A program made the position numbers and the translations under genes. Source: Squalus acanthias (lineage: Eukaryota). From it: a stretch of DNA of 64,000 nucleotides. Positions 1 through 64,000 of the stretch are shown here, one piece after another (position 1 is the first letter of the stretch; each line of letters starts with the position of its first letter). The notes below the pieces were generated by a model, which ran no database searches, was not told the origin of the DNA, and saw only the letters and a program-made list of their open reading frames with translations. The stretch lies in the NCBI GenBank assembly GCA_030390025.1, contig CM059432.1:4588001-4652000 (forward strand), given 5' to 3'.

Positions 1-1045
1 TGCCATGTATTTGGCCACTCACTCAACTCATCTAAATCGCCTTGAAGCCTCTTTGCATCCTCCTCACAACTCACAATCCCACCTAGTTTTGTGTCGTCAG
101 CAAACTTGGAAATATTACATTTAGTTCCCTCATCCAAATCATTGATATATATTGTGAATAGCTGGGGCCCAAGCACTGATCCCTGCGGTACCCCACTAGT
201 CACCAGCTGCCACCCCGAAAAAGACCCATTTATTCCTACTCTCTGTTTCCTGTCTGTTAACCAATTTTCAATCCATGCCAGTATATTACCCTCAATCCCA
301 TGTGCTCTAATTTTGCACACTAACCTCTTATGTGGGACTTTATCAAAGACCTTTTGAAAATCCAAATACACCACATCCACTGGTTCTCCCTTATCTATTC
401 TACCAGTTACATCCTCAAAAAACTCCAGTAGGTTTGTCAAACACGATTTCCCTTTCATAAATCCATATTGACTTTGTCTAATCCTGTTGATATTTTCTAA
501 GTGTCCTGTTATCACATCCTTTATAATACTCCAGCATTTTCCCTACTATTGATGTTAGGCTAACTGGTCTGTAGTTCCCTGTTTTCTCTCTCCCTCCTTT
601 TTTAAATAGTAGGGTTACATTTGCCACCCTCCAATCTGCAGGAACTGTTCCATATTTGTATTTGTTTAATTGCTCAGCCATTTCCTTGTTCCCCATTATA
701 AATTCTCCCGTTTCTGACTGTAAGGGTCCTACATTTGTCTTCACTAATCTTTTTCTTTTTACATACTTGTAGAACTTTTACAATCCGCTTTTATGTTCCT
801 TGCAAGTTTACTCTCATACTCTATTTTTCCCCTCTTAATCAATCTGTTGGTCATTTTTTGCTGAACTCTAAACTGCTTCCAATCCTCAGGCTTGTTACTT
901 TTTCTGGCAACTTTATATGACTCGTCTTTGGATCTAATACTATCCTTAATTTCTTTTGTTAACCATGGTTGGGCCACTTTTCCTTTTGTGTTTTTACACC
1001 AGAAAGGAATGTATAACTGTTGCAATTCATGCATTCGTTCCTTAA
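1..1045 (-). mobile_element. CR1 ORF2 RT fragment with internal deletion
   Basis: VPADWRVANVT.LFKKGGREKTGNYRPVSLTS; similar to the 54.5-57.7 kb copy. Confidence 0.9.
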
Positions 1046-1775
1046 AGTGAATATCAGTCTGGTGGGAGCTTTTACTGTACATCTGAAGCTGTCAAGTAAT
1101 CAGCTGGAGCAATGGCCACTGAACTCATGCCTCAGCTTGACAGCCGTGGTCTGCGCACAGCGGGGCATCCCGTGGTCATGAAGCTAAAGACAAAAGGTAA
1201 GTGAAAAAAGGCTGTTACGCATCTGGCAACTAGATGCTAATCCTTTTAATTGCCTCCCCCGCCACTGTCGGTCGGGTCTGCTCAGCGTTGACAGACCCAA
1301 CATTGGGAAAGGTGCGTGGTGGCGGGTTCCCGACCCGCTGTCAAAAACAAACACTTTCCCACCCGACCTGTCACCCATCCCGCCCGCTGATCCCCTTGGA
1401 AAATTCCTTCCAAACATACACCACTCGTGAGAGGAACAGCACCACAACTTATGATTCACACTTAATTTGAAATAAGTCAGTTCAGGATCCATTTGCGCAC
1501 TGATGCAAAGCTATTCTGGATCTAACAGTAAAATGTGGGAGTGGGTTCGCGGCTTGACTCTCTACTTTATTGAAGCCAAATTGCATGGGATCCACTACAG
1601 GGGCTTGTTTTACACCTGTGTTTGCAGGAACTCTCACCATAAAAGGTAGCTGGGCTGTGAGAACTGTGACCACATCCAAATACACATACATAATGCACCT
1701 TGGATGCTGAAAAACTGTGGACCTGCAAAGAAACGAGCATCTGCCCAATTAAACCGAGTGGCTCAGTGGTTAACG

Positions 1776-3800
1776 GTAGATGCAGAGAGGATGTTTCCCC
1801 TGGCTGGGGAGTCTAGAACCAGGGGTCACAGTCTCAGAATAAGGGGTCGGCCATTTAGGACTGAGATGAGGAGAAATTTCTTCACTCAGAGGGTGGTGAA
1901 TCTTTGGAATTCTCTACCCCAGAGGGCTGTGGAGGCTCAGTCGTTGAGTATATTCAAGACCGAGATCGATAGATTTCTGGATATTAAGGGGATCAAGGGA
2001 TATGGGGATAGTGCAGGAAAGTGGAGATGAAAAAGAATTTATACAATGCTTTATGTCCTCAGGGTGTCTCAAAGCACTTTATAATCAATTAATTACTTTT
2101 GCCTTAGAGGGAGTGCAACAAAGGTTCACTAGTCTGATTCCTGGGATGGGGGGGATTGTCCTATGAGGAGAGATTGAGTAGACTAGGCCTATATTCACTA
2201 GCGTTTCGATGAATGAGAGGTGATCTCATTGAAATTCTTAAGGGATTTGTCAGGGTAGATGCAGGGAGGATGTTTCCCCCTGGCTGGAGGGTCTAGAACC
2301 AGAGGTCACAGTCTCAGAATAAGGGGTCGGCCATTTAGGACTGAGATGAGGAGAAATTTCTTCACTCAGAGGGTGGTGAATCTTTGGAATTCTCAACCCC
2401 AGAGGGCTGTGGAGGCTCAGTCGTTGAATATATTCATGACCGAGATCGATAGACTTTTGGATATTAAGGGAATCAAGGGATATGGGGATCGGGCGGGAAA
2501 GTGGAATTGAGGTCGAAGATCAGCCATGATCTTATTGAATGGCGGAGCAGGCTCGAGGGACCGAATAGCCGACTCCTGCTCCTAATTCTTATGTTCTTAT
2601 GTGAGTGGGCAAAACTGTGGCAGATGGAGTTCAACGTGGGGAAGTGTGAGGTCATCCACTTTGGACCTGAGTAAGATCGATCAGAGTATTTCCTAAATGG
2701 TGAGAAGCGAGGAGCTGTGAAGGAGCCGAGAGATTTAGGGGTCCAAGTACAGAAATCACTAAAGGCTAGTGGACAGGTGCAAAAAATAATTAAAAAGGCT
2801 AATGGAATCTTGGCCTTCATCTCAAGGGGACTGGAATACAAAGGGGTGGAAGTTATGTTACAGTTTAGAGCCAGATCTTTCAGGAGTGAAGTTAGGAAAC
2901 AATTCTACACACAAAGATTGGTAGAAGTTTGGAACTCTCTTCTTCAAATGGCAGTTGATGCTGGGTCAATTGATAGATTTCCGTTAAGAAAAGGTATTAA
3001 GGGATATGGGGCAAAGGCGGGGGTTCGGTCACAGATCAGCCATGATCTCATTGAATGGTGGAACAGGCTCAAGGGGCCAAATTTTTGGACTCTAGGGGAA
3101 TCAAGGGATATGGAGATCGGGCGGAAAAGTGCACTTGAGGTCTAAGATCAGCCATGAGGGGCGTATGGCCTACTCCTGCTCCGAATTCTATGTTCTTAAG
3201 TTCTTAAATCGCCTACTCCTGTTCCTATATTCCTAAACTGTACAGAGCTCTGGTTAGACCCCATCTGGAGTAACTGCGTTCAGTTCTGGGCCCCGCACCT
3301 CAGGAAGGATAGATCGGCCTTGGAGGGGGAGCAGCGCTGATTCGCCAGAATGATACCGGGGCTAAAAAGGTTAAACTATGAGGCAAGGTTGCACAGACCG
3401 GCTTGTATTCCCTTGAGTATAGAAGATTAAGGGGGTGATCTAATTGAGGTATTTAAGATGATTAAAGGATTTAATATGGTGGCTAGAGAGAAACTATTTT
3501 GTCTGGGAGGGGGGGGAGTCCAGAACAAGGGGCTTAAAATTAGAGCCAGGCCGTTCAGGGGTGATGTCAGGAAGCATTTCTTCACACAAAGGGTGGTGGA
3601 AATCTGGAACTCGCTCCCCCAAAAAGCTGCTGAGGCTGGGGGTCAATTGAAAATTTCAAAACTGAGATTGGTAGATTTTTGTTGGGCGAGGAGTATTAAG
3701 GGTTACGGAACCAAGGCGGTTAAGATACGGACCAGCCAGGATCTAATTGAATGGCGGAAGAGGCTCGAGGGGCCGAATGGCCTCCTCCTGTTCCTACCTT
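1776..3800 (+). mobile_element. Stack of CR1 3' fragments
   Basis: Repeated [13 protein letters not shown]...[15 protein letters not shown] ends with CR1 3'UTR. Confidence 0.85.
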
Positions 3801-3861
3801 TCCATTCGCACACTTTATGATGTTTCAAAGTGCTTTTTACATATTTGTTTTTTGGAGTGTC

Positions 3862-5451
3862 TGTAGATTTTCGCAATTATCACGATTTCAATAATAAGGA
3901 GAGAAGCAAGTTCAATTGAACATTTTTTATTGAACGAAAGGCTGCTTTTAATAAAAGGGTATAGCAGCTTGTAAAATGGCCGCCGAGCATCGTGACAGGC
4001 GTTTCCAGAACATGGTGAGCACTCAGCCACTGCGGTAATAAAAAAACCGCGAAGACCAGTCATAGTGGCTCAGACAAGACGGCGCTGGATATACATTTAT
4101 AATAAGATCATGCACGGTACAGATTGGGAAGGCAGGATGCAACCCATTTGCGTTTTGGACAGAACAATAAACTAAGTGCTTGACTCGTTTCAAATGCACG
4201 GTGAGGAATCATTGCACCGGACGGTCGGGGCCCATCCAGACACATCATTATACAAATTCTACCCAGCTCAACAATGAGGAAGACATTAACGGGTAGTTGG
4301 GCCAGTTTCGGGTGATCCCGAAACCAGTTGAGGAGACAATTACCCCATACCGAGAACTTTGGGCGCCAAAAATTAAACAAAAGACAGCATCTTGATTTGA
4401 GCGGGAGATAAGGCCCGTCCAAACGGTATAACTATAGAGGAGGAATGTCCATCGGTGGGTTGGTTCGTTGTGCTGTGTTGGTTCGTTGTTCGAGTGTTGG
4501 TTGGAGTTCGGGTTCGAGTTCGTTGTTCGTGGTTCGTGTCGGCCAGAAGCGGAACCTCAGGACAAGCCACCTCGACACGGCAGGTGCAGGGTACACCATC
4601 CCGATCGTCGGTAATCGGTGTCCGGATCCATCAGGGCAACGCAGCGGTGTGTTCCCGAATGACCAGCCGCTGTCAGTGAAGAAGACAGGAACTTCGGCCA
4701 AACGAGGCTTAAGTGACGAGAAGAATTCCACGTAGGAGCCGGCACGGTCAGTCAAACCCCGACCGCGCCCGAAGATAAACGACGAAGTAGGTTCAAATCC
4801 ACCTTTTGGATCCTACCGAAGATTTCATGACATCAGGAGAGACAGGCCTTTCCTCCTGGTTATTTGAGCGAATAGCCTGGGCCATCCGCGACGAACGTTC
4901 ATCAGGGCTGACCCGAGTGGGTCCCTCGTGGCAGCGAGAGTAAACAAGTCGTGCTCAGAAGCTCCCACAGCCACGTGGCAGCCAGGGGCTGCAACGAAAA
5001 GCTGCGAGCCTCATTTTAAATTCCGAAATAACCCGAGTGGTGAGCATGTTTCCCGATCCTACAAATCCAGACTTAGTTTAGTTATTATAGGGGAGGGTGG
5101 GTTTTTAAGGGTAATTTGTAATGTGTTATCCCCTTTACGATGTGCCGTGTGTTCCCCGTTTGTATAGAACAAGGTTTATGGACGTGTGCATACTTGTAAT
5201 TTCTTTGATCTGCGCATATGACATGTATTTCATTATTTTGGACACCGTACAATAAAGGCATTCATTTCGTATTATTCAACCAGGTCTATTTGAGTCCTTC
5301 TCTGCATTACTGCTCCTTTGCATCTAAGTCCAGGTGTCAGAACCGTAAGGGCGAGTGGGTCGAACCAGTCACGGGTGATTATTGCAAGAGGTCTGGCCGG
5401 AGACCAGAGCAAGCAATAGCAAAGAATCACAGGCCACGAAAGCCCCTTACA
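3862..5451 (+). mobile_element. Solo LTR, about 1.6 kb
   Basis: TGTA...TACA termini, perfect 5-bp TSD GTGTC (3857-3861 / 5452-5456), AATAAA at 5251, CpG-rich. Confidence 0.88.
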
Positions 5452-5769
5452 GTGTCGCAATAAAGTAAACCATATATTTCAATTTGGTTGTCAGGCATGT
5501 TATTCCAGGGTGTGTACACAACAGCACCGACAACAAAAGTCCCTTTCATGCATGGAAGCAAATTAAAGGATCACATTATTATTGACAATAAAAACCAAAA
5601 CCAGCCACACCCTGGTGTGAAGGCACCTTGCGAAACATGCGTTTGTGGTAATGATCAATGTATCAGTGTGTGCTCGGTGAAACTGCAAGCTGTGACTCAT
5701 GTCCTGTGATGCAACTGATTGGTTATGTGCCAAACAGACATGGAGCTGCTCAAGTTATCCTCATAATAA

Positions 5770-6625
5770 AACAAAGACTTGCATTCATAAAGCGCTTTTT
5801 CATGACCTCCGAACGCCCCCAAAGCCCTTGACGGCCACTGAGGGATCGTTTGAAGTGTAGTCAGCCGTCGTAATGCAGGAAACGCGACAGCCAGTTTGCA
5901 CCCACAAAGAGCTCGGCGATAAAAGATCAGATAATCAATTTTTTTTAAGTGATGTTGATTGAGGGATAAATATTGGCCCCAGGGCACCGGGGAGAACTCC
6001 CCTGCTCTTCTTCGAAATAGTGGCCGTGGGATCTTTTACGTCCACCTGAGAGAGCAGACAGGGCCTCGGTTTAACGTCTCATCCGAAAGACGGCACCTCC
6101 GACAGTGCGGCGCCTCCTCATTTACAACACCAACAACCGGCATTTATATAGCGCCTTTAACGTAGTGAAACGTCCCAAGGCGCTTCACGGGAGTGATTAT
6201 CAAACAAAGTTTGGCACCGAGCCACATGAGGAGATATAAGGACAGGTGACCAAAAGCTAGGAGCATCTTAAAGGTAGAGAGAGAGCTAGAGAGGCACAGA
6301 GGTTTAATGTGGGAATTCCAGAGCTTGGGACCTAGATAAGTGAAGGCACGGCCGCCAATGGCGGAGCGATTAAAATCGGGGATGCGCAAGAGGCCGGAAT
6401 TGGTGGAGCGCAGAGATCTCGGAGGGTTGTTGGGGCTGGAGGAGGTTACAGCGATAGGGAGGGATTTGAAAATAAGGATGATATTAAATTCGAGGCATTG
6501 TCGGGCTGGGAGCCAACGCAGTTCAGCGAGCACAGGGATGACTGGTGAACGGGACTTGGTGCAGGTCAGGACACAGGCAGCAGAGTTTCAGATGAGCTGA
6601 GTTTACGGAGGGTGGAAGATGGGAG
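5770..6625 (-). mobile_element. Deu-SINE fragment (5770-6118) plus L2-like LINE 3' fragment
   Basis: Deu core in reverse; L2 C-terminus L.WLP..GGRAF...GPKLWNS. Confidence 0.75.
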
Positions 6626-7311
6626 TGACTGCTTTTTTTTGGCACTGTGATGCCAAGCTGTTGTTGTTTCAATGTTGCTGCCCTCGATATGGCAGGGAAA
6701 CGGAGGTGCCCTGCAATGCAGTCTCCTTACTTTGCAGTGTTAAGAGTTCGGGCTTGTTTCTGATATAAGAGTGAGATTAGCATTCAGGAGTTCATTGCTG
6801 AAGCAGTTCTTTTCTACTTTGGCACGGTGTGTATCATAATCTTACTAATATTGTGCATGTCAACAAAACGCTTCCACCTGGCAGAATTCTTTACTAAAAC
6901 TCTTGCGGAGCATAAACACCGTCATGGACCAGTCGAGCAAAATGGCCTGTTTCTATGCTGTATGCTGAAACCCTCATCCATGCCTTTGTTACCTCTAGAC
7001 TTGACTATTCCAACACACTCCAGGCTGGCCTCCCACATTCCACCCTACGTAAACTTGAGGTCATCCAAAACTCTGCTGCCCGTGTCCTAACTCGCAGGTT
7101 GACGTAAAAGATCCCACGGCCTATATTTCGAAGAAGAGCAGGGGGGAGTTATCCCCAGTGTCCTGGCCAATATTTATCCCTCAACCAACATAACAAAAAC
7201 AGTTTAACTGGTCATTATCACATTGCTGTTTGTGGGAGCTTGCTGTGTGCAAACTGGCTGCCGCGTTTCCCACATTACAACAGCGACTACACTTCCAAAA
7301 GTACTTCATTG

Positions 7312-8873
7312 TGTAGGGGGTGGTGGTTTGTGTCAGCTTTACCTCTGACTTCTGAGCGGTTCGAATCGCTCCCACTCCCTTGGTTCTAGACCTTGGACTT
7401 ATTTGGGGGGTTGTGACAAAAGGTGCAGCAGACAACTGAGTTTGATGAAAAGAACTTCAATCTTTATTCAAAAGGTAAAACACGAAGGACAACACTCTAA
7501 AGGTGGGGAACACTTCGGTACAAGCGAGGGAAATGACAGTAGAACAATACTTCACCCCTCCCAACCCCACTTCACTAGCTAACTTAGGTTTTGAAGGACC
7601 AGGGATAATGCTCACCAATCCTTTGACAGTTGGGCTAAATCGCAGTTTTGGGGTTCGCTGTTTATGGCGGTTAGTGTCTGCCGTACCCCGTACGTGGTAG
7701 AGGACTTCACCTGCGTCTCTGGTCAGTCTTCGCGAGTCTGCTGATGCAGTAGGATGTCGTTTTGGATCTATCTGGTGAGTACCCAATTTCTTTGGTTTAG
7801 CAGTAGGGTTTAGAGTCTTTGGGGAAAATCTTACCCAGGGGTAAGTCAGGAGTAGATTGCAGAGTGGAAACTTTGCGGTTCTTCGGGTTTTCTTCCCTTG
7901 AGTTGGTCTTTGTTGGTCGCGGTGGCCTGCTATTACCCGGTCTGTTGGGGGCAATATGCGGTTGTTGGTTTCTTGAGGCCTTTGGTTTCCGCGATGGTTT
8001 TAGGCCTTGTCTAGTGTGTCGGTCGACCTCATGGAACCATCGGTGACTTGTTGCTCTGGGTGACTGTATTGGGACCGTTGTTGGAGGTCTGTCGAGGTGG
8101 TAACTTCACGAGCTGGACTCAGGTGTGTCTGAGTGGTGAGCGATGCCGACTCGCTTCCAGCTCGGTTTGTCTTCTTCCTGGTTCCTCCTTCTTCTGATGA
8201 CCACGGACCTTGAACTGCTTAACGGGCCTTCAATTATACTGAATTGAAGTGGCCTTTTCTACCCGCCAAATCTACTCAGTTCATTGTCTGGTTTTGGCAG
8301 GCTCGTAAATCAGTAACGACTTACTAGCGTGTTAACTGGTTTTTTAACAGGCCTTCAATCTCACCCATTGAACATGGCCTTATCTACCCGCCAAAGCTAT
8401 TCAGTTCATTGTCTGATTTTGGCGGGCCTGTTACCAGTAACTGCTCTGTAAGGGTCAAATGGCTTTTTGGGATGGCTTGCATCCTGTCGATCTCCTTGGT
8501 TGATCACTGGTGATTGATTTTGTGTTTTGGGTTTCTAGGCTGGACTCGGTCTTTTCTATAGAATGGTCCTGAGTGGGTTTTATTATGCATGTTTTCTGAT
8601 GGGCCCTGTAATCGGTTTGATGGGGCCTGTTATTTTGGGTGGGACTGTCTTCTCCCAGGGTCTATTGTTCAAATGTTAATGTCTGCTGGGCTTGAGTGAG
8701 GTCATCCCGGTTCCCCAGACAGTGTAATTAACTGCAATAACCAAAACTGCTTTTACAGAGGTCGAACCCACCTCCTTGTCCCTTTACAGACCCAGACATA
8801 GTTTTAAAATGCCAGAGGTAGTTCCAAAGTCCTTTTTCCTTAGGTTTTTGGGGGATCTGCAAAATTTTGGAAA
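7312..8873 (-). mobile_element. LTR-like insertion (one end lost) splitting a Deu-SINE
   Basis: The SINE stops at ...cttcattg (7311) and resumes near 8874 with about 20 bp missing. The insert begins TGTAG (minus-strand 3' end ...CTACA), has minus-strand AATAAA near 7463, and contains a 125-bp tandem duplication. Confidence 0.7.
8219..8468. repeat. 125-bp tandem duplication inside LTR-like element
   Basis: ttaac.ggccttcaat...ctacccgccaaa.cta.tcagttcattgtctg.ttttggc at 8219 and 8344. Confidence 0.85.
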
Positions 8874-11697
8874 CCTGGGGTCTTGAAAGGCGCTATAGAA
8901 ATGCAAGTCTCTCTTTATGCACACAGTTTTCCAATGAAAATGGTGAGAAATTATGGTTTTGTTGGTTTCAGTAGTTAATTGTGTAGAAATCAATCAATCC
9001 TGAAAACACTGTGCAGCATTAAGTTAAATAAATTGGCTTGGTGTATTCAAAGAAATCAATTTAATACAAAATTGCAACATGTCAAATTCAACATACTGGA
9101 TAGCTCTTCTGAAAATAGACCATCTTACTCCTCCTTATGTACATCATCAATTTTATTTTACAAGTACATTTTGACAGATATAAAGTCAGACTTTATTACA
9201 TCAAGATGAACTCCATAGCATTGGGATGACTCATTGTTAAAATCCAGAACTGCCTTAGAAGGTTTGAACACATTTTGAAATACCTAGCTATTTAGTATAA
9301 CTTTGGCTCAGTATCTGTGCAAGTCATCACAGTTCTACACTCATTAATGCAATGTCCTCAGGGACAGGTTTTTAAACTGTACAGCGCTCACAATTATTTG
9401 TGGATATTTACACTAATGTAACCATGGAAGCCCGCATTTTCTTATTCCTGTATTTCAAAAACCAGCACACAACAGCAGCAACATATTTGAAGCACGACAA
9501 TTGAAACACATTTCTAGAAACATAAAATGGATAAATTCACCGATTCCACACTCACAGCAGGTATCGTGACTTCGAGCCACAGTACAAAGCCACAAGCCAT
9601 TTTATAAGTTGGTAGGCGTGCTGCGAGGGAGCACTGCGGCAGAAACCGAAGCCTGCTTGGAGCTCAATAAATTTACCGAAAAAAAAAACTTATAAATCAG
9701 CATTGGAACATGAAGCTAAACCTCAGTAGTGTTCCTTGTTATAAAAATTTTTTTTTTTTTTTTATAGAAAAAGAGACAACATTTTGCTCTTTTACCTGGA
9801 GAATGAAGGAACGTTTCCCACCCCCCAATAAAACAGCAGTTATTATCTACAAGCCCAAAAATCAGGAGGGTGGGTGGGTTCAATTACAAAATCTTGCATT
9901 TATGTAGCACCGTTAACACAGTAAAACGTCCCAAGGCTCTCCACAGGACAAAACGGGGGACCGGTCCATATAAGAAGATACTAGGACAGGTGACCAAAGG
10001 CTCGGTCAAAGAGGCAGGTTTTAAGGGACTGCTTAAAAAGGAGGAGCAAGGTGTAGAAAGGCGGAGAGGATTAGGAAAACAACCACTTTCCTGCCAATGA
10101 AGGTTCGGTTACCATTCCTGAGAAATTAAAAGTTCAACTAATCTCCAAAACAAACAAAAAAGGACTGAACATATAAAAAGTGAGCTCATGACAAGCAGTA
10201 CAATCCCACCCAACATGAATAAGCAGCACTTACATTTTACAAACCACATAGACAAGGATCGAGCTGGATCTTGATCTTGCTAGCACATGTTGCTGCAGCG
10301 GTATAAGGCAGCGGCTCACCACCACCCTCGGGGGCAATTAGGGATGAACAATAAATGCTGGCCTTGCCAGCAACGCCCACATCCAGAGAATGAATAAAGG
10401 CAGGCCAGGTATACATTAATATGGGCCCTACAGCAAGTATAGGAAGTACTAAATTCCCCTAATCTCCACCAACCCCTCCTCTCCCCCACCCTCCAACCCT
10501 AGAAAGGTGCCAACTCACGCTGGGGTATGTTCCCACAGGCGCTGCAGGCCTCTGCTACTAGATTCAAGGTGCCCAATCTTCAGGTGAGTCTAGGCAGGGA
10601 GCATCAGCAGCTCATTCCAAAACTGCCAAACTGGGCTACGTACACAAAATTTCTAGCAAGCGTCAATTGATAGCGATCAGGAGCAGGAAATCTCTTGCCG
10701 ATACCATCCGCCCGCCAGCCAACCACCCCACCCCTCTCCGCAACTGTAGAACCTCACTGGAATCCAGGCCAAGATCAACCAACTTTGGAGAAGTTATTCC
10801 CAACTTTTATTAATAAAACTTGCGCAGAGGAAAATAAACCATGAGTAACAAGTTAGTTGGGACAGTTTCGGTGACTTTAAACCAGTGTAATACAAGAGGC
10901 GTTACATCACCGCAGGGCAAGGAGAGCTGGACCTGTAATTTCAGGTTATGTACTTGCTCCTCACTCAAGCCCAGCCAACTCAACTCAAGCCCAGGTTTAA
11001 TCGTCCGATTGGCAGAGTAAGACAGTATGAATTGTGCATCACCTTGTATTCACACTCTAACTCTAACCCCTAAAAACTCCAATAGGAATATTTCATAAAC
11101 AGTTTAATACTCCACACTTTATTAAAAAAAAATTTTTTTTAAAAAGAGCCAAAATGTACCCAGCTTCCGAATGTAATTAAAGTAATTGGTAGAAGGATTA
11201 GAGGGGAGTCGAGGAGAACTTTTTTCACCCAGAGGGTGGTGGGGGTCTGGAACTCACTGCCTGAAAGGGTGGTAGAGGCAGAAACCCTCATCACATTTTT
11301 AAAAAGTGCTTGGATATGCACTTGAAGTGCCGTAACCTGCAGGGCTACGGACCAAGAGCTGGAAAGTGGGATTAGGCGGGAGAGCTCTTTGTCGGCCAGC
11401 ACGGACAAGATGGGCCGAATGGCCTCCTTCTGTGCCGTAAATTTCTGATTCTAATGCATTGGTCAGTAATAAAACTGAGGGGTGCATCTTCATTGCAAGC
11501 ACATTATGCTACCCAGCTAGTTTGATAATTTGTCGAGTCCGTTCAATACAGTAAAGGCATGGAAAGAATACCAGTCAACAACTAGCTCGGAAATCTTCCA
11601 AATCGAAACATCCATTTCCAAAATACCTTTCACAAGATAAAAAAAAAATAAAATGAAGTGGTTTAAACTGTTTGAAACTCAAGACGTGGCACGGGCG

Positions 11698-11892
11698 TTA
11701 TCTTGTTAAATAAACATTGGGAAAGTTATTAAACTTGGGTCCCAGATCATCCAAATAGTCCGATCCTGTAGCCTCTCGCACTTCACTGCAGCAGCCGACT
11801 GACCCATTAACGGACTCGGCTCCCTCGTAGTGATATTCGTGTAGATAATCAGCGGGGATAACCTGTTCTCCCAGCTCCTCCTCTTCATACAC
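11698..11892 (-). CDS. DSC: Desmocollin last coding exon (ICS / plakoglobin-binding segment)
   Basis: [23 protein letters not shown]...YLDDLGPKF then TAA; acceptor ttgttaag|. Confidence 0.95.
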   Translation of the reverse strand: MYEEEELGEQVIPADYLHEYHYEGAESVNGSVGCCSEVREATGSDYLDDLGPKFNNFPNVYLTR

Positions 11893-14800
11893 CTTAACAA
11901 ATCAAACAGCAAGCTTAAAATTTGCAAGTCTTTCAGTATGAACGGCAAAACATTACTTTCAATAAAACAAACTTAAAGCGAAGTAACTTTCTTTTCCGTA
12001 CTGCCAAGAGATTTGTCGTTTAATTACAAATCTTTACTGCAGATTAAAAAGGAACAACCAAAGCATTACTTTCCAAAAAAAAAACTTATTTTGGAAAGGC
12101 GCATGGGAACACCACCACCTCCAAGTCACACACCATCCTGACTTGGAAATACATCAGCCGTTCCTTCATCGTCGCTGGGTCAAAATCCTGGGACTCCCTC
12201 CCTAACAGCACTGTGGGAGCACCTTCACCACACGGACTGCAGCGGCTCAAGAGGGCGGCTCACCACCACCTTCTCGAGGGCCATTAGGGATGGGCAATAA
12301 ATGCTGGCCTTGTCAGTGATGCTCACATCCCATAAAAAATTAATTTAAAAGAAATTAGTTAAAGAACCAAAGGCGAGAGGAGGTGAATTTTATTTTATGC
12401 AGCGAGTTATGATCTGGAATGCACTGTCTGAAAGGGTGGTGGAGACAGATAGAATCATAGAATGGCCGCCTTCCGTGCTATAACCATTCGGCCTGTGCCG
12501 GCTCTCTACTAGTCCCACTCCCCCGCCCTTTCCCCGTAGCCGGGCAAATATTTTTCCTTCAGATACTTATCCAACTCCCTTTTGAAAGGTAAGATTGAGT
12601 CTGCCTCCACCACCCTCTCAGGCAGTGAATTCCAGATCCTAACCACTCGCTGTGTAAAAAAGTTTTCCCTCATGTCGCCTTTGGTTCTTTTGCCAATCAC
12701 CTTAAATCTGTGTCCCCTGGTTCTCGACCCTTCTGCCAATGGGAACAGTTTCCCTCTAGCTACTCTGTCCAGACCCCTCCTGATTTTGAACACCTCTATC
12801 AGATCTCCTGTCAACCTTCTCTGCTTGAAGGAGAACAACCCCAACCTCTCCAGTCTATCCACGTAACTGAAGTCCCTCATCCCTGGAATCATTCTCGTAA
12901 ATCTTTTCTGCACCCTCTCTAAGGCCTTCACATCCTTCCTAAATGTTGTGCCCAGAATTGGACACAGTACTTCAGTTGGGGCTGAACCAGTGTTTTATAC
13001 AGGTTCATAATTTCCACACTTTTGTATTCTATACCTCGACTTATGAAGCCCAGGATCCCATAAGCCTTTTTAACTGCTTTCTCAACCTGCCCTGCCACCT
13101 TCAATGATTTGTGCACACATACCCCCAGGTCTCTCTGTTCGTGCACCCACTTCAGGATTGTATCATTTAGTTTATATGTCCTCTCCTCAATCTTGCTACC
13201 AAAATGTATCACTTCACACTTTTCTGCGTTAAATTTCATCGATCACGTGGCCGCCCATTTCACCAGCCTGTCTATGTCTTCCTGAAGTCTATCACAATCC
13301 TCCTCACTGTTCACTATACTTCCAAGTTTTGTGTCATCTGCAAATTTTGAAATTGTGCCCTGTACACCCAAGTCATTGATATACATCAAGAAAAGTACTG
13401 GTCCTAGAACCGACCCCTGGGGAACACCACTGTATACCTTCAATAAGAACTTCCAAAAAAAGGGAATTTTAGGGGGAAAATTTGTAGGGCTCTGGAGAAA
13501 GAGCAGGGGGGCGTGTGACAAATTGTAGAGTTCTTTCAAAGAGCTGGCACAGGCACAATGGACGCCTGCTGTGCTCCATCATTCATTTCAGCCGTAGTTC
13601 ACCCTCCGCTCCTCAAAAAACATGCATACATTGCTTAAATTACTTGAGAGTTACTCCTATAAAAATATATAGGTGCAAAGTTTTACAGCTTGGTTTAGAG
13701 CCAAATTGTAATATTCACCTGCTCAACCCGTGACCGCAGGAGATCCATCAGGCCATGACTGTTTCTGCGACTGAGTGAACCGGAGTTTACCATGGCCATG
13801 TTTCCATTCATCATGCTGCCCTGCGAAAGCATCGTGTGATGGGTATTCATTCCGCCATGACCATAAATTGCTCCGCTGTTGACGTTCATCATTTCAGTAG
13901 TGGTGGTCATCATTGCCCCACTATTCATCCCTTTCACTCCGTCTGTATGGCTGGCAATGAGATACTGTCCCTGTCCAAAATTCGTTTCTTGGTCGACGAC
14001 ATACTGGCTACCTAGAGTTGCACTGTCATCTTTCCGAGACAGAGGGATATCCAGGGCTGCAAGATCCTGAAAATGGGAGCACAGTAATAAGCAATTGTGG
14101 CATTGAATCCTCGAATCTCTACATTAAGAAATGCAGCAATGGAGTCAAAAACTATTCCATAAACTATTCTACACAAGCAGATATTTCTCATTAACCAACA
14201 CTATGTGCAAACAGGCTTTACAAAGTGCCATGAAAAACAGGTTATGTCCTAAAGGGAAGTTACAAAAGTGCATAACATTACAAATATTAACAGATCTACC
14301 CAACATGCTGTGCTTGTCAATTTTGTCAGTCAATTCAAATATTAATTTAAAAAATTGAAAATATATATCTATATTAGAGAATATATAGAATATACAAATA
14401 AATATTTATGTAAATATATATTAATAAATGATCAATGGTCTCTGAAAGAAACTCTTGGTAGTTCATAGTGAACATTGCAAACCGGTTTTCATTTTAAGTC
14501 ATTTTGTTGTGGCTGCTGCGAAGCACGAATTGAGGCCGAGTCAATATGTGGAGCACATGGCTTTTAATTACATACTCCTTGGCAAAATGGCTGCTACAAC
14601 TTCTCTCTGCAAAACCCTACTGGTTGAGGCCGATGCCCGCTCTTTTTAAGTTCACACTGAGGGCGACGCCCACTCCTTTTTTCATGCCTTAAAGGCAAGG
14701 TGCCCGATTTATTGTCCACGGACGGAAAAGTGGATTGCGCCCGTTTAGGTGGCGATCCGCCACAATTTACATTTATAAAACTATTAAAACATGGCTGTAC

Positions 14801-17127
14801 ATTCTGCACAATATTTAGTAGATCTTGGCAGGTTTACATTCTTTTAAAATTTATTCATGGGATATGGGCGTCACTGGCAAGGCCCAGCATTTATTGCCCA
14901 TCCCTAGATGCCCTCGAGAAGGTGGTGGTGAGCCGCCGCCTTGAACCACTGCAGTCCGCGTGGTGAAGGTGCTCCCACAGTGCTATTAGGGAGGGAGTTC
15001 CAGGATTTTGACCCAGCGACGATATATTTCCAAGTCAGGATGGTGTGTGATTTGGAGGGGAACTTGGAGGTGGTGGTGTTCCCATGCGCCTGCTGCCCTT
15101 GTCCTTCTAGGTGGTTGAGGTTACGGGTTTGGGAGATGCTGCTGAAGAATGTGGGAAACGCAGCAGCCAATTTGCGCACAGCAAGGTCCCACAAACAGCA
15201 ATGTGATAATGACCAGATAATCTGGGTGTTCACAAAAAATGTTTGTTGAGGTATAAATATTTCCGGGACACCAGGGAGAACACCCCTACTCTTCTTCAAA
15301 ATAGTGCCACGTGATCTTTTGCGTCCACTCAAGGGGGCAGACGGGGCCTCGGTTTACGGTCTCATTCGAAAGACTCTCACTACTGAACTGGGGAGTGTCA
15401 GCATGGATTTTGTGCTCAAGTCGCTGGAGTGGGTCTAGAACCCCCGACTTTCTGACAGAGGCGTTACGGCTATAATTCACAAAGCGAGACACAGGAAGCA
15501 GAGGCACAGGCTTGAGAAAACCCACCTTATCTTGTTGACCACCACCCTCCTCATTAGAGACAATGAGGCTTTGATGATACTGAGTATCAGCATAACACAC
15601 AGTTGGTCGCTTTTTGTCATCTCCACAAGACAATACAAGTGCTGCCAGGAGTAAACCTGTTAAGAATACAAGAAAAGGATTGTTATGCACTTTCAAGTTT
15701 TGAAAAACACAACATCTAAATAATTTAGTCGAGGATTATAAAGCTGGATATTTTGCTGTGTGCATTTTTTTTTAACTTTTTATAAACTCATTCATGGGAT
15801 GTGGACGTCGCTGGCAATTTATTGCCCACCCCTAATTGCCCTCGAGAAGGTGGTGGTGAGCCGTCGCCTTAAACCGCTGCAGTCCGTGTGGTGAAGGTCA
15901 TTTTTTCGTTGCGCATTGGTACAACTGAGTGGTTTGCTCGGCCATTTCAGAGGGCAGTTAAGAGTCAACCACATTGCTGTGGGTCTGGAGTCACATATCG
16001 GCCAGACCAGGTAAGGGCGGCAGATTTCCTTCCCTAAAAGGGACATGAGTGAACCAGATGGGGTTTTTTTTAACGACAAGTTGCATGGTCATCATGAGTT
16101 CAGGCCTCTGAATTACTAGCCCAGTAACGTAACCACTATACTACCGCACCCACATGAGGTTTGTTAAATCAAAAGTTAATGGCAAGCTTTAAAAAAAAAA
16201 ACTATAAATTCACTTATACGATAGCAAAATACTGCAGATGCTGGAAATCCGAAATAACAACAGAAAATGCTGGAAAAACTCAGCAGGCCAGGCAGCATCC
16301 ATGGAGAGAGAAACAAAGTTAACGTTTCAGGTCGAAGACATTTCGTCAGAACTGGAAAAAAAACTTGAAAGTGCGTAACAATCCTTTGTTCCTCAACCTG
16401 TCCCATTTCCACCTCCTCTTGCCTTGAATATCTCTTAATGTCTCAATCTCTCCTGCTTTCTATCCCACCACTGACCTTCCCTTTTGTTCTTTCATCCCCT
16501 CCCCCTTCTCCCAGCCCTAAACTTGCTTTAATATCTATTTCATTTCCTGCTTTTTTCCAGTTCTGATGAAAGGTCTTCGACCTGAAACGTTAACTCTGTT
16601 TCTCTCTCCACAGATGCTGCCCTGGCCTGCTGAGATTTTCCAGCGTTTTCTGTTATTATAAATTCACTAAGTTCATTTATCTGAGCAACTTATAAAAGAT
16701 TTAAGGTTCTCTATACCAGAAAAGGGGATGAACAGTTCATTGTTACTATAGTGTTGGTATCACTATTGTTCACAATTTGCATCAATGATTTCGACTCTGG
16801 AATCAGCAGTACAATTTCGGACGACATCAAATTGAGAGGTGGCTAATACAAAAGGATAATGGGACAAAAGACAAGAATGGGCATGTAATTGGCAAAGAAA
16901 AAGGATACAGTGGTATTGGAGGATGTGCAAAAATATTCACAATGGTGTTACCAAACTTGTACCCATCAGGAAAGGCTGAACAGGCAGGGGCTCCTTTCTC
17001 TAGAAAAAGAGAAGGCTAAGGGGTGACCTGATAGAGGTCTTTAACATTATGAAAGGGGTTTGATAGGGTAGACGTAGAGAAGATGTTTCCACTTGTGGGC
17101 GAGACCAGAGCTTGGGGGAGGCGACGG

Positions 17128-17196
<69 letters not shown>

Positions 17197-20100
17197 GGGT
17201 CATAAATTTAAGATAGTCAGTAATAAATCCAATAGAGAATTCAGGAGAAACTTCTTTACCCAGAGAGTGGTGAGAATGTGGAACTGACTAGCACAGGGAG
17301 TGGTTGAGGCAAAGAGCAGTGATGCATTTAAGGGGAAGCTCGTTAAGCACGAGGGAGAAAGGAATAGAAGGATATGCTGACAGGGCGAGATGAAGGAGGG
17401 TGGGAGGAGGCTGGCGAGGAGCATAAACGCCGGCGTAGACCAGTTTGGCTGAATGGCCTTTTTTTTTCTGCTATAGACTCCATGTAACAGACATGAAAAT
17501 AAACCAACAATGTAAAATTGACTCAACCCATAAATCAGCGATCGTTTATAACATTGATTCTGCATGTGGAGCATTTTTAAGTTGTTGTATGTCATTGAAC
17601 ATAATCAGGAAACTTGTATTTTTTTTTTTCTTAGCTCAAGTACTGCGTACAGTTTTGGTCTCCTTATTTAAGGAAGGATATACTTGCATTGGAGGCAGTT
17701 CAGAGACGATTCCCTAGGTTAATTCCAGAGATGAGGGGGTTGACTTCTGAGGAAAGGTTGAGCAGGCTGGGCCTATACTCATTGGAATTTGGAAGAATGA
17801 GAGGTGATCTTATCGAAACATATATCGATACTGAGGGGGCTCGACAGGGTAGATGCAGAGAGGATGTTTCCTCCTCGTGGGGAAATCTAGAACTCGGGGG
17901 CACAGTCTCAGAATAAAGGGTCGCCCTTTTAGAACTGAGGCGAGGAGGAACTTCTTCTCTCAGAGGGTCGTAAATCTGTGGAATTCTCTGCCCCAGAGAG
18001 CTGTGGAGGCTGGGTCATTAAATACAGTTAAGGTGGAGATAGACAAATTTTTGCAAGATAAGGGAGTGAAGGGTTATGGGGAGCGGGCAGGGGAAGTGGC
18101 TTTGAGCCCAAGATCAGCCGTGACCTTATTGAATGGCGGAGCAGGCTCGAGGGGCCAAGTGGCCTATTCCTGCTCCTATTTCTTATGTTCTTAGTGAGGT
18201 TTCAGCTGCTGCTTAAAAAAAAAATAGCAATCTCTTTTTAAAAACTTACAGAGCAATAACAATGCCGCCAACAACATCACAAGGATTCCCACTCCGCCGA
18301 GGACCGCACTTCCAGAAGCAAGTCTGCTGGCACAGTTTAAATTGTTCGGGCAGTCACAGATCATAATCTTCAATATTTGTTCGCTTCCCTGATGCTGCTG
18401 ATCCTGAACGATGACAGGAACTTCGTAATAACCGGGAGCAAGTTTCGCGATCGGTTGTACATGGGCGTAGGATCCTAGGAGAAAGGAAATGGCGATGAGC
18501 TGAAGGTAGCAAAATAAAGTTTCGTGCAAGAGGCGCTGCAACAGTTTCGGTCTCAACTTATAAAAGAGAGATAAAATCAAACACTGGGCTTTCATTTCTT
18601 TTCAAAGAGTTCATTTAAAATTTTACGCAAAACATCTTCTGATGCTTTCTGGTATGCGATCAACTAAAATCGGAGACTCACGAAAAGCATGCAGATATTT
18701 TAAGATGCAAACATGTCATTCCGTAATCTTAAGCAACGTTCCCGCTAAGGTGCGCGCAGTCATCTGAAGGGTCCCGCGCAGGCCGCTCACCGGCTTTCCC
18801 CATTCTAAATACCGCCCACATGCAGAAATTTACAAAGGACCGCACAGCTTACAGGCAGCGTTGATCTTAACGCCATGTGATTAGCACTTAACACAAGCAG
18901 AAAAATGTGTTCAACGGTCTACCTGGGGTTTGCTTCAAAGAATAAAATTTATCTTCCATCTTGCAAACTCAGGCCAATTCATACATCATCTACCGTATTC
19001 CAATGCACTCCTGGCTGTCCTCCCACATTCTACCCTACGTAAACTTGAGGTCATCCAAAACTCGGCTGCCCGTGTCCTAACTCGCACCAAGTCCCGTTCG
19101 CCCATCACCCCCTGTGCTCGCTGACCTACACTGGCTCCCGGTTAAGCAACGCCTTGATTTCAAAATTCTCATCCTTGTTTTCAAATCCCTCCATGGCCTC
19201 GCCCCCCTCCCCATCTCTGTAACCTCCTCCAACCCCCCGCCCTGCCCGAGATATCTGCGCTCCTCAAATTCGGCTATCTTGAGCATCCCTGATTATAATC
19301 GCTCAACCATTGGTGGCCGTGCCTTCTGTTGCCTGGGCCCTGAGCTCTGGAATTCCCTGCCTAAGCCTCCCTACCTCTCTCTCCTCCTTTAAGATGCTCC
19401 TTAAAACCTACCTCTTTGACCAAGCTTTTGGTCACCTGCCCTAATTTATCCTTATGTGGCTCGGTGTCAAATTTTTTGCCTTAAAATACTCCTGTGCAGC
19501 GCCTTGGGACGTTTTACTACGTTAAAGGCGCTATATAAATACAGGTTTTTGTTGCTGTATGACAATGGAATGATCTCCCAAAAAAGGTCGGTAGAAGATG
19601 AGATTCAGTTTGGATTAAAAAAGGTAAAATAAAAACACAACATCCTTTCACCTCAAGTACTCTATTCACAATGTGCGTAGACATTAACACCAACGCTCCC
19701 TCTAAGCTGCGCGGCCATGCGGTAATGGGAAAGGTCCCACACGCAGGCCGCTCACCGGCTGTTACGCGGTAAATACCCCGGGGGTGCAGAAATTTAAAGG
19801 GACCGCACATTAAAGGGAATCGGCCACGCCAATCAGCACGCAACTTCCAGGGAACGTGGATTAACACCAACCCGCAGTGATCAGTAACTTTTGCACACCT
19901 GACTCCGTGAACCCCCCCTCCCCCCACTGCGCCTCAAATATAAAATGGTAACAAACAAACCCCCTTTTCCGCCCCCCCCCGGTAAGATTTACAGGTTTTT
20001 CTAAGATGGCAGAATAGCATTCGGTGACGTGCACTGTTCATGTACACCGAAATATTGTACACTGAAATACTGTACTCCACAGAAGTATACAGCCAAGCCA

Positions 20101-23100
20101 GTGTTCTCACTCAGGCCAACATCCCCAGCATCGAAGCTTTGACCACGCTCGATCAGCTCCGATGGACGAGTCACATTGTCCGCATGCCCGATACGAGACT
20201 CCCAAAACAAGCGCTCTACTCGGAGCTCCGGCACGGCAAGAGAGCCCCAGGTGGGCAGAGGAAACGCTTCAAGGCACCCTCAAAGCCTCCTTGAAAAAGT
20301 GCAAAATCCCCACCGACACCTGGGAATCCCTGGCCCAAGACCGCACAAAGTGGAGTAGAAGCATCCGGAAGGTGCCGAACACCTCGAGTCTCTTCGCCGG
20401 GAGCAAGCGGAAGCAGCGAACGTCAACCCAAGCACCCCACCCACCCGCCCCTTCAACCACCATCTGCGCCACCTGTGACAGAGACTGTACGTCCCGCATT
20501 GGACTCATCAGTCACCTGAGAACTTATTTTTAGCGTGGAAGCAAGTCATCCTCGGTTCAGAGGGACTGCCCAAGAGAAGAGCCGCCAAGTCAATAAAGTC
20601 TTAAACATCAGAACGCAGATTAACGAAAAAATAAAGAAACTGTACCCATTTGTTTTGAGATCGTCCATTTGTTTTTAATATCTGCAGGGGTATCTGGCAG
20701 CAGAAATGTAAACGGAGCCGAATTAGGCGTCGCGTCCAGATCCTCAGCCGAAACATTCACAAACTGTTGGAATCCATTCTCGCAAATATGCAAGTGGTTG
20801 TTGTGAATAATTGGAGTGTGGTCATTGACATCATCGAGGTTTATGACCACTGTGCCAGTTCCGGTTCTTGGGGGAACGCCTTATGTAAACACAAAAAGAA
20901 ATATATAGTGAAATGCAAAAACCTTAAACCATTTCATCCAACTTAACATTTGCGATTTTTTTTTTTTTAAATTGACAAGATTATGGGCAGACAAGTTCAT
21001 TTGGACAGTCAAGTACTAAACAAGAGCTGAAACCCAGAGATCAAAGCATTGATTTTCAATGCTCTCTCCCCTGCTACTTCCAGGATTCGATACCTGAAGT
21101 AATGGAACCAAGGCGGGCAGATGGAGTGAAGATACGGGTCAGCCGCGATTTAACCGAATGGCGGAACAGGCTCGAGGGGCTGAATGGCCTCCTCCCATTC
21201 CTAGAAGCGATCGGGGACATACAATAGGTCCACTTGTGTATGGGTGGACTTATTCTACCGGGTATGCAAGCGACAGAAACACAAATCATCGAGCATATTT
21301 TTCTATATTGTACCGTAGCAATGCTGGACTAAAAAGGGACGCTTGCGTGTTCTTGGCCTCCAGGGTTACTACGGGGGTGGAGGAGTTATTTGCATTTTTT
21401 TTGGGGGGGGGGGGGGGGAGAAAGAGAGAGAGAAGAGGGGGTGGAAGCCTATGCAAATCAAATGCCTGGATTAAATAAGCCAAGATATCTTTTTGAAGAG
21501 GAAAATGAAACACATTTTTCTGCAACTTTATCAGGCAGCTAAAAAGCCACGAACACATCCCAAGGTTTGCTGCGACTATTTTTAGCACACCTCCAGATTG
21601 GATTTATTTTCCAAGAGAAGCCTGGCCATGCCCTCCTACAAAAAGTTTAGATTTTTGACACTTTTATTCGGTGTATTTTCCAGTAGTTTTGGAGTCAATG
21701 AACACAGGCATTGCCTTCTTATTTTAATCATTTAAAAAAAAAAGGGGTATTTACTTCAATTCGATTGAATACTCTTTGGGAATTGATCAATTTCCTTTAT
21801 CAGAAAGCTGGTTTCTCCCTAGTTGTAGCAGATATTTTATGACTGGAAGAAACAAAAATGAAATTGCTCCACAGCAAATGGGGAGTATTAGGAATGGGAG
21901 GAGGCCATTCAGCCCCTCAAGCCATCTGCTAATCTGCATCTCAACTCCATTTACCCGCCTTGGCTCCATAATCCTTAATGCCCTGGTCTAACACAAACCT
22001 ATCAATCTCAGATTTGAAATTTTCGATTGACCCCCCCAGCCTCAACAGCTTTTTGGGGGAGAGAGTTCCAGATTTCCACTACCCTTTGCGTGAAGAAGTG
22101 CTTCCTGACATCACCCCTTGAATGGCCTGGCTCTAATTTTAAGGTTATCACCTCCTTGTTCTGGACTCCACCCACCACCAGAAGAAACACTTTCTCTCTC
22201 TCTACCCTATCAAATCCTTTAATCATCTTAAACACCTCAATTAGATCACCTCATACTCTTCTATAATTCAGGGGAATACAAGTCTAGCCTGTACAACTTG
22301 CCTCGTAATTTAACCCTACCTGCCCCGGTATCATTCTGGTGAATCTGCGCTGCTCCCCCTCCAAGGCCAATATATCCTTCCTGAGGTGCGGGGCCCAGAA
22401 CTGAACGCAGTTACTCCAGATGGGGTCTGACCAGAGCTCTGTACAGCTTAGGAATATCCAGTTCAGAAGCGTTTGCTACCTCTCCAATCCAATCCCTTCA
22501 ATACATGTTGCCACTTTATTTTCTCTCCTCTCAATTCAAGTTGCCAGTTCTTAATATTCTCTCTCCTGCCCCCAACATAATCTGGCAATTTTCTATCTCC
22601 CCGCCCCACCCAAGCTAGGACTCTTCCACACCCCCCCTATTTCAGCTACTGCTCTTCATCCTCCCTCAACCTCATTTAAACTCGTCACTCTTCTTCCAAC
22701 TACCGCACTCAGACAGCACTCTCTCTCTCCCCTCCTGGAATTCAAGCTTCCATCTCTTCGGGGCCCCACCCAAATTCCTGCCAGCAATTAGCTTTCCTTC
22801 GACCCCCCCCCCCACCCTATTGCCACCGACACACTTCATCCCCGCTCCTCCAAGTCATTCTCGTTGCCTCACTACATCTTCGACACAGCTTCTGGCTCCT
22901 TTCTCCTACTGTGGCTGCTCGAGCAACTCGAAGCCAATGCATGCGGGAAACAGAGAGTGCGAGAGCAGGAATCGCCACCCAAAGCATACAACCACGTTCC
23001 ATAAGAACATAAGAAATAGGAGCAGGAGTCAGCCATTCGGCCCTTTGAGCCTGCTCCGCCATTCAATGAGATCATGGCTGATCTTCTGCCTCAACTCCAT

Positions 23101-26100
23101 TCACCGGCCTTATCGCCATATCCCTTGATGTCCTTACTAGTCAGAAATCTATCGACTTCTGTTCTGAATATACCCAATGACTGAGCCGCCACAGGCCTCT
23201 GGGGTAGAGAATTCCAAAGATTCACTACCCTCTGTGTGAAGAAATTTCTTCTCATCTCAGTCCTGAATGGCCGACCCTTTATCCTGAGGCTGTGGCCCCT
23301 GGTTCTAGACTCCCCAGCCAAGGGAAGCATTCTCCCAGCATCCACCCTATCAAGCCCTATAATAATTTTGTATGCTTCAATGAGATCCCCTCTCATTCTT
23401 CTGAAGTCAAGAGAATACAGGCCTAGTTTACTCAATCTCTTCTCATACCACAGTCCCGCCATCCCAGGAATCAATCTCATGAACCTTCGTTGCACCGGGT
23501 TAGAGCAGTAGCAAAAGAAAGAGAGAGAAGCAGGGAGTGGTGTAGAAAAGAGAAGCGGAGAACTGCACTATTTACTGTCCATGTGCCCTGACCTGCCTTG
23601 GAGGCAGTGTGTGAAACATAGGCAAGAGAAAAGAGCAAATGAGTTTAGAAGAATGAGAGGTGATCTGATTGAAACATACAAAATTCTTACAGGGCTTGAC
23701 AGGGTAGATGCAGGGAGGATGTTACCCCTGGCTGGGGAGTCTAGAACCAGGGGTCACAGTCTCAGAATAAGGGGTCAGCCATTTAGGACTGAGATGAGGA
23801 GAAATGTCTTCACTCAGAGGGTGGTGAATCTTTGGAATTCTCTACCCCAGAGGGCTGTGGAGGCTCAGTCGTTCAGTATATTCAAGACAGAGATCGATAG
23901 ATTTTTGAATATTAAGGGAACCAAGGGATATGGAGATAGTGCAGGACAGTGGAGATGAGGTAGATGATCAGCCATGGTCTTATTGAATGGCGGAGCAGGC
24001 TCGAAGGGCCAAATGACCTGCTCCATGTTTCGATCTCCCTATCTTCCCATGTTCCTAGCAAACCCAGTGCTTACCCTTTTGGTCAAGAGTGCGGAGCATG
24101 TAGATAATCAGGTTCTTGACTGCATTTATTAATTTATTGAGAAAATGCAAATAATTCTCTCCAGTCAGGTTGTACTTCTATGCATTACAATACTAAAAAT
24201 ATGCATTGAATTTGTTGTACTTACTGTCTTCTATGGCGAGCACCGTAACATTGTACTTATTGTTTTTTACAAATTCAGACTCTCTGTCCATCACACTAGT
24301 AGTTTTGATCTGGCCAGTATTCTCATCAATGGAAACCCAATCTGCAGGATCGGTTAGCTCCCTATACCTGGTTAGTCAAACAAGAAATAGAACATTTTGA
24401 AAGTTAGCTTCGTCCATTCATAAACCGGGTCATTGACGCGTTCAACTAATAGTGAAGGAATAAAATGAGTGCATCCTGCAGCTAATGTACCCCTCAACCA
24501 ACAACACCATAACAGATTACCTGGTCATTTCATTATATTGCTGTTTGTGGGATCGTGCTGTGCGTGATTTGGCTGCCGCGTTTCCTACATTACAAAAGTG
24601 ACGACACTTCCAAAAAAAGAGTACTTAATTGGCTGTAGAGCGCTTTGAGACGTCCAGAGGTCGCGCTGAAATGCTTTACTTTTCCAATCACCGACGGTAA
24701 GCAATGGTCGTACCTGATGCCATGGCTGTTCTTGGACTCCGGATCCTTTGCGGTGTAAGATCCCAGAACCGTGCCGGTGGCCACATTCTCCTTTGTCCAT
24801 AATTGTTTGACGGCGGGTTCGAATTCCGGACCTTCGTCTACGTTCAGCACGTTAACAATTACTGAAGCGGTCTGCCTTGCGGTGGAGCTCCCAATCAGAG
24901 GGACCTCGTTTTCCACCGCCACCTCCAATTGGATTGAAGACGTTGCCTCGGCATCCAGCGGCTATAGAAAACACAGACACAAGAGAGAGATTTTATACAT
25001 TACACACTCGATTCATCTCAGGAACCAAGCAATCCTGCCTCAAGATGGAACATTAAACACTCTTCGGGTCACTGCCACTGATACCACTGTACTCGAGCAC
25101 CATGGGACGTTTTTATTTTGTTAAAAGGTGCTATATAAATGCAAGTTGTGGTTGTTGTGTTCATTTCCGCCTCACCCTTTTATTTTGACCAATACTAAGA
25201 ATTTTAATCTGATCGAAAGATTTAAATATTTTGTCTATAAGACTTGCATTTCTATCACGACCTCAGGACATCCCAAAGTGCTTCACAGCCAATGAAGTAC
25301 TTTTTGAAGTGTAGTCACTGTTGTAATGTAGGAAACGCGGCAGCCAATCTGCACACAGCAAGCTCCCACAAACAGCAATGTGATAACGACCAGATAATCT
25401 GTTTTTTGTGATGTTGATTGTGGGATAAATATTGGTCAGAGCACCGGGGAGAACTCCCCTGCTCTTCTTTGAAATCGTGGCCGTGGGATCTTTTACGTCC
25501 ACCTGAGAGCGCAGAGTCGGGGACCTCGGTTTAACGTCTCATCCGAAAGACGGCACCTCCGACAGTGCAGCGCTCCCTTAGTCCTGCACTGGGAGCGTCC
25601 TGAAAGTTTAAGGTTGCGCGGGGATCAGTTTCAGGATAAAACAAATTACGCACGCATATGCTCTTGTACGAAGAGCAGAGGAAAACCAAGAATGTCGCAG
25701 AATTGAAGGGCACTGGATGGTATGATCACCTGTGCCAAAGGCGGACAACGGATCTAGAGGGGATACAGCACCATGGCCAGTCCCAGCTGTTTGGTGACTT
25801 TGGTTAGGGCTGGTTTGGTGCGGCGAGAGGGGTGTAAACTGGATTGGAAGGATTCAAACAGGGGAGGGAGATGGGCCCTGGCGTATCCAAGGGAGATCCA
25901 TCAGTTGGGGAAAATGGATCGACAACTAAAAAGTTAGCAAAGGGCCAACATATGACCTCGTTTTCATTCAATAGCATTTAAAAGAACGCAAAAAAGCGAC
26001 TATTTCATAGCAAACCTAGCAATATTATTTGCAGGACAAATCATTTGCTTACCTTTACAACATACAATAGACCGTCATTTGTTTTGGGGTCGGTTAAGAT

Positions 26101-29100
26101 CTTGAAATTTCCATTTTCATTCCCCTTTCTGATGGTGAATACGGCTCTGCTAGCGTTTGTGTTCTTGAAGTCCTTATCATTCACGGGCATCCGGAGGACC
26201 ATTATGTCGCTTTCAGTCTCATTAACAGCAATGGTGTACTGAAGAAGGAGAAACGATGTTAAAATTATTTGTCTAATCTCTTTCTAAAATAAAAGTCAGA
26301 ACAGCCCACAATTAAAGGATGTGAAAGCCTTGAGAGGGTGCAGAAAAGATTTACGAGAATGATTCCAGGGATGAGGGACTTCAGTTACGTGGATAGACTG
26401 GAGAAGCTGGGGGTTGTTCTCCTTGGAGCAGAGAAGGTTGAGGGGAGATTTGATAGAGGTGTTCAAAATCATGATCGTCTAGCAGAGTAGATAGAGAGAA
26501 ACTGTTCCCATTGTCAGAAGGGTCGAGAACCAGAGTACACAGATCTGAGGTGATTGGCAGAAGAACCAAAGGCGACATGAGGAAAAACTTTTTTACACAG
26601 CGAGTGGTTAGGATCTGGAATGCACTGCCTGAAAGGGTGGTGGAGGCAGATTCAATCACAGCTTTCAAAAAGGGAGTTGGATAAGTACCTGAAGGAAAAA
26701 AATCTGCAGGGCTACGGGGAAAGGGCGGGGGGAGTGGGACTAGCTGAAGTGCTCTTGCAGAGAGCCGGCACGGGCTCGATGGGTCAAATGGCCTCCTACT
26801 GTGCTGTAACCATTCTATGAATTAAAGTTGCTGTAGCTTAATAATGGTGATAACTTGATCAATGATGCAATACAGTTAATGTACAATTAAGAGCCAGGAA
26901 AACGAAAATTGGAATTCCGAAATTTGGATCAGACGGTCGTTACTTAGATCTTGAAATAATATTGTGCAAACATAAACATATAATTGCTTAACATAACTAT
27001 ACAAGTGCAAATTCCTAACACATACTATTTGAATAGAACTCTTAACAGGTTTGAATGGTGCCTTCAGCTGTCTAGGTCCTAAGCTCTGGAATCCCCTCCT
27101 TAAAGGGGAAGAGAGAGGTAGAGAGGTTTAAGATGCTCCTTAAAAACTACCTCTTTGACCAAGCTTTTGGTCATCTGCCCTAACATCTCATGTGGCTCGG
27201 TGTCTAATTTTGTTTGATAATCACTCCCGTGAAGCGCCTTGGGACGTTTCACTACGTTCAAGGTGCTATATAAATGTAAGTGGTTGGTTAAAGTCTTTAT
27301 TAAAAGTAGTGGACATTTCTTAAGTGTCAAGCACTTTTTATACTAATTTCAATGCCTCAGTAATGGTCAACCCTATTTTCCATAAATTTATACTGCGCAT
27401 ATAATTAAAAAAAAGGTTGGTTCTATAGACTCAAATTTGTAGTGAAATGTTAAATGAGATGTTAATCCATGGTAAATGTAGAACCTCCACATCTCCCACC
27501 TTCTGGCAAAAGAACCAGGAGGTGAAGAAGGAGGATTTTATTTTTCACGCAGCGAGTTGTTGTGATCTGGAACGCGCTGCCTGAAAGGGCGGTGGAGGCA
27601 GATTCAACAGTAACATTCAATAGGGAATTGGATAAATACTCGAAAGGGAGAAAATTGCAGGATTGCGGAGATAGAGCCGGGGGGGGCGACGACTAATTGG
27701 AGAGCTCTTTCATAGAGCCGGCACAGACACAATTTGGGCCGACTGGTCTCCTTCTGTGCTGCATCGTTCTAGGATTCCTGAATCAAGCACGGAAGAATGG
27801 CAACACTTTTTTTTAAAAACCAAAATCAGATTATTTTTCCCCACAGATGTCAGTAACTTACTTTGGTGGCCTTAAAGGTCGGAGTATGGTCATTCACATC
27901 AGTAACGTGTACAATGACAGTAGTGGTCGAAAATAAACCATATGTTGCTCCTTTCATGTCTCTAACTTCAACTTTGAGGGTATAAGTGTCCTGGTCCTGA
28001 AAATGTCGAACATTTGACGATGAACGTAATTTGAAATGACAAAATTTTTTAAACACAAACATTACGTTGACGCTTTAGGAAGTGTACTTCCGTGTTTCCT
28101 CCACCCATACAAAATACAAGTGTCAGCTGTGGCTCAGTGGGTAGCACACTCGCCTCCGAGTCAGAAGGTTGTGGGTTCAAGTCCCACTCCAGGGATTTGA
28201 GCACATAAAGCTAGGCTGACACTCCCAGTGCAGTACTGAGGGAGTGCCGCACGGTCAAAGGCGCCGTCTTTCGGATGAGACATTAAACCGAGGCCCTGTC
28301 TGTTCTCTCAGGTGGATGCAAAAGATCCCATGGCACTATTTCGAAGAAGAGCAGGGGAGTTATCCCCCGGTGTCCTGGGGCCAATATTTATCCCTCAACC
28401 AACATAACAAAAACAGATTATCTGGTCATTGTCACATTGCTGTTTGTGGGAGCTTGCTGTGCGCAAATTGGCTGCCGCGTTTCCCACATTGCGACAGTTG
28501 TACACTTCAAAAAGTACTTCATTGGCTGTAAAGCATTTTGAGACGTTCGGTGGTCGTGAAAGGCGCTATATAAGTGCAAGTCTTTCTTTCTTACTAACTC
28601 CTCGGTGATGTAGGTGCGCTTTTAAGCTGAATTTGATCATCCTAACCAACATTCGTACCCTGCAAGACAACCAGAATAAACAGGGTGGTGGGGAAGACAG
28701 AATTCGGTATAAATGAGTATTTTGAGACAGGACATGTGGGGAGTGCAGCGAGCTCAGGAGGAAGGGGTGACTTTGGACACATGGTTCAGACAGCTCTCCA
28801 CCACTGGGGGGGGGGGGGGGGAGGGTTTCCTCACCATGTGCCTGGGTCTGTCGCAGACTAATTGATCACGAATGCCATCCTGAATTACCGAAAATGGACA
28901 GGAGCTACCTGCGGTCAACAGTTTGGGTGAAGCCCACCTTTTTTCCCGCTCAGATGCTGCGCATTTCTCGTATTTCAGACTTCACGATTGTGTTTTTAAG
29001 ATCCCAAGTTACAAAATGCAATCTACAATTGACATATGGAAGGAAGCCGACCCTACCTCTCGGTCCAGTTTATCACTGTTGGTTCTGATTTCGCCCGTAC

Positions 29101-32100
29101 TCTCATCCACGTAGAAAAGCTGACCGAATTGAGAGACTGGCATCTGCGACAGAATCTTGTAACGCAGCATGGTATTTAAGGTTTTGGCTTCATCTATGTC
29201 AATAGCATTAAGGGTCATTACTGTTGTACCTAAAATTGCAAGTGTAAAAGTTATAAAATCCAATTGTTACTTTCACCACAAAGTTGGATGAGACAGTTAA
29301 CTGCATGTGTAGAGAAAGACCACCCCAGGTTCAAGCAGGTGCCTTTCCCGCCTGCTCAGAAGAGCGGGTTAAAATGGACAACGGTGGGATCCAGAAGGTG
29401 CATCAGTAGTTCGCAACCTTGGTGTCGTATCTGACCCAGAAATGAGCTTCCGAGCACATATCCGCAGCATAACAAAGACCGCCTACTTCCACCTCCGTAA
29501 CATCGCCCGTCCCTGCCCCTTGCCTCAACACATCCGCTGCTGAAACCCTCATCCATGCCTTTTGTTACCTCTAGACTTCACTATTCCAACGCACACCTGG
29601 CCAGCCTCCCACCCTACGGAAACTTGAGGTCATCCAAAACTCGGCTGCCTGTGTCCTAACTCGCACCAAGTCCCGCTCGCCCATCACCCCTGTGCTCGCT
29701 GACCTACACTGGCTCCCGGTTAAGCAGCACCTCGATTTCAAAATTCTCACCCTTGTTTTCAAATCCCTCCATGGCCTCGCCCCTTCCTATCTCTGTAATC
29801 TCCTTCAGGCACCCCACCCGCGCCCCCCCCCGCCCGCTCCTCTAATTCTGCCCTCTTGAGCATCCCTGATTATAAATCGCTCAACCTTTGGTTGCCGTGC
29901 CTTCTGTTGCCTGGGCCCCAAGCTCTGGAATTCCCTGCCTAAACCTGTCCGACTCGCTACCTCTCTTTCCTCCTTTAAGACGCTCCTTAAAACCTACCTC
30001 TTTGACCAAGCTTTTGGTCACCTGCCCTAATTTATCCTTATGTGGCTCGGTGTCAAATTTTTTCGTCTTACAATACTCCTGTGAAGCGCCTTGGGACGTT
30101 TTACTACTTTAAAGGCGCTATATAAATACAAGTTGTTGTTGTGGTGTTACCCAGTTGATTTTAACTACCTATTCGCCTGATTTCTGCTAAGCTGGTAGGG
30201 TTAAAATCGAGCCCAAGATGTCCGGCGGCATAAACTGGTCTGTTTTTTGCCTCACTTAGAATCACAGAATAGAATCATAGAAAAGTACAGCACAGAAGGA
30301 GGCCATTCGGCCCATCGAGTCTGTGCCGGCTCTTGCGAAGAGCGACCCAGTTAGTCCCACTCCCCCGCTCTTTCCCCATATCCCTGCAATTTTTTCTCCT
30401 TCCAGTATTTATCCAATTCCCTTTTGAAGGCTACTATTGACTCGCTGTATCCATCCACCACAAATCCTAATCACTCGTTGCGTAAAAAAAGTTCTCCCTC
30501 ATGTCACCTCTGGTTCTTTTGCCCATCACCTCAAGTCTGTGCCCTCTGGTCATCGACCCTTCAGCCATTGGAAACAGTTTCTCTTTATTTACTCTATCTA
30601 AACCCTTCGTGATTTGAAAACCTCTATCAAATCTCCTCTTAGCCTTCTCTGCTCCAAGGAGAACAAACCCCAGCTTCTCCAGTCTATCCACGTAACTGTA
30701 ATCCCTCATCCCTGGAACCATTCTAGCAAATCTCTTCTGCACCCTCTCCAAAGCCTTCACGTCGTTCCTGAAGTGCGGTGCCCAGAATTGGACACAATAC
30801 GCCAGCTGGGGCCGAATTTAGGTACTTGGATATACCTAGATTAACACGGGAATAATCTACAAATCACGAAGTGGATTTCTGGAATAGATTCAACAACCCA
30901 TCGAGTATTTTCCTCCTCGGGCAGGGTCGGGCAACAACGCAAAACAAAACGGATGCGCTGTCTCCTCAAATGAGACCGTAAACTGAAAGCTACTGTTTTA
31001 CATAGAAAGTACGGCACAGGAACAGCTCATTTGGCCCAACTGGTCTGTGCCGGCGTTATGCTCCACACGAACCTCCTCCCACCCCATCAGCATAGCCTTC
31101 GATTCATTTCTCCCGCGTGTGCTTATCCAGTATTGGATTACCAAAAAAAACACACAAGGAGGAACATCAGGAGGGCGAGTAGTCCCCCAACATCTACAAT
31201 TAGATCATGGATATCTGCAATTAATGCATTTCAATTATAAAAAGCTTCAGTCAATGTATGCTTACCAGTTGATGAACGTTCAGCTACGTTTACGTGGAAC
31301 TCTTTTAGTGTAAATTTGGGGGTATTATCATTGACATCAAGGACTTTAATGGTCAAGTCAAGAGGCTGTTCCGGGTAGAACCCTTCTGCAGTTCTTGCAA
31401 TTCCAGTCAACTGAGGAATTGAAAAGGGAAGCTGTTACAATTTGTCCACAATAAAAAAAAAGTTATTCCTTTTTCACAAGTGTATCCAAGCTAGCTTCAA
31501 CTTGAGCATCCCCGATTTGAATCGCTCCACCTTCGGCGGCCACATCTTCAGCTGCCCAGACCTCAAGCTCTAGAATCCCCTCCTAGACCTCTCCGCCTCT
31601 CTCTCTCCCCCCTCCTTAAAAATCATAGAATCATAGAAAGTTACAGCACGGAAGGAGGCCATTTCGGCCCATCGTGTCCGCGCCGGCCAACAAAGAGCTA
31701 TCCAGCCTAATCCCACTTCCCAGCTCTTGGTCCGTAGCCCTGCAGGTTAGAGCATCCCAAGTGCACATCCAAGTACTTTATAAATGTGGTTAGGGTTCCT
31801 GCCTCTACCACCCTTTCCGGCAGTAAGTTCCAGACCCCCCACAACCCTCTGGGTGAAGAAATTTCCCCTCAAATCCCCTCTAAACCTTCCCCCAATTACT
31901 TTAAATCTGTGCCCCCTGGTTTTTGACCCCTCTGCTAAGGGAAATAGGTCCTTTCTATCCACTTTATCTAGGCCCCTCATAATTTTATACACCTCAATAA
32001 GGTCTCCCCACGTGCTTCCTCTGTTCCAAGGAAAAAACAGACCCAGCCTATCCAGCCTTTCCTCATAGCTAAGATTCTCTACTCCCGGCAACATCCTTGT

Positions 32101-35100
32101 AAATCTCCTCTGTACCCTCTCTAGTGCAGTCACATCTTTCCTGTAATGTGGTGACCAGAACTGCATGCAAAAAAAATCTACCTCTTTGACCAAGCTTTTG
32201 GTCATCTGCCCTAATATCTCCTTATGTGGCTCGGTGTCAAATCTTGTTTTTGTAACGCTCCAGTGAAGCGCCCTGGGACGTTTTACTACGTTAAAAGGCG
32301 CTACAGAAATGCAAGCAATTGTTGTTATTACTCCCCAAGCACTTAAAAATAGGAGTATAGCTGAGGCAATACCAGTGGCAGGAAAAACAATTGGACCATA
32401 GGAATTTGCAGCATGGGAGGCGGCCATTCGGCCCATCGTGTCTATGCCAGCTCTTTGCTTGAGCAAGCCAAAACCAATCCCACTGCCCAATTCTCCTCAT
32501 AGCCCATTAGCTTAGGTTTCCAATATTTGTTCAATTTGCCCTTAAAACATGCCAGAGTCTGTGGAAAAGCATTCCATACTTCAACAACTCGCGAAGGAAA
32601 ATTCTCCAAACCGCCCCTCCCCCTCTTACACGATAATTTTTAATTCAGGTCCTCTTATCTCACCCTGGTGAATCACTGTTGTACACCTCCTTCTGGGTAC
32701 TCAAACTGCACACACTGGCCCGAAAATTAGACCTAATGCGGGAGAGTACGCACTGTGTACTCTCGCGTATTAGGTCCCGAAGTGTCGGTTTCCTGCATGC
32801 ACTGCGCATGCGCGGGAAACCGGCACTTCGTGTATGGCAAAGGGGGCGGTTCCTAAGTGAACCGCGTGCGTGCTACAGGCTGCGTGCATGCAGCACACTT
32901 AGTTTTTTTTTCAGGTTTGAACGCGCAGGTAAGTGTTGAAGATTTTACACATAAAGAAAGCAGGCGTAAGACCCCCTTTTAACAAGGTAAGTAGTTAATT
33001 AAGTATTATTTAAATTTTTTTCAACAGGTTTATCTTTTTTAGAGACTTTAAAGAAAGGTAAGTTTATTTTTATAACTTTTAAAAAGAATTTAAATTTTTT
33101 CAAAAATTTAAATTTTTGTTTAAAGTGGTTAATTTATTTAACTATAGTTATTTTATTAATGTGATGGCTTTTTTTTTAAATTTAATTGAGGTTTAGCTGT
33201 TCTTTTGGGGGCTTGTTGTATTCATAGTTTTGACAGCTCTTGCTGTCAAAACTATGAATGAAAGATGGTGTGCTGCCATTGGCTCTAACTGGCCCACGTG
33301 ATCCCAGAGGTAGCATCGAACTAACTGCGCCTCTGGGACACGCACACACTGCGCGCCGGCACCAGGGAGAGGCCCAGGAACTGAAGTTCGTGTGGGCCAA
33401 AACCATAAAGGTAGGCGCGGAGTGCGATATCGCGGGGGATCCTTACCCCCGCGGCAACCATCGAACTCCAATTTCTGGGCCACTATTCTTAACTATGGTC
33501 TAACCAATGTTTATGTATAAAATAGTCATTACTCTTGTACTTTATGCTCCTAGTTATAAAACCAAAAATTCTATTTGCAATTTTTATGGTGTTATCCCAC
33601 CTGCACTTTCAAAGAATGATGCATTTGAACCACTATTTATTCTACTCTTCCTTCTTGGAAAAAGGTAATGGCCCAGATTTTGCGTTCAGAATATCGGTGA
33701 GTCCATCAGCGCTCACTGTTATTGAGGAGTAAATCGGACAGCAACTTCCGGGGGTCCGCACATGCGCAGTTAAACACGGACATCTGGACGTTGCTGTCGT
33801 CTGTGGGTGGCACCTTCACTTCCGACTGCAAAATCCAGGCTGTTCCGTTGACTAATCTCCAGTCATAGTCATAACGGCACAGAAGGAGGCCATTTGGCCC
33901 ATCGAGTCCGTGCCGGCTCTCTGTCGAGCAATCCAGTCAGTCCGATTCCCCCGTTCTATCCCCGTAGCCCTGCAAGTTTATTTCCCTCAAGTGCCTCTCC
34001 AGTCTCCCCTTGAGAACATTGAGTGTCTCCACTTCCACCACTTCCGTCGGCAGCGAGTTCCAGGCCCTCACCACTCGCTGCGTAAAAAGGTTTTTCCCTC
34101 ACATCCCCCCTGTATCTCTTGCCCAAAACTTTAAATCTGTATCCCCTAGTCCTTATACCATCAACTAGTGGGAACAGCCTTTCCCCGTCTAGCCTATCCA
34201 AACCCGTCATAATCTTGTACACCTCGATCAAGTCACCCCTCACCTCCTTTGCTCTGATGAAAACAAATCCAGCTTCTCCAACCTGTCCTTGTAGCTAAGA
34301 TTCCCCCATCCCCAGAACCATTCTGGTAAATCTCCTCTGCACCATCTCAAGGGACTTCACATCCTTCCTGAAGTGTGGTGACCACAACTGGACGCAATAC
34401 TCCAGTTGTGGCCTAACCAGTGCTTTATAAAGGTTCAGCATAATTTCTCTACTTTTCTACTCAATACCCCTATTTATGAAGCCCAAGATCCCATATGCTT
34501 TGCTAATCACTCTCTCAATATGTCCTGCCACCTTCAGGGACCTATGCACATTAACTCCCAGGTCCCTCTGTCCCTGCACACTCTTTAAAACTGTGCTATT
34601 AAGTGTACATTGCCTCTCGCCGTGGCATAAGTCACCCATTTGAGGATTCGCAGCTAGAACTGCAGCTTTAAAAAAAAAGTAGCCCATCTTCCTGGCTGAA
34701 TCACTCTTTGCAACTACAGGAAAAAAAGGCATTAGAGACACTTACTTTAAACTGCGGGTATACTTCACGATCCACGGCCTGCAACACATATATTTTACCA
34801 GTCTCAGGTTCTATTCTGAACAAATTAAATGGAGGAAGATCCACCCCTTGACCGCTGATTTTGTAGAATAATGTATGATTCTGCTGAAAATCTGATCTTA
34901 TCTGGGGGAAGAAGTATTTTGAAAAATTTGGCGTCAACAAAAAAGTTTAGCACAATTTAATTTTTTCTCCCGCGTCCAACTGAGATTCACTCAATATTGC
35001 AACTTACAGTTTGAACATAAAGTGGGAAAGGTCCTATCGCATTCTCAGTGATGGTAAACGGAAGCGGTCTCCACCGCCTTTTCTGACGCCGTAGAATGGT

Positions 35101-38100
35101 CGCACGCCGGTATCGAGAAGATCTTCCTACTAGCAGCTGAAAAATATTAAGCACGCCGCAGGTAATGTTAATCCTGTTCATGAGGAGAGACACATTTATA
35201 CAGCGCCTTTCACAACCTCAGGATGTCCCAAAAACGTTTTACAGCCAAATGAAGTATCGTTCGAAGCGCAGTCACTGTTGTTGTAATGTAGGAAACGCGG
35301 CAGCCAAAATTGCGCACAGCAAGCTCCCACAAACAGCAATGAGGTAAGTGGCCAGATAATCTGTTCTTTAAAACGGGCGTTGGTTGAGGGGTATACATTG
35401 GCCAGGACACCGGGGAGAACTCCCCCTGCTCTTCCTCCTAATTGGAGGCGGCATCAGCAGCGAATCAGCGGCGACTTCCAAAAAAACAAGGAGTGACATC
35501 ACAGGACAGCAGGTAGGTGATTGGTTGGTGAGTATGAAGGTTTTTTTTTCCCCTCTCTAACCTAGGACAGTGGTTTAAACTAGGTGCAGGAAACAACAAA
35601 GTACTGTATTAAATTTATAGCTTAACTAGTTAAACTTATTAATATAACTATAAATAATCGTTGAATAAAGACTTTAACTAATTAAATAAAAATAAGGCTG
35701 GACTAAGATATGGCAGGGCAGGTTGTGTGTCTGGATGTGGGGGTTTGTGGACGGTGAGACTGTCCCGAGCAAACACGTCTGCAGGAGATGTCTCCATCTC
35801 GAATCTCTCCGGCTCAGAGTCAGAGAGCTGGAGTGCGAGTTGGAGACACTCCGACACATAAGGGAGGAGGAGGAGGAATTTCTGGACCGTTTTATCCAGA
35901 ATGCAGTCACACCCCAGAGGAAAGCGCAGGTTCAGGAAGGGGCGGGTGTGACTGCTAGGGAGCCGGGTAGCGGGGATTTAGGAGAGGTTGAGAAGGAGGT
36001 CCCGAAGTACTCGCTACCTGCGAGGACAAGGAGAAAGACTGCAGGGAAGACAGCTACAATGCAGACCAAGGCACCGTGGCTCAGAAGGCTGTCCGGTTGG
36101 GGGGGGGGGGGGGGGGGGGGGGGGGGAAACAGAATAGAAATGTGGTAGTGATAGGGGACTCTATAATTAGGGGGATAGATAGCGTCCTCTGCAGCCAAGA
36201 ACGAGAATCCCGAAGGGTGTGTTGCCTACCCGGTGCCAGGGTAAGGGATATCTCACTGGCAGCTGGAGAGGAACTTGGAAATCCAGTTGTCATGGCCCAT
36301 GTTGGAACAAATGACATAGGTAGGAACAGGGAGGTGGTCCTGCTGAAAGAGTATCAGGAGCTAGGCTCTAAATTAAAAAGCAAGACCTCAAGGGTAATAA
36401 TCTCTGGATTATTGCCTGAGCCACGTGCAAATTGGCATAGAAACAGTCAGATCAGGAGAATTAACATGTGGCTAAAGGGCTGGTGTGGGAAAGAGGGGTT
36501 CCTTTTAATGGGACACTGGCACCAGTTCTGGGACAGGAAGGCGCTGTAACGATGGGACGGGCTCCACCTGAACCGGGATGGACCAGTGTCCCAGCAGAAA
36601 GGGTAAATAGAGAGGTGGCAAAGGCTTTAAACTAGAAAAATTGGGGAAGGGAAGAGGAAAGAGAGAGGGATCTACAAGAAACGTAACCACCCTAATTATA
36701 AACAAAACAGGAAAAGAGAGCATAGGAAAGAATAAAGGGAGGACACTGATGGCGAGGGAATAAATAGAGTTATAGAACAAGAGTCTAAAAAGATGGTTAA
36801 AAATAAAGAGAGAGGAAATCCTATTAAAAATGAGTTAAATTGTCTGTACAGCAATGCACAGTGTCCGTAATAAAACAGGGGAGCTGGAGGCAATTATGTG
36901 TTGCGAGGAACCAGACATAGTACAGAAAAATCAGGACTGGGAATTGAACATTGCAGGGTATAACATATTTAGAAAAGATAGAGTGTGAAAAAAGTGACAC
37001 AGCTATCAGCAAGACAAAAATAGAATCCATATGGACAGAGATAAAAGATAATAAAGGATCAATCACACTAATAGGCATAGTCTACAGACCACCTAATAGT
37101 GGAAGGGAGGTGGAGGAAGAAATATGCAGACAAATTAGGGAAATGAGTAAAAAACAGAATAATAATCATGGGGGATTTCAACTACCCCGATATTAATTGA
37201 GCAGAAGAGGTAGGTAAAGGGGATAAGGGAATGGAGTTCCTACAATGTGTACAGGACTCCTTTCTAGCCTAATATGTAAAAAGCCCAAGGGAGGATTTGT
37301 TATTGGATCTAGTAATACGGAATGAACCAGAGCAGATAAGAGAAGTAAAAGTATGGGAACATCTAGACAATAGTGACCATAATATAATACGCTTTAAAAT
37401 GATAATTGAGAAGGACATAAATATGTTGAAAACCAGGGCAATAGATTGGAGAAAAGCAGATTTTGAGGGGCCAAGAATAGAACTTGGGAAAATAAAATGG
37501 GCAACAATATTGGCAAAAAATGATGTAGAACAATGGGAAACATTTAAAACGGTGTTCAACAGAGTGCAGGAAAAATATATTCCACTAAAAGGAAAGAACT
37601 AAACACTAATGAGACTCCATGGATGAATAAAGCCATAAGGGAACAATTGAGGATAAGGAAAGAGGCATACATTAAGTACATAGACAGCAGGGGAGTGCAT
37701 GCTAAAGGAGAATACGAAGAGATTAAGAGATCAGGTATCAACCTTCCCTTTTGTTCTTTCATCCCCTCCCCATTTCCCAGGCACTACACTTGCTTAAAAA
37801 TCTGTTCCATTTCCTGCTTTTTTCCCAGTTCTGACGAAAGGCCAGCGACCTGAAACGTTAACTCTGCTTCTCTCTTCACAGATGCTGCCTGACCTGAGTG
37901 TCTCCAGCATTTTCTGTTTTTATTTCAGATTTCCAGCATCTGCGGTATTTTCTTTTTGTATTACTCTTTTCTCTTGAAACAGGCCGAGGGGTGACCTAAT
38001 AGAGGTCTTTAAAATTATGAAGAGTTTCGATAGGGTAGATGCAGAGAGAATGTTTCCACTTGTGGGGAAAAGCATAACTAGAGGCCATCAATATAAAATA

Positions 38101-41100
38101 GTCACCAATAAATCCAATAGGGAATTCAGAAGAAACTTCTTTACCCAGAGAGTGGTGAGAATGTGGAACTCGCTACCACAGGGAGTGGTTGAAGCAAATA
38201 GTATCGATGCATTTAAGGGGAGACTAGATAAGCGTATGAGGGAGAAGGGAAGAGGGTTATGCTGATAGATTTAGATGAGGAAAGACGGGAGGAGGCTCGA
38301 GTGGAGCATAAACGCCGGCACGGACTGGTTGGGCCGAATGGCCGGTTTCTGTGCCGTATATCCGATGTAATCCTTCGAAATAGTGGCCATGGGATCTTTT
38401 ACGTCCACCTGAGAGCACAGACGGGGCCTCAGTTTAACGTCTCATCCAAAAGACGGCACCTCCGACAGTGCAGTGCTCCCTCAGCACTGCCCTGAAGCAT
38501 CAGCCTAGATTTTTGTACTCGAGACTCTGGAGTGGGACTTGAACTCACAACCTTATGACTCAGAGGTGAAAATGCTACCCACCGAGCCACGGCAGGTTTA
38601 TGATTTGTACATATGAAAAATAACACAGAAGCACAGCAGTAAATTCCCGCGAGTGGAGACGAGAGCTCCAGTCTCCGAATGCTGACTTGACATCCAGTGG
38701 GATGTGCGGGGCAGACAGGAACAGAGTAAACTCTTCCCCCAATCCCATTGCAACCCCAGCAAGCAGGAGATTGGGGCTCTGGCCTCTTGAATACTGGGCT
38801 GGCGTCTAATGGGGTACTCGCATCCAATGGGAGTGGAATGGCCAATGGCCATTGTATCTGGACAGTCCTGCCAGTAAGGAGTGGCCAGACTATTGAGCTG
38901 TCCACATAAAAAGGGCCTGCATTATGTAAACGATCAAGAGTACGATCTACTGGATGTAAAAGCAGTACAAGAAATGGGTTGTCTTTTGTTCCGGTAAGCA
39001 TGGTAGAGAAAGAAGAGCGCCATAAAAACATTGTTTATTGTTGAACTTGGCAACATCAAATTTCGCTAAACATTCCGAACTATTTAACCCTTCCTGAGCA
39101 TAACTGGCAGAAATCATTGCCAAGGGCTTGGGGCAGGGATTAAGAGCAGTTAAGTGGCCCACCTGTTGATTCGGTTGAATCAGCAACAGGACATTAATTG
39201 TCCACTTCTTTAACGTCACCGAGTCTTGCAGCTCAATCTCAAAGGTCCGTTGTTCAGGAATAATGTAGAGGTAACGAGTTGCATACAAAGAGCCATCGAG
39301 CTTCAGAGCAAAATCTGGATCACTGGTGCTGATTTGCAATGTGCCCTTGTGGCAACGTTCTAAATCCACTGTTGAAGAAAAAAAGGACATGTAGGGCGAA
39401 TCAGTAAGAGCATGGTTATTTTTTAATTCAGGTTTCATTGTATATGATGCATCTGAAGACTGCTAGAAATACATCCTCAAAAGGTGTTCTTCACTACAGT
39501 GTGCAACTTAGCTAAACAGTAACACAATGTCAAATAAAACATGAAAGGAATAGACCACGACGATAGCAAAATACTGCGGATGCTGGAAATCTGAAATAAC
39601 AACAGAAAACGCTGGAAAAACTCAGCAGGCCAGGCAGCATCCGTGGAGAGAGAAAGAGAGTTAACGTTTCAGGTCGATGACCTTTCATCAGAAAGGAATA
39701 GACCAAGTATTCTTTTCGTAAGAATTAAGAGCAGGAGTGGGCCACACGGGCCCTTGAGCCTGCTCCGCCATTCAATCATGGCTGATCTTCGACCTCAACT
39801 CCACCTTCCTGCCCTGACCCTATATCCCTCAATTTCTCCTAGAGTCCAAAAAAAAAAATCTATCGATCTCAGTCTTGAATATACTCGACGACTGAGCATC
39901 CACAGCCCCCCCCCCACCCCCCCGGGCGTGGTGAATTCCAAAGATTCACAACCCTCCGAGTGAAGAAATTTCTCCTCATCTCAGTCCTGAATGGCCTACC
40001 CTTTATCCTGAGGCTGTGGCCCCTGGTTCTAGACTCCCCAGCCAAGGGAAACATTCTCCCAGCATCCACCCTATCAAGCCCTGTAATAATTTTGTATGCT
40101 TCAATGAGATCCCCTCTCATTCTTTTGAATTCAAGAGAATACAGGCCTTGTTTACTCAATCTCTTCTCATACCACAGTCCCGCCATCCCAGGAATCAATC
40201 TCGTGAACCTTCGTTGCACTCCCTCTATGGCAAGTATATCCTTCCTTAGGTAAGGAGACCAAAATTGTACACAGTACTCCAGGTGTGGTCTCACCAAGGC
40301 CCTATATAATTGGAGTAAGACATCTTTACTCCTGTACTCAAAATACAGGCTGTAAGACACCGTACACAGGGGCCCTGGTTAAAATACAGGCTTTACTCCC
40401 TGTACAACCAAGGACGATGGAACGCGCTGACGTGGGAGGCGTCGCTGGACACCCTCTCTTCTATCTTCTCTGAAGTCTGCTCCATGTGGCTTGGGGTTTG
40501 GAGGTTAACTTTCTTATACCTTTCTTCAATATGCATTCGTCACATTCCTCGTTTGATGGCTGTCTGAGCTTCGCTCCGTTTAGTTGATGATCGGATCATC
40601 ATCGTGTTCAAATCTCATGATCGGGTTCCATCTCTTCAGCTCTTTGCGACGGTGTCTTCCAGACAGGGAGCATTAACCCAGCGAGCATAATTACAATAGC
40701 CGACTCCGTAAGGCCATTAACAAATCTGGCCTTGTATAGTGTCTTACAGACAGAAAAGCATTAACTTAACAAGCACATTTATAACGGTCCAGGAAGCAAA
40801 GCCAATAACAAGATTGGCTCTTGTGGCTATTGCTTCAGTGAAGATATTAACCCTTTACAATGGCCCCTGCTGGTATGTGGATGGCCTTGGGTAACGGATG
40901 TGGGACTTGGAGGGGGGGGGGGGGGGGGGAAAAGACTTGCATTTCTATAGCGCCTTTTACGACCTCAAGACCCCAAAGCGCTTCACAGCCTATGAAGTAA
41001 ATGTAGCAACTGCTGTAATGTAGGAAACACGGCAGCCAATTTGCGCACAGCAAGCTCCCACAAACAGCAATGTGATAAGCACCAGATAATCTGTTTTAGT

Positions 41101-42031
41101 GATGTTAATTGAGGGATAAATATTAGCCCCAGGACTCCGGGGAGAACTCCCCTGCTCTTCTTCGAAATAGTGGCCCTGGGATCTTTTACGTCCACCTGAG
41201 AGAGCAGACGGGGCCTCGATTTAACATCTCATCTGAAAGACGGCACCTCCGACAGTGCAGCCCTCCCTCAGCACTGCACTGGGAGCGTCAGCCTAGATTT
41301 TTGTGCTCAAGTCTCTGAAGTGGGACTTGAACCCACAACCCTCTGACTCGGAGGGGAGAGAGAACTCCCCACTGAGCCACGGTATTTTCAGGATTGAATG
41401 GTTGATTGATTGATGTTAAAATAACATCGAAAAAAAATAACCATACTGGTTTTCTGAAATGCTTGCTATAATTTTGCTCTTCAAAAAAGGCAACAGTTTA
41501 ATTTCTTCTGTCTCCTTCTTGATCGGAAAACATCATTCTAGTTTTCTTTAAAATATGTTCAAACAATGGGGCTGAATCATGTTTAACTGAAAAAAAAACA
41601 CCCAAAAGCAATTTCAACCCAGCCCATTTTTCTGAGTTAAATCAAATCCCGATGTGAGTGAACATGTAGATCTTTGTGCACAACAGTAAAAGCAATTCTT
41701 TTGGGATTATCTGATCTGATCTAAAATACCTGTTTTTCTGGACCTTGTTAAACAACACTGATCCTCTTTTTAGAAGTGCTCAGAAGGGACCTAGGAGTTT
41801 CAAATTCCATGACCACTAATCAAAACTCACTCTCTCCACCTTTCCGCCACCCCCACCACACAAGAACTTGTATTTATACGGTGTCTTTAACGCAGTAAAA
41901 CGTTCCAAGGTGCTTCACAGGAGCGATTATCAAACAAAAATTGACACCGAGCCACATAAGGAGATATTAGGGCAGGTGACCAAAAGCTTGGTCAAAGAGG
42001 TCGGTTTTAAAGAGCGCCTTAAAAGGAGGGG

Positions 42032-42090
<59 letters not shown>

Positions 42091-45000
42091 ATTAGGGAGG
42101 GAATTCAAAGCTTAGGGCCCAGGCAGCTGAAGGCGCGGCTGTCAATGGTAGAGCGAAGAAAATCAGGAGGAGGTCAGAATTAACTAAAGCAACTCCATCG
42201 TTCAATCTCATTGCCATAGGCAGAGTTACTTTACCTTTTGAAATTACTTGATCTGCATTAATCAGACGACGCGGCACAGCGACAACAATAAAGTCGTTGA
42301 CACAAGCTTCTCCGAATCTTGTGAGCATCTATAAATATAAAATGCAATTTTAAGTCCACAGCTAATCAAACTTAACAGTGCAAAGTAAATTTTGAAACTA
42401 TGTAAATACAGGATTGGGAAGCAAAATGCAAGAAACAATGCACGAACTACCATTTTTGCATTAATTAAATATTTGGTACTAAAAAATTTTTTAATAAAGT
42501 GAATAAAAAGCTGCAAAATGCTGGAAATCAAATAAAAACAGAAAATTCTGGGAACAGCAGGCCTGGGCAGCATCTGTAAACAGCAAAGATTGGTTAACAT
42601 TTTCAGGCGTGAACCCTTCAAAACTAGTAACTGGGAAGCAGGAGAGCCCCTCAACAGTCTGGTTTGAGTGATCGGGCCTCAGATTCATGTTCCTAAACTC
42701 CTACCTCAACCAACTCCAAACTCAATAGGACGCCTCTTCTGCCACCCTTTATCTTTTTTGGTCAAGGAGGCTCTCCTTTCAGAGAAATCTACGGCACAGA
42801 AGGAGGCCATCCGGCCCATCGTGTCCGCGCCGGCCGAAAAAGAGCCACCCAGCCTAATCCCGCTTTCCAGCTCTTGGTCCGTAGCCCTGTAGGTTACGGC
42901 ACTTCAAGGGCATATCCAAGTATTTTTTAAACCGAGGCCCCGTCTACTCTCAGGTGGGTGTAAAAGATCCCACGGCACTATTTCGAAGAAGAGCAGGGGG
43001 AGTTAATCCCGGTGTCCTGGGCCAATATTTATCCCACAATCAACAGAACAAAAAAAGAGATTATCTGGTCATTATCACATTGCTGTTTGTGGGAGCTTGC
43101 TGTGCGCAAATTGGCTGCCGCGTTTCCCACATTACAACAGTGACTCCACTCCAAAAGTACTTCATTGGCTGTAAAGCGCTTTGAGACATCCGGTGGTCGT
43201 GAAAGGCGCTATAGAAATGCAAGTCTTTCTTTCTTTAAATGTGATGAGGGTTTCTGCCTCTACCACCCTTTCAGGCAGTGAGTTCCAGACCCCCACCACC
43301 CTCTGGGTGAAAAAAGTTCTCAACTCCCCTCTAATCCTTCTACCAATTAATTTAAATCTATGCCCCCTGGTTATTGACCTCGCTGCTAAGGGAAATAGGT
43401 CCTTCCAATCCACTCTATCGCAGCCCCTCAGCGCTTTATATGCCTCGATTAAGTCTCCCCTCAGCCTGCTCTGGTCCAAATTCTTTAAAATCTTCTTTCG
43501 GTCTCCAGCCATTCTTGATCCTCCTCAACCCCATCCCTTCATAGGCCAGTCAGTTGTCTCATCAAAAGCTGTCGCTAGGTTATCAGCCAATGTAGTTTCT
43601 TCACTCCCCTTACTCACCCTCTTGCTCTAAACATTTAACCGTCTAATCCCTCAATTCCAATACTTGCAAACCCACTAACAGAGTTGGCACAACAGTCATG
43701 GCAGAAGGACCTGAACATAGCCAAGTCTAAACACCAACAATAGGATTCATCCTCTCATCTCCCTCTGGATCCATGGTAGTTTGGACTACGAACCATTTCC
43801 CAGACCATCAGCCCGAGATTTTGCCTCCCCTAACATCTTCCAGTCTCAGTTCCTCAACACCGTACCCCATTTAAACCTCCTTCGCAAGATACAGAAACAA
43901 GACAATCCTGGCACACATTTGTAAGTTTGCTTCTGTCCCTCCAAACTACTCCCTTCTCAAGCCCACAGATTTCCACAACCACCTAGATTATGCTGCGTCC
44001 TGCACTACTTTGTGCAAAGACTCCATTTTCTTTCTCTACCCTGATGACTACTTCTGAACCAGAACTTCTGAAATCTAATTTTTCCTCAGCCAACTTTTTC
44101 CCCCACTCAGCTGTGATTGACAGGGTCCTTACCTTACTGTATTCTACCCCGTTTCCCCATTACTACGCTGTCTCTTGCTCCTCTCAGGCAAGGGTCCTCC
44201 TGGGTCCCGCCTTTCACCCACCACCCTCTGCGTCCACCAGGTCCTTTCCCACCATCTCCACTATAATGCCTCCACATCATCCTCTCTTTGCCTTCCAGAG
44301 GGATGACTCTTCAGGAAAACCTTATCCATCCTTTCACCACTCGGACTTCCAGCCACCCTTCACAGGCACGTTCCATTGCAACCATAGCTGGTGCAACACC
44401 TGGCCATTCACCTCTTCCTACATCATTGCCCAGAACTCAATCATTCCTTCTGTAGGAGATAGCAATTTACATCTACTTCCTTCCAAACTAGTTATACTGT
44501 ATTCACTGCACCCAGTGTGGCCTCCTCGACACGGAGGGGAGACCAAATACAGCTTTGAAAACTGCTTTGATGAAAACCTCCATTCGGTCATGAAGTGTGA
44601 GCTGAGGCTTCCCACATTAACTCTACAACTCCTATTCCCACTCCAGACTTCTCCACCATTGGCTTCCCACACCATTACCCACCACGCTCACTGCAGACTA
44701 CAGGAACAGTATCTCATCTTCATCCCAGGTACTTTGCAGCTCTTTTCTATAAACACTTGACTTAAAAACCTTCAGATTTTAAGCCAGCTCCTTCATTTTC
44801 TTTGGAGTAGGGGACGTCGAGGATGCACAGTGGGTCCTTCATCATGTGGGGAGTACATAGGAACAGGAGTAGGCCATTCAGCCCCCTCGAGCCTGGTCCA
44901 CAACAGAGGTATTACAAAATATTTGCAGCACAGAAACAGGCCATTCGGCCCAATGGGTATATGCCAGTTTTATGCTCCACATGAGCCTCTTCCCACCCCT

Positions 45001-48000
45001 ACTTCATCTAAGCCCATTGCTTTATCCTTCTATCCCTTTCTCACTCATGTGCTTACCCAGCTTCCCCTTAAATGCATTTCTGCTATTCTCACCCACTCCC
45101 TGTGGGAGCGAGTTCCAAATTCTCACCACTCTCTGGGTAAAGAGATTTCTCCTGAATTCCCTATTGGATTTATTAGTGACTATCTTATATTTATGATTTC
45201 TAGTTGTAGTCTCACCCACAAGTGGAAATACCTTCTCTACGCCTACCCGATCAAACCCTTTCATATAGTCATAACGGCACAGAAGGCCATTCGGCCCATC
45301 GAGTCCGTGCCGACTACCTGTAGAGCAATCCAGTTAGCGCCATTTCTCCGCTCTATCCCCGTAGCCCTGCAAGTTTATTTCCCTCATCACCAAGTTCCAG
45401 CTCTGATGAAGGGTTTATACTCAAAACGTTATCCTAACTTTTCTTTTTACACATGCTGACCGACCTGCATTTTCCAATTTCATTTAAAATTGGAGTGATT
45501 TAACATTCTTATTTAACGCACCGTGCAGACAAGACAATCTGGACAAACACGTGATCAATATACTTCACTTCTCTAACTTACAAACCTATTCAGAGTCCTA
45601 TAACGCAGCATTAGAAATATGTTTCAATCTTTCCATAACGTTTACCAGGGAAAAAAATGCATTCTGCTATTGGGAAAATTTTAAACTCTTCCACCATCTG
45701 ATCTGTTGAAACTAAAGAGCTCCATTTTTGGAGTTTACCTATTCAGATTTCTACAAGAAGTCAGCTTTTTAACCACAAAGAGTAGTTTGCAAGAGAACTT
45801 GGGAGGTTTTAAGAACATAAGAAATAGGAGCAAGAGTCGGCCATTCGGCCCCTCGAGCCTGCTCCGCCATTCAATAAGATCACGACTGATCAGATCTTGG
45901 CCTCAACTCCATTTTCCTGCCTGCTCCCCATAACCCTCGACTCCCCTGTTTTTCAAAAATCTGTCTATCTCCGCCTTGAATATATTCAATGACTCCGCCT
46001 CCACAACTCTCTGGGGTAGAGAATTCCAAAGTTTCACGACCCTCCGAGAGAAGAAATTCCTCCTCATCTCCGTTTTAAATGGGTGCCCCCTTATTCTGAA
46101 ACTATGCCCCCTAGTTCTAGATTCCCCCACGAGGAGAAACATCCTCTCTGCATCTACCTTGTCAACCCCCCTCCAGAAGCTTATATGTTTCAATAAGATC
46201 CCCTCTCATTCTTCTAAACTCCAATGAGTAAAGGCCCAACCTGCTCAACTTTTCCTCATAAGACAACCCCTTCATCTCAGGAATTAACCTAGTGAACCTT
46301 CTCTGAACTGCCTCCAATGCAAGTATATCCCTCCTTAAATAAGGAGGCCAAAACTGTACGCAGTACTCTAGGTGCGGTCTCACCAACGCCCTGTACAGTT
46401 GTAGCAAGACTTCCCTACTTTTATACTCCATCACCCTCACAATAAAAAGGTATTGTTCCGCTGAATGCGCCATAGATGTACAATTTAGGAATAATTAATT
46501 TCTTTATAGTTCAGTGATAAAGCAGGAATATATTTGTTTTAATAAATTTGAATAATGATGTCCTGGTAAATTCAAACAGATTCCAACATCCTTGTACTAA
46601 TTTATTGTTCAAGCAAACCAATCTTTAATTTTATATTAATTGTGGCCTTCAAGCCAATTTGTGGCCTATTAGTATATCCCCTCATAACCCTGAAATGTCA
46701 GATTCAAGATTGCAAAGTGACCAACTTCAAATGAATTCAGTCAAAATGTTTTCATAATCTTAAATTATGTTTAATCAGAATCTACCATCTTAATATAAAC
46801 TTCAAAATGTTTCACCTGTAGGAGAGAGAGAGAGACAAGTTCATGGTCACCACTAAGTGTGAAGGGATAAGGAGAGAAGAATTTGGAAAGTGTGCAATTT
46901 TAAATTTGCCATCTCTACTGCTGCCCGGGATTAATACAACACTGAGAAAAAATGTACAGCACAATGTTAAGCTTTTAATAATGAAATACCAGTTTGGTCT
47001 AGTCAATAAAATGGAGAATATTTATTTTCATTGTTGAATACGGTGACACAGAAGAAAGACAGACTTGCATTTCAATAGCACCTTTCACAACCTCAGGATG
47101 TCCCAAAGCGCTTTACAGCCAATGAAGTACTTTTTGAAGTGTAGTCACTGTTGTAATGTACGAAACACAGTAGCCAAATTGCACACAGCAAGCTCCCACA
47201 AACAGCAATGTGATAAAGACCAGATAATCTGTTTGTGATGTTGATGGAAGGATAAATATTGGCCCCAGGACACTGGGGATAACTCCCCTGCTCTTCTAAA
47301 TAGTAGCCATGGGATCTTTTACATCCACCCGAGTGTAGACGGGGCCTCGATTTAACGTCTCATCCGAAAGACGGCACCTCCGGCAGTGCAGCACTCCACT
47401 GTTGTGTCAGCCTAGATTTTTGTGCTCAATTCTCTGGAGTGGGACTTTCCAACCTTCTGACTCAGACGAGGGTGCTACCCACTGAGCCACGGCTGACACA
47501 GAAGGACACAATTCACTAAAAGCTAGTGCACGGGTAGAAAAAGAGGCTAACCGAATGTTGGCTTTTATCTCAAGGGGGTTCATAGAATCACAGAAATTTA
47601 CGGCACCGAATGAGGCCATTCGGCCCACCGTGTCTGTGCCGGCCGAAAAAGAGCTATCCAGCCTAATCCCACGTGCCAGCTTTTGGTCCGTACAGGGCAC
47701 AACACCTCAAGCGCACATCCAAGCACTTTTTAAGTGCAATGAAGGTTTCTGCCTGTACCACCCTTTCAGGTAGTGCGTTCCAGACCCGCCACCACCCTCT
47801 GGGTGAAAACATCTCCCCTCAACTCCCCTCTAATCCTTCTGCCAATTACTTTAAATCTATGGTTTGGAATAGAAAAAAGTGAGGAAGTGATGCTTCATGT
47901 TACTATGGTCAGACCTCAACTAGAGCACTGTGTTCAGTTCTGGGCACCGAAACTCAGGAAGGATATACTGGCCTTGGAGGGGGCACAGCGCAGATTCACC

Positions 48001-51000
48001 AGAATGATACCAGGGCATAAAGCGCTAAATTATGAGGACAGGTTGCACAGACTTAGCTTGTATCCCCTTGAGCATAGATGTTTGAGGGGTGATCTAATCG
48101 AGGTGTTTAAAATGATAGAGAGTCGATAGAGTAGATACAGAGAAGCTATTTCCTCTGGTGGGCGATTCCCAGAGGGCATAATCTTGTCATTAGAGCTAGG
48201 CCATTTAGGAGTGAAATCAGGAAGCACTTTTTCCTCACAAAGGGTAGTGGAAACCTGGAATATGCTTCGCCAAAAGGCTGCGAATGCTGGGTCAATTGAA
48301 ATTTTCAAGACAGAGATCGATAGATTTTTGTTAGGTAAGGGTATCAAGGCAAAAACGAGTAGATGAATTTAAGATACAGATCAGCCATGATCTCACTGAA
48401 TGACGGAACAGGCTCAAGGGGCTGAATGGCCTCCTCCGGTTCCTATTTCTTTTGATCTCCAAACACCACCCATAGGGTTTGAATGCGGAGGTTGGTGGAA
48501 GTGCTCCAAGAAGTATTTATGCTGTTCTCCATTATTGTAATTCTAGGTCAATTTTATCCTATCAGCAGCTTCTACAGAACAAATAAAAAAAATGACTAAT
48601 AAAGAACACAAAGCCAAGTGTAAACAGAAAAACCAGCTTTCCAGAAACAGGGCAATTTAAAAAGTAATAGAATTTTGCACTAAATTTAAGAAGGAAATAT
48701 TAACAGGAACATCTTAAAATAAATGTATTTTTCCAAGAAGCGAAATTTACTACCTCAGTAGAGTCCCACCGAATTTCTCGGCAGGCGTCATTGGCGACTC
48801 CGCCCGGGCGATAAGCCCTTTGCGTCCCGTTAGGGCCTGGGCAGAGGCGAATTTCGCCCCCTTCATTTTTAGCTAAGTTTATTTTTCCCTGTTTGAATTT
48901 AAGAATTTGGAAAACTGCAAAAGGAGGCGATAGCAAACCATAAAATAAACCCGAGCATACATATAGCTCTTTCAACCCATGCTAATTAATGTTTCCTGGG
49001 AGGGAAGTGCGTACATACGCACTCAACATGAAACAGTTTACAAAAATGCATACGTATTTTAAAAACTTGCATTTAGATAGCACTATTCACAGTATCAAGA
49101 CATTCCAAAGTGCTCTACAGACAACCAAGTGCCTTTGAAGTGCAGTCACTGTTGCAACATAGGAATGACGTACCTCAGACTCATAGAATGGTACAGCACA
49201 GGAGGAGGCCATTCGGCTCATCGAGTCTGTGCCGGCTCTTTCGAAGAGCAATCCAGTTAGTCCCACTCCCCCCCGCTCTTTCCCCATATCCCTGCAATTT
49301 TTTCTCCTTCCAAGTATTTATCCAATTCCCTTTTGAAGGCTACTGTTGAATCCCTATCAGGCAGTGCATTGCAAATCCTAACCACTGGTTGCATAAAAAA
49401 GTTTCTCCTCATGTCGCTTCTGGTTCTTTTGCCAATCACCTTAAATCTGTGACCTCTGGTCATCGACCCTTCAGCCATTGGAAACAGTTTCTCTTTGTTT
49501 ACCCTTCATGATTTTAAACAGACAGCATTTTTGAAATCTATGAAAGTTTGAAACTGCTTTGGCTTTTAAAGAGGGCAGCAAAAAATCCCAGCATCGAGTT
49601 AAAGATCTCTTAAGTTAGTCAGATAATCAGCATCTGTAGCCAATAAAAAAAAAAGTTTAAAACACTGCTTGGGAGCTATAGCAATCTACCGACAAAACAA
49701 GGTCCTCGAGAGCCAAAACATGCTGCAGATTATCGAGCATGAGATACATGCCCAAAGTGGAGTTCCTTCAATTTAAAGAAATATTAACTTAAAAGAAAAT
49801 TTCAGCAATTTCAGATTTTGTAAAAAATATAATCCAACTAAAATGATACAGTAAAAACGAATTAAACTGTGGGTGATAATTATTAATCATTTATTAACCG
49901 TTGGCAGAAAAAAAACTCTTAAAAAAATCAAGGTTATGCAATATATTGAACTATTTTATCATACTGGTGAGATGAGAGAAAATGGTCCAGCCCATATTAG
50001 TGGTAGTTCTAAAAATCTTCACAGAACTAAGAGACTAAAAAAATTGAAACTTAAGGAAATAAGTATCAGTATTTTTGATTGAAGAATTATTCAAACTAGA
50101 ATCACTTTACATCTAGTGTCCACACAAACTGAAACAAAATCTTAAAATGTCAAGCAACCAGGATATTGAGAGCGAAGATCAATAGCATTTGGAATCATGT
50201 CAGATGCACAGAATGGAGGGGCAGAACAAGTTAATTATGAATTCCACCAGTTCATATAAAAACACCAACACTTACTACATCTTGCACAATCGGACAAGCT
50301 ATACGATTCACAGGAATACCAAATCCCTGTACTAATTCTGCAATCCGCCTGTTTCCTCTGTTGTGTCAGCTGTGGCTCAGTGGGTAGCGCCCTTGCCTCC
50401 GAGTCAGAAGGTTGTGGGTTCAAGTCCCACTCCAGGGATTTGAGCACAAAAATCTAGGCTGAGGGAGAGCTGCGCTGTCGGAGGTGCCGTCTTTCAGATG
50501 AGACGTTAAACCGAGGCCCCGTCTGCTCTCTCAGGTGGACGTAAAAGATCCCATGGCCACTATTTCGAAGAAGAGCGGGGGGGGAGTTCTCCCCGCTGTC
50601 TTGGGCCAATATTTATCCCTCAATCAACATCACAAAAAAACAGATTATCTGGTCATTGTCACATTGCTGTTTGTGGGAGCTTGCTGTGCGCAAATTGGCT
50701 GCCGCGTTTCCCACATTACAACAGTGACTCCACTTCAAAAAGTACTTCATTGGCTGTAAAGTGCTTTCAGATGTCCGGTGGTCCTGAAAGGCGCTATACA
50801 AATGCAAGTCTTTCTTTTAAGACGTTCCTTAAAACCAACCTCTTTGACCAAGCTTCTGGTCACCTGCCCCAATATCTCCTTATGGGGCTCGGCGCCAATT
50901 TTTTGTCTGATAATCACTCCTGTGAAGTGCCTGGGGACGTTTTACTACATTAAAGGCACTACATAAATGCACGTTGTTGTTATTATAACTATAAATATAG

Positions 51001-53150
51001 TGATCACCAAAAGGTACTAAATGTACAATATTTGAAAGCACAATTCGGTCCAAAACTTAAAACAAAAGATTATAGAAAGCTTCTGAGAATTATATCTGGA
51101 TCATTTTTTTTTTTTTTAAAAAGAAACTCAAATTACTCCAGTATTCTTTCACAAGCCAGTGAAACAAAAGCAGAAATACTGATATTGCGAGGATATCATA
51201 GCAGTTATTTTAATGTTATTTTGCACCAGAGACAAAAAAAACATCTCATGCCTTTCCTTTCCAAACTGCCATGGAAACAGAAACTTTGTTAGGAGAGAGA
51301 ATAGCAACCTCCACAAAAGTCTTAAAACTGGGCAAAGAGTTATGGTAGATTGCAAACCCATTTAATGAATAAGAACACAAGAATTAGGAGCAGGAGTCGG
51401 CCATTCGGCCCCTCGAGCCTGCTCCGCCATTCAATAAGATCATGGCCGATCTTCTGCCTCAACTCCACTTTCCCACCTGATCCCCATATTCCTGGATTTC
51501 CCTAGAGTCCAAAAATCTGTCGATCTCTGTCTTGAATATCCTCAACGATTCCGCATCCACAGCTCTCTGGGGCTGAGAACTCCAAAGATTCACAACCCTC
51601 TGAGTGAAGAAATTCCTCCTCATCTTAGTCTTAAATGGCCGACCCCTTATCCTGAGTCTATGACCCAAAGTTCTAGAATCTCCAGCCACAGGAAACAACC
51701 TCTCAGCATCTACCCTGTCATACCCCTCAGAATCTTGTATGTTTCAACAAGATCACCTCTCATTCTTCTAAACTCCAGAGAGTATAGGCCCATTCTACAC
51801 AATCTCTCCTCATTAGGACAACCCTCTCATCCCAGGAATCAATTTAGTGAACCTTCGTTGCACCACCTCCAAGGCAAGTATATCCTTCCTCAGATAAGGA
51901 GGCCAAAACTGTGTACAGTACTCCAGGTGTGGTCTCACCAAAGCCCTGTATAATTGTAGCAAGACTTCCTTACTCTTATACTCCAATCCCCCTTGCAATA
52001 AAGGCCAACATACAATCTGCCTTCCTAATTACTTGCTGTACCTGCATGTTAATTTTCTGTGTTTCTTGTACTAGGACTTAAAAAGAACTGCATTGACATA
52101 GCAGCCCATCAGGTCAAAAAGTCAAGGCGCTGCACACACAGTGAAATGATTTTTGAACAGTGTCTATATGTAGGAAAATCGGTACAGTCCCAACAACGTC
52201 CCACTAACAGCAGTTAGGTGAATGTCTGGTTAAACCTCAAGAGAAATTGGGTTTAGTTTTATTTTCAAGTTTAATAATCAGTATTAGTCGCACTCGCGCC
52301 TCCGAGTCAGAAGATTGTAGGTTCAAGTCCCACTACAGAGACTTGAGCACAAAATCCCGGCTGACACTCCAGTGCAGTGCCGAGGGAGTGCCGCACCGTC
52401 AGAGGTACAGTCATTCGGATGAGACGTTAAACCGAGGCCCCGTCTGCTCTCTCAGGTGGGCGTAAAAGATCCCACGGCACTATTTGGAAGAAAAGCAGGG
52501 GAGTTCTTCCCGATGTCCCTGACCAATATTTATCCCTCAACCAACATCACATAAACAGATTATCTGGTCATTATCACATTGCTGTTTGTGGGAGCTTGCT
52601 GTGCGCATTACACATTACAACAGTGACTACACTCCAAAAAGTGCTTCATTGACTGTAAAGCGCTTTGGGACGTCCGGTGGTGGTGAAAGGCGCTATAGAA
52701 ATGCAAGTCTTTCTTTCTATAAGTAGTTACCTTTGCCAAACCAGAGTGGCCACAAGTACCTCAAATATCAACAGGAACGAATCATTTTTACTTTAAAAAT
52801 GCAACCTGTTGCCACACGACTTTAAAAAAAGTGAAATAAAGGCAGCTAAAAGCTTGAACAATTTGAAGTGTTGTACTGCCCTATTATTGCTTCCATCTCC
52901 CATTCCCTCCCCTGCTGCTTGTATTGTAAATAATTTACTTTAACCATCCCCCATGGAGATGGAGTCACTCGGCGCACATCTCCCCCTCAAAGCCCCGGCT
53001 GCATCTATTCCGATGATACGGGGCGAGGGTGGATTTTTTTTTTAAAAAAACAGCTGCTGCTCTGAAACCATCACATTTTGAAAAGGAGGTCAATCTTACC
53101 AGAAGGAGCGAGGTGAGGAGAAAGACCGCAGACCAACCGCGGACCGCCAT
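11698..53150 (-). CDS. DSC: Desmocollin (desmosomal cadherin), complete 16-exon gene, 932 aa, long 'a'-type tail; paralog number not assignable
   Basis: Sixteen GT-AG exons join in frame (51+94+206+129+156+145+173+135+186+248+143+234+225+131+348+195=2799 nt). Protein has a signal peptide, prodomain, RRQKR/RW cleavage with Trp2, five EC repeats (DRE, DxNDN/H) and a TM helix. The tail ends at the catenin-binding segment ([21 protein letters not shown]) with no desmoglein repeat units. Confidence 0.95.
12450..13440 (-). mobile_element. CR1 RT 3' fragment in last desmocollin intron
   Basis: [31 protein letters not shown]. Confidence 0.9.
13719..14066 (-). CDS. DSC: Desmocollin exon 15 (Met/Gly/Asn-rich cytoplasmic segment, 116 aa)
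   Basis: ttttcag| and CAG|gtgaat; open 348 nt, phase 0/0, ending ...LRSRVEQ. Confidence 0.88.
15526..15656 (-). CDS. DSC: Desmocollin exon 14 (TM end, juxtamembrane [16 protein letters not shown])
   Basis: taacag| and AAG|gtgggt; 131 nt; the LIVSN motif is desmocollin-type. Confidence 0.93.
16314..16355 (-). ncRNA. Minimal hammerhead ribozyme motif, inverted copy
   Basis: Minus strand ccagttCTGACGAaatgtcttcgacctGAAACgttaact; one stem II mismatch. Confidence 0.55.
16557..16598 (+). ncRNA. Minimal hammerhead ribozyme motif (Penelope-type)
   Basis: agtt-CTGATGA-a-AGGTC-ttc-GACCT-GAAAC-GTT-aact: core boxes, 5-bp stem II, palindromic AACGTT stem III, short stem I. Confidence 0.65.
17131..17199. 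repeat. (TG)n microsatellite followed by poly-G inside a CR1 fragment
   Basis: About 25 TG units then about 19 G. Confidence 0.95.
17640..18190 (+). mobile_element. CR1 3' fragment
   Basis: VQRRF.RLIP...[10 protein letters not shown]...[14 protein letters not shown]. Confidence 0.85.
18250..18474 (-). CDS. DSC: Desmocollin exon 13 (EC5 end CDC..C and start of TM)
   Basis: GYYEVPV.V.D...CDC motif then hydrophobic [15 protein letters not shown]; tcctag| and |gtaagt; 225 nt. Confidence 0.95.
18734..18863. mobile_element. hAT-type MITE, copy 1
   Basis: CAACG...CGTTG termini; 8-bp TSD ATCTTAAG/ATCTTAAC. Confidence 0.7.
18990..19555 (+). mobile_element. L2-like LINE 3' fragment
   Basis: [30 protein letters not shown]2 tail; a similar copy lies at about 29400-30140. 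Confidence 0.85.
19691..19859. mobile_element. hAT-type MITE, copy 2
   Basis: CAACGCTCCC...GGGAACGTGG termini; perfect 8-bp TSD ATTAACAC; shares the core cgcaggccgctcaccggct...tgcagaaattta with copy 1. Confidence 0.8.
20090..20580 (+). mobile_element. RTE-like LINE 3' fragment
   Basis: [46 protein letters not shown]; a second copy lies on the minus strand at about 53915-54112. Confidence 0.85.
20646..20879 (-). CDS. DSC: Desmocollin exon 12 (VPPRTGTGT...DVNDH...AEDLD...PFTF)
   Basis: EC4/EC5 motifs; acataag| and GG|gtacag; 234 nt. Confidence 0.93.
21890..24020. mobile_element. Cluster of CR1 3' fragments (21890-22450 -, 23000-23495 -, 23640-24020 +)
   Basis: CR1 C-terminal peptide and 3'UTR. 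Confidence 0.8.
24225..24367 (-). CDS. DSC: Desmocollin exon 11 ([18 protein letters not shown]...MDRES...[10 protein letters not shown])
   Basis: DPA.W..I...TG and DRES motifs; aaccag| and |gtaagt; 143 nt. Confidence 0.95.
24714..24961 (-). CDS. DSC: Desmocollin exon 10 (PLDAE...NVDEGPEF...AKDPE)
   Basis: EC3/EC4 motifs; ctatag| and AG|gtacga; 248 nt, phase 0/2. Confidence 0.94.
26053..26238 (-). CDS. DSC: Desmocollin exon 9 (EC3, ...[24 protein letters not shown])
   Basis: GNENGNF...TDPKTN.G motif; cttcag| and AAG|gtaagc; 186 nt. Confidence 0.95.
27862..27996 (-). CDS. DSC: Desmocollin exon 8 ([16 protein letters not shown]...DVNDHTPTF)
   Basis: DVNDH motif; tttcag| and |gtaagt; 135 nt. 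Confidence 0.95.
28121..28590 (+). mobile_element. Full-length tRNA-derived Deu-domain SINE (SacSINE1-like)
   Basis: A box TGGCTCAGTGG, B box GGTTCAAGTCC, core gccgtctttcggatgagac...aaaagatcccatggcactatt, L2-type tail. Other copies at about 25240-25600 -, 38370-38590 -, 40930-41380 -, 47060-47500 -, 50364-50815 +, 52285-52720 +. Confidence 0.85.
29057..29229 (-). CDS. DSC: Desmocollin exon 7 (EC2, AIDIDE...LRYKI...LDRE)
   Basis: A.D.D and LDRE motifs; ttttag| and GAG|gtaggg; 173 nt. Confidence 0.95.
31266..31410 (-). CDS. DSC: Desmocollin exon 6 ([33 protein letters not shown]...)
   Basis: DVNDN calcium motif; cctcag| and G|gtaagc; 145 nt; not in the ORF track. Confidence 0.95.
32717..33481. 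mobile_element. PIF/Harbinger-like MITE with internal hairpins
   Basis: Termini GGCCCGAAAATT / AATTTCTGGGCC, 3-bp TSD ACT, GC-rich ends with AT-rich centre. Confidence 0.65.
34746..34901 (-). CDS. DSC: Desmocollin exon 5 (EC1, IRSD...SGQGVDLPP...VDRE)
   Basis: Cadherin EC1 motifs; ccccag| and |gtaagt; 156 nt. Confidence 0.95.
35008..35136 (-). CDS. DSC: Desmocollin exon 4 ([12 protein letters not shown]...ENAIGPFP)
   Basis: Proprotein convertase site and mature N-terminus with Trp2; tttcag| and |gtaagt; 129 nt. Confidence 0.95.
35450..37730 (+). mobile_element. CR1 LINE 5' portion: 5'UTR, ORF1 (Zn-finger, coiled coil, SGNH esterase), decayed ORF2 endonuclease
   Basis: [49 protein letters not shown]; several frameshifts. 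Confidence 0.88.
37735..37960 (+). mobile_element. Penelope-like pLTR with hammerhead core (37825-37866)
   Basis: cagttCTGACGAaaggccagcgacctGAAACgttaactctg...cagatgctgcc. Confidence 0.7.
39163..39368 (-). CDS. DSC: Desmocollin exon 3 (prodomain VDLERC...[14 protein letters not shown])
   Basis: Cadherin prodomain motif SDPDF..DGS.Y; ttcaacag| acceptor, CAG|gtgggc donor; 206 nt. Confidence 0.93.
39558..39690 (-). mobile_element. Short Penelope-like pLTR with hammerhead core
   Basis: 15-bp direct repeat GAAAGGAATAGACCA (39543-39557 / 39691-39705); minus strand CTGATGAaAGGTCatcGACCTGAAACgttaac. Confidence 0.75.
39720..40345 (-). mobile_element. CR1 3' fragment
   Basis: [24 protein letters not shown]; similar fragments at about 45810-46440 and 51370-52075. 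Confidence 0.88.
40351..40748 (-). mobile_element. Short solo-LTR-like element (398 bp)
   Basis: 10-bp perfect terminal inverted repeat TGTAAGACAC...GTGTCTTACA; minus-strand TATAAG near 40515 and AGTAAA near 40392; no clear TSD. Confidence 0.6.
42035..42087. repeat. (GA)n microsatellite
   Basis: Directly visible dinucleotide run. Confidence 0.95.
42235..42328 (-). CDS. DSC: Desmocollin exon 2 ([31 protein letters not shown])
   Basis: tttatag| acceptor, AAG|gtaaag donor, 94 nt, phase 0/1; start of the prodomain (EAC..VP..L). Confidence 0.88.
43480..44800 (+). mobile_element. Degenerate Penelope-like retroelement ORF (Zn-knuckle + GIY-YIG endonuclease); degenerate pLTR at about 45395-45480
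   Basis: Frameshifted remnants [27 protein letters not shown]...[18 protein letters not shown]. Confidence 0.7.
53100..53150 (-). CDS. DSC: Desmocollin exon 1 (signal peptide [17 protein letters not shown])
   Basis: acaATGG Kozak context, hydrophobic 17 codons, donor CTG|gtaaga, phase 0. Confidence 0.85.
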
Positions 53151-53204
53151 TGTCCCGGAGCCCGGCTTGTGTGGCAGCGGGAGGATTTCGTCTCCTGTCT
53201 GGAG

Positions 53205-53432
53205 AAAAAAGTGTGTGTGTGTGTGTGTATAAAAGGGTGTAAAGTGTGTGTGAAGTTTGTGTACAAAAGCGCGTACACAAGCTTCTGTATGAATAAAAGT
53301 GTGTAAAGTTTGTGTGTAAAGGTATTAAATTTCTGTGTGTAAAATTGTGAGGAAAAGTGTATAAAGTTTCTAAGTGTGTGTAAAAGTATAAAGTTTATGT
53401 GTAAAAGTAGAAAGTTTCTGTCTGTGTGTGAA
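53205..53432. repeat. Low-complexity AAAGTGTGTGT-like minisatellite between promoter and ATG
   Basis: Repeated degenerate aaag(t/g)tgtgtgt units plus (GT)n. Confidence 0.8.
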
Positions 53433-53539
53433 GAAACTGTTTCCTCCTCGCCCTGTTGCAGTAACTCTGAAAGCAAACCAGCTTCTTGTCCTGTGCCTGT
53501 TGTCTCTGAGCTTCAGCTTGTTCTCTGAGCTTTAGCCTG

Positions 53540-53890
53540 TGTGGCTGGGCTGGGCCGCCGCGCCACGCCACGCCCGGCCCCGCCTGCCAGTGTCCTCGCT
53601 CACCTGGGCCCGCCTGCCAGTGTCCTCGCTCACCTGGGCGAGGTCCCTCTCGCTGGCACAGGTGAGCTGCGCCCCGGGCAAAGAGGGGGCGGGGCCCGGG
53701 CCCCCCGCCAGCGTGAGTCACACTTCTTCCGAACAAGATCAGATTTCTTCCAAGCAATCCCGTCTCCCTGGCGACGAATAAACAGATCGGCTTCATTGGA
53801 GAAGAGTGCTTTCTGCATTGCCCTCCCCACCCAGACAAGCTTTTGCACGGCCAGGCATCAGGTGTGCGCCTGTGCCAAACCCAACCGGAA
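53540..53890 (-). promoter_or_regulatory. GC/CpG-rich desmocollin promoter region
   Basis: Upstream of the exon-1 ATG. GC box GGGGGCGGGG 53685-53694; AP-1 TGAGTCA 53714-53720; CACCTG/CAGGTG E-boxes at 53601, 53631, 53659 and about 53859; CCCCACCC at about 53825. Confidence 0.7.
53581..53639. repeat. 30-bp tandem duplication (2 copies) CGCCTGCCAGTGTCCTCGCTCACCTGGGC
   Basis: Identical units starting at 53581 and 53611. Confidence 0.95.
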
Positions 53891-54449
53891 TCTGCAAAAA
53901 AAAATCTTCTCTCTTAGGCAGTCCCTAGGAACCCAGGATGACTTGCTTCCACATTAAAAATGAGTTCGCAGGTGACTGATGAGTCCAATGCGGGACCTGC
54001 ATTCTCTGTCACAGGTGGGGCAGACGGTGGTTGAAGGGGCGGGTGGGTGGGGTGCTTGGGTTGACGTGCGCTCCTTGCGCTGCTTGCGCTTGGCTTCCGC
54101 TTGCTCCCGGCGAAAAAATATTTATATACCAAGATGCCAAAGCAGGTTTATCAGCTCAGCGGGTAGCCACCCTGGCTTCCGAGTCAGAAGGACGTGGGGT
54201 CCGACAGCCCCCGAACTCCAGAGACTTGAGCACAAGAAGCTAGGCTGATGCCCCAGCGTGGTGCTGAGGGAGTGCCGCACTGTGGGAGGTGCCGTCTTTC
54301 GGATGAGACGTTAAAACGAGGCCCCGCCCGCTCTCTCAGGTGGACGTAGAAGATCCCACGGCCACTATTCCGAAGAAGGGCAGGGGAGTTATCCCCCTGT
54401 GTCCTGGGGCCAATATGTATCCCTCAGTCGACATCACTCAAACGCAGAT

Positions 54450-57400
54450 CAATGTGATCATGGCTGATCATCCAAATTCAGTACCCTGTCCCTGCTTTCT
54501 CCCCATATCCCTTGATCCCTTTAGCCTTAAGAAATACATCCAACTCCTTCTTGAATCTATTTAATGAATTGGCCTCTACTGCCTTCTGTGGCAGAGAATT
54601 CCACAGGTTCACCACTCTCTGGGTGAAGAAATTCTTCCTCATTTCTGTCCTAAATGGCTTACCCCTTATCCTTAGACTGTGACCCCCTGGTTCTGGACTC
54701 CCCAACCATCGGGAACATCCTTCCTCCATCTAGTTTATCCTGTCCTGTCAGAATTTTATAAGTTTCAATGAGATCCCCTCTCATTCTTCTAAACTCCAGC
54801 GAGTATAAGCCCAATCGACCCAATCTCTCTTCATACGTCATTCCTGCCATCCCAGGTATCAGCCTTGTGAATCTTCGCTGAACTCCTTCCATGGCAAGAA
54901 CATCCTTCCTCAGATAAGGTGACCAAAACTGCACACAGTACTCAAGGTGTGGTCTCACCAAGGCCCTGTACAACTGCAGCAAGACATCCTTGTTCCTGTA
55001 CTCAAACCCTCTCGCTATGAAGGCCAACATACCATTTGCCTTCTTAACCGCCTGCTGCACCTGCATGCTTACCTTCAGCGACTGGTGCACAAGGACACCC
55101 AGGTCTCGTTGCACTTCCCCTTCTCCCAATCTATTGCCATTCAGATAATAATCTGCCTTTCTGTTTTTGACACCAATGTGGATAACCTCGCATTTATCCA
55201 TGTTATATTGCATCTGCCATGCTTCTGCCCAATCACCCAACCTGTCCAAATCATCCTGGAGTTTCTCGGCATCCTCCTCGCAGCACACACGCCCACCCAG
55301 TTTTGTGTCATCTGCAAACTTGGAGATATTACATCTAGTTCCCTTGTCTAGATCATTAATATATATTGTGAATAGCTGGGATCCAAGAACCGATCCCTGC
55401 GGTACCCCACTAGTCACTGCCTGCCACTCGGAAAAAGACCCATTTATTCCAACTCTTTGCTTTCTATCTGCCAACCAGTTCACTATCCAAGTCAATACCT
55501 TGCCCCCAATCCCATGTGCCTTAACTTTACACGCTAATCTCTTATGCGGGACCTTATCGAAAGCCTTTTGGAAGTCCAAATACACCACATCCACTGGTTC
55601 TCCCTTATCTATTTTACCAGTTACATCCTCAAAAAATTCCAGTAGATTAGTCAAGCATGATTTACCTTTTGTAAATCCAAGTTGACTTTGTCCGATCCTG
55701 TCACTGTTTTCCAAGTGCTCAGCTATTACATCTTTGATAATGGACTCTAGCATTTTCTCCACTACCGATGTCAGGCTTACCGGTCTGTAATTCCCCGTTT
55801 TCTCTCTACCACCCTTTTTGAATAGTGGGGTAACATTAGCTACCCTCCAATCCATGGGTACAGTTCCAGATTCCATCGAATGTTGGAAGATGATCAGCAA
55901 TGCATCTACTATTTCTAGGGCCACTTCCTTAAGTACCCTAGGATGTAGATTATCAGGCCCTGGGGATTTATCGGCCTTCAATCCCGTCAATTTCCCTAAC
56001 ACCATTTCCCTACAAATACTAATTTCTTTCAGTTCCTCCCTTTCATCAGACCCTATGTTCCCCGACATCTCTGGGAGGTTATTTGTGTCCTCCTTTGTGA
56101 AGACAGAACCAAAATATGTATTTAATTGGTCTGACATTTCTTTGTTCCCCATTATAACTTCCCCCGCTTCTGACTGCAAGGGACCTATGCTTGATTTCAC
56201 TAATCTTTTTCTCTTCACATATCTATAAAAGCTTTTACAGTCAGTTTTTATGTTCCCTGAAAGCTTACTCTCGTATTCTATTTTCCCCTTCTTAATTAAT
56301 CCCTTTGTCCTCCTTTGTTGAATCTTAAACTGCTCCCAATCCTCAGGGTTACTGCTTTTTCTGGCCAATTTATATGCCCAACACGGTGGCATATGGGCAA
56401 CACGGTGGCATAGTGGTTAGCACTGGTGCCTCACAGCGCCAGGGACCCGGGTTCGAATCTGACCTCGGGTGACTGTCTGTGTGGAATTTGCACATTCTCC
56501 CCGTGTCTGCGTGGGTTTCCTCCGGGTGCTCCGGTTTCCTCCCACAGTCCAAAAATGTGCGGGTTAGGTTGATTTGGCTATGATAAATTGACCCTTAGTG
56601 TTAGGGGGGATTAAATATGTGGGGTTACGGGGGTAGGGTGGGATATGTGTACTGTGGGGATTAAAGCAGGGATAGGGTACTGGATTTGGATGATCAGCCA
56701 TGATCGTATTGAATGGTGGAGCAGGCTCGACGGGCCGAATGGCCTACTCCTGCTCCTAGATTCTATGTTTTATGTTTCTATGTATGCCCTCTCCTTGGAT
56801 CTTATGCAATCCCTAATTTCCCTTGTTAGCCACAGTTGAGTCACCCTTTTTGTTTTATTCTTATGCCAAACTGGGATGAACAAATTCTGTAGTTCGTCCA
56901 TGCGGTCTTTGAATGTTTGCCATTGCCTATCCACCGTCAACCCTTTGAGTAACATTCCCCAATCAATCCTACCCAACTCGCACCTCATACCATCGTAGTT
57001 TCCTTTATTTAAATTCAGGACCCTAGTCTCTGAGTCAACTGCTTCACTCTCCATCCTAATGAAGAATTCTATCATATTATGATCGCTCCGACCCAAGGGG
57101 CCTCGCACAACAAGATTGCTAATTAATCCTTTCTCATTGCATAATACCCAGTCTAAGATGGCCTGATCTCTGGTTGGTTCCTCGACATATTGGTCCAGGA
57201 AACCATCCCGTAAACACTCCAGGAATTCCTCCTCCATAGTATTGTTACTAATTTGGTTAGCCCAATCTATATGTAGATTAAAGTCACCCATGATGACTGC
57301 TGTGCCCTTATTGCACGCTTCTCTAATTTCCCTTTTAATGCCATCCCCAACCTCCGCATTACTGTTTGGAGGTCTATATATCACTCCCACTAACGTTTTC

Positions 57401-58014
57401 TGCCCCTTGTTATTTCTCAGTTCAACCCATACAGATTCCACATCATCAGAGCTAATATCCTTCCTTTCAATTGTGTTAATCCCCTCTTTAACCAGCAATG
57501 CTACCCCACCTCCCTTTCCTTTTTGCCTATCTTTCCTGAATATTGAGTACCCCTGGATGTTGAGTTCCCAGCCTTGGCCACCCTGCAGCCATGTTTCAGT
57601 AATCCCAATCAAATCATATTCGTTTACCTCTATTTGCGCCGCTAATTCATCCACCTTGTTCCGAATGCTCCTTGCATTAAGACACAAAGCCTTCAGGCTT
57701 GTTTTTTTAACGCTCTTAGACCTATTAGAATTAGTATTTACTGTGGCCATGTTTGATTTAAACCGTTGTTTTCTCTGACTGCCACTTTTGTTTTCCTCCT
57801 TCCTGTCTTTTGCTTTTATCCTTGTTTCCCTTTCCTCTGTCTCCCTGCTCAGGTTCCCAACCCCCTGCCATTTTAGTTTAAACCCTCCACCAGAGCACTA
57901 GCAAACACTCCCCCTAGGACATCGGTCCCGGCCCTGCCCAGGTGTAGACCGTCCGGTTTGTACTGGTCCCACCTCCCCCAGAACCGGTTCCAATGCCCCA
58001 GGAATTTGAATCCC
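54450..58014 (-). mobile_element. CR1 LINE, 5'-truncated in ORF1 (SGNH tail), near-complete ORF2 (APE endonuclease + RT)
   Basis: 57873-58013 DGLHL esterase end; 57750-56790 NARS/ITETWL/GDFN/SDH; 56379-54690 PQGSVLG/FADD; CR1 3' end. Confidence 0.93.
56380..56782 (+). mobile_element. HE1-like V-SINE inserted in CR1 ORF2
   Basis: tRNA-like head (A/B boxes), V-domain tgtgtggaatttgcacattctccccgtgtctgcgtgggtttcctccggg, CR1-type tail, TSD TATGCCC (56373-56379 / 56783-56789). Confidence 0.88.
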
Positions 58015-58725
58015 TGTTGCTGTTTGTGGGAGCTTGCTGTCCGCAAATAGGCTACCGCGTTTACTACATTACAACAGTGACTACACTTCAAAAAGTACTT
58101 CATTGGCTGTAAAGCACTTTGGAACACCCTGAGGTCGTGAAAGACACAAGTCATTTTTTCTTTCATATGCGAATTTTGGTGACAGTGGAATGCCTGGATT
58201 CACATACATTGTGGAGCCTCATATGCAAGTCATCTATGCAATTGCAATCAATGGATAGAGAGAGATTGTGGACAATAGGTGTAGGTAGGCATTTGCAATG
58301 TAAGCAATAACATGTTTTTTTTTCTGCAGGGGCTGTCAGGCATGAAAAATGAGTCATTGATTCTGAGACCGTGAGGAAATGCCTGCTCAAAGGAGATTGC
58401 ATGCATGAGAGCAACTGTACATTGTGTCCCTGTACTTCGAGTATGTTCAGCACTTTGACTGCGTAAACATAGAATTTAAAGCACAGAAATGGGCCATTCG
58501 TTCTAATTGGTCCATGCCGGTGTAAGCATCAGCACAGGCCCCAAGGATTTTTGTATCGGACATTTTGTATGATTGTTACTGCTGATTGACCAGCAGCCTG
58601 TTTGGAGAAGATGGGAGGGGCCCAGGTGTTCGTGATGGACAGGAGATTCCAGCCAGGCCTACAAACTGATTACGGGAGAATGTCTGAGCAGACAGAGTTC
58701 TCTGGGAAACAGTGGGCCCGGGTAG

Positions 58726-61700
58726 GTGACTCATACAGTAACGGGCATGTCACGGCCACAAAAGCAGTATAGTTTCCCCAGAGAGGCAGAAGCCGACTTG
58801 GAAATGGCACTGGGATCCCTGGTAGAACAGGAGGTGTTGAGGCCGATAGCCAACCACGTGAACTCACCACTCTGGCCGGTTAGGAAACCCGACCAGTCAT
58901 GGAGGGCCACCATGGACTATTGGGTGCTCAATAAAAACATCCCAGCCTGCGCGCCCACAGTCGCGGCTGTTGCCGATCTGATAGGGAGCATTCCAGCAAC
59001 CGCAACCACTTTTACGGTGCTGGATATCTCCAATGGGTTTTGGTCGATTCCTCTAAAAAGAGAAGACCAATACAAGTTTGCCTTTACTTTTAAAGGGCAA
59101 CAGTACACCTGGACATGCCTTCCCCAGGGTTTACATAACAGCCCTTCCATATTCCACCAGTATGTGGAGGACGCCTTAAAGGGTTTTAGTCGACCTCAGC
59201 AGCTAGTTCAGTATGTGAACGACTTGCTTTTGTTCTCCGCCGAGGGGGAGGAGCATGGGCCACTGCTGGCCGAGCTGCTCGAGCTGCTGAGGGAGGCCGG
59301 GTTTAAAGTAAACCCGAAGAAAGCCCAGATCGGCCGCGAGAAAGTCAAATTCCTCGGGCTGACGGTAAGGGCAGGGGAAAGGGCCATAGATGAGGCAAAA
59401 AGAAAGGCAGTACAGAAGTTACCAGTCCCCAAGGACGTAACAGTGGTAAGATCCTCCCTGGGACCCACAGGGTACTGCAGGGATTTTATTGAGGGTTACG
59501 CAGCCACGGCAGCCCCTCTGCTTTGGCTCCTCCGCAAGGGAGTGGGGTGGGTGTGGGACCAGAACTGCCAGGAAACATTCACACACCTCAAGGAGGATTT
59601 GCAGACAGCTCCTGCACTGGGGGCCATCAATGGTGGAGTGGAATTCTTTTTAGAGGTAGCAGCCAGCAGGTATATCTTGAGCGCGGTGTTGCTCCAGAAG
59701 CGACACGGCAAGCTACGGCCCGTGGTCTACTCATCTAGAGTTCTCACCGAGGTAGAACGGGGATATTCCAACTGCGAGAGGCATCTCCTGGCCACGCATT
59801 GGGCCGTAAAGCGCTCACAGCTCTTTACGGGATCATCCCTGATAGTTCTACTCACCCACCATACCCCCACTCAGATGTTGTTGGACGGGAGAATAAAGGA
59901 CGGGACAGTGAGCAGTGCTCGCATTGCTCGCTGGACTTTATTGCTCTCGCAGATGAATCTGAGAGTGCAGGGGTTGACCGAGCCCAAGTTGGCAGCGAAT
60001 TTGATTTACCCAGGTACGGCCCACACGTGTACGGTAGAAGGGGTATGGGACATGGATGTCGGGTTCCGGGCCGGGTTACACCCGACGGGCTGGGACATTT
60101 ACGTGGACCGGTCCAGTTCGGTAGCAAAGGGGGAGCGCTTCACCGGGTGCGGGATTTATGACCCAACGGCTAAGATAGCTAAGGCCCTTAAACTCCCCAG
60201 CACCCTGAGCGCTCAGCACGTCGAACTGGCGACGGTGGTGGATGTGGTCACCCACCCCGATGAATTCCCCACCCCCTACACCATCTGCTCAGACTCCATG
60301 TTTACATGTAATTCGTGCACCGAGCACCTGGCCAGCTGGGCTCGGCGCGGTTTTAAATCTGCGGATGGGAAGCCCCTAGCAACAGCACCGCTGCTAGGGA
60401 GGATTTTGGAGGTCACGGGCACCCGGGGAGATCACTATATACATAAGGTCAAGACCCACTCTAAGACAAAGCCCAGAGGGGAAGGTAACCAAAGGGCCGA
60501 CGAGTTGGCCAAGCAGGGGGCCAGGGAAGGAGAGTTCTGGGATCCCTATGAAGTAGGTCCGGTAGCAGCAATCCGGGACAAGGGAGGAACACCGAGAGTA
60601 ACTTTGACCCCGGACTTAAAACAAGTCCAAGCCCAGGATCCCGTCCTTAAGGCTATCCTGGGGAAGAAGGAAAAGGGCGAACAGGTAGAGGGTCCGTTCG
60701 GAGCAGCGGACATTACCGTTAAAGAGGGGATGCTATTTAAAGGGGATCGGTGGATAGTTCCCAAGCGATACCAGAGGGAATTCCTCCAGTTGGCCCACGG
60801 GGGCCCAGGAGCGGGACACCCAGGGCCGGAAACTACCTGGTAGAGGGTAGAACAGGCAAGGTGGTGGCCGCAAGTCAGGGAGGATGTCCACGACTTTTGC
60901 GCGGACTGCCTGGTGTGCGCAGCAAACAACCCCGATCCTCAGCGCAGGAAAGTCCCCATAGGACACACAAGGAGGGTAGAGGGACCATGGCAGTCCCTCC
61001 AGGTCGATTACATCAGACCACTACCCACCACACAGGCAGGTAACAAATACTGCCTAGTCCTGGTGGACGTGTTCTCCAAGTGGGTGGAAGCCTTCCCTTG
61101 GCGAATAGCCACGGCTTTGGCAAGGATTCTGGTAAAGGAAGTGTTCTCCCGGTGGGGACTGCCACAGGTCGTGGAGTCCGACCAAGGGAGTCATTTCACG
61201 GGGCAAGTAATGCAGGCCACCTTGGAGCTTTTAGGGATTGAGGGGAAGTGGCATGTGGCTCACAACCCACAGTCATCGGGGGTTGTGGAGCACCTTAACC
61301 AGACGATTAAAGAAAGGCAAAGGAAAGAGACAGGGTCGTCACCGAAATAGTGGGATGAGATCCTGCCGTCAGTGTTAATGGGTGTCCGGGCCAGCCTCCC
61401 CAGAAGCACAGGGTATTCCCCGCATGAGCTCATGACCGGGAGGGTCATGCGCACCCCCACCCACGTTTTGGCACCGGTCCTAACGGAAGCCCAAGTCCGG
61501 GAAGTGAACCGGGACAAGTTTGTACAGAATCTGTATGATAAATTAAAACAGATTCACTGGCAGGCAGCCAGTAACATGGGGAACCAGCACTGGAAAAATC
61601 GGTTGCTGCTCGAGCCCCAGAAAACCCACGAATGGAAGGTGGGAGACCAGGTAATGGTACGGAACTATGCCCGGGTAGGGGCATTTGAGCCACTATACAT

Positions 61701-62001
61701 GGGGTTGTATAGCATAGTGGACAAGGCAAGCCCCATGGTGGACGCGGTTAAACTCCCAAAACGCACGAAGTGGTTCCATATTAACCAGTGCAAGCGGTTT
61801 AACCCAGGGGAGAGAACAACAAAAGTAAAACGACACCAAGGCCCAATACTGAGCATGGTGGACGCGGGTCTTCCTCCCATGATTTGGGATGACGATGGCC
61901 CAGTGGTCGGGACAGTAAGGAGGAGCAGTAGGGTCCCACGGCCGAGGACACTGTGGATGCCTCTTCACACGCCGACCGTGAGCTGCAAAAGGCCCCGGTG
62001 A
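58726..62001 (+). pseudogene. pol: Retroviral pol: RT - degenerate tether RNase H - RNase H - integrase (HHCC, DDE, GPY/F-like)
   Basis: One reading frame broken only by TAG stops at 60841 and 61348. RT: NSPLWPVRKPD, LDISNGFWSIP, LPQG.HNSP, YVND (YVDD mutated, 59212-59223). Tether: LEVAAS...RPVVYSSR...YSNCERHLLA. RNase H: IYVD.SS, SAQHVELA, SDS, GNQRADELAK. Integrase: H..GH...CLVC, QVDY, ESDQGSHF, PQSSGVVE. Confidence 0.93.
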
Positions 62002-62121
62002 GAAGACCCTTAGCGGGGGCACCCGGCAACATGGGTAGTGATGTACATGGTCTTAATGTACATAGTTCTTGTATATAACGAAGCCAGACCTGTGGAGGTA
62101 AACCCTCTCACAGAAAGGGAT

Positions 62122-62141
62122 TGTTGCTTTTTGTTTCATAG
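62122..62141 (+). promoter_or_regulatory. Putative env splice acceptor
   Basis: tgttgctttttgtttcatAG ends 15 nt before agaATGG (62157). Confidence 0.65.
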
Positions 62142-62156
62142 GAAGCCGAGGACAGA

Positions 62157-64000
62157 ATGGAGACAGCCCTGAGACTGAGCGTGATCTTGATGTTGGCCGG
62201 AACGGGGCACAGCAGGAGAGGGGACACCGAGTCGTCCCTCCTCTATGGCTGTACTGGGGGGGACGGACCCACTGTGACTAAGGGGGGTAGGAGGGGGGAC
62301 ACAGACGGGATGGCAGCCTACTTCCACGAGGGAAGATGGCCAGGGTGGCTGGGGTCCAATTCGACGAAATACTCCAGCCACGCCGGGTTCACGTACGGGG
62401 AGGCTTCCCTACCATGTCCCCAACTGAAGATCACAGCCACACGGGTTAGGGTGACCTTGGGCAAGCGCGTATGCTTAAGATGCAAGAGACACATTCCCCT
62501 GGGACGGTGGTGGTGGCTTAGGAAGTTGAGTCAGGACAAGGGGAGCAGGTCAGCGGACTGTGAAAGACTGGGGAACGACACGTACCGACAGATCACGGGG
62601 ACGAAGGGGGGAGTGGAAGTGTGCTGGAACAAGTGGTGGAAGGAGGAACAGGGGATTTATGTGTGTGTGTGGGGGTCAGAACGGATCTGCCCAGCGGGTG
62701 TGTCGATTGCTTTCATACGGCAATGGCAGGATTCCGGGGCTGGTATGGGATGGGATCGGAGTTTGGATGCTTGCGTAGTCCCAGACCCTCCCAGCACAAT
62801 AAATTCCACGGAACTGGTAGTGCACGATCGGAAGCCCTGCCCACAGCCCCACCGGTACAGGAGACAGAGGTAAGGTGTCCCACCACCACACCAGGCCCAG
62901 GGAATGGTTTAGTTCTAGTCCTGAGCGGGAAGGTTTTATTCCAGGATGTACATTACGCAGCCGCGTCGGTCATCTTAAATTTAACCCGGGTGCAGCTGCC
63001 CGAGTGGTGTCCGAAGGAGACTGAGCAGTTTTACGAAGCCCTTATTAAAGAAATGTTCCGCCAATTTTTTGAGCTCACCTACAGGGATGTGAGTCGGGAG
63101 AAACTGTATGGCGTGGATGCGTACGATAGAGGCAATCCGGGTAGACAAAGGCGAGGGACGGTTAATGACATGGCCATGGGCTTTTAGCACGGGCACGTCC
63201 CTCGTCAATAGTATGGATGATATCCAGCTGCAGATGCAGATTAATAGTTTAAAGGACCAGCTGCGAAAGATACTGGGGGAAGGGAACAAGGTGGAAGGTT
63301 CGGAGCTAAAAGAAGACCAGGCGATGACCATTCATTTAAAAGAGGTCATCACTGAGCTGGAGACACACGCCAAGACCATCAACGATTTGATACGGGAGAA
63401 CAGGAATGCCTCGGCACAGGCAGCCAGAAGTGATGCGTGTGTGCTGTACGGTGCGTGGTTGCTAAACGAGGGACGCAGTAATCTGGAGGACTTACAACAA
63501 GGTCGCGTCCCATCGTGGGTTCGCAGCCGGCACCTCACAGCGCTCAGCCTGTATCATAATTCAATGAGCCCGTGTCAGCTCCGATTAGCTTCCGAAGCCT
63601 ACCCAGTCCCAGTTGATTGCGGACGGTCCAACCACACGGTTATGGGGATTGTACTGCGGATGCCGGTAATGGGCGGGTCACCGCAGCCAGTGCCGATATA
63701 CCGGGTCGATAACATTGGCGTCTTGAGGGACGGGGTGCATGTGCGGTATCATGGGGCCCCACCATTTGTTATAAAGTGGGAGCATGCCATGACCGGCACT
63801 GACCTCAAGGGGTGCCAGAGCAGGGGCGCACACGTGATATTGTGTCCCCAGCACCTGAACGCTTTCGATCGACCAGTGTGTGGGTTTGAATCGGAAAGTG
63901 CAGAGCCCATTAATTGCACCATGGAGGTGATGGCCCAGAGCCACGTTCCACCTCAGGTAGCACACGCGGGCGACGGGACGTACTGCGTCACGACAAGCGT
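62157..64000 (+). pseudogene. env: env-like gene: signal peptide, RGD/Ig-like module, F2-like region, RQRR, fusion peptide/heptad repeat, Cys-rich F1; two frameshifts; runs off the window
   Basis: ORF 62157-62873 (signal peptide), a -1 shift near 62865 into the 62621-frame ORF (GLVLVLSG...RQRR/GTVNDMAMGF), then a +1 shift in the T-run 63182-63185 into a frame open from 63186 to the end (STGTSLVNSMDDIQLQMQINSLKDQL...IVLRMPV...IYRVDNIG...CTMEV...GDGTYCV). Several N-glycosylation sequons. Confidence 0.85.

Follow-up and report, generated by a model that had tools for sequence, protein, structure and literature searches.

An env remnant in a decayed provirus

The window, a stretch of 64,000 nucleotides from Squalus acanthias (contig CM059432.1, positions 4,588,001 to 4,652,000), ends inside the env of an endogenous retrovirus (ERV) in decay, and the N-terminal part of this gene is an open reading frame (ORF) of 238 codons at 62157-62873 on the + strand. 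The ORF was verified in the sequence, as were the two RGD motifs (residues 21-23 and 46-48) and the Cys/Trp/Tyr-x-Cys pattern that the original prediction had placed in it, the latter as VCLRC, WWWLRK and EEQGIYVC. Its N-terminus reads METALRLSVILMLAGTGHS, and it closes with RYRR (residues 233-236), followed by TAA within AG/GTAAGG. The pol remnant of the same provirus (Table 1) matches the Pfam families RVT_1 (E 3.1e-31), RT_RNaseH_2 (3.6e-21), RNase_H (1.8e-15) and rve (4.9e-14). At the place of the predicted signal peptide, other subfamilies have an equivalent Met and hydrophobic stretch. The region that follows, here called the N-module, contains eight conserved Cys and three conserved N-x-S/T sequons (62358-62366, 62574-62582 and 62802-62810).

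Table 1. Features of the provirus in the window, in order of position
Feature	Position	Strand	Basis or remarks
Remains of pol from this provirus: RT, tether-type RNase H-like domain, RNase H, integrase	58726..62001	+	Three frames; Pfam and ORF list
Env signal peptide, predicted, aa 1-19	62157..62213	+	Hydrophobic N-terminus as read from the sequence; model helix 3-10
Cys-rich N-terminal Env ectodomain module, aa 20-226	62214..62834	+	Frame 0; alignments, dN/dS
RGD-1, directly after the predicted signal peptide	62217..62225	+	In 40/43 alignable sister loci and 18/21 long ORFs
RGD-2, one subfamily only	62292..62300	+	RGD in 15 of 49 sister loci, or of about 45 copies
Ig V-like beta-sandwich core, probable, aa ~89-179	62421..62693	+	VCLRC (B strand), WWW (C strand), ExGxYxC (F strand)
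First break: length differs by one base, shifting frame 0 to frame 2	62831..62838	+	Other length state in 40/44 alignable sister loci
Pro/Thr-rich linker and F2-like region	62839..63142	+	Frame-2 ORF (LPTAPPVQETEVRCPTTTPGPGNGLVLV...), collinear with sister ORFs
RQRR furin-type site, F2/F1 boundary	63143..63154	+	Conserved in sister ORFs
F1-like region: fusion-peptide region, heptad repeat A, start of beta-rich domains	63155..64000	+	Leaves the window inside F1; ORF 63108..63998, 3'-open
Second break, one-base length difference, back to frame 0	63178	+	Differs from 12/12 close full-length copies aligned, a chosen subset of the loci

A first look at the same genome gave more than 6000 candidate copies of the N-module, and all 150 that were scored reached E <= 1e-99. 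Relatives in other elasmobranchs include proteins of Pristiophorus, Rhinoraja and Rhincodon, and word-based homologue searches returned few matches, from elasmobranchs only. The N-module is under purifying selection and is a real coding domain; between subfamilies, dN/dS in 15 pairs, in which dS was often saturated, ranged from 0.07 to 0.25 for the module, 0.08 to 0.22 for the F part and 0.12 to 0.58 for the linker. An alignment of 24 rows that included other species had C106, W120, C156, Y168, C170 and C178 invariant, and C32, C87, C109, W118, W119, G166 and C206 kept in at least 90% of rows, so that the Cys/Trp/Tyr-x-Cys pattern first seen in the window copy is conserved across the family. 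Comparison by hhalign of the N-module with the N-terminal regions of two distant Env relatives, P0016 and P0024, was not significant (probability 1.2 and 0.15). P0016 bears the name "Ig-like domain-containing", which was assigned automatically in UniRef, and has no Pfam Ig match.

Reading frame across the junction and the cleavage site

Of 44 sister copies that could be aligned, 40 keep one frame from the N-module into the F-like part. L002, L012 and L029 share the length state of the window at 62831-62838, and L014 carries another shift close by, which is made good further downstream. All 21 sister ORFs of at least 450 aa pass through the junction in frame, and L003 holds one 661-aa ORF running from METALRL... 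across it; the native reading at this place is ...HDRKPLPTAPPVQETEVRCP.... The N-module therefore forms the start of Env and is no accessory gene. The comparison of sister copies that had been proposed as a check thus bears out the idea that the module and the F-like region belong to one polyprotein. A single base was to have been restored at about 62865; the frame break is real, but it lies some 30 nt further upstream.

Because of this one-base length difference, RYRR is read in the wrong frame. The window copy alone has the TAA stop and the "donor", since GTAAGG occurs in 0/44 sister loci, most of which carry GTTAGG or ATTAGG (L047 has GTAAGA). Comparison with the sister loci thus indicates that all three elements arose from length differences and private substitutions, and what looks in this copy like a furin site, a stop and a splice donor counts, for annotation, as an artefact of decay. 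A separate secreted accessory protein, terminated by the TAA and with a splice donor there, had been offered as an alternative, and the window ORF does stop there, inside AG/GTAAGG; with both elements private to one copy, and with the ORF running on into the F part in sister copies as well as in another species, such a protein is very improbable. The favored proposal had been a tripartite precursor, SP-(RGD/Ig unit)-RYRR-F2-RQRR-F1, in which the module has a furin site of its own and two furin cleavages take place. RYRR does stand in frame 0 of the window and of the three sister loci that share its length state. However, the other length state of 40/44 alignable loci puts it out of frame, and a furin motif (R-x-K/R-R) is found in the linker of 0/21 long sister ORFs, where the linker reads PLPTAPPVQETEV, PLPTTTTSRTVEE or PPPRAPTVQMTVD; in the skate relative P0004 it reads PPTVPLAVAQEGE. 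The tripartite precursor is consequently unsupported and its probability is close to nil.

The original reading of the downstream site fared differently in the alignments: GRQRRG is present in most sister ORFs, and R-x-K/R-R occurs at the same column in P0016, P0022 and P0024, and RQRR (63143-63154) is the only conserved cleavage site. RSV F undergoes two furin cleavages and has a p27 peptide. A precursor of that type would need another conserved R-x-K/R-R ahead of the F2/F1 boundary, and none of the 21 long ORFs has one in its linker.

The F-like part and the core of the N-module

The part downstream of the junction has, according to a model of moderate confidence, the fold of paramyxo/pneumovirus F (domains I-III), as had been supposed from the sequence of the window. 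The full-length model had a mean pLDDT of 51, with blocks of 70-85 in the F part. Foldseek gave 116 PDB matches to it at E <= 0.001, the best of them being those to hPIV3 F (1ztm_C, 2.9e-9), RSV F, Langya F and NDV F. VIA aligned 316 residues with 1ztm_B (Z 9.7, rmsd 9.3; model 245..649 vs chain 26..431) and 293 with 1g5g_A (Z 9.5, rmsd 6.6). The match to the F fold starts at residue ~245, and the first ~244 residues are therefore an add-on. Helices lie at 382-444 and 682-711 of the fold query, and a hydrophobic helix starts at 730. For the family as a whole, the window itself ending inside F1, the furin-type site that precedes F1, the heptad repeats and the transmembrane helix near the C-terminus agree with class Ib. 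Sequence searches were silent on this part: the Pfam family PF00523 (Fusion_gly) had no match at E <= 10 for P0001 or at E <= 1 for P0016, P0022 and P0024, and phmmer of the F1-like piece against PDB sequences gave nothing meaningful. The genome also holds a second lineage of F-like env, in which the same CP..GP.NGLV start is preceded by a Pro/Thr-rich linker and a Cys-rich N-module unrelated to the one described here; Pfam found no match in the N-modules of that lineage.

Several weak but concordant lines suggest that the core of the N-module (aa ~89-179) is probably an Ig V-like domain. The V-type motif, defined by a B-strand Cys, a C-strand Trp ~14 residues on and (D/E)xGxYxC ~64 after the first Cys, is found as C106/C109, W118-120 and E164-x-G166-x-Y168-x-C170. 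Pfam Ig_3 was reached by 17/24 members at E <= 1 (best E 8.5e-4), at only about 15-17 bits against a gathering cut-off of 30 bits; P0001 aligned over residues 85-167 to Ig_3 positions 2-74 of 78. No curated Ig profile scored above its gathering score among the 24 members, and the window ORF and the two F-like pieces had no Pfam family at E <= 1. AF2 gave an all-beta core of pLDDT 50-65, within an N-module of 25-65 overall in both models. In a wide VIA search of 48,161 chains the best 50 were almost only V-type Ig domains, at Z 5.0-6.0 with none at 8 or above, among them NKp44 (1hkf_A, Z 5.7, rmsd 3.3, 87 aligned) and TREM-1 (1u9k_B, Z 5.7, rmsd 3.5, 90 aligned). Similarly, the best 50 Foldseek matches of the N-module model were all Ig V chains (E 0.011-0.07, none <= 0.001), although fold matches to V domains come from a PDB rich in antibodies. 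Against 18 host V-set exons, the hhalign alignment stayed collinear over the Cys of strand B, the Trp of strand C and the YxC of strand F, with a score of 18.7 that 3/200 column shuffles reach and a probability of only 2%. ESM Atlas listed weak Ig-family neighbours at 0.82-0.83, below the level at which the tool gives more than a lead. Foldseek of the N-module model against BFVD gave a mixed list with no match at E <= 0.001. Profile searches of PDB sequences gave nothing meaningful, either with the N-module (alignment A1) or with alignment A2; the profiles for the N-module search and for the search of 1.84 billion representatives were swollen to 527 positions because alignment A1 included two long proteins. 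The Ig fold first proposed for the window ORF is probable, with all scores below threshold and no confident match. Its G strand does not fall at STELVV as had been assigned; the low-confidence models put the last sandwich strands at about aa 182-207.

Proposed receptor binding and comparison with known systems

Taken together, these results make it likely that the locus derives from an F-type ERV Env in which a probable Ig V-like receptor-binding head stands before F2, with a single furin site. As read from sister copies, the intact Env of the family runs from a predicted signal peptide through a ~205-residue Cys-rich, N-glycosylated module and a short Pro/Thr-rich linker to the F2-like region, then through the single furin site (RQRR) to F1, which bears heptad repeats and is followed by a transmembrane helix and a tail. 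The N-module is an extension ahead of the mature F2 start, and furin cleavage would leave it on F2, and hence on F1, as a "surface subunit". It may reasonably be inferred to be the receptor-binding head that an F-only virus needs, and it may also act as a trigger; its role would be analogous to that of the receptor-binding domain (RBD) inserted in foamy-virus Env or of the N-terminal S1 modules of the coronavirus spike. Counting against this explanation, the N-module evolves as slowly as the fusion part, unlike many receptor-binding domains under arms-race pressure.

The head could instead be a receptor-binding, novel disulfide-rich beta domain that mimics C...W...YxC. The low pLDDT, fold and profile scores that without exception are of a size which the tools label "possibly common arrangements", and eight conserved Cys, against two in a plain Ig domain, speak for such a domain; the independent weak lines nevertheless all converge on V-type Ig and on nothing else, and we regard it as unlikely. 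Capture of an Ig-like module from a host IgSF gene, as had been suggested, would be compatible with the preferred explanation, and the fold neighbours are host single-V receptors (NKp44, TREM, CD300, CD8). However, a search of 1.84 billion representatives with the module profile returned no host IgSF protein, nor any other host protein, at E <= 0.001, and hhalign against the host V-set was marginal only, which leaves capture improbable as well. Attachment mainly by RGD-integrin binding at the mature N-terminus is, from the motif comparisons, quite unlikely. RGD-1 occurs in 40/43 alignable copies, across subfamilies with varying flanks (R/D/H/E-RGD-T/V) and within a probably flexible N-terminal segment (pLDDT <50), and metapneumovirus F has been described as using an RGD/RSD motif with integrins (PMC10815723, PMC3564117). 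However, these counts overstate constraint because the copies of one genome share ancestry, and only 1/7 relatives from other sources has RGD-1: the place is taken by RGA, RGR, RGR, GGN or RAN in other species, and by RGD only in P0019. RGD-2 is limited to one subfamily, its place being filled elsewhere by TGD (13/49 sister loci), ERG or GS. The double RGD of the original prediction is therefore present in the window but is not a conserved pair.

The original prediction had known of no such architecture, and the literature searches turned up no paper that describes an Ig-like or other head at the N-terminus of an F-type ERV Env. A wider reading, to which we give slightly less than even chances, is that retroviruses with F-type (class Ib) env form very large families in elasmobranch genomes and carry interchangeable heads on the F2 N-terminus, Ig V-like in the family described here and unrelated and Cys-rich in its sister lineage, and that these were missed by an RT-based lokiretrovirus screen. 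On this wider reading, class Ib fusogens would have taken up an RBD at a third, independent place, besides those in foamy-virus Env and the coronavirus spike, and there would be a natural example of an F protein turned self-sufficient for entry. F-type env ERVs are abundant in a host group where the published screen had found lokiretroviruses in 0/6 chondrichthyan genomes (PMC7947760). For annotation, shark databases contain several "host" gene models that are in fact chimeras with the F-type env described here. Paramyxo- and pneumoviruses place attachment and fusion on two proteins, and retroviruses with F-type Env on one. The place and manner of head addition bear on how class I(b) fusion proteins evolve by modules and on the retroviral-mononegaviral glycoprotein link.

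The best structural neighbours of the low-confidence module model are single V-type Ig receptors, namely NKp44 (1HKF), TREM-1 (1U9K), TREM-2 (5ELI) and CD300lf (5OR7), at Z 5.5-5.7 and rmsd 3.3-3.5 over 81-90 aligned residues. The module has no significant sequence similarity to them and differs in ~70 extra residues before the sandwich, ~45 after it and six further conserved Cys. The Env resembles paramyxo/pneumovirus F (1ZTM, 1G5G, 3RKI) in its fold over residues ~245-650, in having a furin site ahead of F1 and in its heptad repeats. In contrast to this Env, those proteins start right after the signal peptide (chain residues 26-38 correspond to model 245), have no N-terminal head, depend on a separate H/HN/G protein where the Env family is a single protein, and are represented by Pfam PF00523, which has no match here. 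Gammaretroviral SU has an RBD with an Ig-like core, then a proline-rich region, and so would resemble this Env in its order of head domain, Pro-rich linker and rest of SU, whereas the family of its fusion subunit differs.

Lokiretrovirus Env is related to paramyxo/pneumovirus F and is modelled as sp-RXKR-fp-cc-tm (Wang & Han 2020, PMC7947760), sharing with the Env described here a signal peptide, an R-x-K-R site, a fusion peptide, a coiled coil and a TM; the main text of that paper makes no mention of immunoglobulin, RGD, receptor or N-terminal. The likeness rests on the F-like Env fold and on a dual RNase H (RT_RNaseH_2/RT_RNaseH and RNase_H in pol). Foamy-virus Env gp130 (PDB 8RM0/8RM1) is described as an F-like core with an RBD between N-SU and C-SU (PMC11468914). 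It resembles the Env proposed here in joining a receptor-binding module to an F-like core (8rm0_A vs model, Z 7.6), a module added because there is no separate attachment protein. It differs in that its RBD lies inside the F scaffold and its leader peptide has a second membrane span, whereas the module described here stands before the F2 N-terminus and is probably Ig-like. The coronavirus spike likewise combines a class Ib fusion core with N-terminal receptor-binding modules; these are two large S1 domains of other folds, the spike is described as without domain II (PMC11468914), and it has no sequence relation to the Env described here.

Continuity of the module with Env

The 3.7 Gb Squalus acanthias genome, searched with the 238-aa translation of the window ORF, yielded more than 6000 first-look candidates, 150 of which were scored; all 150 matched at E <= 1e-99 with 63-100% identity, most ending at query residue 229-231. 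In the sister copy L003, a 661-aa ORF starts with METALRL as in the window and continues uninterrupted into the downstream region as ...STELVVHDRKPLPTAPPVQETEVRCPATTPGPGNGLVLV..., and open frames of at least 450 aa, present in 21 of 50 fetched loci, all read through the junction between the module and the F-like part. DNA alignment across the junction interval (62831-62838) was feasible for 44 of 49 sister loci, a non-random sample of the 29 best matches and 20 loci picked for long open frames. One-base length differences from the window were found in 40 of these 44; L002, L012 and L029 share the window's length state, and L014 carries a distinct shift nearby that is compensated a few codons downstream. 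A second one-base difference, near 63178, separates the window from 12 of 12 close full-length copies and brings the reading back to frame 0. The module forms the N-terminal part of Env, and the open junction in the long sister ORFs, with the in-frame length of most loci, bears out its proposed fusion in front of an F-like protein.

Matches extended to query residue 237-238 in 11 of the 150 scored, six of them within one stretch of contig C6 (46.8-47.2 Mb), and the shifted variant therefore appears to have spread by copying at the DNA level. Copies in this stretch carry the window's frameshift state, and the two fetched (L012, L029) have the same internal deletion (about 500 bp), which suggests that segmental duplication multiplied a copy that was broken beforehand.

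The module is a real domain under selection. Among six subfamily representatives (15 pairs; dS often >1, making the ratios rough), the module had a dN/dS of 0.07-0.25, the F part one of 0.08-0.22 and the linker one of 0.12-0.58, with higher values in the signal peptide. Family alignments conserve eight Cys and three N-x-S/T sequons in the module; the window copy has private changes, e.g., Cys at aa 135 where Trp is otherwise conserved.

The original prediction had favored a tripartite precursor, SP-[unit]-RYRR-F2-RQRR-F1, in which the module has its own furin site, with a separate secreted accessory ORF ending at a consensus donor as the alternative. The window does contain VCLRC, WWWLRK, EEQGIYVC and RYRR, followed by TAA within AG|GTAAGG. 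RYRR, however, represents linker codons read one frame off, and the short out-of-frame stretch of L014 reads PHRYRG at this position. Linkers of sister ORFs read in frame as PLPTAPPVQETEV, PLPTTTTSRTVEE, PLPTTQVPKTLEE, PPPRAPTVQMTVD and similar; R-x-K/R-R occurs in none of the 21 long sister linkers, nor in that of the skate relative P0004, and the tripartite form was rejected on these grounds. RQRR is the only conserved cleavage motif, and the distant relatives P0016, P0022 and P0024 have R-x-K/R-R at its alignment column. At the putative donor, none of the 44 sister loci carries GTAAGG (GTTAGG or ATTAGG in most, GTAAGA in L047), so the stop and donor are private substitutions of the window copy; with the ORF continuous in sister copies, the accessory gene was likewise dismissed. 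All three features (RYRR, stop codon and donor-like motif) are decay artefacts of the window copy.

The window copy and its motifs

A decayed endogenous retrovirus, represented by its 3' part, occupies the end of the window. In its pol remnant, Pfam recognizes RT, a tether-type RNase H-like domain, RNase H and integrase spread over three frames. Two long ORFs resembling a LINE-type retrotransposon (585 and 375 aa; by eye endonuclease and RT) directly adjoin the remnant on its upstream side, and the provirus is therefore 5'-truncated, without gag, protease and 5' LTR here. A pyrimidine-rich stretch 15 nt upstream of the env ATG looks like a candidate env splice acceptor. RCKR (R-x-K-R; aa 108-111), inside the putative B strand, is private to the window copy, its last position being Gly in sister copies (LRCKGH, LTCKGR).

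Features of the provirus and its surroundings in the window
Feature	Position	Strand
LINE-type ORFs	54659-57897	-
Decayed retrovirus, 3' part	58726-64000	
pol stop	62001	
Pyrimidine-rich stretch with terminal AG (..ttgctttttgtttcatag)	62115-62141	
ORF, 238 aa, frame 0	62157-62873	+
RGD-1	62217-62225	
RGD-2	62292-62300	
RCKR	62478-62489	
Open piece, frame 2	62621-63187	+
Open piece, frame 0	63108 to window end	+
RQRR	63143-63154	

The hydrophobic N-terminus and both RGD motifs of the original prediction are present. Of 43 alignable sister loci, 40 retain RGD-1 (the remaining three have RED, RGH and QGD), as do 18 of 21 long sister ORFs, with variable flanking residues. In protein relatives the position reads RGA in P0003 (sawshark), RGR in P0004, P0005 and P0009 (skate) and in P0006, GGN and RAN in P0008 and P0011 (whale shark), and RGD in P0019; as a trait, RGD-1 is lineage-specific at best. 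RGD-2 is RGD in only 15 of 49 sister loci (TGD in 13, otherwise varied), and the "double RGD" is thus confined to one subfamily: the pair exists in the window, but does not characterize the family, and RGD-1 itself varies outside this genome.

Probable Ig-like character of the module

The module is quite probably Ig-like, on several lines of support that are each weak alone. The B-strand Cys, C-strand Trp and ExGxYxC have canonical spacing and are invariant or nearly so across 24 alignment rows. Ig_3 was the sole recurrent Pfam family, with matches at E <= 1 in 17 of 24 members and a lowest E of 8.5e-4; the match in P0001 pairs residues 85-167 with profile positions 2-74 of 78. All matches were well under the 30-bit cut-off, and the window copy itself had none. 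An AF2 model of window aa 1-230 was all-beta (mean pLDDT 40, core 50-65), and the full-length model was similar. The best 50 Foldseek matches of the module model in the PDB were antibody, TCR or NITR V-domain chains (E 0.011-0.07). VIA-align, run without Foldseek against 48,161 representative chains, returned V-type Ig domains for nearly all of its best 50, CD8 alpha and IgNAR V included (Z 5.0-6.0, none >= 8).

Structural matches of the module and full-length Env models (VIA-align)
Chain	Protein	Z	rmsd	Aligned	Model residues	Chain residues
1hkf_A	NKp44	5.7	3.3	87	92-218	
1u9k_B	TREM-1	5.7	3.5	90	93-220	
5eli_A	TREM-2	5.7	3.5	87	93-220	
5or7_C	CD300lf	5.5	3.4	81	92-179	
1ztm_B	hPIV3 F	9.7	9.3	316	245..649	26..431
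1g5g_A	NDV F	9.5	6.6	293	245..649	38..438
8rm0_A	foamy-virus Env	7.6	16.4	274	238..651	139..848

Aligned by hhalign to 18 V-set exons that PF07686 located in this genome, the module profile gave a probability of 2% and E 0.024; at a permissive setting the alignment was collinear via B-Cys, C-Trp and the F-strand YxC, and its score of 18.7 was reached by 3 of 200 column shuffles (null mean 12.4, sd 2.7; reversed alignment 15.6). ESM Atlas neighbours were Ig families (0.82-0.83), a lead only. A profile search of PDB sequences with the module gave no match, BFVD gave none to its model at E <= 0.001, and the module showed no detectable similarity to the N-terminal region of either P0016 or P0024. 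The proposed motif pattern holds at the conserved C/W/YxC positions. STELVV is doubtful as the G strand, since the models place the last strands at ~182-207.

The F-like part, exchangeable heads and known envelopes

A model of the 780-aa env frame (from Met), the longest that is open in any fetched locus, was built with a 40-row alignment and reached mean pLDDT 51, with F-part blocks at 70-85. Foldseek found 116 PDB matches at E <= 0.001, led by hPIV3 F (1ztm_C, 2.9e-9), RSV F, Langya F and NDV F, with foamy-virus Env (8rm0) at rank 40; Pfam PF00523 did not match the F-like part. F chains align from just past their signal peptides, and Env residues 1-244 therefore have no counterpart in F. By these predicted structures, what follows the module is F-like, and the module itself is an add-on. 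Env takes a two-part form simpler than the one proposed, SP-[head]-linker-F2-RQRR-F1, with a probably Ig-like, attachment-type head fused ahead of an F-type fusion protein, and we infer that the head binds the receptor. This much of the original architecture survives, but not its RYRR boundary.

Profile searches found module relatives in elasmobranch proteins only (Pristiophorus, Rhinoraja, Rhincodon and three further records), and no host IgSF protein at E <= 0.001 among 1.84 billion representatives. Relatives of the F part are wider (Chiloscyllium, Mustelus, Scyliorhinus, Heptranchias, Heterodontus and the frog Pelodytes). Another F-type env lineage of this genome (>11,000 first-look candidates; L051-L062, e.g., L053:757-2958:+ and L057:2191-3471:-) is ~46% identical to P0022, only from residue ~140 onward. 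It has an unrelated Cys-rich module of ~300 aa, containing R-L-R-R-G and matching no Pfam family, and a Pro/Thr-rich linker before the same CP..GP.NGLV start; the head is thus an exchangeable part of these envelopes. Stretches of this env occur in the Pristiophorus japonicus gene models P0003, P0007 and P0015 (ZFP2-like, Niban 1-like and cadherin-related 5-like), which are probably chimeric predictions running through ERV copies. P0024 (Pelodytes ibericus, 723 aa) has an N-terminal hydrophobic span, then REKR-S, before a region with an Ig-like pattern, an arrangement that may be a leader peptide reminiscent of foamy-virus Env.

Lokiretrovirus Env is F-related, with sp, RXKR, fp, cc and tm (PMC7947760); the terms immunoglobulin, RGD, receptor, N-terminal and shark do not occur in the main text of that paper, and its supplement gives 0 positives among six chondrichthyan genomes. 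Yet F-type env copies run to thousands in this genome, which leaves two readings: an RT unlike that of lokiretroviruses, or copies overlooked by the screen. The literature searched on F-type ERV envelopes held no description of a head before F2 joined by a Pro/Thr-rich linker. Foamy-virus Env, as described in PMC11468914, has an F-like core into which an RBD is inserted, whereas the present Env carries its head ahead of F2, with the Pro/Thr-rich linker between them.
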